DNA from: Podospora anserina
Lineage: Eukaryota
Assembly: GCA_017654855.1 (NCBI GenBank)
Contig: CM030335.1
Location: 1,736,001-1,800,000, forward strand
DNA: 64,000 bases
Reading direction: 5' to 3'
Part shown: positions 1-64,000 of the stretch, one piece after another
How positions within the stretch are numbered: position 1 is the first letter of the stretch
Layout of the letters: each line of letters starts with the position of its first letter
Made by a program: the position numbers and the translations under genes
The notes under the pieces: generated by a model
Databases searched by the model: none
Told to the model about the DNA's origin: nothing
The model's input: the letters and a program-made list of their open reading frames with translations, nothing else

Positions 1-613
1 GCCGGTCATCATCGGAGCAAGTCTCTGTCCCCTGCGCTCCCCCCTGTCTTGCTAATAAGCCTTAGCCCTGTGCTAACTGGTCCCACTTTTGTCGACGACA
101 GTATCCATCTTGTCGATGACAATACTCAGCTCGGCGGCAACAGTATACACCTGTGTGAGGCCCATATAAAATGTTTCTTGCCTGTTTGGCCCAGTTATTT
201 TGCTCTTCACCACCGTCGTAGCTCACACAGCTTTCTTCATCCGTCGCAACCTTTGTCGTCTGATCCTACGGAAGCCTTCTCATCCCACATACATAGCCTT
301 TCGGTTTTGATCGCGATTTTTACCTACAAGGCACTCACTTCCTACTTGGACATCTTAGTTTATTGCTCGACATCTACCTCCTACTTGACCTCCGGTGTTG
401 CTATCATCACGCAAGTCGCTCAATTGGGCTTTTCTGCAGCAAGAAGTCGTCAAGTAAGGACTCCTTCCTTCGCTCACCACCCCGAGAGATGCTTCCATGA
501 TTTCTAGCGGCTTCGATCCGGTCTTATCATACTTTTGCTACAATTTTGACTTTTATTCTGAACTATTCTAACTTCGGTTAATAGATCGGTCACTTAGAAT
601 CCCACCAACAGCT

Positions 614-2000
614 ATGGAAGACTTCGATTGGTTAAACTACCAATCTGATGAAGATGGACCGCCATTTTTGTGCGAGTTTTGCGACAAGCCCCACCCTTAC
701 ACCCGAGACACGAAATCGTCGTCGACATCAGAGGAAGTTCCATGGCCGGCCCGGGCCTGACGAGCCCCAAAACAGTTGGTTCTTTGCGCGCCGTGCCGAG
801 CACAGCAGGAGGCCTTAGAAGCCGAGCAAAGCCAATCTGCTGCTGCAAACCCCGTCCCGCATCAGTCCGCAACACAGGCCACGGTGAACACTGTTGGGTC
901 TTCCGGAATTGTGCCTCAGGTCCTGGCACAAGCCGGCCGCAGTGAACACTGCTGGACTTCCCGGTGTTACTCCTGCTCTGGCCCATTCGTCTGCCGCCCC
1001 CTCTGAATACCCCATATATAATCCGGCCCACGATCAAGCCCATACGGCATGAATGTCAACAGCCACGGGGAAAATCTCCCGAGTACTGGGTACATCAGCA
1101 ACAGCACTGGCGTGATGAGCCCACGCCCCACGTCCCCTCATTCTGCCTACCCCGTCTATGCGGCGAACCATCAAACCTGCTATGACTTGAATGTCAACAG
1201 TCAGGGGTCGGGGGACCTGCTCACTAGCAGGTATACTTAAGACAATGTTCTGGTTAGTCAACGTCCAGCTTCCGCGCCTTCTCGGTACCCTGCTGATCCG
1301 CTTAACCACCAAGCTCCATACGGAATCAACCGCAACAACCGAGTCCTGGCCAACATCTCGAATAGCGGGTACACCGGCAGGAACTTGGAATGCTGGCCCG
1401 ATGAGCCACCATCAAACCTCCCCTTGTTCCAGCTACAAGAGCCATCAAGCCTCCGACCAGGTGACTCTCAGCAACCAAAGGACGGACAACCTGCCGCATA
1501 GCGTGTACATCAACAATAGTGTTTCCTCGATGACCCCAACAGGCTGGGCGCACGGTGAGAAATGCCGAACACGCCAATGCCTACGGTCACCTCATCAACG
1601 ACAATGCCGCTGGGACCAACGAACTTCCTGCTGGACGCCTCAGCTCAGGAACCCTGAACCTCTCTCCAACTCGAGCGGTCCCCAGATGCGATTCCGGAAG
1701 CGTCGAGCAAGCGACGAACTTGTCGATCCCCGACTGTTGACCCTGCCCAGAGTCACCAGTCCTTCTCCAACGCGAAACGAGGCCAGTGAGTCTCTGGTCA
1801 ACAGTGGGTGTGGTGCTGCCATTCAGAATGCTGAGAACAGCGATGGGGACGGTTGATTACCGAGAGAGCCACGATGTGGATGGTGCCGCTGTTTAGAATT
1901 CTGAGAGCAATGAGGGGGGATGGTGCTGCCGTTGAGAAAGACGAGAGCAATAATGGGGATGACGAGGATGATGGTGGCGAAGACTCCGAGAAAAAGGAGT
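614..2000 (+). pseudogene. Degenerate C2H2 zinc-finger gene (array member 1)
   Basis: ATG 614 reads MEDFDWLNYQSDEDGPPFLCEFCDKPHPYTRDT. Removing one A near 713 continues NRRRHQRKFHGR, giving CxxC..H....H. Downstream frames are broken; the tail contains LVDPRL and an acidic stretch. End is approximate. Confidence 0.55.
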
Positions 2001-4363
2001 GAGCTACATCCAAGCTGCAGTCCAGTTGCTCCCTGGCTTTGACTCAGGTCCAAGGAATTCTCACAGAGCTTCTTTTCAGAGTATTCTTTTTGGAGGAATT
2101 TTGATGAGGGGGGTGTATTGTACGGTCAGAAGAAGGTGTATGGAGGTTATCAACGCGGCAAGCGCACCCCTCCGTGGGAGCTAACCAGGGTCCGCGCAAG
2201 AGCGAGGGAGCGCGATGAAGAGGATCTTTCGAACCCCTTCATCAATTACGACTGACATTATCTGCGTCACATTTATCAACATTGTACCAACATCAAATCG
2301 GGCACCTCACAGGCTCGTTATGTCAGCATACAACATCAAGATTAATCGCCCCAGCCAGCACTGAGCAGAGTTATCAACACGAATGAGCTTTGCTCGCACT
2401 GTGGATATCATACCGAGCATCAAGAGTTCAGCCATTCCATCGCTAAGCAGGCAGGGAACATTGAAGGGTCTATCAACAGCAATACATATTCACAAGGACA
2501 CGTCTTCACAAAAGACTTGTGGGATATCGAACAAAGATCTTTGGTCATTACCCAGGGCCGGCAACTTCAAGACCGAAGGAAATTCAACGGGGAAGGTTGA
2601 AGGCTCAGATGGCTAGCAGATGGAATTTGGAGAGAATCGGGGAGTTTTGGCGTTCGGTTTTTTGGGTGACCAACTGCTTGAGACCAGATGAATGCGGGAA
2701 TGTGGTCGGCTTTGGAATGGCAATTTGCAGAGTACGAAACAACTCTTCTGTGTCGATGCCGATAGGTACACTTGGGACATAAACATCTCATAGCTCGACA
2801 ACATCATCGGCCGGGTCCCTAGGAGCTGGGGTTATAGCTGCATTTTAAATTAGAGGGTGCCAGGGTTGTGACGGTGGGCTTTTGCGAAACCGATCGCTCT
2901 GAATTACTAGATGGGTGCGGGGATGTGATCCGCTGAGGAACGGCCGACGGCCAAGTACGAGTAGGGACTCTTTCGCATCGATATCATCCGGGAAGGTACG
3001 ATCCGACCTTTCAACAACGTCGCCTGAGCTTGACAGGAGGAAATATGTGGCTTTGGGATATTGGAGAGAAGAAGCGCCGGATTGGAGGAGCACCTTCTGA
3101 GTTTGGGGTTGGGAAGGAGGAAGGATACCGGACAAAAGAAAAAAGGATTTGTCTTGTAGAGTATGTATAATAGGATTGCGTTGTTATATCTTCATCACGG
3201 CTATATGAGGTTGTCAATTGCGTCAAGTTGATTGTCGCAAGACATGAGTGATTTCGAAGATCCATCATCCCACCCCGGTAACAGAGGTGATCTTTGCATT
3301 TCCCAGATGGTGCTTATTCTGACTGGAGTCACTGAGGTCTTGGTGTCCCCCACTTCAGCCAGGCGATGACGGACAGTGACAGGCGGTGACAGCGAATACT
3401 CTAAGTGTATTCTGGGAATAGTTACAGATCTCTGAGTCAAAGTGATCAGAGGAGCACAATGCTTGAGGCTTATTTCTTGATGACTGCAGAGGTGACTACA
3501 ATTATGACAACGGCCCAGGAGACATTCGACCTTAAATCTCACAGCAAATCCTGGACCCATGAACTTTCACTTTGTGGGTAGTTCTTCCGCCACCGTGAAC
3601 CGGTCACGATGTAGCTTCTCGCCTGCCCATGTCAGTCCATCTCAAATCGGCTTTGCGTCCTACCGTTTCACTCCTCCAGCTATGGTCAAAATGTCTGGCC
3701 CCTGGTTGCCAAAATCGTCGAGAGGACCGACCGTTTATGTTACCTGTGGTCTTTCCGTAAATAAAGCAGTTGGTGATAGGGGGAAAGAATCATAACAACA
3801 AGAAAGCCCAAGGTCTGAGCAATAGAAATACGGTCGACCGACATACAGATATCCTCATCACTTCTTCCATTGATTGTTTACTTTTACCTACACAAGCCTC
3901 CTCTTGAAGCCCACAACTCCTTGCCGCTTTTACGCATTGTACCTCGTTCCCAAAGTGACCACCGCCCTTCATCATCTTCTTCAAAATGGTAACCCAACTG
4001 GACCCGCTAGTAGTGGGGGAAGAAGCAAAGCTTGGTCAAGTGAATAACACAATGGTATGCGACACCAGGGGTGAAATCAACAATAACAAGCGGGTCCAGT
4101 GCCCGTCGACTGTGTGGGCTGCCACGGAAAGGTCAAGCAGCGCGCAAATATTTTGCGCTGCCCCTCCACTGCTTGTTTACCTTCAACTTGGCCTTTTTCT
4201 TTCCGAGCACCTTACAACCTTTTTCTCTTCTCCTTGTGCCTCTCTTCTCTCCTCCATTCAACTTTGCTCCCTTCTCTTTGCGACTCTTCTTTTTTCTCAC
4301 CCTTTCCACAACGTCCCATTTTTTCAAGGAAAAACACCAGCCAGCCCCGCCAAGCCCAACAAA

Positions 4364-5157
4364 ATGGCGACCATGTTTATGCAAGCTGGTGCCCCAGGCG
4401 GTGATGCCCTTCCCTCTGGAGGCGGCCGCCGCGGGAATCGCTACGATCCTGGGCCATACTACAACTGGGACGACCCTGAAGAAGAGGAGGAGACCGAATA
4501 CGAAAATGGGGACATCTACTACCGCTGCCGTTTTTGCCAACAGCCCATCAAAGGTCGCCGGACAAACACAAAAAGACATCACATCACCTGTCATGGCCGT
4601 GACCACCGGAACCGCCATCAATGGGCCATCGACGTTGGAAATGGCCAAGGTCGTCCCAGGAAGGTCCGGAAGCCTCGCAAGGCCAGAGCTCCTCGGGATG
4701 CCACAAGTGTAAGCTTCGATCTTTTTTCATTCAACTTTGCAAAGTCATCTAAACTAACTGGTATCAACAGCGTTCACTAGCCGAGCAGCAACCGACCGCT
4801 GAGCCGCCCAACCGTTCGCAAGCCGCCGAGACAGCGCTTCCAGCCGCGCCGCCGTTCATCCCAGCTCAGCAACAGCATGTGATGTATGCCACCGTCCATT
4901 TTGAGAGCCAGTACCCCTTGTGGCCTCTCGAGAGGCATGGCGCAGTTGTTGAGGTACCAGATCGGGTGTCACAAGCCCATGGATATGGACAAGGATATGA
5001 AGAGGAGGAACGCCTGAATGAGGCTTCCTTGGAAGAGGGTCCCCCGTCAACCGATCACAACAACGACATGAGCCGGGGCTCGATCCCGAATCACTTGGTC
5101 GACCCGACCCTTCCAGTGCACGAGAGTGCGCCCCCACGTACAGGGCCCAGTTGTTAA
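4364..5157 (+). CDS. Small C2H2-like zinc-finger protein, ~243 aa (array member 2, apparently intact)
   Basis: Exon 4364-4708 (MATMFM..GAPGG..YYNWDDPEEEE..YRCRFCQQPIKGRRTNTKRHHITCHGR); intron 4709-4770 (GTAAGC..CTAAC..CAG); exon 4771-5157 in frame, ending LVDPTLPVHESAP.. Confidence 0.7.
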
Positions 5158-5731
5158 GTTTGCCTGGTGTGTTATGAAGACGCCAGAACGATGTTTTATC
5201 ACTGTACGACATTGAATGAGGTGTATCAAGATATTTGGGTTTAAGGTGAAGGGAATGAAAGGGGTCGGCCAGTCACTCAGTTATAAGGGAGAATAGTTGT
5301 AGGATTAATGTGGTATATCACATGTGGTGGACTGTAAAGGAGGATTAACGGTCCCTTCTTCTGGACATTTTGCTTTTCGAGCATGCCGGGTCCCATGCTG
5401 GTTTTCATTTTATCGACTCCCAGTCCCTATGCCAAAGCTCTGAACAAACTCGTAAGAATGGTGGACAGCACCACATTACGATAGGGGGTGCCAATTGAAC
5501 AATTGCAAGTGGCCAAGTTCGTTGACGACCCTGAGCTCAATGTGAGCGTGGTCAAGCGCGTATTTCTGCCCTGTCCCCCTCCGTTGTTTGTTTACATCCC
5601 CCACTATCCATTTTCGACCGTCTTGGAAGTTTTTTCTTTTCTCTCATCGCAGTCAAAGCCCTGCCACACTTCCAGCCAACCACAACCATAACTGTAACCA
5701 TCACCATTCGGCATACTCCGATACCAAAACG

Positions 5732-6635
5732 ATGGAATCCACGGCGATCATGACATCTGGAGCCGGGGGCCTGGGGGTGGTGGGCCACCATCCCCAGGCC
5801 GGGATGGTTCGCACTACCAACCCGGCAAAAATTACAACTGGGAAAATCCCGACGACCAGGGGGAATCCGAGATGGAGGAGGATGGGAAGAAGGTGTACCG
5901 CTGTCAATTCTATCGCCAAAGAATCTAGAAACGGCGAACCAATGTTCGACGAAACCATGTCAGCTGTCACGGCCGAGAACCAAGAAAACTGGGACAGTGG
6001 AGAACCGACTTGAAGAGTCAAAGGGTGCCAAAGATCCTTCCCGCGGAGGAAGAATACGGAAGAGAGTCCCCCAGGTTAGTTTCTTTCTAACACCATCGTA
6101 TTTTACCTTCCAGCACACTCATCTAACCAAACACAGCGTTCTCTACCAGAGCAGCTCCTGGAGCCACCAAGAGTTGTTAGGGCCGCCGACTCTCTTCCGC
6201 CTTCTCTTCCGGCCCCGGACAATTTGAAGCTCACAGGGACCATACAAATTCGTCCGTCCCAGCTGTACGGCGATTGGACAGTGTTGTCATACACCACCCT
6301 CCCCCGGCTTTCCCAATGGAAGGGGGTATCCCTCATGTTCACCATGCCCCGAATCCACCTCACATGCATGGAGCCAACCCGGCCGCAGGGCATGCCGTCG
6401 GAGCTGGTGGCCTACTAACAGCGACTACTTCGAGCCATACCCCTTGTGGCCCCTCACACAAACGCAGGGCCCGGCTCAAGCAGCGGTTCCAGGCGCGGTG
6501 TCGCCAGTTGAAGACCCATCCGATCCTCAGGTAATCCTGGGCGGGGACGGCTCTGAGAATGGCGACATTGTTATGGGGAGAATCCCGGACAGTCATATCG
6601 ATCCGGATTTGCCTCAGCATGAGATTGCCCCATGA
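5732..6635 (+). pseudogene. Paralog of 4364-5157 with frameshift and premature stop (array member 3)
   Basis: GPGGGG..NYNWENPDD..YRCQFYRQRI*KRRTNVRRNHVSCHGR. Frameshift near 5770; TAG at 5926-5928; intron at a similar position (~6074-6136, GTTAGT..CTAAC..CAG); C-terminal HIDPDLPQHEIAP matches the paralog. Confidence 0.7.
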
Positions 6636-9192
6636 AAGCCTGGGCTTAGTTGTTGAATGCTCCGCCTCTGAGATGAAACCGGGGTTCAAGAACTGGTGTG
6701 AGAAAATTGTACAAGTAACAAGTAAGTTGTATCAAGGAGGAATGGAGACTAGGGAAATATAGCTGACCCCCACCAGATCGCCTGTATTGCCTGCGCCCAG
6801 TTCCCCCCCACCCGCCGCCAACTTGGGTTGCCACTAAGACGGCCGGAACCCTCCCGCTCCCTGGGACTTACCCGATGAACGTTCCAATTCGGAAGAGTAC
6901 ATGGTGGAGTGGCGCGAGGCTGCCGCCATGCGTCTCTTGCCGGAGGATCCTGCCCACCCCTTCGCCACTGCCGTGATGAAGGCGGTTCCTTGGGGAACCG
7001 AGGACCCTGTGGGAGTACTTCAGGGCTGGTGCTGAGGTCGATGGCCATCTGGAATCTGATGCCATCCCACCGTCGCCCGAAGGCTTATATATGTGCCGCT
7101 CCGATCTTGTTGGTTTTGCAGAAACAGTCAGCCACAGCTTCGAAAACAACAAGAGAGAGATAGAATGGGCATACTTATCCTCCTCGTGTTTTCTACGGCG
7201 CTTGTTCCACAGCGGTAGTGTGACGATGGGGGGCTTCAGCATTCTTTGAGACGGCTCTGAGGATGGCTTGGTGCTAAAGTTATCACCATCGCCGTCGCTG
7301 CCGGGGATGAGATGATCAGACTCTGCCCCGGAATGTTAGCTTGAGGCTTTGAGCAGAGATGACGACTGTCTTTCGCAAAAAGTTCGATGTAGCTTTGTGT
7401 TAGGAGGCGTTGATTTGACAATTGTCGACCTCGGTTAGCGTTGGCCCGTTGGGCAAGCGGGTTGACTAGATGTCAAACAATGGAACACAAATCTGGGGAC
7501 GAACAGCCTCCCCTGGGCCAACAAGCCCACCCGAGGGTCGAAGGTGGTGAAGAAGAGCAATAGTTTTGGGACCCTCCAAATCGATTTTGGGACCCCCTTA
7601 GCCACATATATCCCTAACCCTGATAATATGTCTTTTGCCTACACTACGCCTTTCTTTTTTCAAAAAGAAAAAGGTATGAGATTTTTACGCTAAATATCTG
7701 TGAATAACCTTACTTTTAAGTTTCTTTAACTGTGGATCATAGTGGAATTAGTGATGTTCGTAACAGCTGAGATACCTACGATGGTAATAGTCACCAAAGC
7801 CGACACCTTAAGCCTTTAAAAGGGCAGGGATATGCTGGTAGGTATGTCAGAATAGACAGTATTATGGAAAATCCCTATATTAAAGGCCATTTCTCTGTCC
7901 AGCTTGCCATAATGTAGTGCGCGAGGGGTTACAAAACTATTGCTCGTGAAAAAAAGCCCAGGACAGACCACCAAAGTATGCCGAAGTTGTTTGCCGCTCA
8001 AAATTGGTTTATGCTAACATGGCCTATGGATAGAACTGGGAAAAGCGTTATTTGACTTCTGATCCCGCAAGAAACTCAAGAGACAGCTGTTCCTTGTGTC
8101 ATTGTTCATATTTAGAACACTGGGTGTAAGGCAACTATATCAGGTATCTTTCCGAGGCCTTTGGGTTAAAGGTGATGCACCATAGACAGATGACTAAGAG
8201 AGAACAGCCTTGTGAAAATAAGTCTAAGGAGAATGTGAGGTCATCAGGAAAATCCATCCGAATCGATTCAATGACTTTTCAAAAAGATCGCGGTCTTTAT
8301 TCATCATCAGTGGCAGAATGTCACTGGCCGCAAGAAAGCAACTCCTAGGCTGTAGAAGAACATGGTAAGGTATCCCCAACCTCAAGGATTTTACTGAACT
8401 CAGCTTTTGCCAGATAATTTAGCAGCAAGGCCTCCTGGATGACTGGCCTCGTTCCAATGACAGCTGGGGGTCCTAGGGGCTCTACCTACTTTGGGAGTCA
8501 TTTCGAGTGTTCTTTTAGTATTTAGATCTTCGATTCTCGGATAATGCTGTCTTTGTGTCTTGAGACTTCATAGATGGATTTTGAAGCAACTTCACCTTTG
8601 ATGTTATGTTTATAAACATAGGTATTTGCGCTATAACAAAGCTCTTCTTTGGATTTCGCTTTTTCAACCTGACATTTTTGCCCTTTACTGGTTTGTCTTA
8701 ACGAATCAGTGCTGGCTGGCTGTTGCCTGGAGGGTTTCTCGTTACACTTTTGCTTCGTATATAATATCATTGTTGGCGTAACCTGTTAACTTACACACAT
8801 TTGCCTCGGTGTGCAATGACAACATGGAGTGCGGTTTCTACATGTCCAAGCACCCAGTAGGTTAGGATCCAAACAGCCCAGGCACGCAACTTAGTACCAT
8901 TATCTTACACTGCAACGCCTTGCTCACCACCCAGAGTACTGCCCTGTGCTCAACGGCAGTTTAGCCTGACCGCAGTGACCTACCGTGGAAGTCCTTTTGT
9001 TTTATTTTGCTCTCCTCTATTATGCCTGTCCTTTTTCACCGTCACTTTAACTGACAAGCCTCACCATTATCATCCGAGTCAACAAGAAGAGTAGGAATCT
9101 CTCGCCAAGTTCAGTCGACAACTTGAGGTACTTGACATTCAATCATTTTCGACTTTTTGTCACTAACATCAATTTCACAGACTACGAGCACC

Positions 9193-10067
9193 ATGGCAGC
9201 CACTGCTCACAGCGCTATGCCCGGCTTCGGCGGTCCGCCCGGAGGCGGACCAGGCCCGGCTGGCGGCCCTAAATGGTCGTCAAGCTCAGATGAACCCCGG
9301 GCTCGATATTTTTGCCGATTTCCATATCCAGATGGAACATTTTGTCTCCGAGACTTCGCGACAAGATGGGCGAAACAAAGACACTGTGGGGCGATAAGTG
9401 GGGATGGTGGAGGACGGTATTTTTATAGGCTTTGCTGAGCTTTGGAGGGTGATTCCTTTTCTTAACAAAAAATACAACGCTTTTTCCTCCTCAATTTTGA
9501 TGATATATTGCCTGGTGATGGAACCCATGCCAACGGACCACAACACCAAATTGGCACACATGAACGTCCCCCGGGATCTGTTCATCAGGCTTGGCATGAC
9601 AAGAAATTGAAAAAGGGGCCTAACACACATCAATATTCAAACCACCAATCTGCCACACACCAGACTGTCAGCATTCTCCCTACCCACATCAGCTCGGACT
9701 CAAACTGACTGGGTTCATTAGATTTCCCCAGCTCCATGGCCTCTTTCGGTGCATAGCCACCACCATCATCACATCCCGCCTCCTCCCTCTGCCCAGCACA
9801 TCCAGATAGCCCAGTCTGTCCTTCGACCCCTATCCAGCTCACCTGCTGGATCTGGTCGAAAATCGTGTGGCCAATGACAATGCCGAGACAACAGATGTCG
9901 ATACCGTCCCGGCCAGCCCGCATAATATCCCGGCAAAGACACCTACAATCATCAGAGGCCCAGATATGGAACCCTCGTTGATTGATCCGAACCTGCCAAC
10001 CTATCACAGCATGGCAGAGTTGGTCGTCGACATCGAGCGTCGCAAGATGCATGAAAAGCGTGGTTGA
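9193..10067 (+). pseudogene. Degenerate zinc-finger-like gene (array member 4)
   Basis: Gly/Pro-rich N-terminus (PGFGGPPGGGPG), YFCRFPYPDGTFC..KQRH, in-frame stops, intron-like GTCAGC..CTGAC..TAG near 9668-9722, C-terminal LIDPNLPTYH motif shared with members 2 and 3. Confidence 0.5.
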
Positions 10068-10797
10068 GCCCCTCCAAGGTCTTTTCTTTGGAAAAAGATA
10101 CTCGACCGACATGGGTGACTTGAGGGAAAATTTTGAGGACAAATCTTTGGGAATAATCTTGGTTAATTGCGCGATGAGTTAGAGTTTTGGTGCTTATTGA
10201 CGTTTGTCTATGCAGATGTTACCGGGGAGATTTTATTGCCTTTGGTTGGGGGTAAATGGGATATTTTAAGTGTGGGAGTATTCAGTGGTAGAGGGAGAGT
10301 GTGTACTGTACTATTGTAATGAACTTCTGTAAATCTATCAGTTCTTGTGGGAGTAGTGATTGATTATGGGGATATTGTATATTAATGTATTTTACTTTGT
10401 TTGCTTGTACGTTGCGTCTTTTACTGCGGTGTTGAGAATGGTCAAAGGGGACATGTTCTTTTAAGGGATCGGGATGTTTGGCCTTTCATTCTACTGCCTG
10501 TAAATATCATATTTTATGGCTGGTGGCAGGTATGGTGCACAGGTCTGCTGCTACAATTCACGCCTGAATCTGCCCCTTTACCGAAAGCTAAAAGAATGAT
10601 GGTCAGCTTCCCAGGCAAGTACGCGGCGCCGTGCTGTGTCGGTACTTTTCCAATTTTTTTGTCCTCTCCCTCCAACATTTTACACTGATCAAACCCCCAA
10701 CAGCACTACAATGTGACCACATTATCGACAGAGGTATGTACCACAGCACCAGCAGAATTACACACCAACACAGCAGCCCAGCCATCATTCAATCAAC

Positions 10798-11445
10798 ATG
10801 GCCAACCCCCATCCCGGTCCCGTGCTCCGAGAAGAAGAAATCACAACAAGAAAATATGCAACTGATCCCCGGCCTACAGTAATGGAAAGGGCGTTCCCTT
10901 TTCTCAATCTTCGACCCAGCCGTCGTGGCAGATGCCTTTTCCCCGCCTGCAATGCAAAGGCACGTATGTTCGGGACTCTCATCAGGCACTTGCAACAGGC
11001 CCACAACATACGACCAATTAATCAAGCAAACAACTGGAGGGTAATCATGCGTAGAGTTGGCCTCTGGTGTTTCCGCCATGTTTGCAGTCTCCCTCTGAAA
11101 AGCGAGACTCACTGTCTGGCCAATGTACACCAGTTCCCTTGCCTGTACCCAGGCACGCCAGGTTGAACAATGGTTCCCCAACGAGCCGGCGTGGATATAC
11201 CACATACTTTCGAGACACGGCCTGAGATCAGATGCGACATATCCAGTTTTTGAGAGACTGTGACTGGGTTGGTAAGATTTCCGCCCGTCTTGAACTGCTG
11301 AATGATATTGACGCAGTGCTTCAGAAACAGGACAGGCTAGTGGGAATGACCGGGGCGCAGGCAGACAGATATGGAGTGAATGGACCGGGAAACTGGGATA
11401 TGGAGAACTTGGCTTGTGTGGGGGACATTGATATTGGATGATGAG
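10798..11445 (+). pseudogene. Degenerate C2H2-type gene (array member 5)
   Basis: CLFPAC..LIRHLQQAH finger followed by further Cys/His-rich sequence; stop at 11164-11166 and a frame change into ORF 11232-11441. Confidence 0.4.
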
Positions 11446-11715
11446 CGGTAGCATCAGGTTATCCAGTATGCATGAGACAACCAGCGGTAATCAAGAATCA
11501 AGGGCTAATAACCGTGACTGACAACAGTGGCACAGTGACAGGCAACAGTTGGAGCCAGCAACGCACTGTGTGGGTCCGGTCCAACGACGCCTGGCCACTC
11601 ATGCTCGGTTTCAATTTTCAAAGAAATCAACTCCACGGCACCAAATCACAGCAGCGCTGTCATTGATGACCCATGGCCTTCTCCCTGAGGTAACACCTGC
11701 CATTCTCGTCACTCG

Positions 11716-12852
11716 ATGACGATGGCATCTCCCGCAAGACCAGCCCCGGAAGAGCTGGTCACAGTCATCATCACAACCTCTCCCACGCCTTCTGCGCCAT
11801 CCACCGAGCTCTTGGAGCAGATTGCCGCCTCTTTCAGAAAGCACTGCGCCTCTCTCATTCACTGCCGTGTCATTGTCGTCCTCGACACCTACGATCACGT
11901 CAGTAAGAAGCCGCGACTGAAAAAGGGCCATGTCACACCCGACAGCGCGGCAAAGTATGCCGACTATAAGGCCAACGCCAAGAGGCTCATTCTCAAGGAG
12001 TACTCCTCTACCGAACGGCCTTACGGCACTGGCGATTTGTTCAAGGCGCAGGAGAAGGCCGAGTTTGGGTCCGGGGCGGCAGCTTATGCGTCGCAGGACA
12101 ATGCGGTGGTGATGAACATCACGACGACCAAAGACGGGCGTGTCACGTTTGTTGAGCCGGTGCAGCGGTTGGGATTTGGGCTGGCGGTTCGGTCGGCGTT
12201 GAGGATGACGGTTACGCCGTATGTCTGGATTCAGCAGCATGACTGGGCGCTGGTGACGGACATTCCTCTTGGGCCGCTGTTGCAGATCATGCAGCAGCAC
12301 AAGGCCCCGCCTTCAGCAGAGCAGGACAAAGAGAATAACGAAATATTGCCGGAAGCTGTTCGACCTCCGGTTGAATATGTCTGCTTCCCGTCGATACGGA
12401 TGATGGAGTACGCCACCTCAGACCACGTCATGCTCTACCCTGCTCTTCGCGCGTTGACCCAGCTTCACAAACAAAACTTTACCGTTCAGTCGGAGTTGGA
12501 GGACGGGACAGCCGTCACCTCGAGGGTTCCTCTCACGCCTCTGTTTCTCTGGCACGACAAGCCACACCTAGCCTCCACCAGCCACTACCTCAACCAAGTT
12601 TTTTACAGCCGAATCGCCATCCAGAGGGGCGCCTTCATCGAGGACACCGTCGGTCATCTGGCAAGGGACGAGATGAAGCAAGGAAAATGGAACAAGTGGG
12701 CTTGTTGGCTGTATTACCCGGACGAAGGGAAGCATCTGTGTCTCCGGCACCTCAAAGGGAGGACATGGCGGGGTGTCGAGGCCGAACTAGCGGCCAAGCT
12801 GGAGTACATGCGGTTGAACGGCTTGGACGTCAACGTACAAGTGCCCAATTGA
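11716..12852 (+). CDS. Conserved fungal protein, possible GT-A fold glycosyltransferase-like
   Basis: Intronless 378-aa ORF with coding-like composition. VTVIITTSP..PST and TPYVWIQQHDW motifs resemble GT2-like proteins (inference). Confidence 0.7.
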   Translation: MTMASPARPAPEELVTVIITTSPTPSAPSTELLEQIAASFRKHCASLIHCRVIVVLDTYDHVSKKPRLKKGHVTPDSAAKYADYKANAKRLILKEYSSTERPYGTGDLFKAQEKAEFGSGAAAYASQDNAVVMNITTTKDGRVTFVEPVQRLGFGLAVRSALRMTVTPYVWIQQHDWALVTDIPLGPLLQIMQQHKAPPSAEQDKENNEILPEAVRPPVEYVCFPSIRMMEYATSDHVMLYPALRALTQLHKQNFTVQSELEDGTAVTSRVPLTPLFLWHDKPHLASTSHYLNQVFYSRIAIQRGAFIEDTVGHLARDEMKQGKWNKWACWLYYPDEGKHLCLRHLKGRTWRGVEAELAAKLEYMRLNGLDVNVQVPN

Positions 12853-13017
12853 ATCAACGCCTTTTGAATTATTCATTGTTACCTCCAGACTTTATCTCAA
12901 TCGACAAAAAAAGCATGGTATCTCAATTCTCAACAGATCCAAAACCTCTACATGCGCCGTTTACATCCGTCTCAGCATACCTCCAATCCAACAGACATGT
13001 TCCTACCAAGCGCAATC

Positions 13018-13874
13018 TTAGAACGGAACTTCGCCGTCATGGAATTTCTTATTCCTCGGCGGATATCCCAGACGGTTCGCCTTCCACCTCTTCCACTCTC
13101 CATACGCAGCCGCCAACATCCAGAGAACCCACATCACGGCCGCCACAGCGACATACGCCGTCTTGAGCTCCTTGCTCGCGCCCGCCATCCACAGCCCGAG
13201 CCCACCGTTCGCCATACCGAGCGTGATGAAGACACGACCGTTGAACAAGTGGAGGTACGACCACATCTGCCTCGTTTGGAGTCTCTTGAACTTGGCGTGG
13301 TGGATGAACCCGAAGATTGGCTGCAAGAGCAGGCAGACCAACACGACGATGCCAATGATGGGGTGGTAGCTTCTGTTCGGATCGGAGAACTGTTCTTTTG
13401 TTAGCCGCGTTCAAACAGTCAGACCAAAGTGACGGGAGGACAAACCATGTCACCATTGTTCCCCCTCGCCCTACTGACCTCCCTCACAAGATGAAGACCC
13501 AGTCCGACAGCAGCGATATACACCACCAGCGCAACAGCCTGCGAGATTCCGTGCGCCCAGATTGCGAACCGGCCTGGTATAACACGCATAAGGATCGAGC
13601 CGGAAGGAAACAAGATCGCCATGGCCAAAGCAGCGAGAATACCGTGAATAGCGCGGGTGCGCATGGCAGCGTTTATGTCGAAGCCAGCCCCGGCGTTGAA
13701 GTTGTTGAACCCGGAGGAAGATGAGCCATCACCGTTGGAGCTGCCGCCGCTGCTATAAGGGTTGCCGGAAGAGCCATAGTAATTTTGGGCGGAGGCGGTG
13801 GAGGCTATCCCTAGCAGGAGACTGCTGAGGACGAGGGGGTTTGGTTTTGCATTCACGGCTGGTATCCTTGACAT
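13018..13874 (-). CDS. Cytochrome b561-like (CDH/DOMON-associated type) integral membrane protein
   Basis: Signal-like N-terminus; HGILAALA..FPSG, WAHG, YHPIIG, QPIFGFIHH, WSYLHLFNGR His-containing TM helices; intron 13445-13390 (GTTTGT..CTAAC..CAG) joins the two ORFs in frame. Confidence 0.85.
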
Positions 13875-14654
13875 TGTGGAGGATGGATGGAGGGGTGGGA
13901 CAGAAAAAGAAGTAGTCCACAAAAGTTCACGAGGGGTTTAAGGGGCTGGAAGGGGGCAAGGTAGAGGTCTCAAGAAATAACAAGATCAAGATATGCAAGG
14001 TTGTGTTATATCAATCGCCGAGACAAGCATGTATTACGCGGAGTGGTGCTGACGAATAACTCGGCATGGTATCATGTTGTGAGATGCAATAGCTACTGGG
14101 GCAACGGGTTCGGGCGGCGGTTGGGAGAAGTGACCGATGCCGGCATTTTTTCAAGCTGATCAATCCATTCTTGAATGGTCCGCTGGCGTTTGGGTGGGTC
14201 TCAGTTCAGGAACTACGGACAGGAACGGGTGGACGGTTGAGAACGGCCGTTGGTGGGGGGGACGGTCCCGAAGTTTAACTAACAGATGGGTTAGGTGTGG
14301 TAGGGATGATGAAAGTTTGGGAAGGAAGCTTACGCGGACCAGTGTTTCACTTGTGCATCTCGGTCCCGACGCACGAGCGGCGGCCGATGCATGTGTGCCT
14401 GGGAGAACCAATGGGATTATTTGATATATCTGGAATAGGACACCGTCTACCCACCCAATAAACCACAAGGGAAACCTATCGATATACCGCTCTTGAAATA
14501 ACCAGAAAACTGAGAATCAAGCTGCCGATATGATGGACAGCTGAGCCGTCATGTCGCTTAAACCGGCCATCGTCTGAGAGGTGTTCGCCTCCAGCCCTTC
14601 CAAGCCCACCTCAACAAACCCTATCTCGTCCTCCGCATGTTCCTCACTGCTCTC

Positions 14655-15611
14655 CTAGATCTCCTCACCTCCTTCGCCCCCCTCCGCAGCAGCAGGCAAC
14701 TCCATCTCCACCACCCAAGGCAACTGCCTCTCCCTCCCTTCCCCATAAGGCATGACCGTCGCGTTCACAAAAAGGGTGTTCCTCCCCCGCACAATCTCAT
14801 GCTCATCACCACGACAGTACCTCGTCTCGACCCCTTATCCCTCAACTCTCTCAGCCGTCCCTCCTTTTTCTTTATTTCTATTCTTTGGTAACGGCTAGCA
14901 GGTCGTTGTTGGTTGGAAGTAAAGTAGATAAACTTTCAATCTTGACCGGTGACTTGTCCCCAGTCCAGGAAATGACCTCAGCCCCCCCAACCCTCATGTA
15001 TATGCCCAAAACAATGCAGCTTTGGTCTAGCTGTCGCGATGGCATCGTAGATGCAGTCGCATCCGGCTTGCTTGCTGTTGGAGTCTTTACCGAGGATGCC
15101 ACGCGGTGGGGAGTGGGTGATCACCACATCCACCTCCTTCGGGATCTTGAATGTATGACCTTTCTTCCGGTTGTGAGTGAGCGCCATGGAGTTGTCCCTT
15201 GAGGGGGAGTAAGGGCTTGCATACACCGTCAGCAGGGCGCCGTTTGCGAGGGCAAGAGTACGAGTGCCTTCGTCAAGAAAAATAATGTTTTCTGAGGAGG
15301 CGGATTCAAGGAGGGAGGTGGCTGCTCCGGCGGGGGCTTGGAAAACGCCTTGGCTGGAGGTGGTCTTGGGGAGGAAGGCTAGGGGGTCGAGGGTGAAGTC
15401 GTGGTTGCCGGCGATAAAAAGCTTGAGGGGGGGCGTTGGTGGTGCGGAGGAGGGAGAGGGCGTGGGTGAGTTCGGCGAGTCGAGAATTCTCGGTGAGGTC
15501 GCCGCAGTGGATGGCGATGTCAATGGGTACGTCTGGGATGGTGTGCTTTGTGGGTTTGCAGCAGTCGGTGTCAGAGAGGATGAGGAACTTGGTCTTGACC
15601 CGGGTGTCCAT
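14655..15611 (-). pseudogene. Calcineurin-like metallophosphoesterase, frameshifted
   Basis: Motifs ILSDT, IHCGDLT, IAGNHD, VITHSPP, HCFGHIHE are split across frames; shifts lie near G/C runs at ~15430 and ~14985; the first-motif His is replaced by Asp. Confidence 0.7.
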
Positions 15612-15843
15612 TTTGGTTGAGGGCCGGGGGGCGAGGAATGATGTGTTGGTGTTGGTGGCGGGTGCAATCGAGTCAAGATCTGACTGTGATGATAAGGGAA
15701 AGAGATTTCTGAATGAGAAGAGAAAGTTACTGCCGTTGTTGTAACTTACTTAATACGTACAGGATCAAGAGATTTCATCGGTGAAGGTTTTGTTCTTTCC
15801 AGTCGAGGAAAATGTTTTGCCGTTTTCGGACTCGCTTATGGGA

Positions 15844-16227
15844 TGTCGCAATAACAAGTGGCACCCCACCCTCTTTGCTGTTATTAATGTCAATTATGGG
15901 AGTTTACTAACAAACTATAAAAGGCGAGTACTGAGAAATTACGTAAATGACATTAATAGGATCGTGGGATCATCACAATGATCCATCGATCCTGGTACTG
16001 GTTCATTACGGCTTGGCAACGATTCAGAAAGACCCATGGTTTATATATACGGAGAAACTAGACGGCTTGTAGATAGTTTCGCAGTACTCAATGGCAACAT
16101 ATTCACGGCATCTTGTGTTTACATTGAGACTACTTGTTGGGCCCTTCTTAGCAGCACCAAACCATCATTCAGAAGTTGCATTCAACTATGAATCCCATTC
16201 AGAGGTTCTGAGTAGGGGTTCGTCACA
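15844..16227 (+). mobile_element. Solo LTR, family A (divergent 5' half)
   Basis: TGTCGC..GTCACA termini; 3' half from TATATATACGGA onward is homologous to 17303-17656 and to the inverted copy 16297-16658. Confidence 0.7.
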
Positions 16228-16296
16228 GCCCCCCGTCCAGCAGGGTAGGCTGCTTTTTCACTTTCTATACAATTAAACGAGACGTTAAGCCTTAAG

Positions 16297-16658
16297 TGTG
16301 ACGAGCCTTTGATCACAACCTCTGAGAGGTTTACTGGGTTGAAGGCTGCTTCTGAATAACGGTTCGGTGTAGGCAAGAGGTACACAACAAGATGGAACAA
16401 TTGTCTCGGTTTTAATAACTTGAGCTTGTATTGCTTACTGCGGAACTATCTACACTGGCCAGTTCCTCCGTATATATAGATTATGGCCCTCCTCGGCTCG
16501 TAGCCAAGATTCCACGATCCTGTGCTGGATCGCTATTCTCTGCCAACGATCCTTTCTTCATCCTGATTGGCCTGTTTCACACGACAGGACGGGGGCGTCT
16601 TCGAGCCCTATTGGCTCTCAACCTCCCAGGACCCACAATTATCACTTGGGTTGTGACA
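16297..16658 (-). mobile_element. Solo LTR, family A, inverted
   Basis: Reverse complement begins TGTCACAACCCA..GGGTCCT..GAGAGCCAATAGGG, contains TATATATACGGAGGAACT and ends CGTCACA; similar to 17303-17656. Confidence 0.8.
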
Positions 16659-16684
16659 CCTTGCCTTGTGTGATACGCTGCCCT

Positions 16685-16870
16685 CACAAATATCGCCTTG
16701 CCAACTGGTATCAAAAGTGCAACTTACCAGCCACCTGGCGTATTGCAACAACCGAAAATAGATGGACTACCAATGAGAAAGGCATGGATTGGATTCGGCA
16801 CTTCGATTTCCACACAACATCTCGTACAAAGGGCAAATACCGGTTGTTGATCCTTAACGGCTGTCATAAA
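16685..16870 (+). mobile_element. Fot1/pogo DDE transposase fragment
   Basis: WRIATTENRWTTNEKGMDWIRHFDFHT..RT.GKYRLLIL(N)G matches the DDE_1 core of fungal Fot1-like transposases; truncated at 16871. Confidence 0.75.
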
Positions 16871-17728
16871 TGAGAGGCTTAAGTGCCCCGGGCCGTAGGC
16901 CTCGGGTTCTTACCGTAGGTGTGATTCTTCCATGTAGGAATGCCCTCATTCCTTCCACTTTATCCTTTACGAGGGTTTCATTTAGGGGCGGGGCCTGCAA
17001 GTCTGGCTGATCCGCATCCCAAGCATGGCGTCCCTGCGCCTTTGAGAGGCCCGAACCTTATTCCGCATTTCTCCAGCGGATAACAGGCTTCATTTCGACC
17101 ATTAAACTTAGATTAACGTACTAAAGGCTACTCGGTTCCCGTCCAGTATCTGCCGGCCTAGAAGGGTCGTACTGGGCCATCTATAGAGGGGCTTGCGATG
17201 GTTGAAAGAGTGGTACTTCCTATCGACAGCTATTTTACTGTTCCTTCGTTAAAGGTCGTTTTAACCAGAACGCCGTTTTTAATAGTAAACTATATAACAA
17301 CATGTCACGACCCAGGAAATAAATATGGGTCCTAGGGAGCGGAGAGCCAATAGGGATTATCCAATCAGATATGGATCGATGAAGGATGGCATCGATCCAG
17401 GGGAAAGGATACTGGATCCAGGAGTATGGGTCTCGATCCAGGATGATGGGAGTCTTAGCAGGAGGTCTATATATACGGAGGAACTAGATAGTTTGTAGAT
17501 AGTTCCGCAGTATGCAATGACAATTTGTATTCACGGAAGCTTGTGTTTACATTCAGACAATCTTGTTGTGCACTGTTTAGCTGCACCGAACCATTACTCA
17601 GAAGTCGCCTTCAATTGTGTATCCCTTTCAGAGGTTCTGATCAGGGGTTCGTTACACTCCGCTCCTCTTTCTCTCTCCTTCGTTCAATAACAAGAAACCT
17701 TACGTAGTCCTTGGTCGGCACTGTGACA
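16871..17728 (+). mobile_element. Probable solo LTR, family B, interrupted by a family A LTR
   Basis: Starts TGAGAG where the transposase breaks, has TATATAA just before the nested LTR, resumes at 17657 with a CT-rich tract and CAATAA, ends TGTGACA. No TSD seen. Confidence 0.45.
17303..17656 (+). mobile_element. Solo LTR, family A
   Basis: TGTCACGACCC..GGGGTTCGTTACA inverted termini, internal TATA, homology with two other copies in the window. Confidence 0.85.
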
Positions 17729-17745
17729 GCTGGCACCTGACTTAT

Positions 17746-18330
17746 TAATCAATCAATCAATCAATCAATCAATATATTAACGCCCGGCGGCTAAACCGAA
17801 AGGGCAACTACTACTGATTGAAGCATACATTCCACAAAATATGCCCTGATCTCCCTAAAGCTCAGGCAAAGTCCATTCAGCTTATGCCCTCTGTTTTACC
17901 ACTTCTCTACGGATTCTCGTGGGTGAGTACGATTGTTAGTAGGCTGGCTTGAAGTCGGTTCCTCAAGTGTTCAACGTCCTATCTTCGGCGGCTGAAGCGG
18001 TGCCATCTGTCCGTGGCACGAGGTGATAGGTGTAGGGTCGGTGGAAAGTGGTGGTTGGCCGGTTAGGTATTTTAGTTGGCCTGCTGCGGTTGGTTCGCGT
18101 CGAGTCGGCCCGTGGTCATTGCGAACCGAATCGTTGCCCGAACGGCCTCGACGTTCGGAGTCCAGTCTTCTTTATCCGACGGCGATTTCCCTCCTAGATA
18201 GAAGGAAATATTGCCTCTGTGGGTGGTTGTGCACTGGAGCATCTCTGCTCGGTACGCCGTCCATGTCTTGCACCGGAAGAGGAAGTGTGGATCTTCGCCA
18301 TGTGGGGCTCAGCGTTATGGAGAGATAAGA
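17746..18330 (-). mobile_element. Possible 3' relic of a LINE-like retroelement with (TTGA)n tail
   Basis: On the minus strand a GCCC..GGGC stem-loop is followed by TTAATATA and ~6 TTGA repeats, an arrangement like fungal Tad-clade 3' ends; upstream frames are broken. Confidence 0.3.
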
Positions 18331-18509
18331 TAAGGAAAGGCACTAGGCCCGATTAGGAAAGCATTTACAGGTCATGGCTAGCAGCCACTACAAAAGGCCC
18401 ACTCGTAGCCAGACCTTTATTTACATTCTTCTTTTCTTCTTTAGCTTACAATTCAATCAATTTGGTCAGACCTACTGTAGCCTTGCCTCAGAATACCTAC
18501 CTCTCCGTA

Positions 18510-18565
18510 ACATACGGAGGAACTAGCTAGCAATAGATAATTCCGCAGTATACAATTCAGATTGG
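18510..18565 (+). mobile_element. Short fragment of family A LTR
   Basis: ATACGGAGGAACTAG..TAGATAATTCCGCAGTATACAAT matches the post-TATA segment of 17303-17656. Confidence 0.6.
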
Positions 18566-18619
18566 TACTAAAATCCCGACATTCATTTTTGCTGCCCGTT
18601 TTATTTTCAAGTTTTATTT

Positions 18620-19090
18620 TCTGTTGGCGCTTTATGCCCCTAAGGTCATTGGAAGATGGAGGGGAGTGAATGTAGAAACGAGGAAAGAAACCTTTGTCAG
18701 ATTTTGGCAGTATGTCTTCCAGAATCAGCATTGGATTTCCCTCAAAATGATAGTCTGGATGTGCACTATCGATCCCTTGTATGCCATTTATCTCAGCTTT
18801 TATTGCCCATGGTTGTCAGAGACTCTCATGGGTAAGTCGTTTACAACTGGGAGAGACCAAGCAACGTTACGGCCCTGGTGTTGCAAACCCGCGGGCAAGT
18901 TGCCCCCGACACCATGCACGCGTTGCAGCGGAGGCTTCGGGCCTTTCACAGAACGTATCGTCATGGACACGCGGTTTCGTTCAAATTCAGAGCGCATGCG
19001 CCAACTGCCGGTTTGATGATAGAAGTCAGTTTTGTCCCTTCCAAGGTTCGGTGTTGTGAGGGAAGGAGAGGCATCCAAAGGCGCTAATTG
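18620..19090 (+). pseudogene. DUF3716-like Cys-rich protein remnant
   Basis: PCTRC..GFGPFTE..V followed, in another frame, by ACANCRF....FCPF; this Cys pattern resembles DUF3716. Confidence 0.5.
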
Positions 19091-20494
19091 AGCCCATTGT
19101 ATGAGTCAGGGATGGATTTAATGCTCGAGTTTCATATCTAACGAAGGCAGGTGTAGGGGTCCAGCAAAGAAAGATAGGTTCCACATGGTATCATTTTCGA
19201 GCTCCTAGATCAAGGTTTCCCTCGTACCAAACCTGCTACATACCCACCTATACCTACCACAGCAGGGCAATATGGTACTGGAGCATAAGGCCGATATTGT
19301 ACATTGTCTCCCAGTGCCTGGAGACGCGCAAGAGGCAATGGATGATGCTCCCACTCACCAAGTTGGCTGAGCACCCAGTAATTTGAGTACGTACCCGGTG
19401 GGACACCCCCTGGTGACATCACCGTCAACATCCACCTAGGTACGTGGCAGTCGTCATGAAAATCGCTTCGATTGACGGGTGACCAATGCGAGATCCTTAA
19501 TACAATATATGCGACCTGAATACCTTACCTTAGCCGCTTGGTCTGGCTGTCGTTGTAACTAGTGATGTGACCGTGGTGGTGATGGATCGGCATATAAAGG
19601 GGGTGTATTCTCAAGGGTCTGTTTACTAACCAGAGACGGGGCGGTATCGACAACCAGTTCAGCTCATGATAATAGATAGATGGTATGACCTATTTTCCCA
19701 TGTTTGATGTCGTCCAGACTATCGGTGGCACACGCAGTACCTTTGAGGTGTTGCTCAATCACGGTGATCAAAGTGCACTTCAACATGGAAGACCCCTGTC
19801 GACAGTTGGCTTTCGAATATCAGGTTTCTTTTGGGAAAAACTTGTGCAAAGACCATGGGAGTTTCAGGGGCTGAATCAAGAAAATGGGGAAGATGCCCTC
19901 CTCATCCTTCAATGTAAGTTTGGGACTCGCACTGATTGGCCTAAAAGTGACGGGAGCACGGAGAGTGCGAGTGGGAGCCGAGAGTAGTAGGAGACTCGGG
20001 GGATGAGAGTCGCAGCCGTGAGAATGGAAGCCGTGGTTGTGGCTATTCAGAGAGCCATTCGAGAAAGAAGTATGGCTATTGGGTAGGAAGACGGCATGTC
20101 AGTCAGGCGGTAGTGTTTATGGTCGGTATAGATGGAGAAAAGAAGACAAACGTCAAATTTCCCGGGTGTCAGTTTTGGAGGGGGTTGAACGGAACAGCTG
20201 GCTGTTTGGCAAAGCATAGGAGGGTTCGTTTCTGTTTTGGAAGCAGCTACCAGAGGCGGCCTGGCGCCGGGACTGCTGAAAGCGTTGCTTTGGTTTGAGC
20301 GGTTCACGAGAAGAGTACTACCGTATCAATCCATCCAGAGAATACCGTGACTTTTGAAGATAAAGTACCTTAGGTAACAAACATTTGACCCTTGATCACT
20401 CAAACATCCCCAGGCTCGGTAGATGGCACCTTCCACGGCAATGGCCCGTTCCGACGCACCCCACTGGGTTGCTTAAATGCATAGGCTACTCGAA

Positions 20495-22200
20495 TCAGGA
20501 TCTTATCCGAGAAAGCCTTGGAGATCGGAGCCGATGAGTAACTGCAGAGACACAAGTCAGCAACCTCTTGATGACTTCAAACAGCGACAGCGTAGATGCC
20601 ATACGGAATCCCAGGCGCAACCCTGACCAGGTTCGGCCAATTCTCGTCCAGTTCAACCGGCGTGCCCTCAGAATACAACCCCAACGGCACTTCAAGTACG
20701 GGGAACCCCATCTCTTCGCAGCCAAGTCGTTTTCGATGCCCATTGAAGAGGGACAGTGAGGAGATCAAGACCGTGTTTCTCCATCGCGCCGAGGATCCCC
20801 ACTTCGCCCCCGTAGAACTGCCCTTGGCTAACCATCTCTCTGTACTTGTCGGTGTTGACGTCGATTCCCTCAGCTTGGGTCCACAAAAACTTTCCAATAT
20901 CGCGGTCTGGATGCTCCTCGCCCGCAAAAGACTTTGTGAACCCGATGATGTCCTCAGCAGAGTGGATGTGATTTGGGTTGGCCTCGAGGGTCTGAAGATA
21001 TCGAACTATATCTCTCTTGAACTTTGAAGCCCGTACAATGCCACGAACCTGCTGGTTGAGCTTCATGAACTCCTCGACATCCGGGAAGTCGGCATTGTCA
21101 ACCACCTTTGCTCCAGCCCGGTGTAGGGTCTCGAGCGCGGACTCGAAGATATCGTTATGGGTGATGTAGAGTCGGCAGTGAAGGTGCTGCGCGGGACACC
21201 TATGGTGATCCCACTCAGATCCGTGTCTTTGCAATAGGTGGTGAAGTCGGGGACTGCAAAAGGGATATTCCAGGTACGCTCATCGTTCTCGCTTCGACCT
21301 GCCATCGTTGTAAGCAGGTGCGCCGCGTTGCTCACTGTTCTAGTGAGCGTTCCAATGACGTCCTGACGCGCCGATGTAGGTAGAGTTCCATCGTTTCGCA
21401 ATCAGGCCGCGGCTGGGTTTCAGTCCGATGACGTTGTTGAGCTCGGCCGGTTCCAGAATGCTGCCAAACGTCTGTAGGTAATGTCAGTGGTTCTGATGCA
21501 ATAACTAGCACGGACAGGAGTCACTGACCTCCGTACCAATGGCAGCCATCGACAATCCTAGGGCAGCTGCAACTGCTGAGCCAGAACTGCTACCCTCAGG
21601 TGTAGAATTGGAATAATATGCAGCCGACGTTTGGCCACCCCGGGGGCTCCATCCAGAACTGATATTTAACCCTCTCAAGTTGGCCCACTCAGACATGTTC
21701 GTCTTGCCTAGGATCCAAAACTCCGGCCTCTCGCAGTTTTCCGATGACTGAGGACTCGGCCGAGGGCTTCGCCCCCAAAAGAGCGAACGAACCAGCAGAT
21801 ACGTTCAATCTGTCGCTCGTAACTATGTTATCCTTGACGAGAATCGGAATACCGTGGAGAGGACCTGATAGACATTGTCAGTGATGAGGAATCTAACCGG
21901 CGATTTGCTGATTCAGCTTAGCCCCTGCTTCTCGATTGCCTCCGCTCATTGTCTAGTTCCTGGGCCACCGATAGAGCATCCGGATTGATCTGCAACACAG
22001 CCTTGAACTTGGCAGCTTCGTCGACTCTCGCCAGGCACGCTCTGGTGAGGCCCAGAGTCGTGAATAGGCCGTGACCGGAGGCCCTCGACAGCCTCGTCGA
22101 TCGTCAGATCCAGAAGCCAAGGCAGATCGCGTGGGTATTGTGTTATCAGTCTGCTTATGAGCGACATTATCAGCAGGAACCAAGATCCCGCCTCTATTTC
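20495..22200 (-). pseudogene. Amidase-signature family protein, multiply frameshifted
   Basis: PLHGIPILVKDN, GKTNMSEWAN, GSSSGSAVAAA, IGTE|TFGSI..GLKPSRG motifs with introns (~21920-21865, ~21528-21472); several frameshifts (e.g. ~21148, ~20745, ~20713). Confidence 0.75.
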
Positions 22201-22566
22201 TTCAAACCATGATCCTCGTGCAATTCTGGAGTGTGACGGCGTCAACGGTTTTCCTGCAAGAGACAAATTGTTCATCAGTGAAATACCAGGAAAGCCGAGC
22301 CAAATATCTGGTACGCTCAAGGATTCATGAATGTTAAATGCCCAGTGTGGAATTGCTGGAAGAAGCGGAATTGAGGAGTCAGCGGACCAGACTTGAGTAG
22401 CCAGGCGGCCAGAGCTGACAAGTCAGCTGGCACAGGGGCAAGACGGGAGCGAAGCCAGGCAGTCTGACCATGGACCATGGTTAGCAGAGGATTCAAAGAC
22501 GGATGAAACACATCAAGAAGCACTTTCTGCTTTTCACTCTTCTACACTCTTCTACTCTTCCCCAAC

Positions 22567-24012
22567 TCACTGGCTATTCCTCCCCTTCCAATGAACCTCC
22601 ACCCCCTCCCAGCTATGCTTATTATACCCCCCCTGCACCTTCCTACACCTCCTCAACCCCCACTCCGTCACGCCCACCATCAAACAGCTCTCAAACATAA
22701 ACGCGCAGCTCCCCTCCCCAACCTTCTGCGGCTTCAGCTCAGCCTCCCTAGCCCCCTCATAACTATCCCTATCCGGCCCATGCCCACTCATAATATTATG
22801 CAAACTCGCTCCCCCGGGTACAAACCCCCCTTTCCCGCCCTTCTTCGCATCATAACCCCCCTGAATCAACCCCATAAACTCGCTCATCGTATTCCTATGA
22901 TACCACGGCGGCCTAAACGTATCCTCCCCCACCAACCACCTCGGCGGGAAAATCACAAAGTCCGCCACCGCCGTCCCCACCTTCTCACTCGGCGCCGTCA
23001 ACACGGTGAAAATACTCGGATCGGGATGATCATAGCTAATCGTCCCAATGGTATTAAACCTCCCAAGGTCATACTTGAAAGGGTAGTAGTTCCCATGCCA
23101 AGCCACCACATCAAACGGACTATGCCTCTGCACCGTCTCATAGAGCCCATTATTAAACTTGACCTTGATCCTCCACTCATTCTTTCCCTCTTGCGCCGTA
23201 GCACCATAATCCTCCTCAAAGTCCGCCTTGGGCGCCTGAAAGTCCCTCGCATTCGCAAGACCGTTTGATCCAATCGGTCCCAGCTCAGGAAGTTGGAAAT
23301 GTCCCTGATACAGCTCCAACGCGTACCCCCTCGCCTTTTTGCCATCCCCCACAATCTCGACCCTGTACTTCACCCCCCTAGGCAAAACCGCAATCTCCAT
23401 CGGCCTAACCAGCATCCTCCCAAACTCAGTCCTAACATCTAACCCCCCCTCCTGCGGAACCAACAACAAGTCCCCATCAGCAGAATAATACGCCTCCTTC
23501 TCCTTCATATCCCGTCCGCAAGCATAGACATAAATGCCAATCCCTTGCTTGAGCGTTGGATCCCCCGCCCCGGCAACCAGTTTCAACCCATCGACAAAAT
23601 CATGCTCGGCGTGCTCGTCATGGTCAAAAGGGTCCCAACGGAGTTGGTTAGGGATGTAATGCTTCTTCTCATGCTGCGTCTCCACCGCTTCGTTGTGGGC
23701 AGTCACCGGCTCGAACGGCGGGTGAGCGCACGAAGGCAGGATGCGGTACAGCCACGTCTGCTTGTTTTCATGCCGGGGCGCGGTGAAGGCTGTGCCCGAG
23801 AGCTTTTCGGCGTACAAGCCGAGAGGTGGTTTCTGGGGGGAGTTTTGGGCGAGGGGGAGGGCGCAGGGGTGGGCTTCGCTTCTGTTGACGCACAAGTCAG
23901 TCAGCCAATCTCAAAAGATGAGGGGAAGCAAAGGAGAGACAAACTGGTGATAAGAGTCAAACCCAACCAGGTACTCGTACTTCTCCGGGATGGAGAAGTT
24001 TGTGACTGGCAT
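22567..24012 (-). CDS. hmgA: Homogentisate 1,2-dioxygenase
   Basis: [77 protein letters not shown] motifs. Exon 1 is 24012-23945 ([14 protein letters not shown]..), intron 23944-23882. Confidence 0.95.
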
Positions 24013-25262
24013 TGTGTCGATATCTCTTGATCAATCGCGTAACAAGCAACAAACGGTATTCCTTACTCTAGGTCAAGTAAACACAACCAAACAACCTCAC
24101 CCTTCCCCCCCCCCCAAAAAAAAGCCGGGCGAACCACACCCATTAATACCTCCCCCGCCGCAAAACCCACCGCGTCATCTCCCGTCAAAGTTCGGCCTGT
24201 AGATCAGATCGGAACACAGCAAAAAGGCAGGTACGAACGCTTCAAGTTCAATTCCGCGGTCGTCAGAGCCGTTTCGGAGCCGTCCCTAGCCGAGAATATG
24301 CGCTCGAACCGTCACCGGCACAGCGAACCACCCGTTCGCAGTGGACCTTTCGGCTTCTGTGTGACAAGTGGACCGTGCTCCCCTGCTCAGCGGAGTGGAT
24401 CGGACCCGCTGCCAACGGCGTGAGCAAAGTCCCCACTATTGACGACCATCAATTGTGCTTCCAAGAAGACATCATCGAGACAGGTGTGGGGGTGATAGTG
24501 ATGAAGAGAAGAAAAGGTTGCGACATCCCGGAGCTATATGCAAACGGTTCATCTCTTGGCAGGGGTTTTGCTATTTTTGGTGGCATGAACACCGACACCA
24601 CACCACCAAACCTTCAGCAGCTCAGGCCAGGTCAGGCCACTCTCGACAGCTTCCAGAGCTCCAGCCCCGCACATGTCCCGCACCACCGCACCACCGCACC
24701 ACCACACGTCACCAAACCCCGAGATCTCCGGCCCATATGATGACATTGATCGGGGATAATCCAGGTACCGCTCAATTGGAGTCATGGCATTGGCTTGGTG
24801 AGTCTTGGAAAGCCACCACTCACCAGTGCTAAGGTTGCAGGACATCACAGTCGAAGGACTCGGACTTGAATCGAGATCACAGTATTCTAGTCACAGATAT
24901 CACTACCACAGGCATCAGACACAGATATCAACTACAAATAGGAACAAAACAACTGGGTGACATGTTTCATTGACGAGCAGGCTATGGACTGGTCCCATGG
25001 TGATCCTCCCTCGCCATCCTGTCAAAAAAAAAGGGTACACCTTCCGCAAAAGGCCACCATCAAGTCAAAACAATAGCAATGGCCTGCTAATAGCCACCAA
25101 CTACACCAAGAAGGCAAATGTTTCAGATCGCCCGTCGCCTGCCACCCTTTCCCAGGGTGCGCGGCGTGCAGTCTGCGGCAATAGCCCAGTCTCGAGATGC
25201 AACCTTCAGGATGCTCTCGGCGTCGTTGGAGAGTAACTGCGCTATGGGGGCGTGTCTCTTCA

Positions 25263-25980
25263 TTACTCGTCAGCAGCCTGCTTCTTCTTCTTCTTGGAGC
25301 CGCCGCCGGGCGCTACACCGGCATCCTTGGACAGATGGACAATGAGCTTGGTCCATGACTCCTCCTTGTCCCACTCGAAGCCCTTGAGGTATGGTTCATC
25401 GAGCTCGTCGTCAGCCTGGTGCAGGGGAGACGTGTTAGTTACGGGGATAAACAGCTAACTGATGGACAAAGGTCAACAACATACCCTCTTCTTGAATTGC
25501 TTGTGGATAGCGTCCAGCGCATCCTTGATGGTGACACCCTTGAGGTTCCTCGCCGTTACTTCGAGTCCCAATGGGAAGTGCAGGTCAATCTTCTTGACTG
25601 GGGGGGTGGTGAGCAGCTTCTTGAGCATGTCCTTCTCCTCTATTGTGCTTGGCGAGGTGTTGATCTTCCTACGAGGCTGTTAGCTCCGAGGAAGCGGGGA
25701 AAGGAGGGGTTGATCAACAAAGATCATCAAGGATCCAACACTTACCACCCCGTCTTTTGCGTCTCCTTTGCAATTTGGAGCTCAATGCCCTGGGCCTCTG
25801 CCATTGGTGTCAGCTAGGGGCTTGCAGAAACAAAAAAAAATTGGGAAACCTACCCAGGTCATTGATGTTCATCACACCAGCAGCGCTGGAGGATGCTCTC
25901 CTGTGCTTGGTCTCCTTGGGTGGGGAGGTGCCGAGGCCCTGGACGGCAGAGTCGACCTTGGTGAGTGGTTCGCCGGACAT
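25263..25980 (-). CDS. Conserved small fungal hypothetical protein (multi-exon)
   Basis: MSGEPLTKVDSAV..HRRASS..; three GT..AG introns; LLTTPPVKKIDLHFPLGLEVTARNLKGVTIKDALDAI..ADDELDEPYLKGFEWDKEE..SKKKKK; strong codon bias. Confidence 0.85.
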
Positions 25981-27292
25981 GGTGGTTTTGGTGTTGCTGA
26001 TAAGCTAGCTGGCTTGTTGGAGATGGTAGGGACAAGATTGATGTTGTCCTTGTAGGTTGCTGATGATGGTTGTTTTGCAGGATGATGTCGATGAGGACAA
26101 AGAAAGAAGAGGGAGAGAGGAGGAGGAGGAGGAACGGGAGCAGGCTCAGGCGGGGAAATCAAGGGGTATATAGCTGTCCTGTGATCTGCTGCCGCTCGTA
26201 TGGTGCCTGGCTCGACTGTTTCGTCAGACCGGGCGGGGTAATTGTCAGTCGAGTGATCACGTTGGCCAAATCACAGCATCGCGTGACGAGTACATCATCA
26301 TGGAACGACACAGCAGGCTCACCCCAGCGCTGTCCGAACAAGGAAAGGTACCTGGCCCAAGCGTCTTGCAGCACGCTAACAGCCGTCAGCAGGGGGGTTC
26401 AAAGGAATCTGGGGAAAATCCGGGGTAGCAGGGCCAGAGACCCACTGCTGACATGCCCAGTTTCAACCTCACACTTGGAGATCAAAACACAAGAAACACA
26501 ATCCGGCATTGAGAAGGCGCTTGGAAAGACATTGGGAGAAGTTGCACGGTTTTTGCAAGTGTCTGTTGTGATGATATCCCCTCCCAAACATTGGCTGTGG
26601 GGCTCGAGTGACATGGCCGTTAACAGCTCCCCCTCTTCGAGCCTTTGTCTGATGAGAAGCTCTTCGAAGCTGCCCGGTCCCGTCCCACCCGACACAAAGC
26701 CAGCCGTGGTTCAGGTGGGGCGCAGCAATGTGGGGCTGGCCTCCGCGGGGATGGCCTTCACCTCTGGTCATGGTTCATCCCAGCTGTCAGGGCATGTCAC
26801 GAAAAAGACATCCAGATCCTCCGAGGGGCCACAGCATTGATGAAGCATCCACCTGGAAGCCTCGCTCATCGCCTCATCAGCAGCATCAAGCTCAGAGCTG
26901 GGAAGAGGGGGAAGCTGAAGCTCGGGAGGGGAGACATCAAAGGTCCTGTTTTACCCGATTGATCAGCCCTTGTGCCAATGCATCAACCCCTCAACTCAGG
27001 CACAGCACCGGTGGTTGTGTAACAGGAATGCCGTCGAAGAGTGGGGAAGCTCTCTCCCCCTCTTCGATATGCTTCAGTTCGTTGCAGTCTAGATGTGTCA
27101 GGAGGTCGGGCAGTCAAGCTGGCTCCACTGTTGACGTCGTGAGCTGGGATAAAGTTCCCAAGTGCATATGGCCCCCTGTTAGTGCATAAAACGGATCAAA
27201 CGCCGGCCATTGATTGACCTCCGGGTGCAAGGTGGTCCGCTTTTGCTTCACAATTATCGATTCACTGACTATCTACGAGCCTGGGTACCTAC

Positions 27293-29498
27293 TCAAACAT
27301 GCCCTACATCCTCTTTTCTGGGTATTACCGGCAACAGCAGATAGTTCGCATACTGCTTCGAAATATGGACGTAATTTGTGCCTTGGAAGATATCCGGAGA
27401 TCTGCCGCTTATTAGCAATCAGCTGTCATCAAGCCCCGCAAGAAAACCAAACATCCATACCTGTCCACAGCATCATTGTGTAAGAATATCCCAGACCCCT
27501 GGGTATCCCCCGACGCCACCTCCAAAGCCAAGCTCTCCCCTTCTTGAAGAACAACGCAAGTCGGCCACATCTCCACGTCAACAGCGTAGACCTCGCCTTG
27601 AATCACGGGGAGTACATCCCTGCTGGTGTAATCCCGATGCGGCAGCCACGGCTGATGCTTTGGGTGTTTCTCGTTGACCTTTCTCAGTGATACCCTGAGC
27701 CACCCCTTGGTCAAAGGCACAGGATCGCCCGCCGTGCCCGTGTAAAAGATCTCCTTGCCATCCTTGCCAATATGGCGAAGCGTCAGGAACAAGTCGATAT
27801 CCGACGGCGTTGGTCCGCCCACATCAGGGGAGACAGAAACGTTGAGATGGGCGACAATGTGCCCTGTAATCTCCATCTCTTGCCCTGGACCCATGTCAGA
27901 AGGGACAGTCTTGAACGTCAGCCCCTGAAATTCATCAATCGTCCCCAAGGCCCGATATCCCAGCTTTTTTTGCCCCCCTTCGTGAACCCAGTTGTCCATT
28001 CTGGTCATGGCCATGTCCCCTGAAAGATAAAACCTCGCATACTCCGTCCTCTCAATCGGCCACTCCTCCTCCTCTCTCCTCTCAAACGTGTCCCTCTCCC
28101 GCTGGGCATCATTAACGCCCGCATCCCCTTTCCGTATCACCAAATCAACCCTCGCCCTCCTCCCATCAGTCCAACCCCCTCCATCCTCCCCCTTGAGAAA
28201 CGCATCCAAAAAGCTCCTCTGCACCTCCACCTCCTCATCATAATAAAACGGCAGGTCATGCCTCCCGGTGATCATCCTCAAAAACTTCTTTTCGCTCCCC
28301 GCATGTAGATACCCCTGTATGTTCCCCCTCAAATGCAGCAAAATCCCACCCCAGTTTCCAACGCTCAAAACCGGGACGGTAATATCCCCCATATCGTACT
28401 CCTTTTCCCGATAGTACCCCTCATCCCGGTACCTGTTCTCTCGGTTATCAACCGTCTGATCCCTCCTCTCCCTCTCCAACTCCCCCTTTTCCTTCTCCCC
28501 ATTTTCATCCGCCGTCTTCCCCCCCCTTCTGTTCGCGAGTCCGTACTGGTTACCAACAACCTGCCTCTCCCACCACCACCTGACAAACCCATCACTGTAT
28601 ATCCCCCCGTGCCGGCACCGGTCACGGTAGTAATCGCTCATTCCCTCCCACGGGATAATGGCTGCTAAACCTGTCGGTTGGCGGGCAGCTACTCGCCATT
28701 GGGAGCCGGCGTAGTAAGACACGCCTAGCAAGCCTACCTTTCCCGTGGACCAGGGCTGGGACGAGGCCCAGGTTATCAGGGTGACGAAGGCTTCCGAGGT
28801 GGAGCGGGACATTGTATCCAGAAAGCCGGGGGACTGCCCTGTTCCGAGCTCGTCCGCGCGGAGGAGGGCGTAGGAGTGGGCGGTCCAGAATGAGGGGTCG
28901 GGGGTTTCCTGGGGAAAGGAGGTTTGTGAATCAGGGGCTGGGATCAAGGAAGGGCGGCAGGGGGGAGGGGGGATGGGAGAAGGCTTACCCAGCAAGAGTG
29001 AACGGATTTGTGGGCTGGGTTGACTTCGGAGAAGGATTTGGGGTTGAACCTGTAGATAGTACGGGTGGTTAGCCGAGAATCATGCCTGGATGAACTTGGT
29101 CATGGCCCGGACCGGGTTTTATCCCACCTCTGACGAAGCGAAACAATACCAGGTGGTTTTTTCCCGATAGGGAATCACAATCGATATGACCATCGCTGGT
29201 GCGGGGCAACTCACTCGCTATAGGAAATATCCTTCCCGTATGGGCCGTAGGTTACCAACACCGGGACGGGGTTCGTGTCGGAGTCGTGAGGGCGGTAGAT
29301 GTTGCACCGAATCAGGCCGGGGCCAGTGGCCAGGCCGGACACGGGGACGGATACATTCTTGGAAAGGATGTAGGGGAAGGAGGTGCGGTCGTGGGTTGTG
29401 ACGTCGGGGAGGGAGCTGTAATCGCGGTGTTGGGTGGCCGAAGTGGACTTGCCTTCGGTGCCGGAGTGGTTGTCTGGCTTGGGGGCGGTAAGGGTCAT
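27293..29498 (-). CDS. CocE/NonD family alpha/beta hydrolase (peptidase S15, X-Pro dipeptidyl-peptidase-like)
   Basis: PVLVTYGPYGKD, WETPDP, GKVGLLGVSYYAGSQW nucleophile elbow, NWGG..LHLRGN, GDPVPLTKGWLRVSLR; introns ~29214-29050, ~28988-28909, ~27460-27402. Confidence 0.9.
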
Positions 29499-30124
29499 GA
29501 TGCTCAAGACCTGTGTTTATGGTGTTCACAATCGGGAAGCGAGAAGAGCATCCTGGTGGACGTGGGAAAAGGCCACATGCAAGCTTGATGCCCGGATAGC
29601 ACGTACCTGAGTCGCGAAGCTGCCCGGAGGTCCGTCGTCGCACTACATGTGCATGACCCGTCCTTTGAAACCCCTTTCGGTCTTAGGTTTCACTCAGGTG
29701 CATGTGATAGGCGGCTTAGCGATCACACATGCAGAGGTTACAACTCAAAAATGGCCTGTATAAACGCCACCTCGCACCTTGGGTATCAAGCAGACCAACC
29801 CTGACCCAGACTTGCGCACTGTCAAGCAACACCAATCTGTGGGACATGTATGCCTGAATTTGAACCGATATTGATTCCAAAATCAAAGTGCTAGCTATGC
29901 AAAGCTTTTTCTAAAAACAATCCCAGAAGCGCCGCTAAAATGCATCAAATCTTCGCCCGCCCAAAACGCCACAATGCTTGCCCCCCAAAGTCACATTCCA
30001 TCATAGTGGTATCAAATGTCCATCACTCATAACTTCGTCATCCACTTCCCATCCCTCAATACCCCTTGTCGTGCCCGCCAACACCATAATCCCTCTCAAG
30101 CCCGTGCCCTTCCCCCTCTTGCCA

Positions 30125-30532
30125 TCACCCATCCTGCTCCCACCTAGCATTACTATCCCTCCTCACAAAACCCTTCTCCCTCGACGGCGTAGACGGCACC
30201 ATCCACCCCTGCCCACTACCACCCCGCCCCTCCCACTGATATGAACTCCCTGGCCGGCTCATCACCATCGCCTTCCTCCTTTTGATCCTCCACTTCAATC
30301 CTCTTACGACAGCCTGCAACAGCACCCCGAGCACGATCAGGGCCTCCAATAACAAAAGAAAGAACCAGATGCCGTTTAGGAGGTGATCCTCATCTCCGGC
30401 GAGGGCGGCGTGGGGATTGAAGCGCTTTTGGAGGGAGGCGAGGAGCGTGTGGTAGAGGTCGGTGAGGGAGGAGAGGAAGGTGGTGAGGAGCTGAGCGAGG
30501 GGGAGGGTGTTTGGGGGTGAGAGGTTGGGCAT
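30125..30532 (-). CDS. Small single-pass membrane hypothetical protein
   Basis: ORF with a hydrophobic segment (IWFFLLLLEALIVLGVLL) followed by basic residues; TATATA upstream near 30660. Confidence 0.4.
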   Translation of the reverse strand: MPNLSPPNTLPLAQLLTTFLSSLTDLYHTLLASLQKRFNPHAALAGDEDHLLNGIWFFLLLLEALIVLGVLLQAVVRGLKWRIKRRKAMVMSRPGSSYQWEGRGGSGQGWMVPSTPSREKGFVRRDSNARWEQDG

Positions 30533-33500
30533 CGCGTGTCTGCTTTTGTCCTTGCTTTCAGGAAAAAACGATGTCTCTAAAAGGATGTTAGAGATTTGTT
30601 TGAAAATGGTCAAGTAAATACAGGGGGAGAGGGGTGAGACATACCTGGTTTTTGTCTATATAAAAGAAGTTGGGTTCTCGGGGAATTACTCTTGTCCTAG
30701 CGCTTAGATACCTGAATGTCACCTTTGTTGCGGGGGCATGGTATGGCTGTGGTCTTGAATGATGTATTGTATGCAGCAGCGTCCGGGGCGGTGTGGTTGA
30801 TGGCGTCCTTTGAAAATCCTTTCAACTGCCGTAGATGGGACCAGATTGATACCGTCGTGTGTGTCCTTCTGCCCTTCTCCCGCTCTAAAGAAAATGTGCA
30901 ACTGTCCGACCAGCGGGTTCGCGTCTTCTCACATCCAGCCCAAAAGGAAAATGATAATGAGAGAGACAAACCCCTCGTGAAAGTGGCGCTCACGATGGTC
31001 AAAAGTGAGGTGACTGGCAAGAAAATTGGAGGGGTTGACCCACCCAGGCCAGCTAATCCTGGACAAGCGCCAGATGCAGTGCTGAAGTGTGGTCTCTGTA
31101 GTGGTTCCAGTTGGTCCCAGTTGTGGCCTACCAAGTGGGTATGCGGCGAAGCCTGAGTGGGGATTTCTTTTGCGCCTGTCACCGCTTTTTGGCCTGTGAT
31201 TTGTGAAGTTTGTTCTGTTATTATTGTTTTGCTGGAAAATCAAGAGGTGTTGTCCTGATGAGATGGGAGAGATCGTGAAGGGGGAAAAAGACACGTTGAA
31301 ATATTGGCTTACCCGCCCAGGGTCCTGGTCGCTGTGGGATGGCTGCTGTGCGCCCACACCACCACACCCCTAGAAAAAGGAAGGCAAGGTAAGCGGCTCC
31401 CGAGGATGGAATAGATGAAATATTCATCACACCCCTGCACTGGGATTTGTTTGGCAGCTGAGTTGAGGAGTTCAAGCCCAGGTGGGATGGTGGTGGGCAG
31501 GACTGGCTCCCCGTCGGAGTGTGGCTGCTCACCTTGGCCCCCACTGCCTGCCCCCAGTATGTCTGCATTCTGCATCATGGCGCAAGAGAACCTGCAGGAA
31601 CTTCTCCTGCAAGATGGATGATTTTGAGATGCGCGTGAGCAGCTTTCAATATCGGGATTGAAGGTGAATGAGACTGCATTTCTTGGGTGACGAAATCCAT
31701 TCCCGGCCCCCTCTTCGCTTGTAGGTCTTGGCATTGGCGGGCTGCCCCGGTGGATCACAGGTAGCATGCGGTTATTTTTGTGTAAAATAACCGGCATCCA
31801 CCATGTTCTGATGGAGCCGGGGTTGGATCACTTCTGGGTTCAATGTCAACGTCTGGTCTCCGGTCCGGTCAGTGCTCAGAGGCTCCGGTCTTTGTTTACT
31901 TTCGGTCGGCTGGTTCCCCGGCCGATTCAGGGCAAACGCCGAGCTGTCCGTCGCCGGGAACTCTGACTTCAGGGGCAAGGGGTACGCAGTGGTTCCTTTA
32001 TCAACTTTTCCTTTCAAAGCACCTGCTACTCCCCGTGGTGATCCGCAGGCGTTGTCCTACAACTGAATGGTTGTCTGTGTAGGCTTCTAATCCAGAGTGT
32101 CAATGCATGCCTGCAGGGTAATCTCTGAATTAATGATATGTGACGTGGTTTCCGGTAAATATGGTAGTTCTGTGGCGTTGTCTACCGTCTACGACGTGCT
32201 GTGGTCTGTAGTTCAGCATGCAGTTCAGTCCCGGCCAGCTTTAAGATGCCGGGTATTGATATTCACCAGACGGACACACTGTAAGTATCAAAACTTGCAC
32301 ATTGAAGCATTTACCATATGTAGGTCCCCGGCTCTTGATAATAACGCAACAGACAAGACCACCGCAGGAATATCTTGGAGTGTGGATAACCAATTTTCAA
32401 CTTGATGACGACATAGGGCCTCAACAACGCCAGTTGCAGAGACTTCACCATCAATATCAATTGCCCCTTCCTTGCTCAAAGGTGATGATTGTTGACATGG
32501 CCCGAGCGCCCCCTTTTGTTTATCCGCACTGTATCAACGACTGCTTGTTCAGAGCGACTCTCATGTCCTCCACCACCTTGCCCTCGTTGACTTCTTCTCA
32601 TCATCATCCTCGTTATCTCTTGATATTCCGACTTTTTTCAGCTCCAGCTTCGTTACCAGGCTTCACTCATCGTCAGGGAGCCGATGAGCTGCTTACTCGA
32701 CTCCTATCATTCGAAGGGAACCCTCAATCTCCCCATCAACCTAGAAGTCTCTCAGGATGTCCTGTGCCATCTCGCCAATTTTCACCGCCCAGAGTAGCCA
32801 TCAAGGTGTGCTGTGCTCGTCACTGACCAGCCTGTCAGTCTTTCTCCCACAACCACTACTTCCATATCATCTCTGCCCTCGCACTTCTCCTCTCTCTCTG
32901 CCCTCTCTGCCATTTCTTCTCCTCTCTGCCCTTTCTTTTTCCACATCATTGCCTATCTTCTCATCTTTCCCATCATCTATTACTACTACTGTCACTCTAT
33001 CGACCACCAATATACCCTTCTCTATCAAATCCTCACATCTACTCGACTTCAAAGTCCTTCAGGTCGACTCAGTAGCCGCAAATCAACCCTCTTCTTCATC
33101 TTGGGTTACCAAGCAGTCGACGCACGCCCTCCAATACTTTCCTCACAGGTCGAACCTTCGAGTCGGATGTGCTTCAGGCACCAGTTTGACGCGTTCTGGC
33201 ACGTTCTTACCCTGATGACGCACTTTGAAGCCTCAGGCGACTGACTTCGATGCTGTTCTATGGAATCGTTCCTTCCACTCTTCCCTTCGAGTCGCGCACA
33301 AACCACACACTGTCAATATTATTTCACACATTACCCCGCACTATTCTCTCCTTCTACCTCTTCTGACCGTTGCCCTCAGCCTTCTCATCTTTTCCTGCTT
33401 TTACCTTTTGATTCCCTCAACCTCACAACACTCGTCTTCTTTACTTCTTCTGCCTCTATTCTTCTTTACCTTCGTCTTCTCATCTCTTCCAGTTTCGTCT

Positions 33501-33599
33501 TTTTCCATCTTCCTCCTCAAGCTTATTCCACCAAGCCGATCTACTTATGATCGGGCTTCTTCCTCTTGTTCCTCTTTTTCATCTACCTATTCTTCATTT

Positions 33600-33700
33600 T
33601 CCCCTTTCTCTTTTTCGTCTTCTTCTTCTTCTTCTTCTTCGTCTTCTTCTTTGTCTTCTTTTTCGTCTTCTTCTTCGTCTTCTTCTCCGTCTTCTTCACC
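33600..33700 (+). repeat. (TCT/TCG)n trinucleotide microsatellite
   Basis: Imperfect TCTTCT..TCG repeats visible directly. Confidence 0.9.
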
Positions 33701-33837
33701 AATCACCATTACCTACCTCTAGACATCTACTCGAGTCCGACAGCGCATTTTGCCCACATCAGCCGTTGCGCTCTGGGTCACCTATTTGGCTGGTACGTAT
33801 TCCCCTCGTCATTTTCCCCCCATTCTCCTCCAGGCTT

Positions 33838-33903
33838 CCATGATTATACGCAAGCTCGATTACTTGATTTCCAATGAGAATCAACGTGTTGTTGTTCTGA
33901 CAC
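33838..33903 (+). ncRNA. Intronic box C/D snoRNA candidate 1
   Basis: ATGATTA (33840) .. TTGA .. ATGAGA .. CTGA (33897) inside intron 33793-33983 (GTACGT..GCTAAC..TAG). Confidence 0.55.
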
Positions 33904-34063
33904 TGCCCTCATATCCTTCTCTTGTTTCTCTTGATCCACTTCAGATTCGCGGACATCGCTAACTATTGACATTCGATGACTAGATCAAGCCGGTGTACCA
34001 TCTTCCTTCCAGCGGACTGGAGCCTCTTCTTGGTACGTCTTGACATCTCCCAAGCACACAACC

Positions 34064-34142
34064 CACATGATGATCCTTCTTCCCATTTTTGATTCCACTT
34101 ATGAAAAAAAGAAAGAAGATACTCGACTCGTCGATCTGACAG
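34064..34142 (+). ncRNA. Intronic box C/D snoRNA candidate 2, predicted LSU rRNA guide
   Basis: ATGATGA (34067) .. CTGA (34136) inside intron 34033-34209 (GTACGT..GCTGAC..CAG). TACTCGACTCGTCGA before box D is antisense to the LSU 5'-domain sequence TCGACGAGTCGAGTA (recalled, needs checking). Confidence 0.75.
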
Positions 34143-34390
34143 GTATTTTTCCATTGACACTTATATTTTCCGGGATTCCTTGCGGTCGCTGACTTCATGT
34201 GCATATCAGGTCCATCAAGGCATATGCCAGCTTGATCAACCCGACATGTTCTCGGCCCCAACCTCCTGTGGTCAACGGTGTTTCCAGGGCTTCACAGTTC
34301 AACTTCTTCTTTTTGCTGATTCTAGGCCACTGGCCATGTTCACAAGCGGTATGTACACTCTTCATTTGACACCTCATCCCCCTCCAATGG

Positions 34391-34453
34391 CGCATGATGA
34401 CAATGCTGTGCTTGAATGACAATGAAAGCCACCTCTTGGCATTAATCTAATTT
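34391..34453 (+). ncRNA. Intronic box C/D snoRNA candidate 3 (degenerate D box)
   Basis: Perfect ATGATGA (34394) inside intron 34349-~34530 (GTATGT..GCTAAC..AG); D box is only CTAA. Confidence 0.4.
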
Positions 34454-34720
34454 GCCTTTCCTCATTCCTTGCCTTTCACATCTCTGCATTTTTATGGTAC
34501 AATGTGCTAACCATTTGTTCTCTTCAAGGTCGTCAGTCTATTCACAGCCAAGAGCCCACCTCATCTTCGAACTGCCGCGGCAACCTGGACACTGGTTTGA
34601 TACCTCACCACGGCATGCCCCTTGGCTCCTTCACTTGCCATCAACCTTCTTTCAATCAAGCCCGTTCGGCTGCTATTGGTATGTTCATTCCCTCTATTCC
34701 ACTTCTTCCCCAGCCCAATG

Positions 34721-34793
34721 GGTATGATGACACAACGAATTGATTCGACTCAAATATTGTTAAAAATGGGACTACAGAGTACAGATCTGATTT
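34721..34793 (+). ncRNA. Intronic box C/D snoRNA candidate 4
   Basis: ATGATGA (34724) .. CTGA (34787) inside intron 34679-~34868 (GTATGT..ACTGAC..TAG/CAG); D box ~55 nt upstream of the branch point. Confidence 0.65.
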
Positions 34794-35396
34794 GGCCTTC
34801 ACCATCCACATCACCCTTTCCTTCTGGAGTATTCTGTCCACATTACTGACATTGTTTCCGGCTAGCTGCAGAAACGACTAGGTCATCGACTGCCTACTCT
34901 TTTGCAATTGGTATGTCATCTCTTTCACTTCACCACGTTGCTTTTCATTTGCTGACTCGTCTGGTTTTGCACTATCAGGGTCACAATTTCACAACATCTC
35001 CTCTTCAGCTTTGCAACACTCTCCCGTTGTCCTCTCGACACTCCTCCTCTGTTCGTCCTTATTCGCTTACCCAGCTTCGTTTATCCTCCTTCATTCATCT
35101 TCCCCAAGGTTCAAAACCACCTGCTTGTGCGGCCATGGCTTTTCGGCAGTTGACGCAGCTCTTGCTCAGCGAGCTGTCTTTGCTGCCAAGCCCCTGAGCA
35201 TTGTGCTTCCAACCACACAGCCGGCTCTTTGACATCGCTGCCACCGACCCTTCCTTTCCCGTCCATCCTTCCTCGATCACACTTTTCCTATCTTTTCTTC
35301 ATCCCCTTCATGTTCCCACCCCTTTTCTCACCACCGGTAGCCAGCGTTGCCTCTCTTCCCCCATCCCCTTCCCAACCATCACCATCACCACCCACC

Positions 35397-38300
35397 GGCC
35401 CAATGATGGCACAACAGGACCCCTGTCTTTGCTCTTGGCACGGCATTGACAGCCCTGTTTCTGAGGGCCAAGGGGAAGCCAGGACGGTACACCCGACGCA
35501 TGGGCTTTCCCTTCCTGGCCGCAACTCGGGTTACTGTACCAGGTTTTCGGAGTTGTTTTCTTTGAGGGGGGGTGGCTGAGGACGTGGGTTCGTTGTCGGG
35601 CTCGCTTCGCCCCGCGTAGGTCATCCTCCTGGGTCCCTGGAGCCCACATTTCCATTTCTTTCTGCCCTCATGATGATGAGGTGGGCAAGCTCCTTTGCAG
35701 ACGCGGGGGAGTACTGTTGCACGTGCTGAGGGCAGATTTTCACCCATCGTTCTGTAGCGCTTTGCCGGCGCGAGGAAACGACTGTGTGCGTGGAAAGGCT
35801 TGTTGTGTTCTCATACTGAGACGCGATCAAGGAGCCTAACTGGGTGGCAATCAGGCACGCGCTCGGGGGCATCATCAAGTTCGTTCGCCGGAGCACTCTC
35901 TGGTTCGCTTGAGGGAGCGTTGAACTCGGAGATCATTTCGAAACTCGGTTTTCCCTCGACCTTGCGAGCGCAGTACAGTGTGTATCAGACGGGTTGGAAG
36001 ATCTTCACCCCGGATGGACTCTCGTCTGTTGGCTGGTGGTCAATGGGTGGACAACACCATCAAGATCGCCACATGCATGGTGTTTTGCGTCTCGGGCCTA
36101 TCACTAGCGCGGAGGTTAAGACTGAGGACGAAATCGCTTGCTTGACGATGTCGGCTGGCTTTCCGAGATCTGTCTCGCGCCTGTCAAGGTTTGTTGGGGT
36201 GTTTTTCTTTCTCTTCCCATTCCCCCTTCCCCGAGAGTTGTTGCGGTGTTGCTTTTCTTTCTCTATTTCCCCGTTGTTGTTGCCAGTTGGGCTTGGTGTT
36301 TCTTTTTCTTTTTTGTCGGTTGTTGTTGGGGTGTTTCTTTTCATTCGGGCCCCTGTTGGCAGTTGGTGTTGTCGGTTGGGGTTTCACTCTATCTGCCCCT
36401 ATTCAGTTGGTGTTGTCAGTCGGGGTGTTGTTGGGGGTGTTCCTTTACCTGCCTTCTGGCCCAATGATGACACGACATTCTGCTCTGCAAACGCAACAAT
36501 CTGTCTATCCTGAGGGCTTCTCCTGGAACAGAGGAGTCTTTTTTCTCAGTCTTCTGCATCTGGATTTGGCGATGGATGTTGCTGGGGTGGTCCTTTTTTC
36601 CCCTGCTGTTTTTCAGTTTTTCTTTTCTCTGGTCGATGATGAGAATGTCTGCCACTGACTAGACTTCTGAGACCCTCTTTTCTTTCTACTTCTTTTGTTT
36701 TCTTTCCTCTCCTTTTCAGCCTTTTTTCCTGTCTTTTCCAACCGTTTTCTTGTCTTGTCTTTTCCTTTCACACACCTCCGGTTTTTGCCTTTCCCCTTAT
36801 TTGGCCTGTGACATATATGTTAGTCAAGAGGCTGACAGACTTCTGAGGCTTACTTCCTTCTTTCTTTCTTTTCTTTCTGGTTTTTTCCGCTTCTCTTTTG
36901 CCTTGCTTTTCTATCTTGCTTCTTATTTTCTTTTCTATTTCCCTTTTCTGCCCCTGCGGTTTTGCATTTCCTTCACTGCTGCCCGTGATGAATATGTCGG
37001 CCAAACGGCTGGGACATCTGAGGCTCCGTTTCTTTTTTCTTTTGTTTTTTCTGTTTTCCTTTTCGCTTTTCCTTCTGTTTTGCCCTTTTTTTTTCCTCTC
37101 TTTTCTTACCTTTTTCTCCCTTCATTTTTATCTCCTTTTCTTTCACTTTTTATTCCCGCTTTTATTCTGTTTTCTTTTCTTGTTTTCTTTCCAGTTTTTC
37201 CCTCATTTTTCTCTTCAGTTCCTGCATTTTCATCATCATATAGCCCATGATGAGTTTGTCAGCAACGGCTAGACATTTGAGGCTCTTTCTTTTCTCACCT
37301 ACTCTCCCCTCTTAGATTTTTTTATGCCTGTTCCAGGCTACTTTTCTTACGTTATATTTTTCCATGAACTACTGAAGCTCAACACCGACGCTCAACAAGA
37401 CCAATGATGAAAGTGTCTCGCCGAGACTCTGAGGTTTTTCACTTTTCTCTGTGGGACCTGGGGGATCACTTTGGCTGCCTGCTTGTTTTTTTCTCTAGGC
37501 AAGTCCAATTCTTCGTCTTTTTCTCAGACTGGCTTTTGTCAGTGACGTTCGACTGTGAGATATGGCACCGATGACAATGGCAGACCTATACAGGGCTTGG
37601 CTTGCTAGTCTGAGGTCTTGCGCAGTTGCCCGACATACAGGGCGTACGGATTTGAAGAATACACGTGGGGTTGGTGGTGGACATCAGGACCATTTTTCTT
37701 TCTCATGTCCGCTTTTGTTTCCTTTTCTACTTTTTCTTCCCTACCCTTCGTTGCCTTGTTTCAATCGTTCTTCACCTCTTTTCCCTTTACTTTTATCCTT
37801 TTCCTCCCCTGTTCGCATTTCTCTGCTCTTTTTACCTTTCTCTGCCGTCTTTACTTTTCTCTTTCCCGTTCCCCGTTTTATCTTACAACATCACACCTCT
37901 TTCATGCGTCTTAGCGCAGGCATTTTCACCCAAACACGAAGAGTTTCACAGACCGATGATGACATATGCACACACATCCCTCCCGTCGTTTCGTTTCTCG
38001 CGGGAGAGAGACCTGTTTATTTTCTCGAAGGTCTAGTGCCACACACAGTTTGAGGTCATCATTTTCGCCTGGTCGTTTCTCACGTTTGGAGAGGGCTTCG
38101 TCAAACAACCACACTTTTGCTTCTACCTTTATTTGTCTTTTTTTCCCTTCATTTCTGCTGTCCTTACCCTTCTTTTTCACATTTTCTTTTCTACACTATC
38201 CTTCCCTCTTGTCCTTCTTTAGGCTTTCACAAAGTTTTTCTCCTTTTGACACCGAAACTATCAGAGACCAATGATGATAATCACCCCCGCATTGCTTTTC

Positions 38301-38770
38301 TTTTCTCACGCGGGAGTGAGACCTGTCTTGTTTTCTTCCACAGATCGAGTATTCCAAGTCTGAGGTCTTTATCGTTTTTTCTTTCTCAAGTTGTGCTTTT
38401 TGAGGGCTCTTGGGGGCACGCTTCTCTTGTTTTGTGGCTGGACAGACACCTGTAGTTGCAGTCATTTTCCCCGTCAACACGAAACTATCACAGACCAATG
38501 ATGACACCTACACGCATCCCTCCCGTTGTTTTCTTTCTCTCACGGGAGGGTGACCTGTTGTTTCTTTTCTCACAGGCCAAGCATCAAAGTCTGAGGTCTG
38601 AGGCTTTTCACTCTGGGGGATAAATTTGTGTAGTATTCTTTTTTCTTTTCATGCAACAAGACCTGTGATGACAATCACACACCCATCCCCCACCTCTCGT
38701 GGGTGGCAGGGAAGGAAAGACCTGGGGATATTGGTCCCGATAGGTCGAGTGTTATACAAGTTCTGAGGTC
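35397..38770 (+). ncRNA. Array of ~13 stem-closed box C/D (kink-turn) modules in pyrimidine-rich spacers
   Basis: Units at 35397-35469, 35661-35736, 36458-36518, 36631-36674, 36803-36850, 36981-37024, 37242-37284, 37398-37437, 37566-37617, 37951-38057, 38266-38367, 38493-38598 and 38660-38770. Each is stem-NN-(R)TGATGA...(C/T)TGA-complementary stem; the C box is degenerate in three. Confidence 0.75.
35760..36190 (+). ncRNA. Unidentified ~420-nt multibranch structured RNA domain
   Basis: Nested complementary pairs: GGCGCGAG 35767/CTCGCGCC 36174, GGAAAG 35792/CTTTCC 36159, GAGACGCG 35818/TGCGTCTC 36086, GCGCTCG/CGAGCGC, CAGACG/CGTCTG, AACACCAT/ATGGTGTT. Confidence 0.55.
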
Positions 38771-39091
38771 ATTGGTGTTACGAAGGGGTGTTTGTGGGGA
38801 TCTGGGAAGAGTCTGGGGGTTGCTGTGGGGATCAAGGTGGTTTTGGATGGTGGTTTACAGATAGAGAGTGTGTCGATGGAGGTAGCTTGGAAGAATGGTG
38901 TTCAATACGCGTATCTATATTGTCTTGTTCATCTAAAAGTATAAGAAACCAGATATTGGTCTAGCTTACATACATCAAGACATCTGTCAGAAACATTCCT
39001 CCGTTGTGCTCAGTCACTGTCCGCAACACCGATCCTCCGGAGTCATAACAAACCAACAATCACGCTACCTCTGAACCGTCAACCTCCCCTT

Positions 39092-40947
39092 TCACCGCCG
39101 ATAACCACCATACAACTGATGACGAGGTCCCGAGTGTTCCGGGGGCCAAAATTCATCCTCGGAGTCAGAGTCAGCCTGCGCCTGCCAACGCGGACCCCCA
39201 TAGCCATCCCTTGCCCGGCCAAAATCAGCATTGTCAAATGTTTGTGACCTTCGATTTTGCAACATTGGCATGACTGTCTGCGAATGTCGCGGGTATGGCA
39301 TGTTGTCTGTCCTTTCTTTGCTTCCCCGTGGGTTTATCCTGGGACTCTCGTACGGAGCAGAAGGTGACAGTCGCACATCATAACACTTTTGGTGATCTCT
39401 CTTGTTTCTTGGCGGCAGAATTGACTCTTGTAAGGAGCTCGATGAAGCAGCAGGGGAACAACTCATCGGAGCGGTGGGCATAACTGCTTCCACGTCAGGT
39501 GGACTGACGTAGATGTTGAGGTTGTCGTGGGGTGAGGTGGCGGGCATATCGACGATGCTAGGAACCCAAGGGCGAGTATCAGGACTTCCGGTTCGTAGAC
39601 GCCCGTTTTGAGAGGTTGTTGAATAGGCTGGCGAAAGGGAACGGGAACTGAGAACTGAAGAGAGCGCACTAGGAGGGCGTGCCTCATCCACGTCATGGAA
39701 TTCCATGCAGAAACTGACATTGTCCTCCCATGATGCATTCTTGAGAGAAGCTGGTGAATGGGTTCCCGCGCTGATGGCTCGAGGACTTGAAGGTTTGAGC
39801 TGAGAGGCGGCAAGGGCAGATGAAGACCTCTCTGCGGTTACGGGGCACCGTTCCTCTTTGGCATGCCCAGCTGGTTTGGCGGATATAGCTCCTCCCACGG
39901 TCGACGTCTCAGCCGGGTCTACTTGCGGCTCAAGCGGTCCCAGCAACCCGAACTCATGAGTTGTGTTGGAGGACATCAGAGGATCTGGAATCTTGCCGTC
40001 GGGTTGACGTCGTCTCCAACTAGCGGTCCTTCGTCGAAGGGCTCGATGCAACTGGCTGATACTGAAAGTCTCCGTATTGTTTCCAAACTCCTCAAGTTGT
40101 GCGCATAGGTTTTGGGTGAACGTATAGTCCCCATCTTGGATAGCCTTGCCATCAATGTCAACAGCCGCGAGAGTGACCATTGGTCTCGGCGGTGGCCGAT
40201 GCATGTGATCTATCGCATGCTGGCCTCTCTGCGCGTAGCAGCAGTCCAAGAGAATCAGGATATCAGCACCCTCTACATATTGTATTCTTGATAAAACATC
40301 CGTCGCCCAAGAAACGGATACGTCCTTGCTTTTTGGGCATCTTATCGTCAAGTTAGCGAAGGCAGCTAGCTCGTCGAGAAAGAATTTCGGGAGACTTACG
40401 GAACTAATAACAGGTCATTATCGGGTTCGTGGGGGTTGGCCACCGCATGACCACCGTAGTAGATGATGAGCAGGTCCAATGCGCCCTCCTCCTTCTTACT
40501 GCATTCATTGATCCGCTCGACAGTCTCGTTCAGTTTCTTGTCCAAGGCACGAGGATATTTTTCTGACGGAATGAGCCACTGCTCAATGTCATAGTTGTAT
40601 CCCAGCTGAAGAGTGTGGACAAACTCCTCCAGTTGCGTGTGAAACGGGTTCTCCCCCGTAGATGCATGCTCTCCTCCATCTTCTTCCCAGGCAAGGAACA
40701 GTCCCAAGACATTCTGATACTGTTGTTGACCCATCATACACTGTGTTGTGGAGTGTAGAGAAGCAGAATGCCGGCCGCAAATTGGGCGACATGGTGTTCC
40801 AAGGTTGGGCTGCTCCGTTGATGGGCACGGAGCCCAATCGAGGGGTCTGTTCCCTGTGTGGTTCAAACATCTGCGCCTGTTATCCATTGGTTCCAAAAGT
40901 CCCTCAAGTATCCTCAACATCACTTCCAAGGTCTCCATGCAGCTCAA
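39092..40947 (-). CDS. Caspase-fold (clan CD, C14-like) protease domain protein with disordered C-terminus
   Basis: VLGLFLAWEED, LLIIYYGGHA (catalytic His), DILILLDCCYA (catalytic Cys), FTQNL..L. Intron 40399-40341 (GTAAGT..GCTAAC..AAG) joins the two ORFs in frame. Start uncertain (~40736 or 40938/40947). Confidence 0.8.
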
Positions 40948-41013
40948 TGACAGATACTTTCACCTCATGCACCTTTACCTCACCACAGTCAAGCGGCGGA
41001 CATCACCTCAACC

Positions 41014-41971
41014 ATGACCATAAAAGCAGAATCCTTCCAGTTCGAGGACTACGCCTATGGGATGCGAAAGTCTGGCTTCGGCCATGCCTTGCTCAGCCCA
41101 GCCTCCGATCTCGACGCCTACCCCGGTGTCTGCGGCTTCATCGACGACAGGGGCGACTGGCAGAGAATCGTCGACGTGACCAAACCGCAAGAACTCAAAG
41201 CCTTTGGCCTAAGCCCCTTCGTAGGACGAACGTGGGAAAAGCGGCGAGAAAGCTCCAAATGGGGTCCCAGGATAACGGAAACCGTCAGCAGGGTTGCGAT
41301 CTCAACATCTGCCGCAACTCAAGCCAACATTCCTGCCACCTTCTCCTCTGCCCACAGATATGAGCTTAAGGGGGAGTTTGGGGCGATCCTCCTGTGCAAT
41401 GATCCGGTCGAGAAGAGATCGTTTGGGCTCAAAGACCCCTTCAGCACATGGGCGAACAAGAATGCCAAGGATCTCCTGAGGAGGTTCCCTGACATCAAGA
41501 AGAGCGGCGGTTTTTATGTTATCACATCGACCATAACGGCGAGGGATATCCGGATCACCACTTGGACCACCAAGGGCACATCGGTTGTCATTGGGGCCTC
41601 AGCTGAGATTGATAATGTTGCGAAGATTGATGCTTCGACTGAGTTTTATGTTGGTGAGACTGCTACGGAGTGGCATGAGCCACAGGTTGAGGTAGGTCAC
41701 CCTCATTGAAGCTCCAGAGCCGCTCATTGACGAAGTATTTCCAGGAAGGCGAGAAGAAAGTGTTGTTCTTTGGTGGCGTCTACATCAAGTACAGTAGACT
41801 GTGGGTGAGTGCCATGGACGAACGCCGAACGTGAACCAGGCGCTAACACCGTGTCAGCCATTGCGAGAAAAGGACCAAAAGAAGTGGAGTGGTTATCGCG
41901 GTAGTGACGACGGGAAAGTCATGATTGAAGAGGACAATTACGCATGGGATGTTGAAGCTTGCCAGATTTGA
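41014..41971 (+). CDS. ~283-aa putative gasdermin-like pore-forming protein
   Basis: Exons 41014-41691, 41745-41804 and 41858-41971 with canonical introns give an open frame. It is beta-rich with alternating small/hydrophobic strands (VAISTSAAT, SVVIGASAE), FYVITST, VLFFGGVYI and a short acidic tail. The gene is well supported; the family assignment is inference. Confidence 0.6.
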
Positions 41972-42373
41972 GGTCTGTGGCTGTAAGAAGAGAGGGACAG
42001 AGCATGTGGGGTTGAACAGAAGGGCGCTGGGTTAGGGGTCCCCGAACTGGTCATCCACTGCACAACATTTTGTTTCAATAGCATCATCCTTGCTGAAAGC
42101 ATTTCTCCACCGAAATAATTCTGCATTAGCTCAATTTCCATCAAACATGCAAATTATCAATAGTTCTGCCACCGCCGATAGGCACCTCCGATCCCCGCCC
42201 CGGACCCCTCCGGGAGCCGCCGAGAATCCTTGGCGCGCCCTCGGCCATCGCCGTCACCGGCCCCGGAGAGCCCAACACGGCGATCGATAAAAGGACACCG
42301 GTGCTCAACAACAGATCACATCATCACCCAACACCACAACATCCAACCACACAACAACATCATCACCACCACC

Positions 42374-43048
42374 ATGCCCACCAACACCAACACCCCCCCG
42401 AACCCGCACCCCCCCTCAACTCTCCTCACCACCCTCCTCACCCTCACCGAGTCCACCATAATCCCCCTCACCACCACCGGCGTCTCCTCCGGCTCAAAAC
42501 TCTTCGGCGCCTCCATCCTCTCCCGCGACACCCTGTCCCCCATAACAACAGCCACAAACAACGAAGCCCTCTCCCCCCTCCTCCACGGCGAAATAAACTG
42601 CATCCAGCAATTCTTCACCACCATCCCCCCCTCCTCCCGCCCCTCCCCTTCTTCCTGCATCTTTTTCGCCACACACGAGCCCTGCTCCCTCTGTCTGTCT
42701 GGAATCACCTGGGCTGGGTTCAACGAGTTCTACTATTTGTTCACCTACGAGGACTCAAGAGACGCGTTCAATATCCCGTATGACATTGACATTCTGGAGG
42801 AGGTGTTCAAAGTAAGGGGAGAAAATGAGGGGGAGGGTGAGTTTAAGAGGAGGGGGTTGTATAACAAGAATAACAAGTTCTTCAAGAGCAAGAGTCTAGG
42901 GGAGCTGATCGAGGAGGTGGAGGATGGGAAGGAGAGGGAGTACTTCAGGGGGGAGGTCAAGAGGCTAAAGGGGTTATATGACGCGCTCAGTGAGACGTAC
43001 CAGAAGGGCAAGGCGGAGGGTGTGGGGAGTGAGAGTGTTTGGAAGTAA
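42374..43048 (+). CDS. Cytidine/deoxycytidylate deaminase-like zinc enzyme (guanine deaminase-like)
   Basis: GSKLFGASIL, SPLLHGEINCI and THEPCSLC zinc-binding motifs; likely start MPTNT at 42374. Confidence 0.9.
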   Translation: MPTNTNTPPNPHPPSTLLTTLLTLTESTIIPLTTTGVSSGSKLFGASILSRDTLSPITTATNNEALSPLLHGEINCIQQFFTTIPPSSRPSPSSCIFFATHEPCSLCLSGITWAGFNEFYYLFTYEDSRDAFNIPYDIDILEEVFKVRGENEGEGEFKRRGLYNKNNKFFKSKSLGELIEEVEDGKEREYFRGEVKRLKGLYDALSETYQKGKAEGVGSESVWK

Positions 43049-46000
43049 AGGGGAGATGGCTGCTGGGAAAGGAGGTGAGGAGACGGGACAAGTTGGTTGT
43101 CATCATGATGGACGGTTTTTCTTTTGGAGGGGCTTTTCATTTTTCCTTTTGTTTTCGGCTGCTTTTTCCAGGTTTCAACGATACCCTGTCAAAATTGACT
43201 TCACTGTTTTTTTCCATGCCGTTATATGGAATTACCCTCGCTGTCCGCTCGCAGATTTGACCATTGGGCAAGCATGAGATGCTCAAACGATCCTCAGTCT
43301 ACCTTAGACAGAAGATTAGTACATCTACTCCATGATGTCTCAAATATAATTTATCCTGGTGAAGAAGCTACCTCTTAACCACAACAACGTGCATCATCTT
43401 ATCGCCTGTCTCACTCCTAAACATCGTCCCGATGAACAACACATGGGCCGATTACCTGGTGTAACCCCTATCACCTTCCTCGTCAGCTCTCACCAATCCT
43501 TCTCGAGAACATCACGGCAAGATGAAGGGTCGCGGGCGAGTTGCTCGACCACATAATTAGCTTCTAGGCAATAACTACCCTAAACCAAAGACACCGAAAA
43601 ACATAGCACTGCGATAGTATCACAAGAAATAAGCCTCATCACTCCCTACCCATGTCCGAGACATCCACAAGGAAAAAATCCCGAGGTTGCATCAACCCCT
43701 TGACCTTGTTCACACGTTAACACCTCTACATCCAAGATCTCCCATGAGGCTCCGGAAGACGTGCGTGCTTGGCCGGCAGTTCTATGCAATGCACCGTGAT
43801 TACCAACCGCCACTTACAAGACCTACCTCCAGCTTCTTCTCCAACAACAACCACAGGAATCAACTTTTGACTTTTATGTCCCTCAACCGCCTGCTGCCTA
43901 GCAAGGGCCGCCTCACAGACCTATCACCCCTCATCATCCAATAAACACCAACCATCAACCAAGGTGTGGTACGGTGACTCACATCTCCCCCAAGCCACAT
44001 ATAATTGGCCCAAACACCCTTCCACCAAAAAGGCGTCCGAGATGAGTGAAAAATACAAGATAACAAGAAGGATGAGCCTCAAAACAAGCGAGAATTTCCC
44101 CTCCGAAAAAAAGACATGACGCAAGCTCTGTACACTATGCCCGTCCTTGACGCCGTGAAACAGGGGTACCTACACCCCTCGGCGCTTGGCGACCCCATGC
44201 CCACAAGACTCAACAATTACAGCATGTGTGAGGAAGAAACAGGCATCAGATCAGCCTATGAAGAAGCTTAATTCAACGTTTGCTTACCTCCTTCGTGCCG
44301 CGGACGTCTGTGTGACAGGAAGCCTCGTCCTTTGCCTTCGTCGTCGTGAGACAAATGAAGAGTAAGGAAGCATAGGTCCTATGACTACCACCATATTTCC
44401 CCCCCCTCAGAACTTGGACTTGTCATATCAAGCAAACCTATCAGACCCGTTACACATGCAGTGACGATAGCAAATGTACACAACCCAAAAATGCCACAGT
44501 GAACAACACTGTCTGCGCAAGTTGGCCTCTCATATCAAGCCTTTTCCGAACCCGACCTCGAGAGCGTTGCATTTGGGGAAGAGAGAAAGGACGCAGAGGG
44601 GTGTGGCTAGCCGTGACTCGACTCGACTCGACTCAAGAAAGTCGAGTCAACGAGGCTCTGCCCATATCCCACACGCCCTCCCCCCTCCCACCGAGAAACG
44701 CCCACTGACATGGCCGACGCACGATACACAGCAGATAACCGCTGCCGGGAAATAACGTCACTTGACGATCATTCTGATTCCCAACTCGTGTCCAACATAT
44801 CAGGAGGGAACCGACCCTGCTTTTCCGTCGGGCCCTTCCAGAACACAGTCAACCTTGTTACACAAAACACTCTGGGGACACATGATGTCGATCTCGAAAC
44901 TCTTCGAGATCAAAAGTGACGCCAGTGAAGACGACAAAGCAAAGAGTTGGTGTGTCGCCTAGGACCTGGACTCACCCCAGGTCTGATCTCTCAACCCAAC
45001 TGACCCGACACTAAGCACTATGCCCAAGGCTCAGCAGCATTGCCTGCCGGGCAAAGTGGCAGCACCAGAGGGAATCAACCCATGATCAACTGGTCTCAGT
45101 CTGCCAGAAAAATATGCCGGAACCCGATCCACTGCGACCTGAGAGGACCATCAATCGAGACGATGTAATGTAATGGGATGCACTCGCGTTCATCGAGCAG
45201 TCCAGATTCATGAATAAGAAACAAGAGCAAAGCCACAAACAGGCTCTCAACCAAGGCGTCCCTGCTGCAGGAACAAGATCCGGGCACCCATCGTTGGGTT
45301 GCAAAAGCCTTCTTCCCCACTGGGGTCCCGGTGCTTCCCACAAAACGCTCAATATGATGCCCCGTGCTGATCATCTGTGACCACGCCTGTCCACGACCCA
45401 TAGCATGTGTGTAATATTACCCAGATAATAAGACCGATCTCACCACTGCCAGTCTTCCGTCTCCGCTTGTCCGGAAAAAAGAGGAGAAAGGTTTGACGTA
45501 GCCAGTGGGTGTGGCATCGCGAAGAGACAACGCAAAAACGATATGGCACTGCCCCTTTCGGTCCAACACAGTGCCCAAAGTGGCGAACGCGGATCGCAGA
45601 AACACGACAGAAAAGATATAAAAAGTGCCAGATTGCAGATCGCAGGTTTTCGTGTACGCGCTTGCGTAGCTTGCCATGCCCGTTCACCTTGACAACAGAT
45701 GAGCTAAGTGAATAGCCTTCGCCCGGCGTGCTCCAAGTGTGAACGTAGCTGATATACAGCTTACCGCCGAGGCTGTCGGAAGTGTGGGCGGAGTATCGGC
45801 CCTTCACCCAAGAGGTACGGGAGGCGTGTGAGTGAGCAGGATATGTGAGAGGCCCGAGGCAGTCGGGAGTGGGTAAACCACGGACAACCAAAGCGTGGGA
45901 TGTTGAATGAAAAGTGACAAAACAGTTGCAAGAGCCCCAGTCGTGTATCGCCGTGAGAGGGACCGCGCGTTTAGAGCGTGGGATAGCCGTTGAAGTGGAC

Positions 46001-49000
46001 GATACCTCACATATGGGGGCGGATATCGAAGGCTCATGTGGTTGGCCCCGTGACCGTAGCATCGGCGATAGCTGCACACTCGACCTGTAGCTGATTCACC
46101 AGTGACTCAATTCCATTGTAGCTACCGCTTCAGTTTGCCATCTGCTGAACCTTGCCGGCTATTCCAACTGCCGTGCAATAGGGATACGTAAATTGCCTCA
46201 GCCACAGGGCAAGGCAGCAGAGAAAAGTGTGGGATATTGAGGCCTGAGGTCGACAGATGAAGAGTGCTGGCTGGGGTGTGTCGATATCCGACGGATGACA
46301 AATGAAAAAGGAATTCTGACGTAGGCAGGTTACCTCTGAGGCGGAATGGAATAATCGAGGCCTCGAAATCGTCGCATTCGTTAACAGAAAGGAAGAGAAG
46401 TTGGAAGGAAGTTGGGCAAGAATTGGGTCTTGAAGTTCCATCTCGGCCTGATGCCGGCACAAGAAGTCGGAAGAGAGTGCTGGACCGTGCGTTTGTCAGC
46501 ACCCAGGCACCATCCACAGTTTCCACCGGGCGTGCCACAGTCCCGGGATGGCTAATGCTAGGATGCACTCGCCACAGCACGAGGAGCCGGGGATGTTCCG
46601 AAGAGGTAAAACAGCCAATCAGACGAACCAGACTAGGATCACGAAGATCTTTTCAGCCAGCTAAGCCACCATGTGGCTCGAGAGAAGCTGGTCCCAGACA
46701 CTCGGGTTTTTGCACTTTGTCACACTCTGTCCAACCGTACCTGGCTGCTGTGATGCATGTGAAAGTCGAGATGGAGGAAAAAAAGAAACAACTCTTCAGA
46801 GCTGAGTGCTCCACCAGCTCTAACCCTGTCTTCCCTGGTGTGTCGTTTGCCTCAAAGCAACCTCAGGCAAGCTCAGCTCTTGGCGGTGATTGCCCTGTGG
46901 CCTGTGCATTTGCTGGAACAGCCTGCGCTGCGATGCCATGCGAAACAGAAAGTGTCAAAGTTGCTGCGTTTGCGCTAACCTCCTCTTGCCCCTGAAGCGT
47001 CGCAACACTGTGAAGGAAAAAGGCAAGGTGCAGAAGAGCCATTCTCTCTGTCTGCAAGACATTCATCAAGGGTAAAAACAAAACCACAGCGCCTGCGTGA
47101 CGTCCCGTTGCTATCAAAGCTTTGGGATTGGCGAACTGGGCAAGCAAGACCAGCAAGACAGCATTCGATGCTCACCGCTGACGAGGCCCGTTTGCGCTCG
47201 GCTTGTAATTGGCTCCGGCTTCCAAACATGGAAGGCCTCCCACCCGGGGTGCCGGTGTCTTCGGAGAGCGAGCACGGCGGGACTGGCCAAGGAGTGCTGT
47301 GTTCAAAGGCAGCTGATTGAAAATGCGCGGCCGTCTGATTGCCGATATTCATCGCAACGTCGTTGTTTTACATCACTGGCAGGAGTGGCATTCAAAGAGG
47401 TGGGACACCTGATAAGTGTTCCGTAGCCCCTATTCGATTATAGGGACAAGACAGACTGTGGTTTGGTGACACGAACTTCTGCGGGACGAGTGAGAAGTGA
47501 GGCGGGTCATCAACAGCGCCTTGGTCATCTCACTGGATGTTGGGTTGTTGGGAGGGTTTCTGTCAAAGAAAAGGGGTGTGGTGCCAGACGATTCGTACAT
47601 TGTGTGTGAGGGCACGCGAGGGCTGCGGTCGAGGTCGGTCGATGCTGGTGATGCCTGATCCACCTAAAGGCCGTTGCCATTGTTGGTGTTCCGCCTATCT
47701 AAAGTCCGCCTTCGGTAGCCCACGGCGATCGCAACAGGGACCGGATAAGGGACGGCAGTCCCTGCTTTGCAACGTTCCTGCTTCCGTCCGCTTGACTGCT
47801 CTTGAGTGTTCGACCCTTCGTTCCTATCTTTTTCCTCCTGCAATCGCGGTTGGCAGAGAGCGGCATTGGACAGAGATATCGACCTTTTTTTTTTTTTTTT
47901 TTTTTGCAAAATTCTCAAAAGTTTTGTGGGCATGACGCTACGTCAAAGGCCGGCGTCCAGGATCACACCGGCTCCTCGGCGTGTAAGACGCTTTCCCACA
48001 TTCTACACCCCCCCCCCCGGCATGAAATATGTACGGCGAGGAATCTTTCCATGCCACCCCGGCCGCTTTCTGGATGCTCGCCATCGTCGAGAATTGTCGG
48101 TGAGGGACAAAACTCTGCAACATCGGTTGGTGATGTCCCATAGCCGCTTCAAAGTTGCCTATTCTTGACGAGGTGATCGAGAGGCCGGCTGCGAGGATCG
48201 ATACATTCTTCGCCAGTCAACCTGTTTGGTGATGGGGTGTGCTTTTGGATGGACCAGTCAGTGCTCAGCGGATCCCGAGAATCCAATCGGGGGCCGGGTG
48301 CATCTGCATCCTGAAGGTGCCGACGCAGGCCCATTGGCCATTCAGCGGTCTGCACCCAAACAGCCTGCTGATATTGGACATCAACGCATCAGACAATGGG
48401 GCCAGCAACCATTAGGGCAGCGAAGCATAAACCGTACATGCACTCCCACACTCCCCCGTATACTAGATATCGTGACTCACCAGTTGCCATAGGGCAGATG
48501 GCACCCACCGAAGGGAGAGGAAAAGTGTGCTTTTTGTTGGATGCCGCTCATCTCATGTCTCTCGCCGTCTCCCTGTCCTCCCTCGACACTTGTCGCTTCA
48601 CCCCTTTCGCCGACGGCGCTGGTCCAGGGGTCAAATGAAAATCGCATTGGTTCGGGGAGGAAAATTTTTTACGGTGAGCCAAAAGGGAGCAAATCAATCA
48701 GAAAAGAAAATGATTGACGGGGGTCGGTGCCGTGCACCTCGACCGGGGGTTAAGATACGAGCAAGGTAGGGGTGTGCTTCTTCTAGAAAAAAAACAAAGC
48801 GTGCCCGGATTCACCACTGGGCAGTACGACTGCCAAGCCTGCCAAGACGCAACGAAAAATGAAGGTGAAGGGTGTGCGCTCCATTGACGGCGCTAGGATA
48901 CCAAGGCCGTGTGATGGTGTGTTGCTTCGTGCATGATGGACAGGGCTTCTTGATTTGACGGATTGACCCGCGGCTGTTCTTGACCGTGCCGTGATACTGT

Positions 49001-51439
49001 GTCCTCACCGTGGATGCTCCGGGGTGCTTTTGGCGAAGGACACGGTGAGCGGAGATGTGTCATCAAGTGGGATCAAAGGGATGCCGTGCCGAAGGCTTGG
49101 GTAAGCTGCTGTCTTGTTGAGAAAAACCGTGATAGGCAAGGTGCGGCAGCGATATCGTAAATGTTTGCTAGCCTTTTGGGCGGTCTGGTCGTATGCCATG
49201 GGTATCTTCCAGGCCGTCCGTCCGCTCGTCCTCCGACGCACACACGGCAGAACTGCTTGGATTTGTGACAGTGTTTCTATTCAGGCGATATGGTCTCGGT
49301 ACCGGCAGAATCAAGAATGATTGGCGGTTGGTGTTGTTTGTGAGGACAGAAAAGCTCGTGCTCCAGATCGTCTTCGTACACGAGGTTGCACGTTAATTTT
49401 TTGTTTAAGATGCTGGAATTTTGCTGAACATCGCACAACGGTCGATATGAAGCGGTGGATGGTGGCCGAAAAGAGAAACGGGTGGATGGGATATCGAAGG
49501 AGATGTCGAAAGATTAGAAATTCCATGATTTAAAAAGAAGGCAAGTGGAGGGGTGGAATATTCCATGGAAATTCGTGATTGGCCCTCGAGGCGGCCGCAT
49601 GCAAGTCCCGCCAGATCTCCCCCACCTCAAAACGGGGCTGCAGGTCGGTGCATCTGGGACACGTGAACTACAAACGCCCGCACTCCTGCGCCGAACAATC
49701 GGTCCCCCGCGCCGGACGACGCTGACAACCGTTCCCGCTTGGCGGGCTCCGATGATCTCCGGCCAGGCTATCTGCGGGATCCAGGTTGGGGGTAGGGACG
49801 TGGTGGCCAGCAACCACATGACGGTCATCTGGACCTTGGACCTACATACGTTATCTGGGTGGTGATGCTTGTGCCGCTGTGTGCATCATCAACATGTCAC
49901 AGCTTCACACATGCAACCCCGCATTTCACCATCCCAATCTGGCGGATCATTCATACACTAGAGGGGCGAAAGAAGGCAAGCAAACGTCACCGAACTGGCG
50001 CCTTCATAATCAAGCCTCTCGCCTGCTTCCGAGCACTCCGTCAATTATGACTCTTGTCTCTACGCGCCCATCCCATCTTGCACCTCCTCGATGATGAAGC
50101 CCAACGCCGCCGCTGATCATCACCATCACACATGGTTGAAGGCACCTATCTGCTGACGACGGTTCACAATCATCTCTCCCAAGATTGCTCACAGCTCAGC
50201 AGGCACGGAGTATTATCCGGCGGCAACATATACCCCGAAACGCAATTGATACGAAGCGCTAAGCGACTCTGTTTGCAGCCTCGTCCACAAGGCCACGACA
50301 TTTCTCGTGGTCAGATAGGCCAGGGTGGCCCAAGCCGCTGTTCCGGATTCCCAGCCTTCCTGTCCCCTGCGCCCCCGGCCTCGTTTACACCACTCAGGCA
50401 GAACAGCCGCGTCGACGCCTCTTAAAAATTTTCACGGGCCGTTGGGAATTTGAAATGAAGCCTGGGCTCGACGCGACGTTGGACAGAGACCTTGAAATAT
50501 TCCCAGTCATTGTGTGGACCAATTTCGCTTAGAAGGGGAACATCGCACGCCTTCCCGTTTTGCAATCCATTCGCAAATTTCACAAATCCAGGACCTGGGA
50601 CCTGTCAGAGAAATGGAAGACTCTTGTTCAGTGATTCACCCGTGATTCATCTCAACATCGCAGAGAGCGTTACGCAAGAGAAGCAGAGAAATTCCTCTCT
50701 CTCTATCTGGAAATCCATTGGCCGCAAGACGGGCCGTGCTTGCGCTGGAGAAAGACACAGTGTTTGGAAAATTCAATTGGGACTGGGCAGGATACATTGC
50801 GATCCTGGTCAGGCAGGGGAGGAGTGGTTATAGACAGCCCCCTGAGACAATTCCCCTGCCACATCCCAGTTACGCACACGCCCCCACCATCACATCAGCC
50901 CCCAGCCCTCGAGCGAAAAAGTTCGCAAGGTCACTGAGACCAGACCTTGCCCCTGTTTTTTGGTGCGCGAGTGGAACTGCCCACCATTTTTATAAAGGCC
51001 ACCCACACCCGAAAACTCGTCGTCCTGCTTTAGCACCTTTGGCTTCGCCAAAAAACCCTCTCATGAAATAATTCACCAGTCACAGTCTTCGAGATCCGAC
51101 ACTCGATTACAAAGCAGCCAAACACTGGACCTCCACGAAGCGTCCAGTTCCTTCTCGCAACCACCAGAGTTCTTCGCAACTTTGGTGACCGTGGCTCCCA
51201 TCAGGACAGCGCATAAAACCATCCGCCAGATCCCTTGATATGTCAGAAATCAGAAGACAGTGCATCCCCCTTCTTCCTACCGACCACAGACCAAGGTGAA
51301 TTGGTCCCCTTCAGCGCCCAACACAGCAAACGGATTCGACGACAAAACCCAGCAGAAACGACTCAAAACAACAGCCTTGGCATCGGGCGAGGGGGTATTT
51401 GAGAGAGAGAGAGAAAGAGGTTTTTCTTTTTGATAGGAT

Positions 51440-52729
51440 TTGATGTCTCGAAGGACATCACAAGAGCCGGAGACGATGGCTAGCTATTCACCCTATGCGT
51501 CCGCACGCACCGCGGAGTTTTTCTACGACGACAACAAGTTTCCCAGCCCTTCTCCGACACCATCACCCCGGGGACCCGGCTACTATGGGCCTCCTCCGGT
51601 CCAGAGACCGGCCACCCGCGCCCACTTCCGCACTCCGAGCACCACTGGCGCCTCATTCAGGCACGAGTTCCCCAGTCCTCGGACGCCCTCGTTCTCGCCT
51701 CGGTACAATAGCGAAGGCCAGTACGCCACTGCCAATGTGAATGTGAGTCAATCGCGGTCTTCACGCAAGCCAAGTTTCTCGGCATCGCCTCCCAGGAGGG
51801 AGCGTCGCAGCACCTCTTTTTCCTATTATCCGGTCGTGGACGCGCATGGAGAGTCGGACGAGGACGAGCTCATCGAGATCGATGGTGTCACCTACCTGCT
51901 GCCGGGGAGGTCATCCAAGTCGAAGCGCAGCAAGGACTTCTTCACTGTCAACGCTGGGAGAGGGCATGCAACTGATTACCACTACTACAAGCAGGGCGGT
52001 CCCTTTTTCGACAGAGAGAGAGAGGCGGGGTTCGCGTCGCCGCGCTTTGAGGAACAGCGCCGTACAGCTCCCATCAGCGGCCATGCTCGCCGCAGCTCAA
52101 CATCGGTTCCCCAGAGACCTCAGACTGCCCGACCCACCGCCAACCCCCACAAGAAGCCACCACCACCACCTGCCGCCCGTGCTGCCACGGAGGCGGATGC
52201 CAAGCGGCACAAGATCCCGCCCGGATACTCTCTCAAGAACTGGGATCCCACTGAGGAGCCCATCATGCTGCTGGGTAGTGTTTTCGATGCCAACTCCCTT
52301 GGAAAGTGGATCTATGACTGGACCGTCTACCACCACGGACCCTCCACCCCCATCTCGGACATGGCCGGAGAGCTTTGGCTCCTTCTGATCCAGCTGGCCG
52401 GAAAGATCAAGCGTGCCGAGGAGTCCGTTCCCAAGATCCGTGCCCTGGAGAACAAGCAGATGGTTGAGGACTTCATCGAGGCCGGCGACCGCCTCACCGA
52501 CAAGCTCCGCAAGCTCCTCAAGGCGTGCGAGGCCCCCATGCTTCGCGTCAAGACCACCCAGAAGAAGGATCCCCAGCTCGGAAAGAATGCCGGTGTAGAG
52601 TTTGTCGAGACCCTCTTCGGCCGTGAGCGTGAGCTAGAGAAGACTGAGCGCTTTATGCATTCCGTCCGCCTCTGGAACCTGCGCTTCGACACCAACTGTG
52701 AGGAGATCCTCCGGAGCCCGACCGTGTAA
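51440..52729 (+). CDS. Conserved fungal protein (often auto-annotated 'vegetative cell wall protein gp1'-like)
   Basis: 429-aa ORF; S/P/R-rich N-terminus and conserved IPPGYSLKNWDPTEEPIMLLGSVFDANSLGKWIYDWT..LGKNAGVEFV..RLWNLRFD domain. True start may be 51476. Confidence 0.9.
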   Translation: MMSRRTSQEPETMASYSPYASARTAEFFYDDNKFPSPSPTPSPRGPGYYGPPPVQRPATRAHFRTPSTTGASFRHEFPSPRTPSFSPRYNSEGQYATANVNVSQSRSSRKPSFSASPPRRERRSTSFSYYPVVDAHGESDEDELIEIDGVTYLLPGRSSKSKRSKDFFTVNAGRGHATDYHYYKQGGPFFDREREAGFASPRFEEQRRTAPISGHARRSSTSVPQRPQTARPTANPHKKPPPPPAARAATEADAKRHKIPPGYSLKNWDPTEEPIMLLGSVFDANSLGKWIYDWTVYHHGPSTPISDMAGELWLLLIQLAGKIKRAEESVPKIRALENKQMVEDFIEAGDRLTDKLRKLLKACEAPMLRVKTTQKKDPQLGKNAGVEFVETLFGRERELEKTERFMHSVRLWNLRFDTNCEEILRSPTV

Positions 52730-52799
52730 AATTATTGCCATCATGGTTTCTCATCTTCCTCCCGCGTCAGCTCCCCTCCCACATCATACACACTATCTA

Positions 52800-52800
<1 letters not shown>

Positions 52801-52861
<61 letters not shown>

Positions 52862-52880
52862 CACATCACATCACATCACA
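52801..52880 (+). repeat. (CA)30 microsatellite followed by (TCACA)n
   Basis: Seen directly. Confidence 0.97.
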
Positions 52881-55800
52881 CGTGGTCATCACGCCATGAC
52901 AACAACACAACACCAAAACAAACAAAACCCGAAAAGGATTTACAGGAGCCAGGTTGTACGATTAGGTCTCTTTCCAACTCTTTTGGTCATCCGGGGTCTT
53001 TATAAAACACGGGCGGGGATCACTCCCCCTAGCGTCGTGTTGTCGTCTTTTTCCGGTCTTTCCACAGCGATACCCAATACCCAATGTGCAGACGAGGCAG
53101 GATCGGACATGATTATTTATTATTATTACTACTATTGAAAGGCAGCAACAGAAGAGCTGCCGACTTGTTTTTTTTACAAGAGAGAGAGGGACACGGATAA
53201 CAAAAGTACCGGTGGTTTTTTGGTTTTTTTCTACTTGGATGGATCACGGGGCAGGTCTTTGGATCTCGGAGGATATTTGTTTTTTTTTTTACTATCAAGT
53301 CTGTTGGCGTGGGGCGGGGCGGTATGTCGCCATGTAATGGTTGTCTTGTTTTTTGTCTCTTTGGTTTGGGGTGGTCGGCATCGCTGGGCGTCCAAGAAGC
53401 CTCGATCATTTACACTGTCATCAAGGGCGCCTCGAATTTTTTACGCGCGCCCTATTTCCTTTCATTTCTTTATCTTTTTTATTCTTTCCCACGAGATGGA
53501 TATACCCATTTTCTATTTAGTATTTTTTTGTTTTTGTTGTTGTGACAAGATATCTGGCAGGGCGACAGCAGCGAGGGTCAAATAGAATAGCGGTTTAGCA
53601 ATTATTAGAAGGAAATGTTTCGGGTTCGACGTTTTGAGATATAATATGGATTTCAGTTCACAGCTCAACTATTTTGTTTTCCCCTCTCACTTATTGAACA
53701 ATAATTTTTGATGCCTCTTGTGATTTGTGTGCATCAACATTTTTTTTACTTGGGAATCTCACCACATTCCTCATTTTCGCCCATAAATGTAAAACATGGT
53801 AAAAGTCACAAAATATTTTGTAATGTCTCACAGCTGGAAAACATTGTGCCAACAAAATGGGGATAAAAAGGAACCCTAAATCCGAGCCCTAACACTTTGT
53901 GGTATGTGCGCGTATGCGAGTGTGTTATCGGCAAGTTCCAGTCTCACCAGGGCATCGGGATCTCCTTTGTCTGTGCCTCTCAATATTTTGACATTTCACT
54001 TGCGCCGCTCAGATTTTTGTTCATCACGCTTGCACAAAATGTCATGGGAAAAGGGGAGGTTGAGGGAAAATAATGAGATGGCTTGTGTCGGACACACGTC
54101 TGCCTGGTAACTACCAAGTGGCAGGGGATGATGGATGTCAATCATCTGGATTCATGACATGAATTTCCTTTCCCCCTGGCTTTGGAAGATGAGATGAAAG
54201 TTTGATGCTGGAATTGGAACTGGGCTAATCCAAGGGATCCATGATGAACATGCCGCTTTTCAAGAATCTTCACAAAAGACTCCATCAGTAGGGCTACCTG
54301 TCAAATGTCAACTGCGGAATTTGGGACCTCCACTGTCAGGATGGCAGTTCCAACTTTTATTTCCTGGACGGTTCGTCTGAACTTGTCAACATAACAAGGA
54401 ATCCACTCCCAACTTTAATGACAGTGACGGGGTATGCTTGGAGACATAAGGCAAAAACACAGTGCGACAACTTCTTGGATGTCACCAGGCGGGCATCACC
54501 AATCCGATGGCAGGAACGACCCTCCGTTCTCTCCATCCGGTCGGATGAACAGAAGAATTCGGACCGCATCGGCCGCCCTTTTTTCCATCTTGCCGGTTCG
54601 CCTCCTTCCGTTCTTTTTTCCCAGCCGAGATTCCCTTTTTTTTTTTTTCGATGAAACTCTTTTCTCCCTTGCACACTGCAGAAACATCTTTGCTTCTGAT
54701 CAGCTCCAGAGGCCGATCTATCACAAGCTGAAAAACTCTCAAACACGATATGCAAGTCACCTCCCGATGATGTGATCACCTCCTGTTCCTGGACACGGGT
54801 AGCGACAGAAGCTGCGAACTCAACACGACACAACTCGTCGCACAAAGTCGAGCGCACAGTTATTGACGGGTCATCGGGAGGTTGGGTGTCATTATACAGC
54901 CGGTATCCGTGTATAAACCACGGCCGACAACATCTCACCTTCCTGCCTGCCCATGTTTCTTTTACGAAGTTTACGACATTGGTCTCTCATTGGTGACTCC
55001 TGATCTGACCTTCTTCGGGAGGCGCAGTCGGACAGATTCTCGGGGAATATTCCAACCCGTGCGACGGGACGCGGTTGCGATTTTGCTGGAGGGAAAGGAA
55101 AAAAAAAAAAAAAAAAAAGAGGTCGGTGGGTTTGGGATTCTCTGTCCACGCCGATGAGTCTTTCCCGTGTGAAGGATGGGAGAAGGATTAACCTGTTATC
55201 TGATCCTCTAACCTGAACACCTAGCTAGGTATTGGGCGTGTAAAAGGGACAAGTCAAGATCTAGCCCCCAATGCGTCGAGGTGCACTGTGCAGAGTTGAA
55301 ACATCTGGGAAGAATAAAAACCGGCAGATGGTAGCTACCTACCTAGGGATGAGGCGCGGTTTGGGGGGGGCGTATGTTTGTTCTTTTCTTTCGGGCTATG
55401 GATGACGGTGATGGGACTTAAACATCTCATGAGAGATCTGCCGGGGTGAAACTATCGCGACCGACCGGCTCTCCCCCTGCAGCAGTGTGCGCTTGGGCCA
55501 CAGCAAGTAAGGTTAAAGGAGGGCAGATGGTGATCCGGGCGTTGGACGTCGAGAAAAGGTTTGGCTCTGGCTTCAGACTGCACAACTCCATCACCGCATG
55601 AATGAGTGGTGGGTGGACTTATCCAGCCCTACAAGTGGGTTTGCCCTCTGCCCAACCCAACCAACCCAACGAACTGCACCTTTCACAGCCTCTTCCAGCC
55701 GCCGGCCGAGTGAAAGTGCGAAGTGGGGGTTGGGCAAAGTTGTCTGCCCTTTCCTGAACAAACGATCACTATCACACCTTGACGGCGTCAAACATTTCCA

Positions 55801-58800
55801 CCGGATTTTCTGCTCGGTGCCGGGACTTGTACATCACCGAACCCTCCCGTCAGCTCCAACCCCGAGAAGGATGACGCCGGTGGTCGGTAACCCCGTCCCG
55901 TCCCATCCCAATCGTGCATCCATCTCTTGCAGCAAATCCTCGTGGTGTGGCTTTCTTTCTTTCTTTCTCTTTTCCGGGTGTGAACGACAAGACTGCGCCT
56001 CAATCTTGCTCACCACTCACGCTCTCTGCCCCTGCGGCACAGCATCTTTACCACGTTCTTTCCCAGCGGCGGCGGAAGTTGTGTGTGCTACTACAGCAGG
56101 TCAGATTTCCCAGACCCCTATTTTGGGGCGCGGGGGTGGTTGTTTGTACCACTCTCGCTGGTGAGGAAAGGGCCGAAGATGACGGTGCTTGGTACTATAT
56201 ACTTTCTGGCGCAGACTTGGGACCAAGGGATTTTGGGTTTAACGCAGCTGCCTTGGATGATGATGTTTTGACTGTTGAGCTGTAGTGGTTCTGGCACGAT
56301 GGATTGGATGAATGGTGAATGAAAGCAAGACTGCGACAGTGTGCTACCAGCCAGTGGTTGTTGCCCACAGGCACAACATGTTGTGTCGCGTGAGAAGATG
56401 GAAAAGTTAGGCGCACACCCACGCCTCATGCTTTGCTCGGTCTTGAGGGGGACGCGGACAGCGGCTCAGAAAAGGTAACGCTGGGGGGACTATATATGCC
56501 AGTGGTTTTATTGGTGGTGCCATACTACCCTACCTACCATGATCACCCAATTCTCGGTGGGTTTTGGGGGTGCAGGTTTGCCCTCGTGGTAGGTATGTTT
56601 GGGCCAGAGCCTTGTATTCTTGATGGTGTTGGGGGTGGTAAGTGTTATTTTGGTTGGCTTTCATTTTCTGTTTGGGTATGATGCCTTTCCTGTCCTCCAT
56701 TTTCTGGAGTTTTGGCTGGAAACTAGAGACGGGAGGACCCCAAGCCTTCCGAGTAGAGTGCCATTGATGCTCGCTCCGGCTTCGGTTGGGGTTATTCGGG
56801 TAAAGACGAGTTGGCAGCCCTTACATCACTGTGGCCTGGCGTGGCTGGGTGGGATTGCACGTTGAAAGGGGTTGCATTGGAAGCCTTCCTTTCTCTGTCC
56901 GGTTACGCTCTTCAGCCGTGTGTCGACCTGCATCCGTGGCCTCTTACATGCACACACCACCTGGTCTGAGGATGTGGCTGCCGACTGTCCCGTGGAAGGG
57001 GGAAAGGAAACAATTGGGAAGGTGCATTATCTGGCCTGGGGAATCCATGGGATGGCCCGCAGGTGGCTTCCACTGATGAATATGGGGCGCTTGGGGGAGG
57101 TTTGGGGGATCGAGGCTGAGCAGAAGGGAAAGGTTCAGCTTCAGCCTTATGGGATCGGTGGTGGCGTTAGGTGAGTCTTTGGGGAATTGTTTCATGTTTC
57201 TTGATGGATGTGAGGATCAGATATCAGATTGTGGCTGAGATACCTGAGTGTAGAGCTGTAGATGTGATTCTGTCTTCCCCATGGAAGGTGCTGCTTGGGG
57301 TCCAGCTGAAGTATAACGTTGAGGTGCTTGTCTGCACTCCGGGTCAAGTAAGGTTCGAGAACCGAGGTACCTAGACTAGAGAAACAAAAGATGAGCTGAA
57401 GGCTAGCTACGACCCCTCATCTGCTGGAAGCAGGTAAATATTGACGGCAGTCCTGGTCCGTGAGATGTGCGGGTTTGCTCATGGGGCAGAAGTAGCCTCA
57501 GCAGAGCCTCTTCATCCTACCTTGCCTGACCTACCTATCTGGACGGACTCCAAGCTTCATCAGAAGCATCTGACAATCAATACTGCACCGCGATCCTATC
57601 CAATGTGCACACATTTTACCATACTCAAGCTCTGGTGTCCTCCTTCACGGCGTCACCCTTCGACCCCAAGACATCCTCTCATACCAACTTTGCACCATCT
57701 CGCACAGCCTTCTGGAATCCGTCGCCAAAGTGTAAAGCGCCCAAGTTGACTCACCGAACATACCCAAAGTTCACCACAAGCACTATCGCACAATCCCAGC
57801 CTTGTGATAATCCCATCCCTATGATCATCACCTCAACCGCCCATGTTTGGTGCAAGAACTACCCACGCACCACACCCACACATATAGTGCTTGCTGACAG
57901 TGTGTGCTCAGCGGGCGGCTAACGTTGAACCAAAACCCTCAGCATCGCCCCAAATTAGTGCCGCCAAAAATGTCGTGCATATCCAACTTTGCTGCACCCT
58001 CGTGGAACAGAGCCAATCAGCGAGGCCGTGTGACTGTGATCTGCCTGTGATTCGCCGTGATGGGTGTTCACACCATTCTTTTTTTGCTATTGCGCAAAAA
58101 ACTTCTCTTTCCCTTCTTGGGTATTTTAGGGTGGGTGATAGATTGGGGTGGTGATGATGCGTGCGCGTCTATGTTGCCAGTAAGGTGAAGGGGTGTTGGT
58201 GATGGTGACTCTTGTGAGATCCAGATTTGGGGGTTGTCATGCTGCACTTCCTTGCCATGTCTACGGTGTTATTCACCTCACGGATGATTGACAATATCTT
58301 CAAGGTAGCCTGGGGAAAGGTGAAGTTCAAGTTTGCTGAATCATCCCATCTCCAGGCTTCCTTCCCTCTTCACACCCACACGATGAAACCCGAAACTTGG
58401 AACATCGCAGTCCCAGCACCGCCATCTCGTGCTCGCACTTACATAACCCTTCTAGAAGGGAAAAACAGCCACACACAACTCTAGGCAACCTATCCACGAG
58501 CATGCCTTCAAGACTGCATGTCAGGAATTGTGCAGAGAAACTAGCCTGCTTATGTATTTTTAGGTGTGGGAGACACACAAGATCTGGGTTTAGTCAGTAT
58601 GACGGTGTCTCCTCAACCACAGGCTTACCGGGTGCTGCTGTTGGGCTAGGCGCAGTGCAGTAGCAGCGTTGCAATGGAAGCGCGATCGTTGAAGGAGGGG
58701 TCAGTATGTACACCCCCCCTTCCAACATTCCCCCTCCTCTCTCCAAGGTGAAGGCGTGCGCGGACGTCCAACTCCGTACTCTGGTTGGAGAAAAGGAAAG

Positions 58801-60119
58801 TATTCCCCCATCGTGAATGTATGGCAGCGTACTGTTTTTCACACACGGTGCTGTCCTCTTTGGGGTTGACCTCCACAGAAAGATGATAATATGTTGCCTC
58901 TTTACCGCTTCTGGCGGATGTCTCGGTTACGATGCTGACCTGCCTCCTAATAATTACTCGGCCTTCACTCCTTTTGTTGCCGGATTCACCAGCAGACCGA
59001 GCACCGAGAGAGTTCTCAACGGGTGCCGGCAGCACTTGTCTCATTCTCACGTTGCAGCTGATGGCCGATGATATTGCAGACTGACCGGATCGAGGGCCGA
59101 TGTGATATGCCGTGCTCAGCGGGAACTTGCCAGAAATTTAGATTCATGAACCACGAACTGCATGCAGTGTCCCGCAGGCAAGGTAGGTAGGAAAGTTCAG
59201 GCGCCTCACCCCAAGCTCACAAAATCGTACTTCTTCTACTGCTGCCCAGCACCTCGCTCAGAGCCCAACTTCGAAGCCACCATAACTGCTCAGCTGATGG
59301 CAAACACTGGGCATCTCTTAACGGCTCTTCTGGGCATGCAACAGTTCGTCCGGCGCTTGCTGCATGACGTCGTGAGGTTACCCTGTCAAACACTCCATCT
59401 CCCTACACCTGGATTGATTTTGCTGCCCAGTCAGGAGATTTATTACGTCAAATAAAACGAACCCTTCGCTTTAATTTCTGATCGAAAAAGTCCTGATTCT
59501 GATCAAGTTCGGCAAGGAATAGACGCGTTTGGCGAGTAATAAAACTTCAAGATCATGGAGGGCGGGGTTGGGTCTTGATCGCGGGGGAGGGGCAGACGTG
59601 CAGCATGCAACGGAGATCGCCAAACCCCGCAGCTAACCGGAGTAGCCCAGGACCCTAACCCTTGCTTTTGTCCGTTCCATGTCCTCGCCCCTGAGTGGTA
59701 CAGGAGGAGTTATCTATTACTACATCCTGACAACAGACAAAGAGCTAGATGCTTCGGTGCAATGAGAGATACGCTGTCGAATCCAGAAATACCAACAAAC
59801 TCTACTGTTACAAAACCGCTGTTCAAGATATGAGTGAAGCGAGCTAGGTACGGATAGCGATGGTGTTATCACCGTTATCTCAGCCCCTGCCATCTATCAA
59901 ATCAGGTAATGGGGTCGTCAGAAGTGTCAATTATGGTATTATACGTGGGAGAGTTGCCCAGGTGCCTCTATAAAACCGACCAGGCAGCTCAGATCCTACT
60001 GCAAAGATATTAATTCCTTAATAGTGGGCCTCATTGACTATTCTGACACTATCATGAGCGATAAAAAAAAAAACCTCACTCCACCACACAACCAAACGAG
60101 ACAAAAATAGAATGTCACT

Positions 60120-60201
60120 CGACGTGGGCCTGATTCGAACAGACGCTCCCGAAGGAACAAGATTTCTAGTCTTGCGCGTTAGACCACTCCGCCACCACGC
60201 C
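60120..60201 (-). tRNA. tRNA-Ser(AGA), intronless
   Basis: GGCGTGG acceptor/CCACGTC+G, D arm TGGCGGAGTGGTCTAA, anticodon stem CAAGA-CTAGAAA-TCTTG, long variable arm, GTTCGAAT T loop, downstream T run. Confidence 0.95.
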
Positions 60202-60675
60202 TTTGAACTTGGTTGAAATGGGTGCCGGAGATGGGAGTTATGTTGGGACTATGCACCCGGATGATACACTTCTTTTGCTCGAAGCAGAAAATCTGCACTG
60301 CTTTCCATAACCAACGGCATCTAAACGCTCGTCTTCTTCATCTCTTCCACCAGGGTATGAGGGGTATCTATTTGCGCACCTGAGCACACAGCTGCACCAC
60401 TTTCTATACACACTCCAGACCCCTGACCTTGGAGCTGTTCTCTCCAAGTTGATGTTCCATTATTTCTCCAGCCCAGAATTATCCAACAATGCTTCCATTT
60501 CGTACCTGCTTCCTTTCCCCAGAAGCCACTTTTCCCTGGGTATTTATGTAGCTCCATGACAACCATCAGCCCCCCCGTACCAGCAGGTTCAGTCAACAGC
60601 CAGCTGGACCCCCTAAACCCGCCCAATTCTCTTCCAACACTGGCCCTACTACCCCCCAGCAGGGCCGTACAACCG

Positions 60676-62979
60676 TCACCAAGCCTTTCCCACCCCAAAG
60701 CTTCCCTTCTTCCCCAGCGTGCCCCCTCGGCCTCCTCCATTTCCACTCTGCCCACTCTTCTTCGACTCAGGACTATCATTGCTACTCCCCCCATTCCCAC
60801 TCTCATCCCCCCTAAACCCACTATCCTCCGTCCCCCTCGTCACAGGTCTCTTCCCCTTCCCACTACCCCCCTCCCCCGCGCTCTCATCCGTATCCCGCCC
60901 CCCCAACAAACCCGTCCTAAACCCCCTAACCTCCCGCTCCCTCTCCAATTCCATCTCCCTCCTCTCCGCCAACCTCAACGGCGGCGGCGGCGGCGTCAAC
61001 AGCGTCCCCAACCCAGGGTACGACTCCCCCCTCACACTCCCATACCCCCCATACCCATACCCATACCCATACCCCGAACTAGCAGCCCCACTCAACATAC
61101 TCTCCCCCCTTTGCTGCCCATTATCATCCCCCAAACTCCCCCTCTCAGAAGCAATACTCCACTCCCTCTCCTTCTCCCTTCCCCTTTCCGAAGGGGAATC
61201 CACAAAAATAGAATACTCCCCCCCCCCTTCCCCCGACTGAGCGGACAATCTTTCAGGCGGCAAAGGCCACACCATCCCCTGCCCATACCCAATCCCACTC
61301 GATTGCGTTCTTCTTTTGGGTGCGGGGCGGATGACGATTCTGACTTCCCCTTCGCCTGTCAACCCGCTGTAGGAGCTGTTGGAGGAGGGGCCGGTTGGGA
61401 CTGTGGGTGCTGGTGCTGAGGGCCCCCCGCCAGACATGAGGGGCGGAGGGGATGGGGAGAGATGCTGCCGGATCTTTGCTTGGGCTTGTCTTCTTTTGAT
61501 GACCAGACGGCGGAGGATGAACGCGAGGGCTATGAATAGCAAGAGGGCGAGGATGATGCCTAGGACTAGAGCGGCTATTTGGGCGGGGGTGAGGGTTGGT
61601 TGTTGGGGTGTGAGGGGGGTGTTGGGGCCCGCTGTGGGAGTTGGGGAGAGGGACATTGTTTCCATTCCTGTTGGTTCCATCACGGAAGTGGTGGTGGTTT
61701 CTGATGACGGGAAGGTTGTGATGGTGGTGGTGGTGGTGACATCAGTAAAAGATGCCAAAGTGGTTGGCGCCGGGGAAGAGGGGGTGGCTGAACTTAGAGC
61801 CGGAGAATCGGTGGGGAGTGGTTCCGTGGGTTCTGTTGGGTTTGTGGTCTCTGTTGAGTCTGTTGGTGTGAGAGAAGTAGCTGACTCGGAACCGGTCGAT
61901 GAGGAGGGTGTGGGTTCTATTGGGGACTGGTCCATCGGTACTGTAGCCTCCGGTACGGTAGTTGTGCTCGAGGACAAAGGTCTAAAGACGGTTGTGGTGA
62001 CGAAGACTGTGGTAGCTGCGTTAGGAGCCGCCAGCGTGGTTGAGAAAACGATATTGGTAAGTGTTCTTGTCGTGACACCAGGAACAAAGACCGTCGTTCT
62101 GATCACGACCGTGGAAGTGAGCGTTGCCTCTTGCCGTTTCCCGACCGCAGCTCTGACTCCCATATACTCTTTGCTCGGTATTGGGGTTGTACGGGGTTCC
62201 GGGCTGCTAGTGGGCGCCAGGACAGGAGGCGTTTGAACCGGCGTAATCTCAACAGGGCTTCCAAAGGTTCGTTTTGCCCTCCTTACGAAAGACGTTACAG
62301 TAACCGTCGAAGTAGATGTACGCTGTGTTGGATTAATAAAAGTGAGCAGCTGGGTGCTGGTAATAATAGCAAGTCTGGTCTCTGCAAAGGAGGTGACCGT
62401 GCTGGTGATGGTTTGTGTGACGGTGATAATGGCCAAACTGGATGCTGCCGGCAGCGGTCTGCTGTCGTTGTTAGTCTTCAATTGCCAGCCTGGATATTAG
62501 TTGTGGGAAGTAACTTACATCGAAGCAGTTGTCTGAACACAGTCACTCTCGTCACATGTGACACCGGCCGCTGAACAGCATGCTGCTTCTCCAGTCGGCA
62601 ACATGCAGCATCCAATCTCTTCCAGGCAGTCGATTGTTGTGCCATTTTTGCCTTGACACACAGCCCGTGTCGAATCGGCATCACCTGTTGTATCTTTTGT
62701 GTTTTGTCTCCTTCTCCTTGGTCGTCTTGATGAAGATTCTGTAGTTTTCTCGCTGAGGGACCTAGAAATATCCGTTGGCCTCGTGTAACTGTCTCCCAAT
62801 TGCCCAATTCTCCCCATAGCTCTTTGATGCTTTGTCTCGCCATCTACCAAATTGTGTGCTTTTATTCGTATATCACCAAGAACTAGCTCAGATGAGGGAC
62901 CTGAGAGCCGTTGAGTATTCCCAAGCGCCGCAGTTGTGAGTCCCAGGACGAGGCTGCCCAAGGTTTTCAACATCAACAT
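60676..62979 (-). CDS. Secreted-type single-pass membrane protein: Cys-rich domain, Ser/Thr-rich stalk, TM helix, cytoplasmic tail
   Basis: Signal peptide MLMLKTLGSLVLGL; C..C....GCC....CC..C cluster; intron 62518-62462 (GTAAGT..CTAAC..CAG) joins in frame; TM IAALVLGIILALLLFIALAFIL followed by RR. Confidence 0.85.
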
Positions 62980-64000
62980 ATGGCATTATGGGCCCGAGTA
63001 CCTTGTGCTGAAGAGGTGAAGCTCCTAGAAGCTAGAAGGAAATGAAAAAGAGTGGAAGCCTTGCTGGTCAGTGCCGGCCTGGATAAATATCGACTGTGGT
63101 CAGAAAGAAACGCAATGAACAGACATCAAGCCTCGTGTGGGGAGAACGAAATAGATCGACTTGATGAGATAGGGCGAAAGAGAAAATAGGAACATTCCGG
63201 GGAATGTGGCGGATATGGCGTGGAGGATAGGTGTTTCCCACGGTAGCGGAACCGTCGTGATGGTGCCTTGCACTCTGCACTCCGCATCAGGTGTCGATCT
63301 TAGAACGATAGAAAAAGATGGGAAGAGACTGCTTCCTTGATCCGAAATGACGCCAAGCTGTCGACCGAAGCTCAAGAACGACGTGCAACTGAAGCTGGGT
63401 AGCCAAGGCATGATGTGTGAGGGCGATCGCGGAGCCACAGTGATCTGGTACCACAGATTCGTGGTCGGAGCAGCCAGTGGGAGCCTTGGATGGCACTGAA
63501 CCAGCCTTCTTGTGGTCAGGTTCTGACCGGCATCCGAAGCCTCGAAAGCTTCTGGAAGCTTGATGAACGGGAAAGCCTATTAATGCTGGGGTTCGAGCCG
63601 CTGCTGTATGAATGAGATCAAGGGTGCTGGTCGATAGATGGGATGGCCAGGGGTGGTTGACCTAGACATCCGATCTATTGCTATGCACAGGTGACAGCCC
63701 AGGCCTGTCACTGGTGTCGATATCTTCGCCCTGACAGACTGAATATCGAGAAGCTGCGACTGGTGACATCGCGACGTTGATAGGAGCTGTCATGATCCCA
63801 GGCCATCTGCTGGCCGTATATGCATCTTCAATGTTTGTGCATTCTCTTGCAGGTTTGCAAGTGAACCACTTGTGTGGATGTCATCTTGGAGTGGAGCTGT
63901 CGTCTGAGCGCTCTTGACCGGCGGGTGCCGGCATATAGCGATGGTGATGAGATGACATGCGGTCAGATCTCGCAGCTGCAGGTGTTGCGGTTCATGCGGG

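What the first reader, a model, noticed from the sequence alone, without database searches (positions are those of the whole stretch)
35397..38770. Tandem array of ~13 stem-closed C/D kink-turn modules outside recognisable introns
Seen: 13 same-strand units with canonical geometry (3-7 bp stem, short bulge, RTGATGA...CTGA, complementary stem). The closing stems differ but stay paired (GGCCC/GGGCC, CTGCCC/GGGCAG, GGTC/GACC, GACC/GGTC, AGCC/GGCT). Units are separated by T/C-rich spacers in which I see no convincing splice signals. Established: C/D motifs form K-turns bound by Snu13/15.5K. Inference: either an expanded polycistronic orphan snoRNA cluster or one long ncRNA acting as a multivalent snoRNP-protein scaffold or sponge. 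I know of no described fungal locus like it.
Basis: partly seen in the sequence, partly recalled or inferred. Interest (0 to 1): 0.88.

Follow-up and report, generated by a model that had tools for sequence, protein, structure and literature searches.

The report
Unspliced fungal box C/D module array
A 3.4-kb stretch of an ascomycete genome carries thirteen head-to-tail box C/D (kink-turn) RNA modules just downstream of an ordinary intron-type snoRNA host gene and is transcribed without splicing, an unusual layout for a fungus whose RNA products and targets are still unknown.

Summary
On the + strand, 35397-38770 carries 13 stem-closed C/D units. Eleven have canonical boxes, and U5 and U9 have decayed C boxes. 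A relaxed grammar finds 9 hits in the excised array, against a mean of 0.21 in 300 shuffles and 0 on the reverse strand. In 12 of 13 units exactly one base separates the closing stem from box C.

Directly upstream (33.7-35.0 kb) lies a UHG-like non-coding host gene. RNA contigs confirm five GT..AG introns there, and four of them hold C/D snoRNA-like units.

The array has no splice signals and no splice joints. One unspliced 3.2-kb RNA contig covers it, but the strand was not determined.

The units form diverged paralogue families. Boxes are 94% canonical, while inner sequences are 59-69% identical. Five units are only 42-48 nt long, too short for a canonical guide. No Rfam family matches, and I found no convincing rRNA antisense element, although that test had low power.

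Best reading: a lineage-specific, tandemly expanded, non-intronic extension of a snoRNA host locus that yields mostly orphan C/D small RNAs. A stable multivalent K-turn lncRNA is not excluded. I could not test conservation in relatives. I rate it a new variant of a known kind, of moderate interest.

The parts
33556..33697 (+). CTT-type microsatellite (12-nt unit TCTTCTTCGTCT) just upstream of the first host exon seen in RNA contigs; candidate CT-rich promoter tract
   Evidence: TRF; the X5 RNA contig begins at 33699. The promoter role is inferred.
33793..33983 (+). Host intron 1, holding C/D-like unit I1 (about 33836-33905; C box ATGATTA, D box CTGA)
   Evidence: GT..AG joint in RNA contigs of X1 and X5, absent from DNA run X15; sequence
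34033..34209 (+). Host intron 2 (alternative 3' splice site at 34219 in X1), holding snoRNA I2 (about 34062-34143). Its D guide is a 15-nt exact antisense to fungal 25S rRNA.
   Evidence: Joints; antisense match in 5 of 8 rDNA loci exact and 7 of 7 25S with 1 mismatch or fewer; score 19.0 against shuffles 13.0 +/- 1.4
34349..34529 (+). Host intron 3 (alternative 3' splice site at 34537 in X5), holding C/D-like unit I3 (about 34392-34462; canonical C box, D box unclear)
   Evidence: Joints; weak D' antisense to 25S in 5 rDNAs
34679..34865 (+). Host intron 4, holding canonical C/D snoRNA I4 (34719-34794)
   Evidence: Joint in X1 and X5; strict-grammar hit
34911..34978 (+). Host intron 5 (68 nt), no snoRNA
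   Evidence: Joint in X1 and X5
35397..35469 (+). U1: C box ATGATGG, D box CTGA, stem GGCCC/GGGCC. The inner region folds into a long hairpin, and the 12 nt before box D are mostly paired (P unpaired 0.09). Its 5' end resembles that of U3.
35661..35736 (+). U2: two overlapping ATGATGA registers, D box CTGA, 7-bp stem. It is the most stable fold of the set (z = -4.2). A 1-nt deletion at 35675 in the C box is present in runs X1 and X5.
   Evidence: variant
35737..36457 (+). Long spacer. 35737-36190 has balanced composition, no Pfam match and no unusual fold. 36190-36457 alternates G/T-rich and C/T-rich blocks.
36458..36518 (+). U3: canonical boxes, stem GGCCC/GGGCT, 61 nt, largely unstructured. 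A marginal 12/13 antisense to 18S lies next to box D, at a level expected by chance.
36631..36674 (+). U4: mini unit, 44 nt, 24 nt between the boxes, inner hairpin GUCUG/UAGAC
36803..36850 (+). U5: mini unit, a paralogue of U4 with a decayed C box (GTGACAT, 4/7). D box and 4-bp stem are intact.
   Evidence: (family D12)
36981..37024 (+). U6: mini unit, canonical boxes, 3-bp stem, inner hairpin
37242..37284 (+). U7: mini unit, C box ATGATGA, D box TTGA, stem AGCC/GGCT
37397..37438 (+). U8: mini unit, only 18 nt between the boxes, inner hairpin GUCUC/GAGAC. Its 5' flank and stem resemble those of U10-U12.
   Evidence: (family D4)
37567..37616 (+). U9: marginal unit, C box ATGACAA (5/7), D box CTGA, 3-bp stem. 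Taken alone it cannot be told from chance.
37951..38057 (+). U10: long unit (107 nt), D box TTGA, two inner hairpins
38263..38370 (+). U11: long unit (108 nt), 7-bp stem, two inner hairpins. The 25 nt of 5' flank plus C box are 96% identical to U12.
38491..38600 (+). U12: long unit (110 nt), 6-bp stem, two inner hairpins
38660..38770 (+). U13: long unit (111 nt), the last of the array. The pyrimidine skew of the + strand ends here.
36675..37241 (+). Three almost purine-free U/C spacers (Y = 0.86-0.88) between U4 and U7

Best explanation
The finding is the 3' two-thirds of a non-coding snoRNA locus of about 5 kb in an ascomycete.

The 5' third (33.7-35.0 kb) is a classical UHG-like host gene. 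It has five short introns, and four of them carry a box C/D snoRNA(-like) unit.

The next 3.4 kb is not spliced. It carries 13 further head-to-tail C/D modules that arose by repeated local duplication and then diverged. Families: U1/U3; U2; the 42-48-nt minis U4-U8; the 107-111-nt U10-U13. U9 is marginal.

What has been kept in each module is exactly what nucleates a C/D snoRNP: the closing stem, a 3-nt bulge, the tandem G.A pairs of boxes C and D, and the U.U and G-C pairs of stem II.

Most likely mechanism (inferred):
1. Pol II transcribes the whole stretch as one precursor.
2. Snu13 and the Nop58/Nop56/Nop1 core assemble on each K-turn.
3. Endo- and exonucleolytic trimming of the structure-free U/C spacers releases the modules as small RNAs, in the plant or yeast polycistronic mode and without splicing.

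The purine-poor spacers cannot pair with one another, so each module folds on its own. Most products would be lineage-specific orphans. The minis cannot be canonical methylation guides, and U5 and U9 are decaying copies.
For: Shown:
- Module geometry and enrichment far above chance, and on one strand only.
- Five GT..AG introns upstream in spliced contigs of two studies, absent from a DNA run.
- The intronic unit I2 has a 15-nt exact antisense to fungal 25S rRNA next to box D, so the locus is a genuine snoRNA locus.
- The array has no splice joints. One unspliced 3187-nt contig covers it in X1 (35540-38727, depth 17.2). The spliced host exons have depth 7.4 and the upstream intergenic stretch 0-2.8. 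X5 also covers it with one contig.
- X1 contigs overlap from the last host exon into the array (about 35090-35116 and 35540-35563). The first overlap rests on my arithmetic from record lengths.
- There is no canonical 5' splice site or branch point in the array.
- Boxes are canonical at 135 of 143 positions, while inner sequences are 59-69% identical within families (shuffled partners 49-55%). BLAST aligns units only among U10-U12, plus short box or low-complexity matches of U7 and U8.
- Two of the four closing-stem pairs of the minis show compensatory double changes.
- The two strain SNPs inside U10 and U11 fall in hairpin loops.
- The + strand pyrimidine skew runs from about 32.4 kb to 38.7 kb and stops at U13.

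From the literature:
- N. crassa has UHG-like C/D clusters, with one exon-encoded member, CD6 (PMC2780460: abstract, passages and Table 1 read).
- Plant and yeast polycistronic clusters are processed without splicing (background passages of the same paper).
Against: - The strand of the RNA over the array is not established, because contigs carry no strand information.
- No small-RNA data exist, so excision is inferred.
- No unit matches an Rfam family.
- No unit has a convincing rRNA antisense element.
- U2 has a C-box indel in two other strains, and U5 and U9 are decayed. Constraint is therefore not uniform.
- The box-versus-inner contrast is partly ascertainment, because units were found by their boxes.
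- The spacers offer no RNase III-type stem-loops. An endonucleolytic entry route is assumed.
- The unspliced long RNA is more abundant than the spliced host RNA in X1 (17.2 against 7.4). That is not what one expects of a short-lived precursor, though contig depth is a poor measure.
- Conservation in relatives could not be tested.
Confidence: 0.55

Rival explanations
1. The array stays in one piece, or in large snoRNP-capped pieces like mammalian SPA or sno-lncRNA species. It would then act as a stable long non-coding RNA presenting up to 13 K-turns. Such an RNA could scaffold or buffer Snu13 and the C/D core proteins, and its U/C tracts could bind pyrimidine-tract proteins.
For: - The unspliced 3.2-kb contig is deeper than the spliced host exons in X1 (17.2 against 7.4). 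In X7 it is assembled while the host exons are not.
- Contigs of three studies end at 35550-35572, and the deeper contig starts at 35540 or 35591. This is a weak hint of a separate downstream RNA that begins before U2.
- Five units are too short (18-28 nt between the boxes) to guide, and each is closed by an inner hairpin.
- U1 has its pre-D region paired.
- SPA and sno-lncRNA precedents are described in PMC11028025 (passages read).
Against: - There is no evidence on RNA ends, stability, localisation or protein binding.
- Contig depth cannot rank RNA species.
- The long units U10-U13 have accessible single-stranded stretches before box D (P unpaired 0.63-0.68), as guide snoRNAs do.
- A precursor would give the same contigs.
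Confidence: 0.2
2. The array is a neutral by-product. Tandem duplicates of one or two snoRNAs accumulated downstream of the host gene, are read through by the polymerase and are slowly decaying. They have no function of their own.
For: - U5 and U9 have decayed C boxes.
- U2 carries a C-box deletion polymorphism.
- No targets were found.
- No Rfam family matches.
- Three of the 7 strain variants in the array fall inside units, which make up 27% of its length, so there is no visible depletion.
Against: - Eleven of 13 units keep canonical boxes and a paired stem although their inner sequences have diverged beyond BLAST detection between families.
- There are compensatory stem changes.
- The 1-nt stem-to-box spacing is uniform in 12 of 13 units.
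- A review states that fungi tend to lose snoRNA families and do not keep remnants (PMC11028025, passage read).
Confidence: 0.15
3. Each unit is an independently transcribed monocistronic snoRNA gene. The CT-rich tract upstream of each unit serves as its core promoter. The long RNA contig is read-through between neighbouring genes.
For: - CT-rich tracts precede most units.
- A CT microsatellite also precedes the host gene.
- N. crassa has independently transcribed C/D genes, and co-transcribed neighbours that each have a putative promoter (PMC2780460, passage read).
- That CT boxes mark filamentous-fungus promoters is recalled from memory and was not checked.
Against: - A single contig spans 12 units and all their spacers.
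- Spacers as short as 59-130 nt leave little room for promoters plus terminators.
- No transcription-start data are available.
Confidence: 0.07
4. The RNA coverage comes from the - strand, for example an antisense RNA or read-through from the convergent gene at 39092-40351. The + strand modules would then not be expressed at all.
For: - Contigs are unstranded.
- In X5 one contig joins the array to the neighbouring - strand gene.
Against: - In X1 and X7 the neighbour's contig stops at 38907 or 39017 and is separate from the array contig, which ends at 38727.
- X1 contigs overlap from + strand spliced exons into the array.
- All 13 modules and the strand skew point the same way as the host gene.
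Confidence: 0.03

Closest known systems
[quoted passage not shown]
   Same: A non-coding Pol II host gene carrying several same-strand C/D snoRNAs. Upstream part of this locus: one snoRNA per short intron and alternative 3' splice sites. N. crassa cluster III also has one exon-encoded snoRNA (CD6).
   Different: The 13 units of the finding are not in introns at all. The clusters named in the passages I read are small: 18 C/D plus one H/ACA gene in seven S. pombe clusters, and up to seven genes in the Ascomycota snR72-78-type cluster (PMC5824354). This locus holds 17. Many of its units are paralogues with no recognisable target, and five are 42-48 nt long.
Polycistronic snoRNA clusters of plants and budding yeast (for example the seven-gene snR72-78 transcript; cited in PMC2780460 and PMC5824354)
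   Same: Head-to-tail snoRNAs with short spacers, one precursor, no splicing, and release by nucleases up to the snoRNP boundary.
   Different: Yeast spacers carry Rnt1 stem-loops (recalled from memory), whereas these spacers are almost purine-free and cannot form stems. Members of those clusters are distinct, conserved guide snoRNAs. Here the units are mostly diverged duplicates without targets. This array is also appended to an intron-type host gene.
Mammalian tandem arrays of orphan C/D snoRNAs (SNORD115/116) with their sno-lncRNA and SPA derivatives (PMC11028025, passages read)
   Same: Local tandem amplification of orphan C/D units within a non-coding transcription unit, and the possibility of snoRNP-capped long RNAs that sequester proteins.
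   Different: The mammalian copies each lie in an intron of a repeated exon-intron unit and are near-identical. Here there are no introns, the copies are strongly diverged and the organism is a fungus. No capped long species has been shown.
Stand-alone K-turn hairpins bound by Snu13/15.5K/L7Ae (U4 snRNA 5' stem-loop, U3 B/C motif, L7Ae or L30 autoregulatory K-turns). This comparison is recalled from memory, not from a call.
   Same: The minis U4-U8 have the helix / 3-nt bulge / G.A pairs / short capped helix layout, with no room for a guide.
   Different: They carry full C/D-type box sequences (the U.U and G-C pairs of stem II). There are five in a row inside a snoRNA locus. They are not part of an snRNA and do not sit in the mRNA of a K-turn-binding protein.

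Membership tests
Eukaryotic box C/D snoRNA | Box C (RUGAUGA) near the 5' end and box D (CUGA) near the 3' end | tested here: met
   Ten units have a 7/7 C box, U1 has 6/7, U9 5/7 and U5 4/7. Box D is CTGA in 11 units and TTGA in 2. The feature is met for 11 of 13 units.
Eukaryotic box C/D snoRNA | A terminal stem that brings C and D together into a K-turn (stem I, 3-nt bulge, tandem G.A) | tested here: met
   All 13 units have stems of 3-7 bp. In 12 of 13 exactly 1 nt precedes the R of box C, which gives the 3-nt bulge. The stems close in the MFE folds of all 13. The K-turn itself is inferred from sequence.
Eukaryotic box C/D snoRNA | An antisense element of 10-21 nt ending next to box D or D', complementary to rRNA or snRNA, with the target at the 5th position | tested here: inconclusive
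   I searched 18S, 5.8S and 25S sequences of up to eight fungal rDNA loci recovered from contaminant and metagenome contigs. No array unit exceeds its shuffles. The best case is U3, at 12/13, a level expected by chance. Of the four intronic control units only I2 is clear and I3 is weak, so power is low. The organism's own rRNA, snRNAs and tRNAs were not available. U4-U8 have only 18-28 nt between the boxes.
Eukaryotic box C/D snoRNA | Accumulates as a discrete small RNA bound by Snu13, Nop56, Nop58 and Nop1 | not testable with these tools
   Only assembled contigs of public runs were available, with no small-RNA or CLIP data.
Any curated Rfam snoRNA family | Score at or above the family's gathering threshold | tested here: not met
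   At gathering thresholds the whole window yields only a tRNA. The E-value scan of 34500-39500 gives, over the units, only SNORD86 at 17.9 bits (gathering 35) on U1 and sR47 at 15.6 bits (gathering 40) on U4.
UHG-like host gene (one snoRNA per intron) | Each snoRNA lies in its own spliced intron of a non-coding host | tested here: not met
   Met for the upstream units I1-I4, with joints in X1 and X5. Not met for U1-U13: there are no joints in any RNA contig, no GTAYGT site, and no branch-point consensus outside the units.
Polycistronic (non-intronic) snoRNA cluster | Several same-strand snoRNAs on one unspliced precursor | tested here: inconclusive
   One contig covers U2-U12 and most of U13 (35540-38727, X1), and another covers 35591-40000 (X5). 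The strand and the precursor-product relation are not shown.
Polycistronic (non-intronic) snoRNA cluster | Spacer elements that let nucleases in (Rnt1-type stem-loops in yeast) | tested here: not met
   The spacers between U4 and U7 are 86-88% pyrimidine and cannot form G+C stems. No specific scan for AGNN tetraloops was run.
sno-lncRNA / SPA | A long RNA whose 5' end, or both ends, are defined by a snoRNP and not by a cap | not testable with these tools
   Contigs cannot show RNA ends. The only indication is contig ends near 35550-35590 in three runs, which is a weak hint.

The most novel reading that the evidence does not exclude
The array is not merely a precursor. It would be a fungal counterpart of SPA or sno-lncRNA biology: a stable, unspliced RNA that starts behind the host gene's 3' end and is protected by snoRNPs assembled on up to 13 K-turn modules. 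Guide-less mini modules and purine-free U/C spacers would make it a multivalent platform. That platform could buffer Snu13 and the C/D core proteins, or pyrimidine-tract binders, in step with ribosome production.
Probability: 0.18. Interest if true: 0.8.

Novelty: new variant of a known kind. Interest (0 to 1): 0.55.

Why it matters
Fungal box C/D snoRNAs are described as intronic, monocistronic or in small conserved clusters, and fungi are said to lose snoRNA families where other groups keep remnants of them.

This locus combines features that would extend the known range of fungal snoRNA gene organisation:
- an intron-type host gene joined to a long non-intronic array of diverged paralogues;
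- guide-less K-turn hairpins of 42-48 nt;
- purine-free spacers.

It offers a compact natural case for three questions. How are non-intronic snoRNAs released without Rnt1-type signals? How do new orphan snoRNAs arise and die? Can snoRNP-capped or multivalent K-turn long RNAs, known so far from mammals, exist in fungi?

If the units prove to be ordinary lineage-specific guides, the locus is simply the largest C/D cluster in a fungal genome that I met in the papers I read.

Tried and rejected
- **Rfam.** The gathering scan of the window and E-value scans of 34500-39500 and 32500-35000 gave no snoRNA family. This holds even for the confirmed intronic units, so Rfam is insensitive for this lineage.
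- **Whole genome.** None is held for this window.
- **Sequencing runs.** No RNA holder is listed. All runs are marked 'RNA? (a guess)'. I treat X1 and X5 as holding RNA only because their contigs carry GT..AG joints that the DNA run X15 lacks. Parts without cover in X7 are not used as evidence.
- **Cross-species search.** A metagenome scan with the I2 snoRNA as anchor found 0 stretches. No eukaryotic genome collection was available, so conservation is untested.
- **rRNA targets.**
  - I recovered fungal rDNA from contaminant contigs of bacterial assemblies and from metagenome contigs.
  - The genome search with Rfam family RF02543 failed twice.
  - A recalled LSU primer found nothing in G001.
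  - L030 and L047 are only 84% identical to the fungal 18S, so I dropped them from the later target sets.
  - L058 is a divergent eukaryote with group I introns.
  - The target searches found only I2 clearly.
  - The hits for U3, U11, U12 and U13 are at chance level or in low-complexity sequence.
- **Protein coding.** Four ORFs of 116-237 aa within or overlapping the array have no Pfam match.
- **Segment 35737-36200.** Its fold z-score is -0.95, so it is not notably structured.
- **Fold stability of the units.** Only U2 (z = -4.2) and U5 (z = -2.8) stand out. The other units lie between +0.2 and -2.0.
- **Accessibility.** The regions next to the boxes are not clearly less accessible in array units than in the intronic controls, except in U1. 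I dropped the idea that all units are closed and guide-less.
- **Hidden decayed units.** The very loose grammar adds none in the spacers.
- **Other copies.** BLAST finds none elsewhere in the window.
- **Literature.** A sequence-string search found only an unrelated PCR paper.


Full report
**1. The observation**

I read 34800-39400 and measured each unit.

- Each has a closing stem of 3-7 bp and a box D that abuts the 3' arm of the stem.
- In 12 of 13, exactly one base lies between the 5' arm and the purine of box C. This is the geometry that gives the 3-nt bulge of a C/D kink-turn.
- Box C is 7/7 in ten units, 6/7 in U1, 5/7 in U9 and 4/7 in U5.
- Box D is CTGA in eleven units and TTGA in U7 and U10.

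Chance does not explain this.

- A strict grammar finds 7 hits on the + strand of the 64-kb window. Six are in the array and one is just upstream. The - strand has 2.
- A relaxed grammar finds 10 hits in the array, 10 elsewhere on + and 11 on -.
- The excised array scores 9. Its 300 dinucleotide shuffles average 0.21 with a maximum of 2, and its reverse strand scores 0.
- Under a very loose grammar the background is about 2 per kb. U5 and U9 are therefore credible only as members of the array. U5 aligns with U4 and U6.

The spacers between U4 and U7 are 86-88% pyrimidine. The others are 55-74%, while the units themselves are 51%.

**2.

The stretch 33.7-35.0 kb, immediately upstream, is a classical non-coding snoRNA host gene.

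Contigs of two runs from different studies (X1, X5) carry GT..AG joints that the DNA run X15 lacks:
- 33793-33983
- 34033-34209 (alternative 3' site at 34219)
- 34349-34529 (alternative 3' site at 34537)
- 34679-34865
- 34911-34978

This also shows that those runs hold RNA. The first four introns each hold a C/D-like unit.

- I4 (34719-34794) passes the strict grammar.
- I2 has a 15-nt exact antisense next to its box D, complementary to a fungal 25S rRNA site near position 255. It is exact in 5 of 8 rDNA loci and present with 1 mismatch or fewer in 7 of 7 25S sequences. Its score is 19.0, against 13.0 +/- 1.4 for shuffles.

All five GTRNGT matches in the host are real 5' splice sites. The array has no GTAYGT site, and its only two branch-point-like matches lie inside U4 and U5.

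Three things point to an ascomycete: the short introns, the rRNA match, and the neighbour protein's nearest Atlas clusters, which are Ascomycota. I did not determine the species.

**3. Transcription**

- In X1 one unspliced contig of 3187 nt covers 35540-38727 at depth 17.2.
- For comparison, the spliced host-exon contig has depth 7.4, the intergenic 32.5-33.5 kb stretch has 0-2.8, and the convergent neighbour gene has 33.9.
- In X5 one contig runs from 35591 to beyond 40000.
- In X7 the array is covered in pieces at depth 2-4.
- No contig shows a joint inside the array.

X1 contigs overlap from the last host exon into the array, at about 35090-35116 (my arithmetic from record lengths) and at 35540-35563. 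Continuous + strand transcription from the host into the array is therefore the simplest reading. Contigs carry no strand information, however.

Contigs of all three runs end at 35550-35572, which is a weak hint of an RNA boundary between U1 and U2.

The pyrimidine skew of the + strand runs from about 32.4 kb and stops at U13.

**4. Anatomy and history of the units**

They fall into families.
- U1 and U3 share their 5' ends.
- U2 stands alone.
- U4-U8 are minis of 42-48 nt with 18-28 nt between the boxes. Each is closed by an inner hairpin.
- U10-U13 are 107-111 nt long, with two inner hairpins and single-stranded stretches after box C and before box D.
- U8 shares its 5' flank and stem with U10-U12.

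Divergence is deep. BLAST aligns units only among U10-U12, plus short box or low-complexity matches involving U7 and U8, and finds no other copy in the window.

Inner sequences are 59-69% identical within families, against 49-55% for shuffled partners. Boxes are canonical at 135 of 143 positions. Two of the four closing-stem pairs of the minis show compensatory double changes.

This argues that the K-turn and its stem have been maintained after duplication. The contrast is partly ascertainment, because the units were found by their boxes.

Some evidence points against uniform constraint.
- U5 and U9 are decayed.
- Runs X1 and X5 carry a 1-nt deletion inside U2's C box.
- The two SNPs in U10 and U11 fall in hairpin loops.
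- Three of the 7 variants in the array lie inside units, which make up 27% of its length.

**5. Guides**

No Rfam family matches any unit. Rfam also misses the intronic units.

No fungal genome was held. I therefore recovered fungal rDNA from contaminant contigs in bacterial assemblies and from metagenome contigs, and searched for antisense elements both with and without a box constraint.

- No array unit exceeds its shuffles.
- U3's 12/13 match next to box D is at a level expected by chance after multiple testing (my estimate).
- Of the four intronic controls, only I2 is clear and I3 is weak, so the test has low power.
- The organism's own rRNA, snRNAs and tRNAs were not available.

The minis cannot hold a canonical guide. 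U10-U13 could, because the 12 nt before their box D have an unpaired probability of 0.63-0.68. These stretches differ between the four paralogues.

**6. Mechanism**

Shown:
- a snoRNA host locus with spliced 5' introns;
- an unspliced, transcribed array of K-turn modules with maintained boxes and stems;
- purine-poor spacers.

Inferred:
- one Pol II precursor;
- co-transcriptional assembly of Snu13 and Nop58/Nop56/Nop1 on each module;
- nuclease trimming of the unstructured spacers to release small RNAs, as in plant and yeast polycistronic clusters;
- spacers that act as insulators, because U/C tracts cannot pair with each other.

I give this reading 0.55. The rivals are:
- a stable multivalent K-turn lncRNA, SPA- or sno-lncRNA-like (0.20);
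- neutral decaying duplicates (0.15);
- independent genes with CT-rich promoters (0.07);
- transcription from the - strand only (0.03).

**7. Comparison with what is known**

- N. crassa has six C/D clusters in UHG-like hosts with one snoRNA per intron. One member, CD6, is exon-encoded, and alternative splicing occurs (PMC2780460: abstract, passages and Table 1 read).
- S. pombe has seven such clusters holding 18 C/D genes and one H/ACA gene (PMC4138321, passages read).
- The Ascomycota snR72-78-type cluster has up to seven genes in about 1.5 kb (PMC5824354, passages read).
- For PMC3596301 I saw only the outline and abstract.
- A review notes that fungi tend to lose snoRNA families and not to keep remnants, and it describes the mammalian sno-lncRNAs and SPAs (PMC11028025, passages read).

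None of these passages describes a fungal array of a dozen non-intronic, diverged C/D paralogues, and none of my searches turned one up.

**8. Verdict**

The locus is a new variant of a known kind: a snoRNA host locus with a tandemly expanded, non-intronic extension. I score interest at 0.55. The structure is real and unusual, but three things are missing: small-RNA evidence, the strand of the transcript, and cross-species evidence.

Noticed in passing
window 34032-34219 and 34348-34537: Host introns 2 and 3 use different 3' splice sites in different runs: 34209 against 34219, and 34529 against 34537. This looks like the alternative splicing reported for N. crassa snoRNA host genes.
   Followed up: partly
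window 35675: Runs X1 and X5 carry a 1-nt deletion inside the doubled ATGATGATGA C box of U2. The window and DNA run X15 do not have it. This is a within-species polymorphism that degrades a box.
   Followed up: partly
window 33556-33697: A CTT-type microsatellite (12-nt unit TCTTCTTCGTCT, about 7 copies, 89% matches) lies immediately upstream of the first host exon seen in RNA contigs.
   Followed up: no
window 36190-36457: Between U2 and U3, G/T-rich blocks (GTTGTTGGGGTG-like) alternate with C/T-rich blocks. TRF does not call this a repeat, and I have no explanation for it.
   Followed up: no
window 37660-37720: In the long U9-U10 spacer there is a 6-bp hairpin, GGACAT...ATGTCC. Its 5' arm runs into GGACATCAGGACC, which resembles the 3' end of U6 with the TG of box D missing. 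It may be the remnant of a lost unit.
   Followed up: no
window 60120-60201 (-): A tRNA gene is the only Rfam gathering-level hit in the window (52.9 bits).
   Followed up: no
window 27412-28995 (-), 42230-43048 (+), 39092-40351 (-): Flanking ORFs: an X-Pro dipeptidyl-peptidase (S15) family protein, a cytidine/deoxycytidylate deaminase-domain ORF, and a convergent 419-aa ORF with no Pfam match whose nearest Atlas clusters are Ascomycota hypothetical proteins.
   Followed up: partly
loci L016, L042, L043 (bacterial genome assemblies): Three actinomycete assemblies hold contigs with 100% identical fungal 18S rDNA, which looks like a shared fungal contaminant.
   Followed up: partly
locus L058 (contig in a cyanobacterial assembly): A complete eukaryotic rDNA unit whose LSU spans 5.5 kb, with group I introns in both SSU and LSU. 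It sits on a 31.7-kb contig assigned to a Nostoc genome.
   Followed up: no

What the first reader, a model, noticed from the sequence alone, without database searches (positions are those of the whole stretch)
36631..37617. Miniature (~40-52 nt) C/D modules with a hairpin in place of a guide
Seen: six units, e.g. GGTC-GATGATGA-GAATGTCTGCCACTGACTAGACTT-CTGA-GACC and AGACC-AATGATGA-AAGTGTCTCGCCGAGACT-CTGA-GGTTT. The interior is a self-complementary hairpin (TGTC/GACA, GTCT/AGAC), leaving no free antisense element and no C'/D' pair. They are shorter than typical eukaryotic methylation guides, so they are probably pure K-turn protein-binding sites (inference). Shared ATGTC..GC..GCT..GAC interiors suggest local duplication.
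Basis: partly seen in the sequence, partly recalled or inferred. Interest (0 to 1): 0.75.

Follow-up and report, generated by a model that had tools for sequence, protein, structure and literature searches.

The report
Miniature guide-less C/D-box RNA units
Six very short box C/D snoRNA-like units sit inside a transcribed non-coding snoRNA host locus of a Podospora fungus; they look like shrunken copies of larger neighbouring snoRNA-like genes that kept the protein-binding ends and have no detectable rRNA guide.

Summary
Six C/D-type units lie at 36631-37617 (+), each built as terminal stem, one free nucleotide, C box, 18-32 nt interior, D box, terminal stem. A strict motif scan finds only three hits in the whole window on both strands, and all three are here (null 0.11).

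The units are part of a larger array of 13 C/D-like units (35.4-38.8 kb). The array follows a spliced, ORF-less, UHG-like snoRNA host gene in a Podospora anserina-complex genome. Contigs from spliced, RNA-like runs cover the whole array without joints.

- **Relationships:** U1-U4 are paralogs. U5 and U6 look like internally deleted copies of the ~100-nt neighbours H1-H4.
- **Selection:** the units stay 58-80% alike while their flanks are randomised, and the terminal stem shows two compensatory pairs.
- **Interiors:** they fold better than shuffles in U2-U5 but show no covariation.
- **Targets:** no rRNA target was found in 106 fungal rDNA loci. However, only 1 of the 11 longer units gave one, so this negative is weak.
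- **Degeneracy:** U2 and U6 have degenerate C boxes.

Best reading: truncated, guide-less C/D core RNPs. Protein binding and discrete small RNAs are untested. This is a new variant of a known kind, of moderate interest.

The parts
33793..34979 (+). Spliced 5' part of a non-coding, UHG-like snoRNA host gene. It has five GT..AG introns: 33793-33984, 34033-34210/34220, 34349-34529/34537, 34679-34866 and 34911-34979.
   Evidence: The joints appear in contigs of runs X1 and X5 and are absent from DNA run X15. GT/AG ends were verified. The spliced RNA has no ORF longer than 152 aa.
34062..34141 (+). Intronic canonical C/D snoRNA 'B', with a 14-15-nt guide directly upstream of its D box.
   Evidence: Its 14-mer antisense element matches 24 of 106 fungal rDNA loci at +769..+801 from the primer site, in the 5' region of the LSU. 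It is the only positive control that worked.
35396..35472 (+). Unit E: a C/D-like RNA, 62 nt box-to-box, with a 5-bp terminal stem and a strongly paired interior.
   Evidence: interior MFE z -3.42. Its 5' flank is a paralog of G's (family D16).
35664..35738 (+). Unit F: a C/D-like RNA, 57 nt box-to-box, with a paired interior.
   Evidence: z -2.12; whole unit z -2.52.
36459..36519 (+). Unit G: a C/D-like RNA, 50 nt box-to-box.
   Evidence: CM R1 gives 12.4 bits, E 0.31.
36631..36674 (+). U1: miniature C/D unit with perfect boxes, a 4-bp terminal stem, a 24-nt interior and a GUCU/AGAC stem.
   Evidence: 56.3 bits.
36803..36850 (+). U2: miniature unit with a degenerate C box (GUGACAU), D box CUGA and an 8-bp interior stem.
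   Evidence: z -3.5; 47.7 bits.
36981..37025 (+). U3: miniature unit with perfect boxes, a 3-bp terminal stem and a 26-nt interior.
   Evidence: z -2.58; 54.4 bits.
37243..37284 (+). U4: miniature unit with a perfect C box, D box UUGA and a 23-nt interior.
   Evidence: z -1.72; 52.9 bits.
37398..37437 (+). U5: the smallest unit (29 nt box-to-box), with perfect boxes, a 6-bp terminal stem and a GUCUC/GAGAC stem. Its 5' flank is H-type.
   Evidence: z -2.18; families D2/D3.
37566..37617 (+). U6: unit with a degenerate C box (AUGACAA) and an H-type 3' end. Its interior is not significantly structured.
   Evidence: z -0.45; D19; 7.9 bits.
37950..38772 (+). H1-H4 (37950-38058, 38265-38369, 38492-38600, 38659-38772): four paralogous C/D RNAs, 93-102 nt box-to-box, with AGACC/GGUCU terminal stems and internal hairpins.
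   Evidence: No rRNA match.
35568..38772 (.). Stretch covered without any joint by contigs of spliced, RNA-like runs; taken as the unspliced polycistronic part of the host RNA. The strand is not shown by contigs.
   Evidence: X1 record 4 covers 35568-38721; X5 record 12 covers 35591-40340; X6 records cover 36539-36810, 36922-37664 and 37662-38772.

Best explanation
The six units are truncated members of a lineage-specific, tandemly duplicated array of orphan box C/D snoRNA-like genes. The array lies in the unspliced 3' part of a non-coding snoRNA host transcript of a Podospora anserina-complex fungus.

**Shown.**
- Each unit keeps the C/D core: a terminal stem, a 3-nt bulge, tandem GA in both boxes, and U/U plus G-C (or G-U) in four of six units.
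- U1-U4 are paralogs of one another.
- U5 and U6 share their flanks and ends with the ~100-nt H-type units and lack the middle part of those units.
- The region is present in spliced, RNA-like assemblies.

**Inferred mechanism.**
1. The host RNA is made by Pol II.
2. The terminal stem and the short interior stem bring the C and D boxes together into a K-turn.
3. Snu13 binds the K-turn, followed by Nop58 and Nop1.
4. Exonucleases trim the unstructured CU-rich spacers back to the particle. This releases RNAs of about 40-50 nt that carry one C/D motif, no C'/D' motif and no usable antisense element.
5. The products are therefore guide-less 'stub' snoRNPs. Any activity would come from occupying core proteins rather than from guiding methylation.

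U2 and U6, which have broken stem-II positions in the C box, are probably decaying copies.
For: - **Motif statistics.** The strict motif gives 3 hits in the window and all 3 are here (null 0.11). The relaxed motif gives 9 hits, 6 of them the units (null 1.32).
- **Common architecture.** All 13 units in the array share the same build, including a one-nucleotide offset before the C box.
- **Paralogy and likely internal deletion.** See and the CM search.
- **Signs of constraint.** Unit identity is 0.58-0.80 (z 3.0-7.6), while the 60-nt flanks are indistinguishable from shuffles (z -1.4 to +2.6). The terminal helix is 95% paired, and 2 of its 4 pairs changed on both sides.
- **Transcription.** Contigs of X1, X5 and X6 cover the array. 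In X1 and X5 the same runs show GT..AG joints that DNA run X15 lacks.
- **Non-coding host.** The spliced host RNA has no ORF longer than 152 aa.
- **No rRNA guide.** In 291,615 nt from 106 fungal rDNA loci, the best perfect matches for U1-U6 are 10-12-mers found in 1-2 loci, which is chance level. Intronic unit B has a 14-mer in 24 loci.
- **Size and guide norms.** N. crassa guides are 10-17 bp with 0-1 mismatch, and its C/D snoRNAs are 69-212 nt (Table 1 of PMC2780460).
Against: - No small-RNA evidence exists. Contigs cannot show discrete 40-50-nt species, RNA ends or the strand.
- No holder of the stretch is on record as RNA.
- The rRNA negative does not discriminate. Of the 11 longer units tested (A-G, H1-H4), 10 also gave no match. 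Podospora's own rRNA, spacers, snRNAs and tRNAs could not be searched.
- The interior sequence blocks (UGUC...GGCU.GAC) are conserved among U1-U4. That could mean a sequence-specific role, such as a short guide or a protein site, rather than an empty stub.
- The interior helix shows no compensatory change (0 of 6 pairs).
- Conservation in other species could not be tested, because no fungal genome collection was available.
Confidence: 0.45

Rival explanations
1. The units are neutral relics (snoRNA pseudogenes). They are leftovers of duplication and internal deletion that no longer assemble stable particles and are degraded together with the spacers.
For: - U2 and U6 have 3 and 2 changes in the C box, and U4 has one change in the D box.
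- Whole-unit folding z-scores are weak.
- There is no family match in Rfam.
- The array evolves by indels.
- Passages of the SnoBIRD paper (PMC12309372) describe pseudogenes as having mutated boxes and weak terminal stems.
Against: - U1, U3 and U5 have perfect boxes.
- No unit meets that paper's combined rule of C-box score >=2 together with D-box score >=1.
- The host locus is covered by RNA-like contigs.
- The units stay alike while their flanks are randomised.
- The terminal stem has two compensatory pairs.
Confidence: 0.2
2. The units are functional, very short single-guide methylation guides. The conserved block just upstream of the D box (GGCU.GAC.U in U1-U4) pairs with a target that is not in the rRNA set searched, such as an snRNA, a tRNA, a pre-rRNA spacer or an mRNA.
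For: - The sequence of the D-adjacent block, and not only its pairing, is conserved.
- The interiors (18-32 nt) are long enough for one 10-12-nt guide.
- N. crassa has C/D RNAs with predicted tRNA and snRNA targets (Table 1 of PMC2780460).
- The rRNA search also missed targets for 10 of the 11 longer units, so it is not exhaustive.
Against: - No conserved perfect complementarity of 11 nt or more was found in 106 rDNA loci.
- Ungapped scores do not exceed shuffles: p >= 0.15, apart from one spacer hit in a single locus at p 0.04.
- The candidate guide is partly sequestered in the interior stem.
- The four paralogs would specify different targets beyond a shared 4-5 nt.
Confidence: 0.15
3. The units act in cis. 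As K-turn particles spaced along a 3.2-kb RNA, they block exonucleases and so define or stabilise CU-rich RNA segments with snoRNP ends (sno-lncRNA or SPA-like). Alternatively, they turn the whole RNA into a multivalent scaffold or sponge for C/D core proteins.
For: - Spacers and units are assembled together in contigs of three RNA-like runs from three studies, so spacer RNA persists at assembly-level abundance.
- There are 13 K-turn-type motifs in 3.4 kb, separated by pyrimidine-rich spacers.
- sno-lncRNAs are terminated at both ends by snoRNAs, and SPAs are 5' snoRNA-capped (starts of the abstracts of PMC4288147 and PMC12084880, seen in the listing).
Against: - Contigs cannot show RNA ends or separate species.
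- The persistent RNA may simply be unprocessed polyadenylated precursor.
- The search listing showed no fungal example.
- Nothing here tests protein binding.
Confidence: 0.15

Closest known systems
Eukaryotic box C/D snoRNAs of Sordariales (N. crassa Nc CD1-CD55; UHG-like host genes with intronic and one exon-encoded snoRNA)
   Same: - C box RUGAUGA, D box CUGA and a short terminal stem.
- Location in a spliced, non-coding host locus.
- The N. crassa paper describes UHG-like cluster hosts and an exon-encoded CD6 (passages of PMC2780460).
   Different: - The units are 40-52 nt, against 69-212 nt in N. crassa.
- They have no C'/D' pair.
- No antisense element of 10 bp or more to rRNA was found.
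- The interior is largely self-paired.
- No Rfam family reaches its threshold.
Orphan C/D snoRNA arrays and snoRNA-ended lncRNAs (sno-lncRNA, SPA) of the human Prader-Willi region
   Same: Both are tandem arrays of paralogous C/D units without rRNA targets, set inside a long non-coding host RNA whose inter-snoRNA sequence persists (abstracts seen in the listing).
   Different: - The kingdom is different.
- The units here are far shorter.
- No evidence exists for snoRNP-capped ends.
- The SNORD116 CM hit on H1 is only 18.4 bits against a gathering score of 35, so this is an analogy and not homology.
snoRNA pseudogenes as defined for SnoBIRD
   Same: The units are duplicated copies, some with box mutations (U2, U6, U4) and some with weak stems (U3 and U6 have 3 bp).
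   Different: - The host locus is covered by RNA-like contigs.
- Three units have perfect boxes.
- The units are conserved relative to their flanks.
Stand-alone K-turn hairpins that bind Snu13/15.5K (U4 snRNA 5' stem-loop, U3 B/C motif); recalled, not fetched
   Same: Both are a K-turn-type motif closed on the non-canonical side by a short hairpin rather than by guide regions.
   Different: - Here 2-5 unpaired nucleotides separate the box pairs from the hairpin.
- The boxes follow the C/D consensus.
- The comparison rests on recalled knowledge only.

Membership tests
Box C/D snoRNA | C box RUGAUGA near the 5' end | tested here: met
   The C box is perfect in U1, U3, U4 and U5. U2 (GUGACAU) and U6 (AUGACAA) keep the first GA but not positions 5-6. 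The feature is met in 4 of 6 units.
Box C/D snoRNA | D box CUGA near the 3' end | tested here: met
   The D box is CUGA in 5 of 6 units; U4 has UUGA.
Box C/D snoRNA | Terminal stem joining the 5' and 3' ends next to the boxes | tested here: met
   All six have 3-6 bp. In the U1-U5 alignment 95% of cells are paired, and 2 of 4 pairs show compensatory change.
Box C/D snoRNA | Antisense element of 10-21 nt ending at D or D', complementary to rRNA or snRNA (D+5 rule) | tested here: not met
   No conserved perfect match was found in 106 fungal rDNA loci; the best hits are 10-12-mers in 1-2 loci. Ungapped scores do not exceed shuffles. This covers rRNA only. snRNA, tRNA and Podospora's own spacers are not testable here, and the control worked for only 1 of the 11 longer units.
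Box C/D snoRNA | Internal C'/D' motif | tested here: not met
   The interiors are 18-32 nt. U1 and U2 contain an internal CUGA, but no C' partner and no room for one.
Box C/D snoRNA | Stable small RNA bound by Snu13, Nop56, Nop58 and Nop1 | not testable with these tools
   Only contigs of older runs were available. They show coverage, not discrete species or RNA ends.
Any curated Rfam family | Score at or above the family's gathering threshold | tested here: not met
   The gathering search of the window found only a tRNA. The best permissive hits on the units are sR47 (15.6 bits against 40), SNORD109A (16.7 against 35) and SNORD23 (15.4 against 64).
snoRNA pseudogene (SnoBIRD criteria) | C-box score >=2 together with D-box score >=1, an unstable terminal stem, and a non-expressed host | tested here: not met
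   No unit combines both box defects: U2 scores 3/0, U6 2/0 and U4 0/1. The host is covered by RNA-like contigs. The criteria come from passages of PMC12309372. Stem stability scores were not computed in that paper's way.
sno-lncRNA / SPA-type RNA | RNA species whose 5' and/or 3' end is a snoRNP rather than a cap or poly(A) tail | not testable with these tools
   Contigs cannot show starts or ends.
K-turn (C/D type) | Canonical stem, 3-nt bulge, tandem sheared G-A pairs, then a U-U pair and a G-C pair | tested here: inconclusive
   The sequence pattern fits in U1, U3 and U5, and in U4 with G-U in place of G-C. U2 and U6 have C/U and A/C at the two positions after the GA pairs. Folding into a K-turn and protein binding are not computable here, and the rule is recalled.

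The most novel reading that the evidence does not exclude
The 3.2-kb unspliced RNA is itself the functional product. In this reading it is a fungal 'K-turn array' lncRNA in which 13 C/D motifs, at least six of them guide-less miniatures, are spaced by pyrimidine tracts.

The miniatures would act as snoRNP caps or roadblocks. They would either carve the RNA into snoRNP-ended CU-rich segments, or make the RNA a multivalent sink for Snu13, Nop58 and Nop1, and for pyrimidine-tract binding proteins. That would be a fungal counterpart of the human SNORD116 / sno-lncRNA / SPA system, arisen independently.
Probability: 0.12. Interest if true: 0.75.

Novelty: new variant of a known kind. Interest (0 to 1): 0.45.

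Why it matters
If U1, U3, U4 and U5 accumulate as particles of about 40-50 nt, they would be well below the 69-nt minimum listed for the relative Neurospora. To my recollection they would also be among the shortest eukaryotic C/D RNAs. They would be natural examples of a C/D core motif kept without a guide. That would make two questions testable in a genetically tractable fungus: what the minimal unit for snoRNP assembly and trimming is in vivo, and whether guide-less C/D particles have a titrating or cis-protective role.

The locus also shows how a snoRNA array evolves by duplication and internal deletion. It adds about 17 unannotated C/D-like genes to a genome for which the genome paper lists only 13-15 snoRNAs (passages of PMC2441463). 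If the units turn out to be mere relics, the finding is ordinary.

Tried and rejected
- **Whole genome.** None is held for this window, so other copies and Podospora's own rRNA, snRNA and tRNA genes could not be searched.
- **Sequencing runs.** No RNA holder is listed. I laid four runs, all kept as contigs. Coverage gaps at 38722-38839 (X1) and 38773-38849 (X6) lie just past unit H4, but X5 bridges them, so I do not use them as evidence for an RNA 3' end.
- **Rfam.** The gathering search and three permissive searches gave no family.
- **rRNA targets.**
  - One metagenome scan with a standard fungal ITS primer gave 106 loci.
  - An exact 11-mer scan and a 9-mer scan were dominated by chance hits of the CU-rich spacers.
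  - The first reference locus chosen, L004, turned out to be atypical.
  - L017 and L067 gave no significant duplex for any mini unit.
  - U1's best conserved match is 9 bp with one G-U, to an SSU site present in 34 loci. I treat it as chance; U1's top ungapped scores were no better than shuffles (p 0.21-0.9).
  - G's guide pairs with a conserved SSU site only with a mismatch next to the D+5 position, and the score is not significant (p 0.15).
- **Targets inside the window.** The first script returned trivial self-matches because of my bug. The corrected run gave only 10-11-mers at chance level.
- **Covariation of the interior stem.** None was found.
- **RNAalifold on H1-H4.** The result was limited by a poor alignment of hairpin 1.
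- **CM R1 over the window with filters off.** It found no further copies.
- **Earlier findings.** Nothing is on record.
- **Coding potential.** I checked whether the host is protein-coding and rejected that.
- **Segment 35740-36190.** Its fold is not better than shuffles (z -0.89).
- **Supplements.** Those of the N. crassa and fungal snoRNAome papers hold snoRNA sequences and might reveal orthologs of these units.
Full report
**Observation**

The six units exist on the + strand as described. A coordinate table shows one common build. Each unit has a terminal stem of 3-6 bp, one unpaired nucleotide, a 7-nt C box, an interior of 18-32 nt, a 4-nt D box and the other arm of the stem.

- U1, U3 and U5 have consensus boxes.
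- U4 has D box UUGA.
- U2 (GUGACAU) and U6 (AUGACAA) keep the first GA of the C box but not the two positions after it.

A strict pattern scan of the whole window on both strands returns exactly three hits: U1, U3 and U5. The Markov-1 null mean is 0.11. A relaxed pattern returns nine hits, six of which are the units, against a null mean of 1.32. The arrangement is therefore far beyond chance.

**Context**

A homogentisate dioxygenase ORF in the window is 99% identical to the Podospora comata protein, and the next hits are about 80%. The window therefore comes from the P. anserina species complex.

No run is on record as RNA. However, contigs of runs X1 and X5 carry five GT..AG joints between 33.79 and 34.98 kb, plus one joint for the convergent minus-strand gene. 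DNA run X15 lacks all of these joints (ends checked). These runs therefore behave as transcriptome assemblies.

The spliced RNA has no ORF above 152 aa. At least two of its introns hold C/D snoRNAs (B and D). This makes it a UHG-like host of the kind described for Neurospora crassa clusters (passages of PMC2780460).

Downstream, contigs of X1 (35568-38721), X5 (35591-40340) and X6 (three pieces, 36539-38772) cover the region without any joint. Contigs show neither the strand nor RNA ends. The + strand is inferred from two things: the upstream + strand splicing runs into this region, and all the motifs point the same way.

**The array**

The six units are part of 13 C/D-like units between 35.4 and 38.8 kb, all with the same build: E, F, G, U1-U6 and H1-H4. 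The spacers are pyrimidine-rich, with AT skew -0.51 at 36-38 kb.

Flank and end similarities define three groups:
- E and G.
- U1-U4.
- U5, U6 and H1-H4, which share AGACC...GGUCU ends.

In the alignment with H1-H4, U5 shares the 25-nt upstream flank and both ends. U6 shares the 5' part and the last ~30 nt. Both lack the middle, so the simplest history is internal deletion.

A covariance model built from U1-U5 finds no further copies in the window and gives U6 only 7.9 bits. No Rfam family comes near its threshold.

**Are the units under constraint?**

- Pairwise identity of U1-U5 is 0.58-0.80 (z 3.0-7.6 against shuffles). The 60-nt flanks on either side cannot be told from shuffled sequence (z -1.4 to +2.6).
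- In the U1-U5 alignment the terminal helix is 95% paired, and two of its four pairs changed on both sides.

Both results argue that at least the core motif has been maintained since duplication. There are two caveats. Low-complexity spacers may diverge unusually fast, and there are only five sequences.

**Interior**

Interiors fold better than mononucleotide shuffles in U2, U3 and U5, marginally in U4, and not significantly in U1 or U6. The combined z is -4.65, but it is inflated by paralogy.

The shared core is GUC...GAC at fixed distances from the boxes, extended in different directions in different copies. No pair shows a compensatory change.

E and F also have strongly paired interiors, whereas intronic B and D do not. 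A self-paired interior is thus a trait of the exonic array and not only of the miniatures.

**Guide test**

I fetched 106 fungal rDNA loci with a standard ITS primer. I then searched 291,615 nt around the primer site for complementarity.

- Intronic unit B has a 14-mer, directly upstream of its D box, that matches 24 loci at one LSU position. The method can therefore find a real guide.
- U1-U6 give only 10-12-mers in one or two loci at scattered positions, as expected by chance. Ungapped scores against two complete references do not exceed shuffles.
- Ten of the eleven longer units (A, C-G, H1-H4) also gave nothing.

So either most of this locus is orphan, or its targets lie outside conserved rRNA. 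The negative result for the miniatures is real but does not set them apart. For scale, N. crassa guides are 10-17 bp with 0-1 mismatch, its C/D snoRNAs are 69-212 nt, and only two are orphans (Table 1 and passages of PMC2780460).

**Interpretation**

The best-supported reading (0.45) is that the miniatures are truncated paralogs that retain a working C/D core and have lost guide capacity. They would probably be bound by core proteins and trimmed out of the CU-rich precursor as particles of about 40-50 nt. U2 and U6 would be decaying copies. The assembly and trimming steps are inferred from established snoRNP biology, which is recalled and not tested here.

The rivals are:
- Plain relics that never assemble (0.20).
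- Short single guides for unsearched targets (0.15).
- Cis-acting caps, or a multivalent K-turn scaffold (0.15).

The last rival is the most novel. It resembles human sno-lncRNA and SPA RNAs (abstract starts seen in the listing), but nothing here shows RNA ends.

**Novelty**

The search listed 15 of the 19 papers that hold both 'Podospora anserina' and 'snoRNA', and none of those titles points to this array. In the two I opened by passages:
- The genome paper lists 13-15 snoRNAs.
- The fungal snoRNAome paper notes an increased apparent loss of C/D families in P. anserina.

A re-annotation paper from another search reports 1732 unannotated transcribed regions without mentioning snoRNAs.

I rate the finding a new variant of a known kind, with moderate interest that depends on small-RNA and binding data.

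Noticed in passing
window 33793-34979 (+): The spliced non-coding host uses different 3' splice sites in two runs: 34209 (X5) against 34219 (X1), and 34528 (X1) against 34536 (X5). This recalls the alternative splicing reported for N. crassa snoRNA host genes.
   Followed up: partly
window 34062-34141 and 34719-34796 (+): Two well-formed intronic C/D snoRNAs are present. B has a 14-15-nt guide to the 5' region of the LSU, conserved in 24 of 106 fungal rDNA loci. D has perfect boxes, but no rRNA match was found for it.
   Followed up: partly
window 37950-38772 (+): H1-H4 are four paralogous C/D RNAs of about 105-115 nt with two internal hairpins. The second hairpin, GACCUG...CAGGUC, is kept in all four. 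About 25 nt upstream of the terminal stem is conserved (96% between H2 and H3). They have no Rfam family and no rRNA match.
   Followed up: partly
window 36190-36600 (+): A GU-rich block followed by a CU-rich block (GGUUGUUGUUGGGGUGUUUCUUUU-like) recurs four times, at 36233, 36318, 36423 and 36574. Related GU-rich repeats lie at 36271, 36360 and 36404. They sit inside the transcribed array, between F and U1, and their role is unknown.
   Followed up: no
window 35675 (+): Contigs of X1 and X5 lack one base inside the overlapping ATGATGATGA C-box run of unit F, relative to the window and to DNA run X15. This is a strain difference inside a box.
   Followed up: no
window 35740-36190 (+): A 450-nt segment inside the unspliced RNA is not pyrimidine-rich. 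It holds no C/D unit and no Rfam hit, and it does not fold better than shuffles (z -0.89).
   Followed up: partly
window 39092-40400 (-): A convergent gene has a 419-aa ORF with no Pfam match and a 59-nt intron (40341-40399; CT..AC on the + strand). One X5 contig runs from this gene straight through the C/D array.
   Followed up: no
window 60120-60201 (-): A tRNA-Ser (anticodon AGA) is the only Rfam hit at gathering level in the window.
   Followed up: no
window 36497-36513 (+): The D-adjacent element of unit G pairs with a highly conserved SSU site over 13 positions, apart from a U/U mismatch next to the D+5 position. It could be a decayed guide of a known type, but the score is not significant (p 0.15).
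   Followed up: partly

Follow-up and report, generated by a model that had tools for sequence, protein, structure and literature searches.

Four box C/D-like RNA units with a two-hairpin interior at the 3′ end of a tandem array in Podospora anserina

In yeast, the non-intronic, polycistronic SNR78-SNR72 cluster is made as a single precursor with spacers of about 100–300 nt between seven distinct, conserved guides of rRNA methylation, which Rnt1 frees at stems capped by AGNN. A second arrangement is found in the mammalian SNORD116 and SNORD115 arrays, where tandem, diverging C/D RNAs with no rRNA target are carried on a long non-coding transcript. Structured interiors are also familiar among C/D snoRNAs, from U14 with its Y-domain stem and from the rRNA-acetylation guides snR4, snR45 and SNORD13.

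We analysed a 64-kb window of the Podospora anserina genome (GCA_017654855.1 CM030335.1:1736001-1800000; positions are counted from its first nucleotide), in which a same-strand array of ~11 box C/D-like units occupies 36458..38771 on the + strand, with four units of ~105 nt at its 3′ end. Like SNR78-SNR72, this is an apparently non-intronic same-strand C/D array; it differs in that it holds paralogs without recognised rRNA complementarity and that its AGNN-capped stems do not lie between units. Tandem duplication and divergence are shared with SNORD116 and SNORD115, as is the lack of an rRNA target so far as surrogate rRNAs show, but the mammalian genes are intronic, number tens of copies, keep C′/D′ boxes and have no sequence relation to the Podospora units. 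With U14, snR4/snR45 and SNORD13 the units have in common a terminal C/D kink-turn, one or more internal stems replacing canonical C′/D′ boxes and a length of about 100–190 nt, whereas those RNAs are single-copy with conserved, often bipartite 18S complementarity, and a bipartite search with the Podospora units did not rise above shuffles.

The snoRNAs of filamentous fungi have been little catalogued; the P. anserina genome paper gives only 13–15 snoRNAs, all by homology (PMC2441463). In PMC5824354, snR4 and snR45 are mentioned as orphans, and the SNR78-SNR72 cluster is named as well. For Neurospora crassa, PMC2780460 describes C/D snoRNA clusters on non-coding transcripts as the norm and snoRNA genes as almost all singletons. 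The clusters presented there resemble ours in being one-strand non-coding loci of the Sordariales, with units of 70–137 nt, but each N. crassa snoRNA has its own intron with canonical splice signals, whereas no such signals were recognised ahead of the four units here. According to the same paper, nearly all N. crassa snoRNAs have rRNA targets and yeast homologues, and paralogs are rare, which the authors ascribe to repeat-induced point mutation (RIP); the Podospora locus, in contrast, has no targets in surrogate rRNAs and contains two tandem paralog families.

We put at roughly 0.6 the probability that the four units are genuine box C/D snoRNA genes, a lineage-specific paralogous family of the P. 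anserina complex that arose by local tandem duplication and forms the 3′ end of a non-intronic array of ~11 units. The paralogs are probably orphans as well as lineage-specific. Because they look real, fall into no catalogued family and have no recognisable rRNA target, they would be new, though not extraordinary, members of an RNA class that is well known. If confirmed, two paralog families without rRNA targets would show snoRNA genes arising and diverging in a RIP-bearing fungus, which is seldom seen, and would bring new candidates to a group that is still small, the orphan C/D RNAs of fungi. In Podospora, a genetically tractable organism, a deletion of under 1 kb would be enough to test the function of such RNAs.

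Organisation and conservation of the four units

The first-pass annotation of this DNA had placed four paralogous box C/D RNAs here, and letter-for-letter segmentation found them where it had put them, on the + strand at 37951–38057, 38266–38367, 38493–38598 and 38660–38770, each with the order it described: a GACC-NRTGATGA start, an A/C-rich linker, two hairpins and an AGT(T)-YTGA-GGTC end. One variable base after GACC, the C box reads ATGATGA in three units and GTGATGA in unit 4. Box D, directly before GGTC, is CTGA in three units and TTGA in unit 1, a variant that still permits a G.U pair with box C. The terminal stem GACC/GGTC, in kink-turn context, is present in all four and can be extended to 6–7 bp in units 3 and 2 (7 bp in unit 2, AGAGACC/GGTCTTT). 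The linker after the C box is A/C-rich throughout and 3–14 nt long, and a free segment of 12–16 nt ending in AGT(T) abuts box D in every unit (the pre-D segment).

Unit 1 (107 nt) consists of GACC at 37951–54, the C box ATGATGA at 37956–62, the linker at 37963–76, hairpin 1 with arms at 37977–86/38000–09, hairpin 2 with arms at 38010–16/38027–33, the pre-D segment at 38034–49, TTGA at 38050–53 and GGTC at 38054–57. Unit 2 (102 nt) has its terminal stem at 38266–69 and 38364–67, C box at 38271–77, linker at 38278–80, hairpin arms at 38281–90/38310–19 and 38320–26/38340–46, pre-D segment at 38347–59 and CTGA at 38360–63. The corresponding elements of unit 3 (106 nt) are the stem at 38493–96 and 38595–98, C box at 38498–504, linker at 38505–16, hairpin arms at 38517–26/38542–51 and 38552–58/38572–78, pre-D segment at 38579–90 and D box at 38591–94. 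Unit 4 (111 nt), the most diverged and without a leader, has its stem at 38660–63 and 38767–70, the C box GTGATGA at 38665–71 and the linker at 38672–82; its hairpin 1 (38683–95/38701–15) carries an extra inner stem and a CA bulge, the junction AAA occupies 38716–18, and hairpin 2 (arms 38719–25/38740–46, with an inner GGGA/TCCC stem) is followed by the pre-D segment at 38747–62 and the D box at 38763–66.

A leader of the form ACAC(C)GAA ... TCA(C/G)A, which had also been reported, lies directly 5′ of GACC in units 1–3, and a fourth copy precedes a mini unit at 37399. The unit 1 leader (ACACGAA..TTTCACA, 37934..37950) resembles that of unit 3 as far back as 37921 in alignment; the leaders of units 2 (ACACCGAAACTATCAGA, 38249..38265) and 3 (ACACGAAACTATCACA, 38477..38492), like it on the + strand, are conserved. 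The leader was considered as a Homol-D promoter box and rejected, the invariant AGTCAC core of that element (PMC4138321) being absent from the leaders.

Hairpin 1 has 10 bp, formed by a TCCCTCCCG-type 5′ arm and a CGGGAG-type 3′ arm, and gains an inner CCACC/GGTGG stem in unit 4. Hairpin 2 has 7 bp, formed by GACCTG(T/G) and a (A)CAGGTC-like arm in all four units. When the interiors were folded separately, the minimum free energy structure contained both hairpins in units 1, 3 and 4; unit 2, from an interior segment cut short, gave hairpin 1 only. Folding z-scores were modest for whole units (−0.4 to −1.9; unit 4, −1.85), and the best value for an interior was −3.64, in unit 3. It had been proposed that the stems are kept while the loops diverge, and hence that structure is under selection. 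Comparison of the copies leaves selection on structure only half supported: hairpin 1 contains two pairs that have changed in a compensatory or stepwise manner (C.A / A-T / C-G and T.G / C-G / T-A), but in hairpin 2 the 5′ arm is invariant and three one-sided mismatches are uncompensated, and the z-scores are modest. The loops of unit 4 are short and different, as claimed, but all six loops of units 1–3 are alike, being pyrimidine-rich with TTTCT and spacer-like. Covariation statistics have little power here because there are only four sequences.

No CTGA or TGATGA-like pair occurs in the interior of any of the four units, in agreement with the reported absence of C′/D′ boxes; since eukaryotic C′/D′ boxes are frequently degenerate, the units may still belong to the box C/D class. 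In place of such boxes there is only an invariant GA before hairpin 2, and GAGT follows hairpin 2 in two of the four. In a C/D RNA of this layout the two hairpins would stand in for the usual D′-guide/D′/C′ region.

Conservation among the copies is selective. Mean pairwise identity is 1.00 in the terminal stems, 0.93 in the C box, 0.93 in the hairpin-2 5′ arm GACCTG and 0.88 in the D box, and falls to 0.62 in the pre-D segment, 0.47 in the hairpin-1 loop and 0.44 in the linker. By BLAST the copies share short patches only, the best-conserved stretch between any two running from the leader through the C box in units 2 and 3 (96% identity over 25 nt). The pattern GACCNRTGATGA occurs five times in the 64-kb window, always on the + strand and between 37399 and 38671, against 0.07 expected, and five were reached in none of 100 shuffles. 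A covariance model built from the four copies scored them at 103.9–112.2 bits (112.2, 104.6, 109.5 and 103.9 for units 1–4), and its next match in a search of the window was the mini unit at 37398–37439 (17.6 bits, E 0.06), the only non-training match with E < 0.1.

These results bear on whether the units might be a mobile or satellite-type repeat, such as a MITE or SINE, in which C/D-like words occur by accident. Tandem repetition and the short inverted ends GACC/GGTC would suit such an element, but these ends would make an inverted repeat of just 4 bp, target-site duplications were not seen, neither BLAST nor the covariance model found copies outside the array in the 64-kb window, and conservation is concentrated on the C/D boxes and stems instead of being spread over the unit. 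We find this explanation hardly credible.

By Rfam the units match no known snoRNA family. Release 15 at the gathering threshold gave no match in 35800–39000 and one tRNA only across the window, and permissive scans of 37300–39000 and 35800–37700 returned only unrelated C/D families with E of 1 or more. The best sub-threshold matches reached 14.6–18.4 bits (E 4–8.5) against cut-offs of 35–55 bits, units of the upstream array gave E of 1.1 or more, and a match to SNORD116 (E = 6.3) was noise. Six strings of 17–20 nt from the units were absent from the full-text literature, exclusive of the snoRNA sequence supplements of PMC2780460 and PMC5824354, and nothing relevant on orphan or tandem C/D snoRNAs in Sordariomycetes appeared among the literature matches listed. 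One metagenome pattern scan produced a single match, in a bacterial contig of protein-coding appearance, and this was judged to be chance. Three strain differences fall inside the units and their surroundings (38019, 38248 and 38295), two in loops and one in a spacer, as would happen by chance alone about 4 times in 10; every sequencing run in this comparison carries one species label, and it gives no cross-species information. The reading as paralogous box C/D RNAs agrees with every sequence-level test made.

The wider array and its possible precursor

The four units described in the first-pass annotation make up the 3′ portion of a longer array, whose start lies near 36458. A loose scan for a C box, a D box and a terminal stem placed nine of the 22 + strand matches of the 64-kb window within 36464–38766. 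Reading added two weaker units, one with a C box at 36985–36991 and a degenerate one at 37560..37622 (+ strand), so that nine script-detected and two weaker C/D units lie on one strand in 2.3 kb. The degenerate unit, with the 3′ half AGACC...CTGAGGTCT and an imperfect C box, was missed by script and covariance model alike. Spacers of the array are 59–328 nt long and pyrimidine-rich, with C+T of 0.59–0.88.

Five members of the array are mini units of ~45 nt. The one at 37398..37438 (+ strand) has the AGACCAATGATGA start and the leader type of units 2 and 3, with one short hairpin between its C and D boxes. Four others, mutually paralogous and also on the + strand, lie at 36630–36676, 36803–36851, about 36981–37025 and 37242–37286; three of them were detected by script. 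Their common order is a C box, 12–17 nt, a CTGA/CTGG/CTAG element, 5–8 nt and a D box, and Rfam matched them only with E > 1. Relic D-box-plus-stem fragments are visible in the trailers of units 1–3.

Contigs from four sequencing runs are colinear with the array, with no joint listed (for example 35870–38657, X16, and 37662–38772, X18). They are a weak hint of a precursor transcript, because the RNA nature of the runs was guessed, and assembled contigs give no RNA ends or levels. If the units are snoRNA genes, the array would be transcribed as one long non-coding precursor, on which Snu13, Nop58, Nop56 and the methyltransferase Nop1 would assemble at each kink-turn that the GACC/GGTC stem makes with boxes C and D; nucleases would then cleave within the U/C-rich spacers and trim as far as the ends shielded by protein, so that RNAs of about 102–111 nt remain. 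Rnt1-type processing signals were not enriched beyond shuffles: three AGNN-capped stems of 5 bp or more occur in 35870–38900 against 0.75 expected, with a shuffle maximum of 4 (n=200). They are not distributed one per spacer, and one of the three lies inside a mini unit.

Alternatively, each unit could be a snoRNA encoded in its own intron of a non-coding host gene that is spliced. This is the dominant organisation of C/D snoRNAs in N. crassa (45/55 intron-encoded; PMC2780460), and the pyrimidine-rich tracts of the Podospora array, often ending in CAG, resemble 3′ splice regions. The remaining signals argue the other way. Ten donor-like hexamers occur in 35600–39000, but none in the spacers upstream of units 1–4, and those at 38316 and 38699 are inside units 2 and 4; the same interval holds three branch-like motifs, none after 36831; and no joint is listed in the four runs. 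An N. crassa-type intronic origin therefore appears very improbable.

Complementarity to other RNAs and possible roles

Ungapped duplexes were sought with SSU, 5.8S and ~97% of LSU, using rRNAs of other fungi as surrogates; the surrogate LSU has a gap of ~95 nt, and the rRNA spacers, snRNAs and tRNA set of the species lay outside the search. The LSU gap was sought in five other contaminated assemblies, which gave bacterial-type 23S matches only. Units 1–4 scored 12.5, 15.5, 12.5 and 12.5 against these surrogate rRNAs, compared with shuffle mean-maxima of 12.9–13.3 and top shuffles of 15.5–16.5, and none of the four best duplexes lies in the pre-D segment adjoining box D. The earlier statement that no rRNA guide is recognisable thus stands when tested on surrogate fungal rRNAs. 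A bipartite search of the acetylation-guide type on 18S gave best scores of 13.0–15.5 versus shuffle means of 14.1–14.9 and maxima of 16–17.5. Within it, a common arm site of units 2 and 4 on the L041 SSU (1249–1256) was rejected with scores of 13.0–13.5, below the shuffle means of 14.1–14.8. Two further candidates were dropped for want of an adjoining D′ box: a conserved LSU stretch that can pair over 12 nt, G.U pairs included, with the 5′ arm of hairpin 1 in units 1 and 3, and an SSU stretch complementary to GACCTGTT... over 7–11 nt. Both strands of the window held nothing clear as a target elsewhere; unit 4 paired with a mini-unit leader at about 36967 with a score of 18.0, barely above 10 shuffles.

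Such scores would also be obtained if the units were ordinary 2′-O-methylation guides for rRNA, snRNA or tRNA whose targets were missed for want of the species' own RNAs. In each paralog the pre-D segment would then guide Nop1 to a site of its own, which might lie in an expansion segment, the ETS/ITS, U6/U2 or a tRNA. Predicted to be single-stranded, 12–16 nt long and abutting box D in four of four units, the segment has the geometry of a D-guide, and its variation among copies is expected after target switching. C/D RNAs have been predicted to act on snRNAs and tRNAs in N. crassa (PMC2780460), and ~95 nt of LSU, all spacers and all snRNAs fell outside our search. Against this, the duplexes of units 1–4 with surrogate rRNAs do not exceed shuffles and none is at box D, and the pre-D segments are alike (0.62 identity, with a common GAGT...AAGT frame), which looks more like drift than like four guides. 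We judge this explanation improbable and favour orphan, single-guide-type C/D snoRNAs, because the pre-D segment varies among copies and pairs with no surrogate rRNA. Only the 12–16 nt before box D would be single-stranded in such RNAs, at the position and length of a D-box guide, and their targets, if any, would be non-rRNA or species-specific.

It is also conceivable, if unlikely, that the units have no function in trans and are either duplicates in slow decay or kink-turn modules that work in cis within a long non-coding RNA. As modules, they would carry snoRNP caps that only shield or shape parts of the U/C-rich transcript, as in sno-lncRNAs, or that buffer core snoRNP proteins. No target in the surrogate rRNAs rises above shuffles, the five neighbouring mini units have essentially no guide space, and the spacers are unusually pyrimidine-rich (up to 0.88 C+T), all of which would fit, as would the relic fragments in the trailers of units 1–3 and the long colinear contigs over the array, whose run kind was guessed. 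The interior, however, is conserved far beyond the needs of a bare kink-turn (GACCTG at 0.93, compensatory changes in hairpin 1), and simple decay would have eroded the boxes of at least some copies.

A broader, quite doubtful reading would make the locus a dedicated factory of C/D particles that lack a guide, equivalent in a fungus to the orphan snoRNA arrays of mammals. Its products, ~45-nt mini kink-turn hairpins and ~105-nt RNAs with two hairpins around an invariant GACCUG, would form rapidly duplicating families and act as regulators, not as rRNA methylation guides. They could titrate or buffer core snoRNP proteins, cap U/C-rich spacer RNAs like sno-lncRNAs, or use GACCUG and the variable pre-D segment to contact a partner other than rRNA. 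Such a factory would have arisen in a lineage whose snoRNA genes are normally kept single-copy by repeat-induced point mutation.

Within the array, a guide-like match is seen only in the first unit (~60 nt, 36458..36519, + strand). Immediately 5′ of its box D, 13 nt are predicted to pair with a conserved stretch of SSU rRNA, the one mismatch adjoining the predicted target position; at a duplex score of 13.0, against a shuffle mean-maximum of 11.6 (top 13.5), the match is suggestive only.

Architecture and selective conservation of units 1–4

The four paralogous box C/D-like RNA units lie on the + strand at 37951–38057 (unit 1), 38266–38367 (unit 2), 38493–38598 (unit 3) and 38660–38770 (unit 4), and letter-for-letter segmentation reproduced the coordinates and motifs reported for them in the first-pass annotation. 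Units are 102–111 nt in length (region examined, 37500–39300, + strand) and start with GACC, one variable base and a C box, which reads GTGATGA in unit 4 and ATGATGA in the other three. An A/C-rich linker of 3–14 nt leads into hairpin 1 (~10 bp), which precedes hairpin 2, a 7 bp stem with the 5′ arm GACCTG(T/G). A 12–16 nt pre-D segment ending in AGT(T) directly precedes the D box, CTGA in 3 of 4 units and TTGA in unit 1, and GGTC closes each unit. As first described, the interior lacks a D′/C′ pair; the sole hint of one is an invariant GA 5′ of hairpin 2, with GAGT 3′ of it in two of the four units. The pre-D segment is unpaired in all four and is placed and sized like a D guide. We propose that snoRNPs form on the terminal kink-turn of the units, and that the C′/D′ half has been replaced by the two hairpins, which would leave the single free pre-D segment as a putative guide position.

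Mean pairwise identity among the four copies is 1.00 for both strands of the terminal stem, 0.93 for the C box, 0.88 for the D box and 0.93 for the 5′ arm of hairpin 2, falling to 0.64–0.68 in the hairpin 1 arms, 0.67 in the 3′ arm of hairpin 2, 0.62 in the pre-D segment, 0.60 and 0.47 in the loops of hairpins 2 and 1, respectively, and 0.44 in the linker. The defining elements of a C/D kink-turn have therefore been kept while the remainder drifted. This selective conservation, read from the sequences, is the strongest internal argument that the four copies are, or recently were, selected as C/D RNAs.

The two hairpins differ in how they have changed. Pair tables were taken from our unit-by-unit segmentation because a MAFFT plus RNAalifold alignment misaligned hairpin 1. 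In a ten-pair register, 9 of 10 hairpin 1 positions are paired in each of units 1–3, and two positions carry compensatory or stepwise changes (C·A / A-T / C-G and T·G / C-G / T-A), counts that rest on four sequences and are too few for a statistical claim. Unit 4 retains the outer stem; its inner stem, with a CA bulge, is unlike that of units 1–3. Hairpin 2 shows no compensatory change among the four copies: its 5′ arm is invariant, units 2 and 3 carry one-sided mismatches on the 3′ arm, and the inner pairs of units 1 and 4 are weak. Invariance of GACCTG without compensation may thus point to a role for its sequence as such, not only for its pairing. The earlier inference of selection on structure from kept stems and diverging loops is therefore only half supported: compensatory change is confined to hairpin 1, and loop divergence is not simple, since the loops of unit 4 are short and different and the six loops of units 1–3 all contain TTTCT and resemble spacers. 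Predicted folds are only modestly stable, at z = −0.4 to −1.9 for the complete units and z = −1.2 to −3.6 for their interiors. Folded separately, the interiors of units 1, 3 and 4 formed both hairpins; that of unit 2, for which the segment folded was shorter than the interior, formed hairpin 1 only.

Recurrence of GACCNRTGATGA is far beyond chance, with five matches in the 64-kb window versus 0.07 expected, a count reached in 0 of 100 shuffles; the one match outside units 1–4 lies in a nearby mini unit, a short (~45-nt) C/D-like unit upstream. A covariance model trained on the four copies and run without filters on both strands of the window scored them at 103.9–112.2 bits, followed by the mini unit at 37398–37439 (17.6 bits, E 0.06); the remainder of the 27 matches at E ≤10 were noise. 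Short-word BLAST found patches common to units 1–3 only and no similarity elsewhere in the window, and we consider it scarcely credible that the units are a mobile repeat. No Rfam 15 family reached threshold anywhere in the array, and permissive scans of it gave only matches at E 1.1–8.5 to unrelated C/D families. Full-text searching found strings from units 1–4 in no paper, and a topical search on such snoRNAs gave no relevant paper among the matches listed. The units are a candidate new family, below threshold for every Rfam 15 family, inside the well-known box C/D class.

The surrounding array, its possible precursor and the leader

Units 1–4 form the 3′ end of a larger + strand array. Scanning the + strand of the window by script for a C box, a D box and a terminal stem (≥4 bp) returned 22 loose matches, nine of them within 36464–38766. 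The array opens with a ~60 nt unit (36458–36519), followed by four mini units similar to one another (36630–37286) and a fifth (37398–37438) that, like units 2 and 3, begins with AGACCAATGATGA and has the same leader. One of the four, a weaker unit (C box, 36985–36991), and a further degenerate unit (37560–37622) were seen by eye on the same strand. The five mini units (36630–37438), four of which are mutual paralogs, are ~41–57 nt each and match no Rfam family. They consist of a C box, a short hairpin or a 12–17 nt segment followed by a CTGA-like word, and a D box, with almost no space for a guide. Only 13–15 snoRNAs were found in P. anserina, all via homology (PMC2441463), and the N. crassa survey describes most snoRNA genes there as singletons (PMC2780460), attributing this to repeat-induced point mutation of duplications longer than ~400 bp. 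Tandem orphan paralogs together with mini units predicted to be guide-less would be unusual for Sordariales.

Spacers in the array measure 59–328 nt, and their sense strand is rich in pyrimidines (C+T 0.59–0.88). The array is bordered on both sides (36181–36457 and 38775–38870) by G/T-rich tracts in which GTTGTTGGGGTGTT-like words recur, a strand asymmetry relative to the C/T-rich spacers (up to 0.88). The trailers of units 1–3 contain relic D-box-plus-stem words (38060–38100, 38385–38400 and 38595–38606) that are TGAGGGCT-like, with CTGAGGTCTGAGGCT doubled after unit 3, which suggests that the long units are interspersed with decayed ones of a second (GGCC...GGC) type.

A layout of one snoRNA per intron dominates in Neurospora crassa (PMC2780460). 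In 35600–39000, however, donor-like hexamers are rare (10 in total), with none in the spacers 5′ of units 1–4 and two inside units (one each in units 2 and 4), and there are only three branch-like motifs, all before 36832; this scarcity is evidence against an intronic layout, which we regard as very unlikely here. Yeast Rnt1-type AGNN-capped stems (three found versus 0.75 expected) are not placed between units. Contigs from four runs, identified as RNA by guess only, are colinear with the array with no joint listed, one spanning 35870–38657 and another 37662–38772; they are compatible with a long unspliced precursor and incapable of revealing mature RNA ends. Under our proposal, units 1–4 would be trimmed out of such a precursor. 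An alternative, that they are kink-turn modules of a long non-coding RNA, either cis-acting or in decay, seems rather improbable; colinear contigs may be set on its side, and on the other the conserved 5′ arm of hairpin 2, the compensatory changes in hairpin 1 and the boxes retained in every copy. Over 5001 bases, 7 substitutions and 3 indels were listed among runs all under one species label. Three substitutions fall in the region of units 1–4, at 38019 (hairpin 2 loop, unit 1), 38248 (spacer before the unit 2 leader) and 38295 (hairpin 1 loop, unit 2), a placement consistent with constraint that chance would give about 4 times in 10.

A leader reported before three of the units is indeed present at units 1–3 and recurs at the mini unit at 37399; these four copies share ACAC(C)GA..., ~8 nt, then CA(C/G/A)A directly 5′ of GACC. 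BLAST places the strongest conservation for any pair of copies in leader plus C box, where units 2 and 3 agree at 96% over 25 nt. The Homol-D core described in PMC4138321 is absent from the leader, and leader-trailer pairing gives no obvious stem beyond a lengthened terminal stem of 6 bp in unit 3 and 7 bp in unit 2. The leader may signal processing, belong to an extended terminal stem, or simply be included in the duplication unit.

Target searches

Surrogate rRNAs, those of other fungi, came from eukaryotic rDNA contaminating bacterial assemblies, fetched with a primer-derived motif; SSU, 5.8S and LSU boundaries were set with Rfam, and LSU coverage, pieced together from two loci, is complete save for ~95 nt that fall after one locus ends and before true rRNA begins in the other. 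Eukaryotic rDNA, mostly fungal-type, contaminates at least 62 contigs of public bacterial and archaeal assemblies (L002–L063), and one (G001:C45; L038/L064) is a chimera of rDNA and ~145 nt of bacterial-looking coding sequence.

In an ungapped antisense search with 40 shuffles per unit, best scores were 15.5 for unit 2 and 12.5 for each of units 1, 3 and 4, versus shuffle mean-maxima of 12.9–13.3 and top scores of 15.5–16.5. None of these best matches lies in the pre-D segment adjoining box D. On the same rRNAs, a bipartite search of the acetylation-guide type also placed the units below shuffles, and a search for targets in the whole window gave nothing clear. The earlier failure to recognise an rRNA guide thus extends to surrogate SSU, 5.8S and LSU minus the ~95 nt. 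With scores not above shuffles, units 1–4 are probably orphans with respect to the surrogate rRNAs. Ordinary guides directed to targets beyond these tests, in rRNA spacers, the LSU gap, snRNAs or tRNAs, would fit the free pre-D segment, and we judge this unlikely, though not negligibly so. The search method is able to detect a guide-like match: in the first array unit, the 13 nt that immediately precede box D are complementary, bar one mismatch, to a conserved part of the SSU (score 13.0 versus a shuffle mean-maximum of 11.6), a putative guide match that is only suggestive.

The hairpin 1 3′ arm and junction of unit 4 (38683–38718) are complementary over 22 nt to 36967–36988, where the mini unit near 36985 has its leader and C box (score 18.0 versus 17.5 for the top of 10 shuffles); this complementarity could be chance or intra-precursor pairing.

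Other features of the window

G+C content is 0.517, alongside a reported 52% for the 35.5–36 Mb P. anserina genome (PMC2441463). The only Rfam gathering-level match in the window is a tRNA gene at 60120–60201 (−; 52.9 bits). Three exon-sized ORFs with Pfam matches are ordinary fungal genes: X-Pro dipeptidyl-peptidase (S15) family (27412–28812, −), a cytidine/dCMP deaminase-like domain (42230–43048, +) and homogentisate 1,2-dioxygenase (22567–23508, −), the last a fragment 100% identical to a Podospora comata protein, with other Sordariales as the next relatives.
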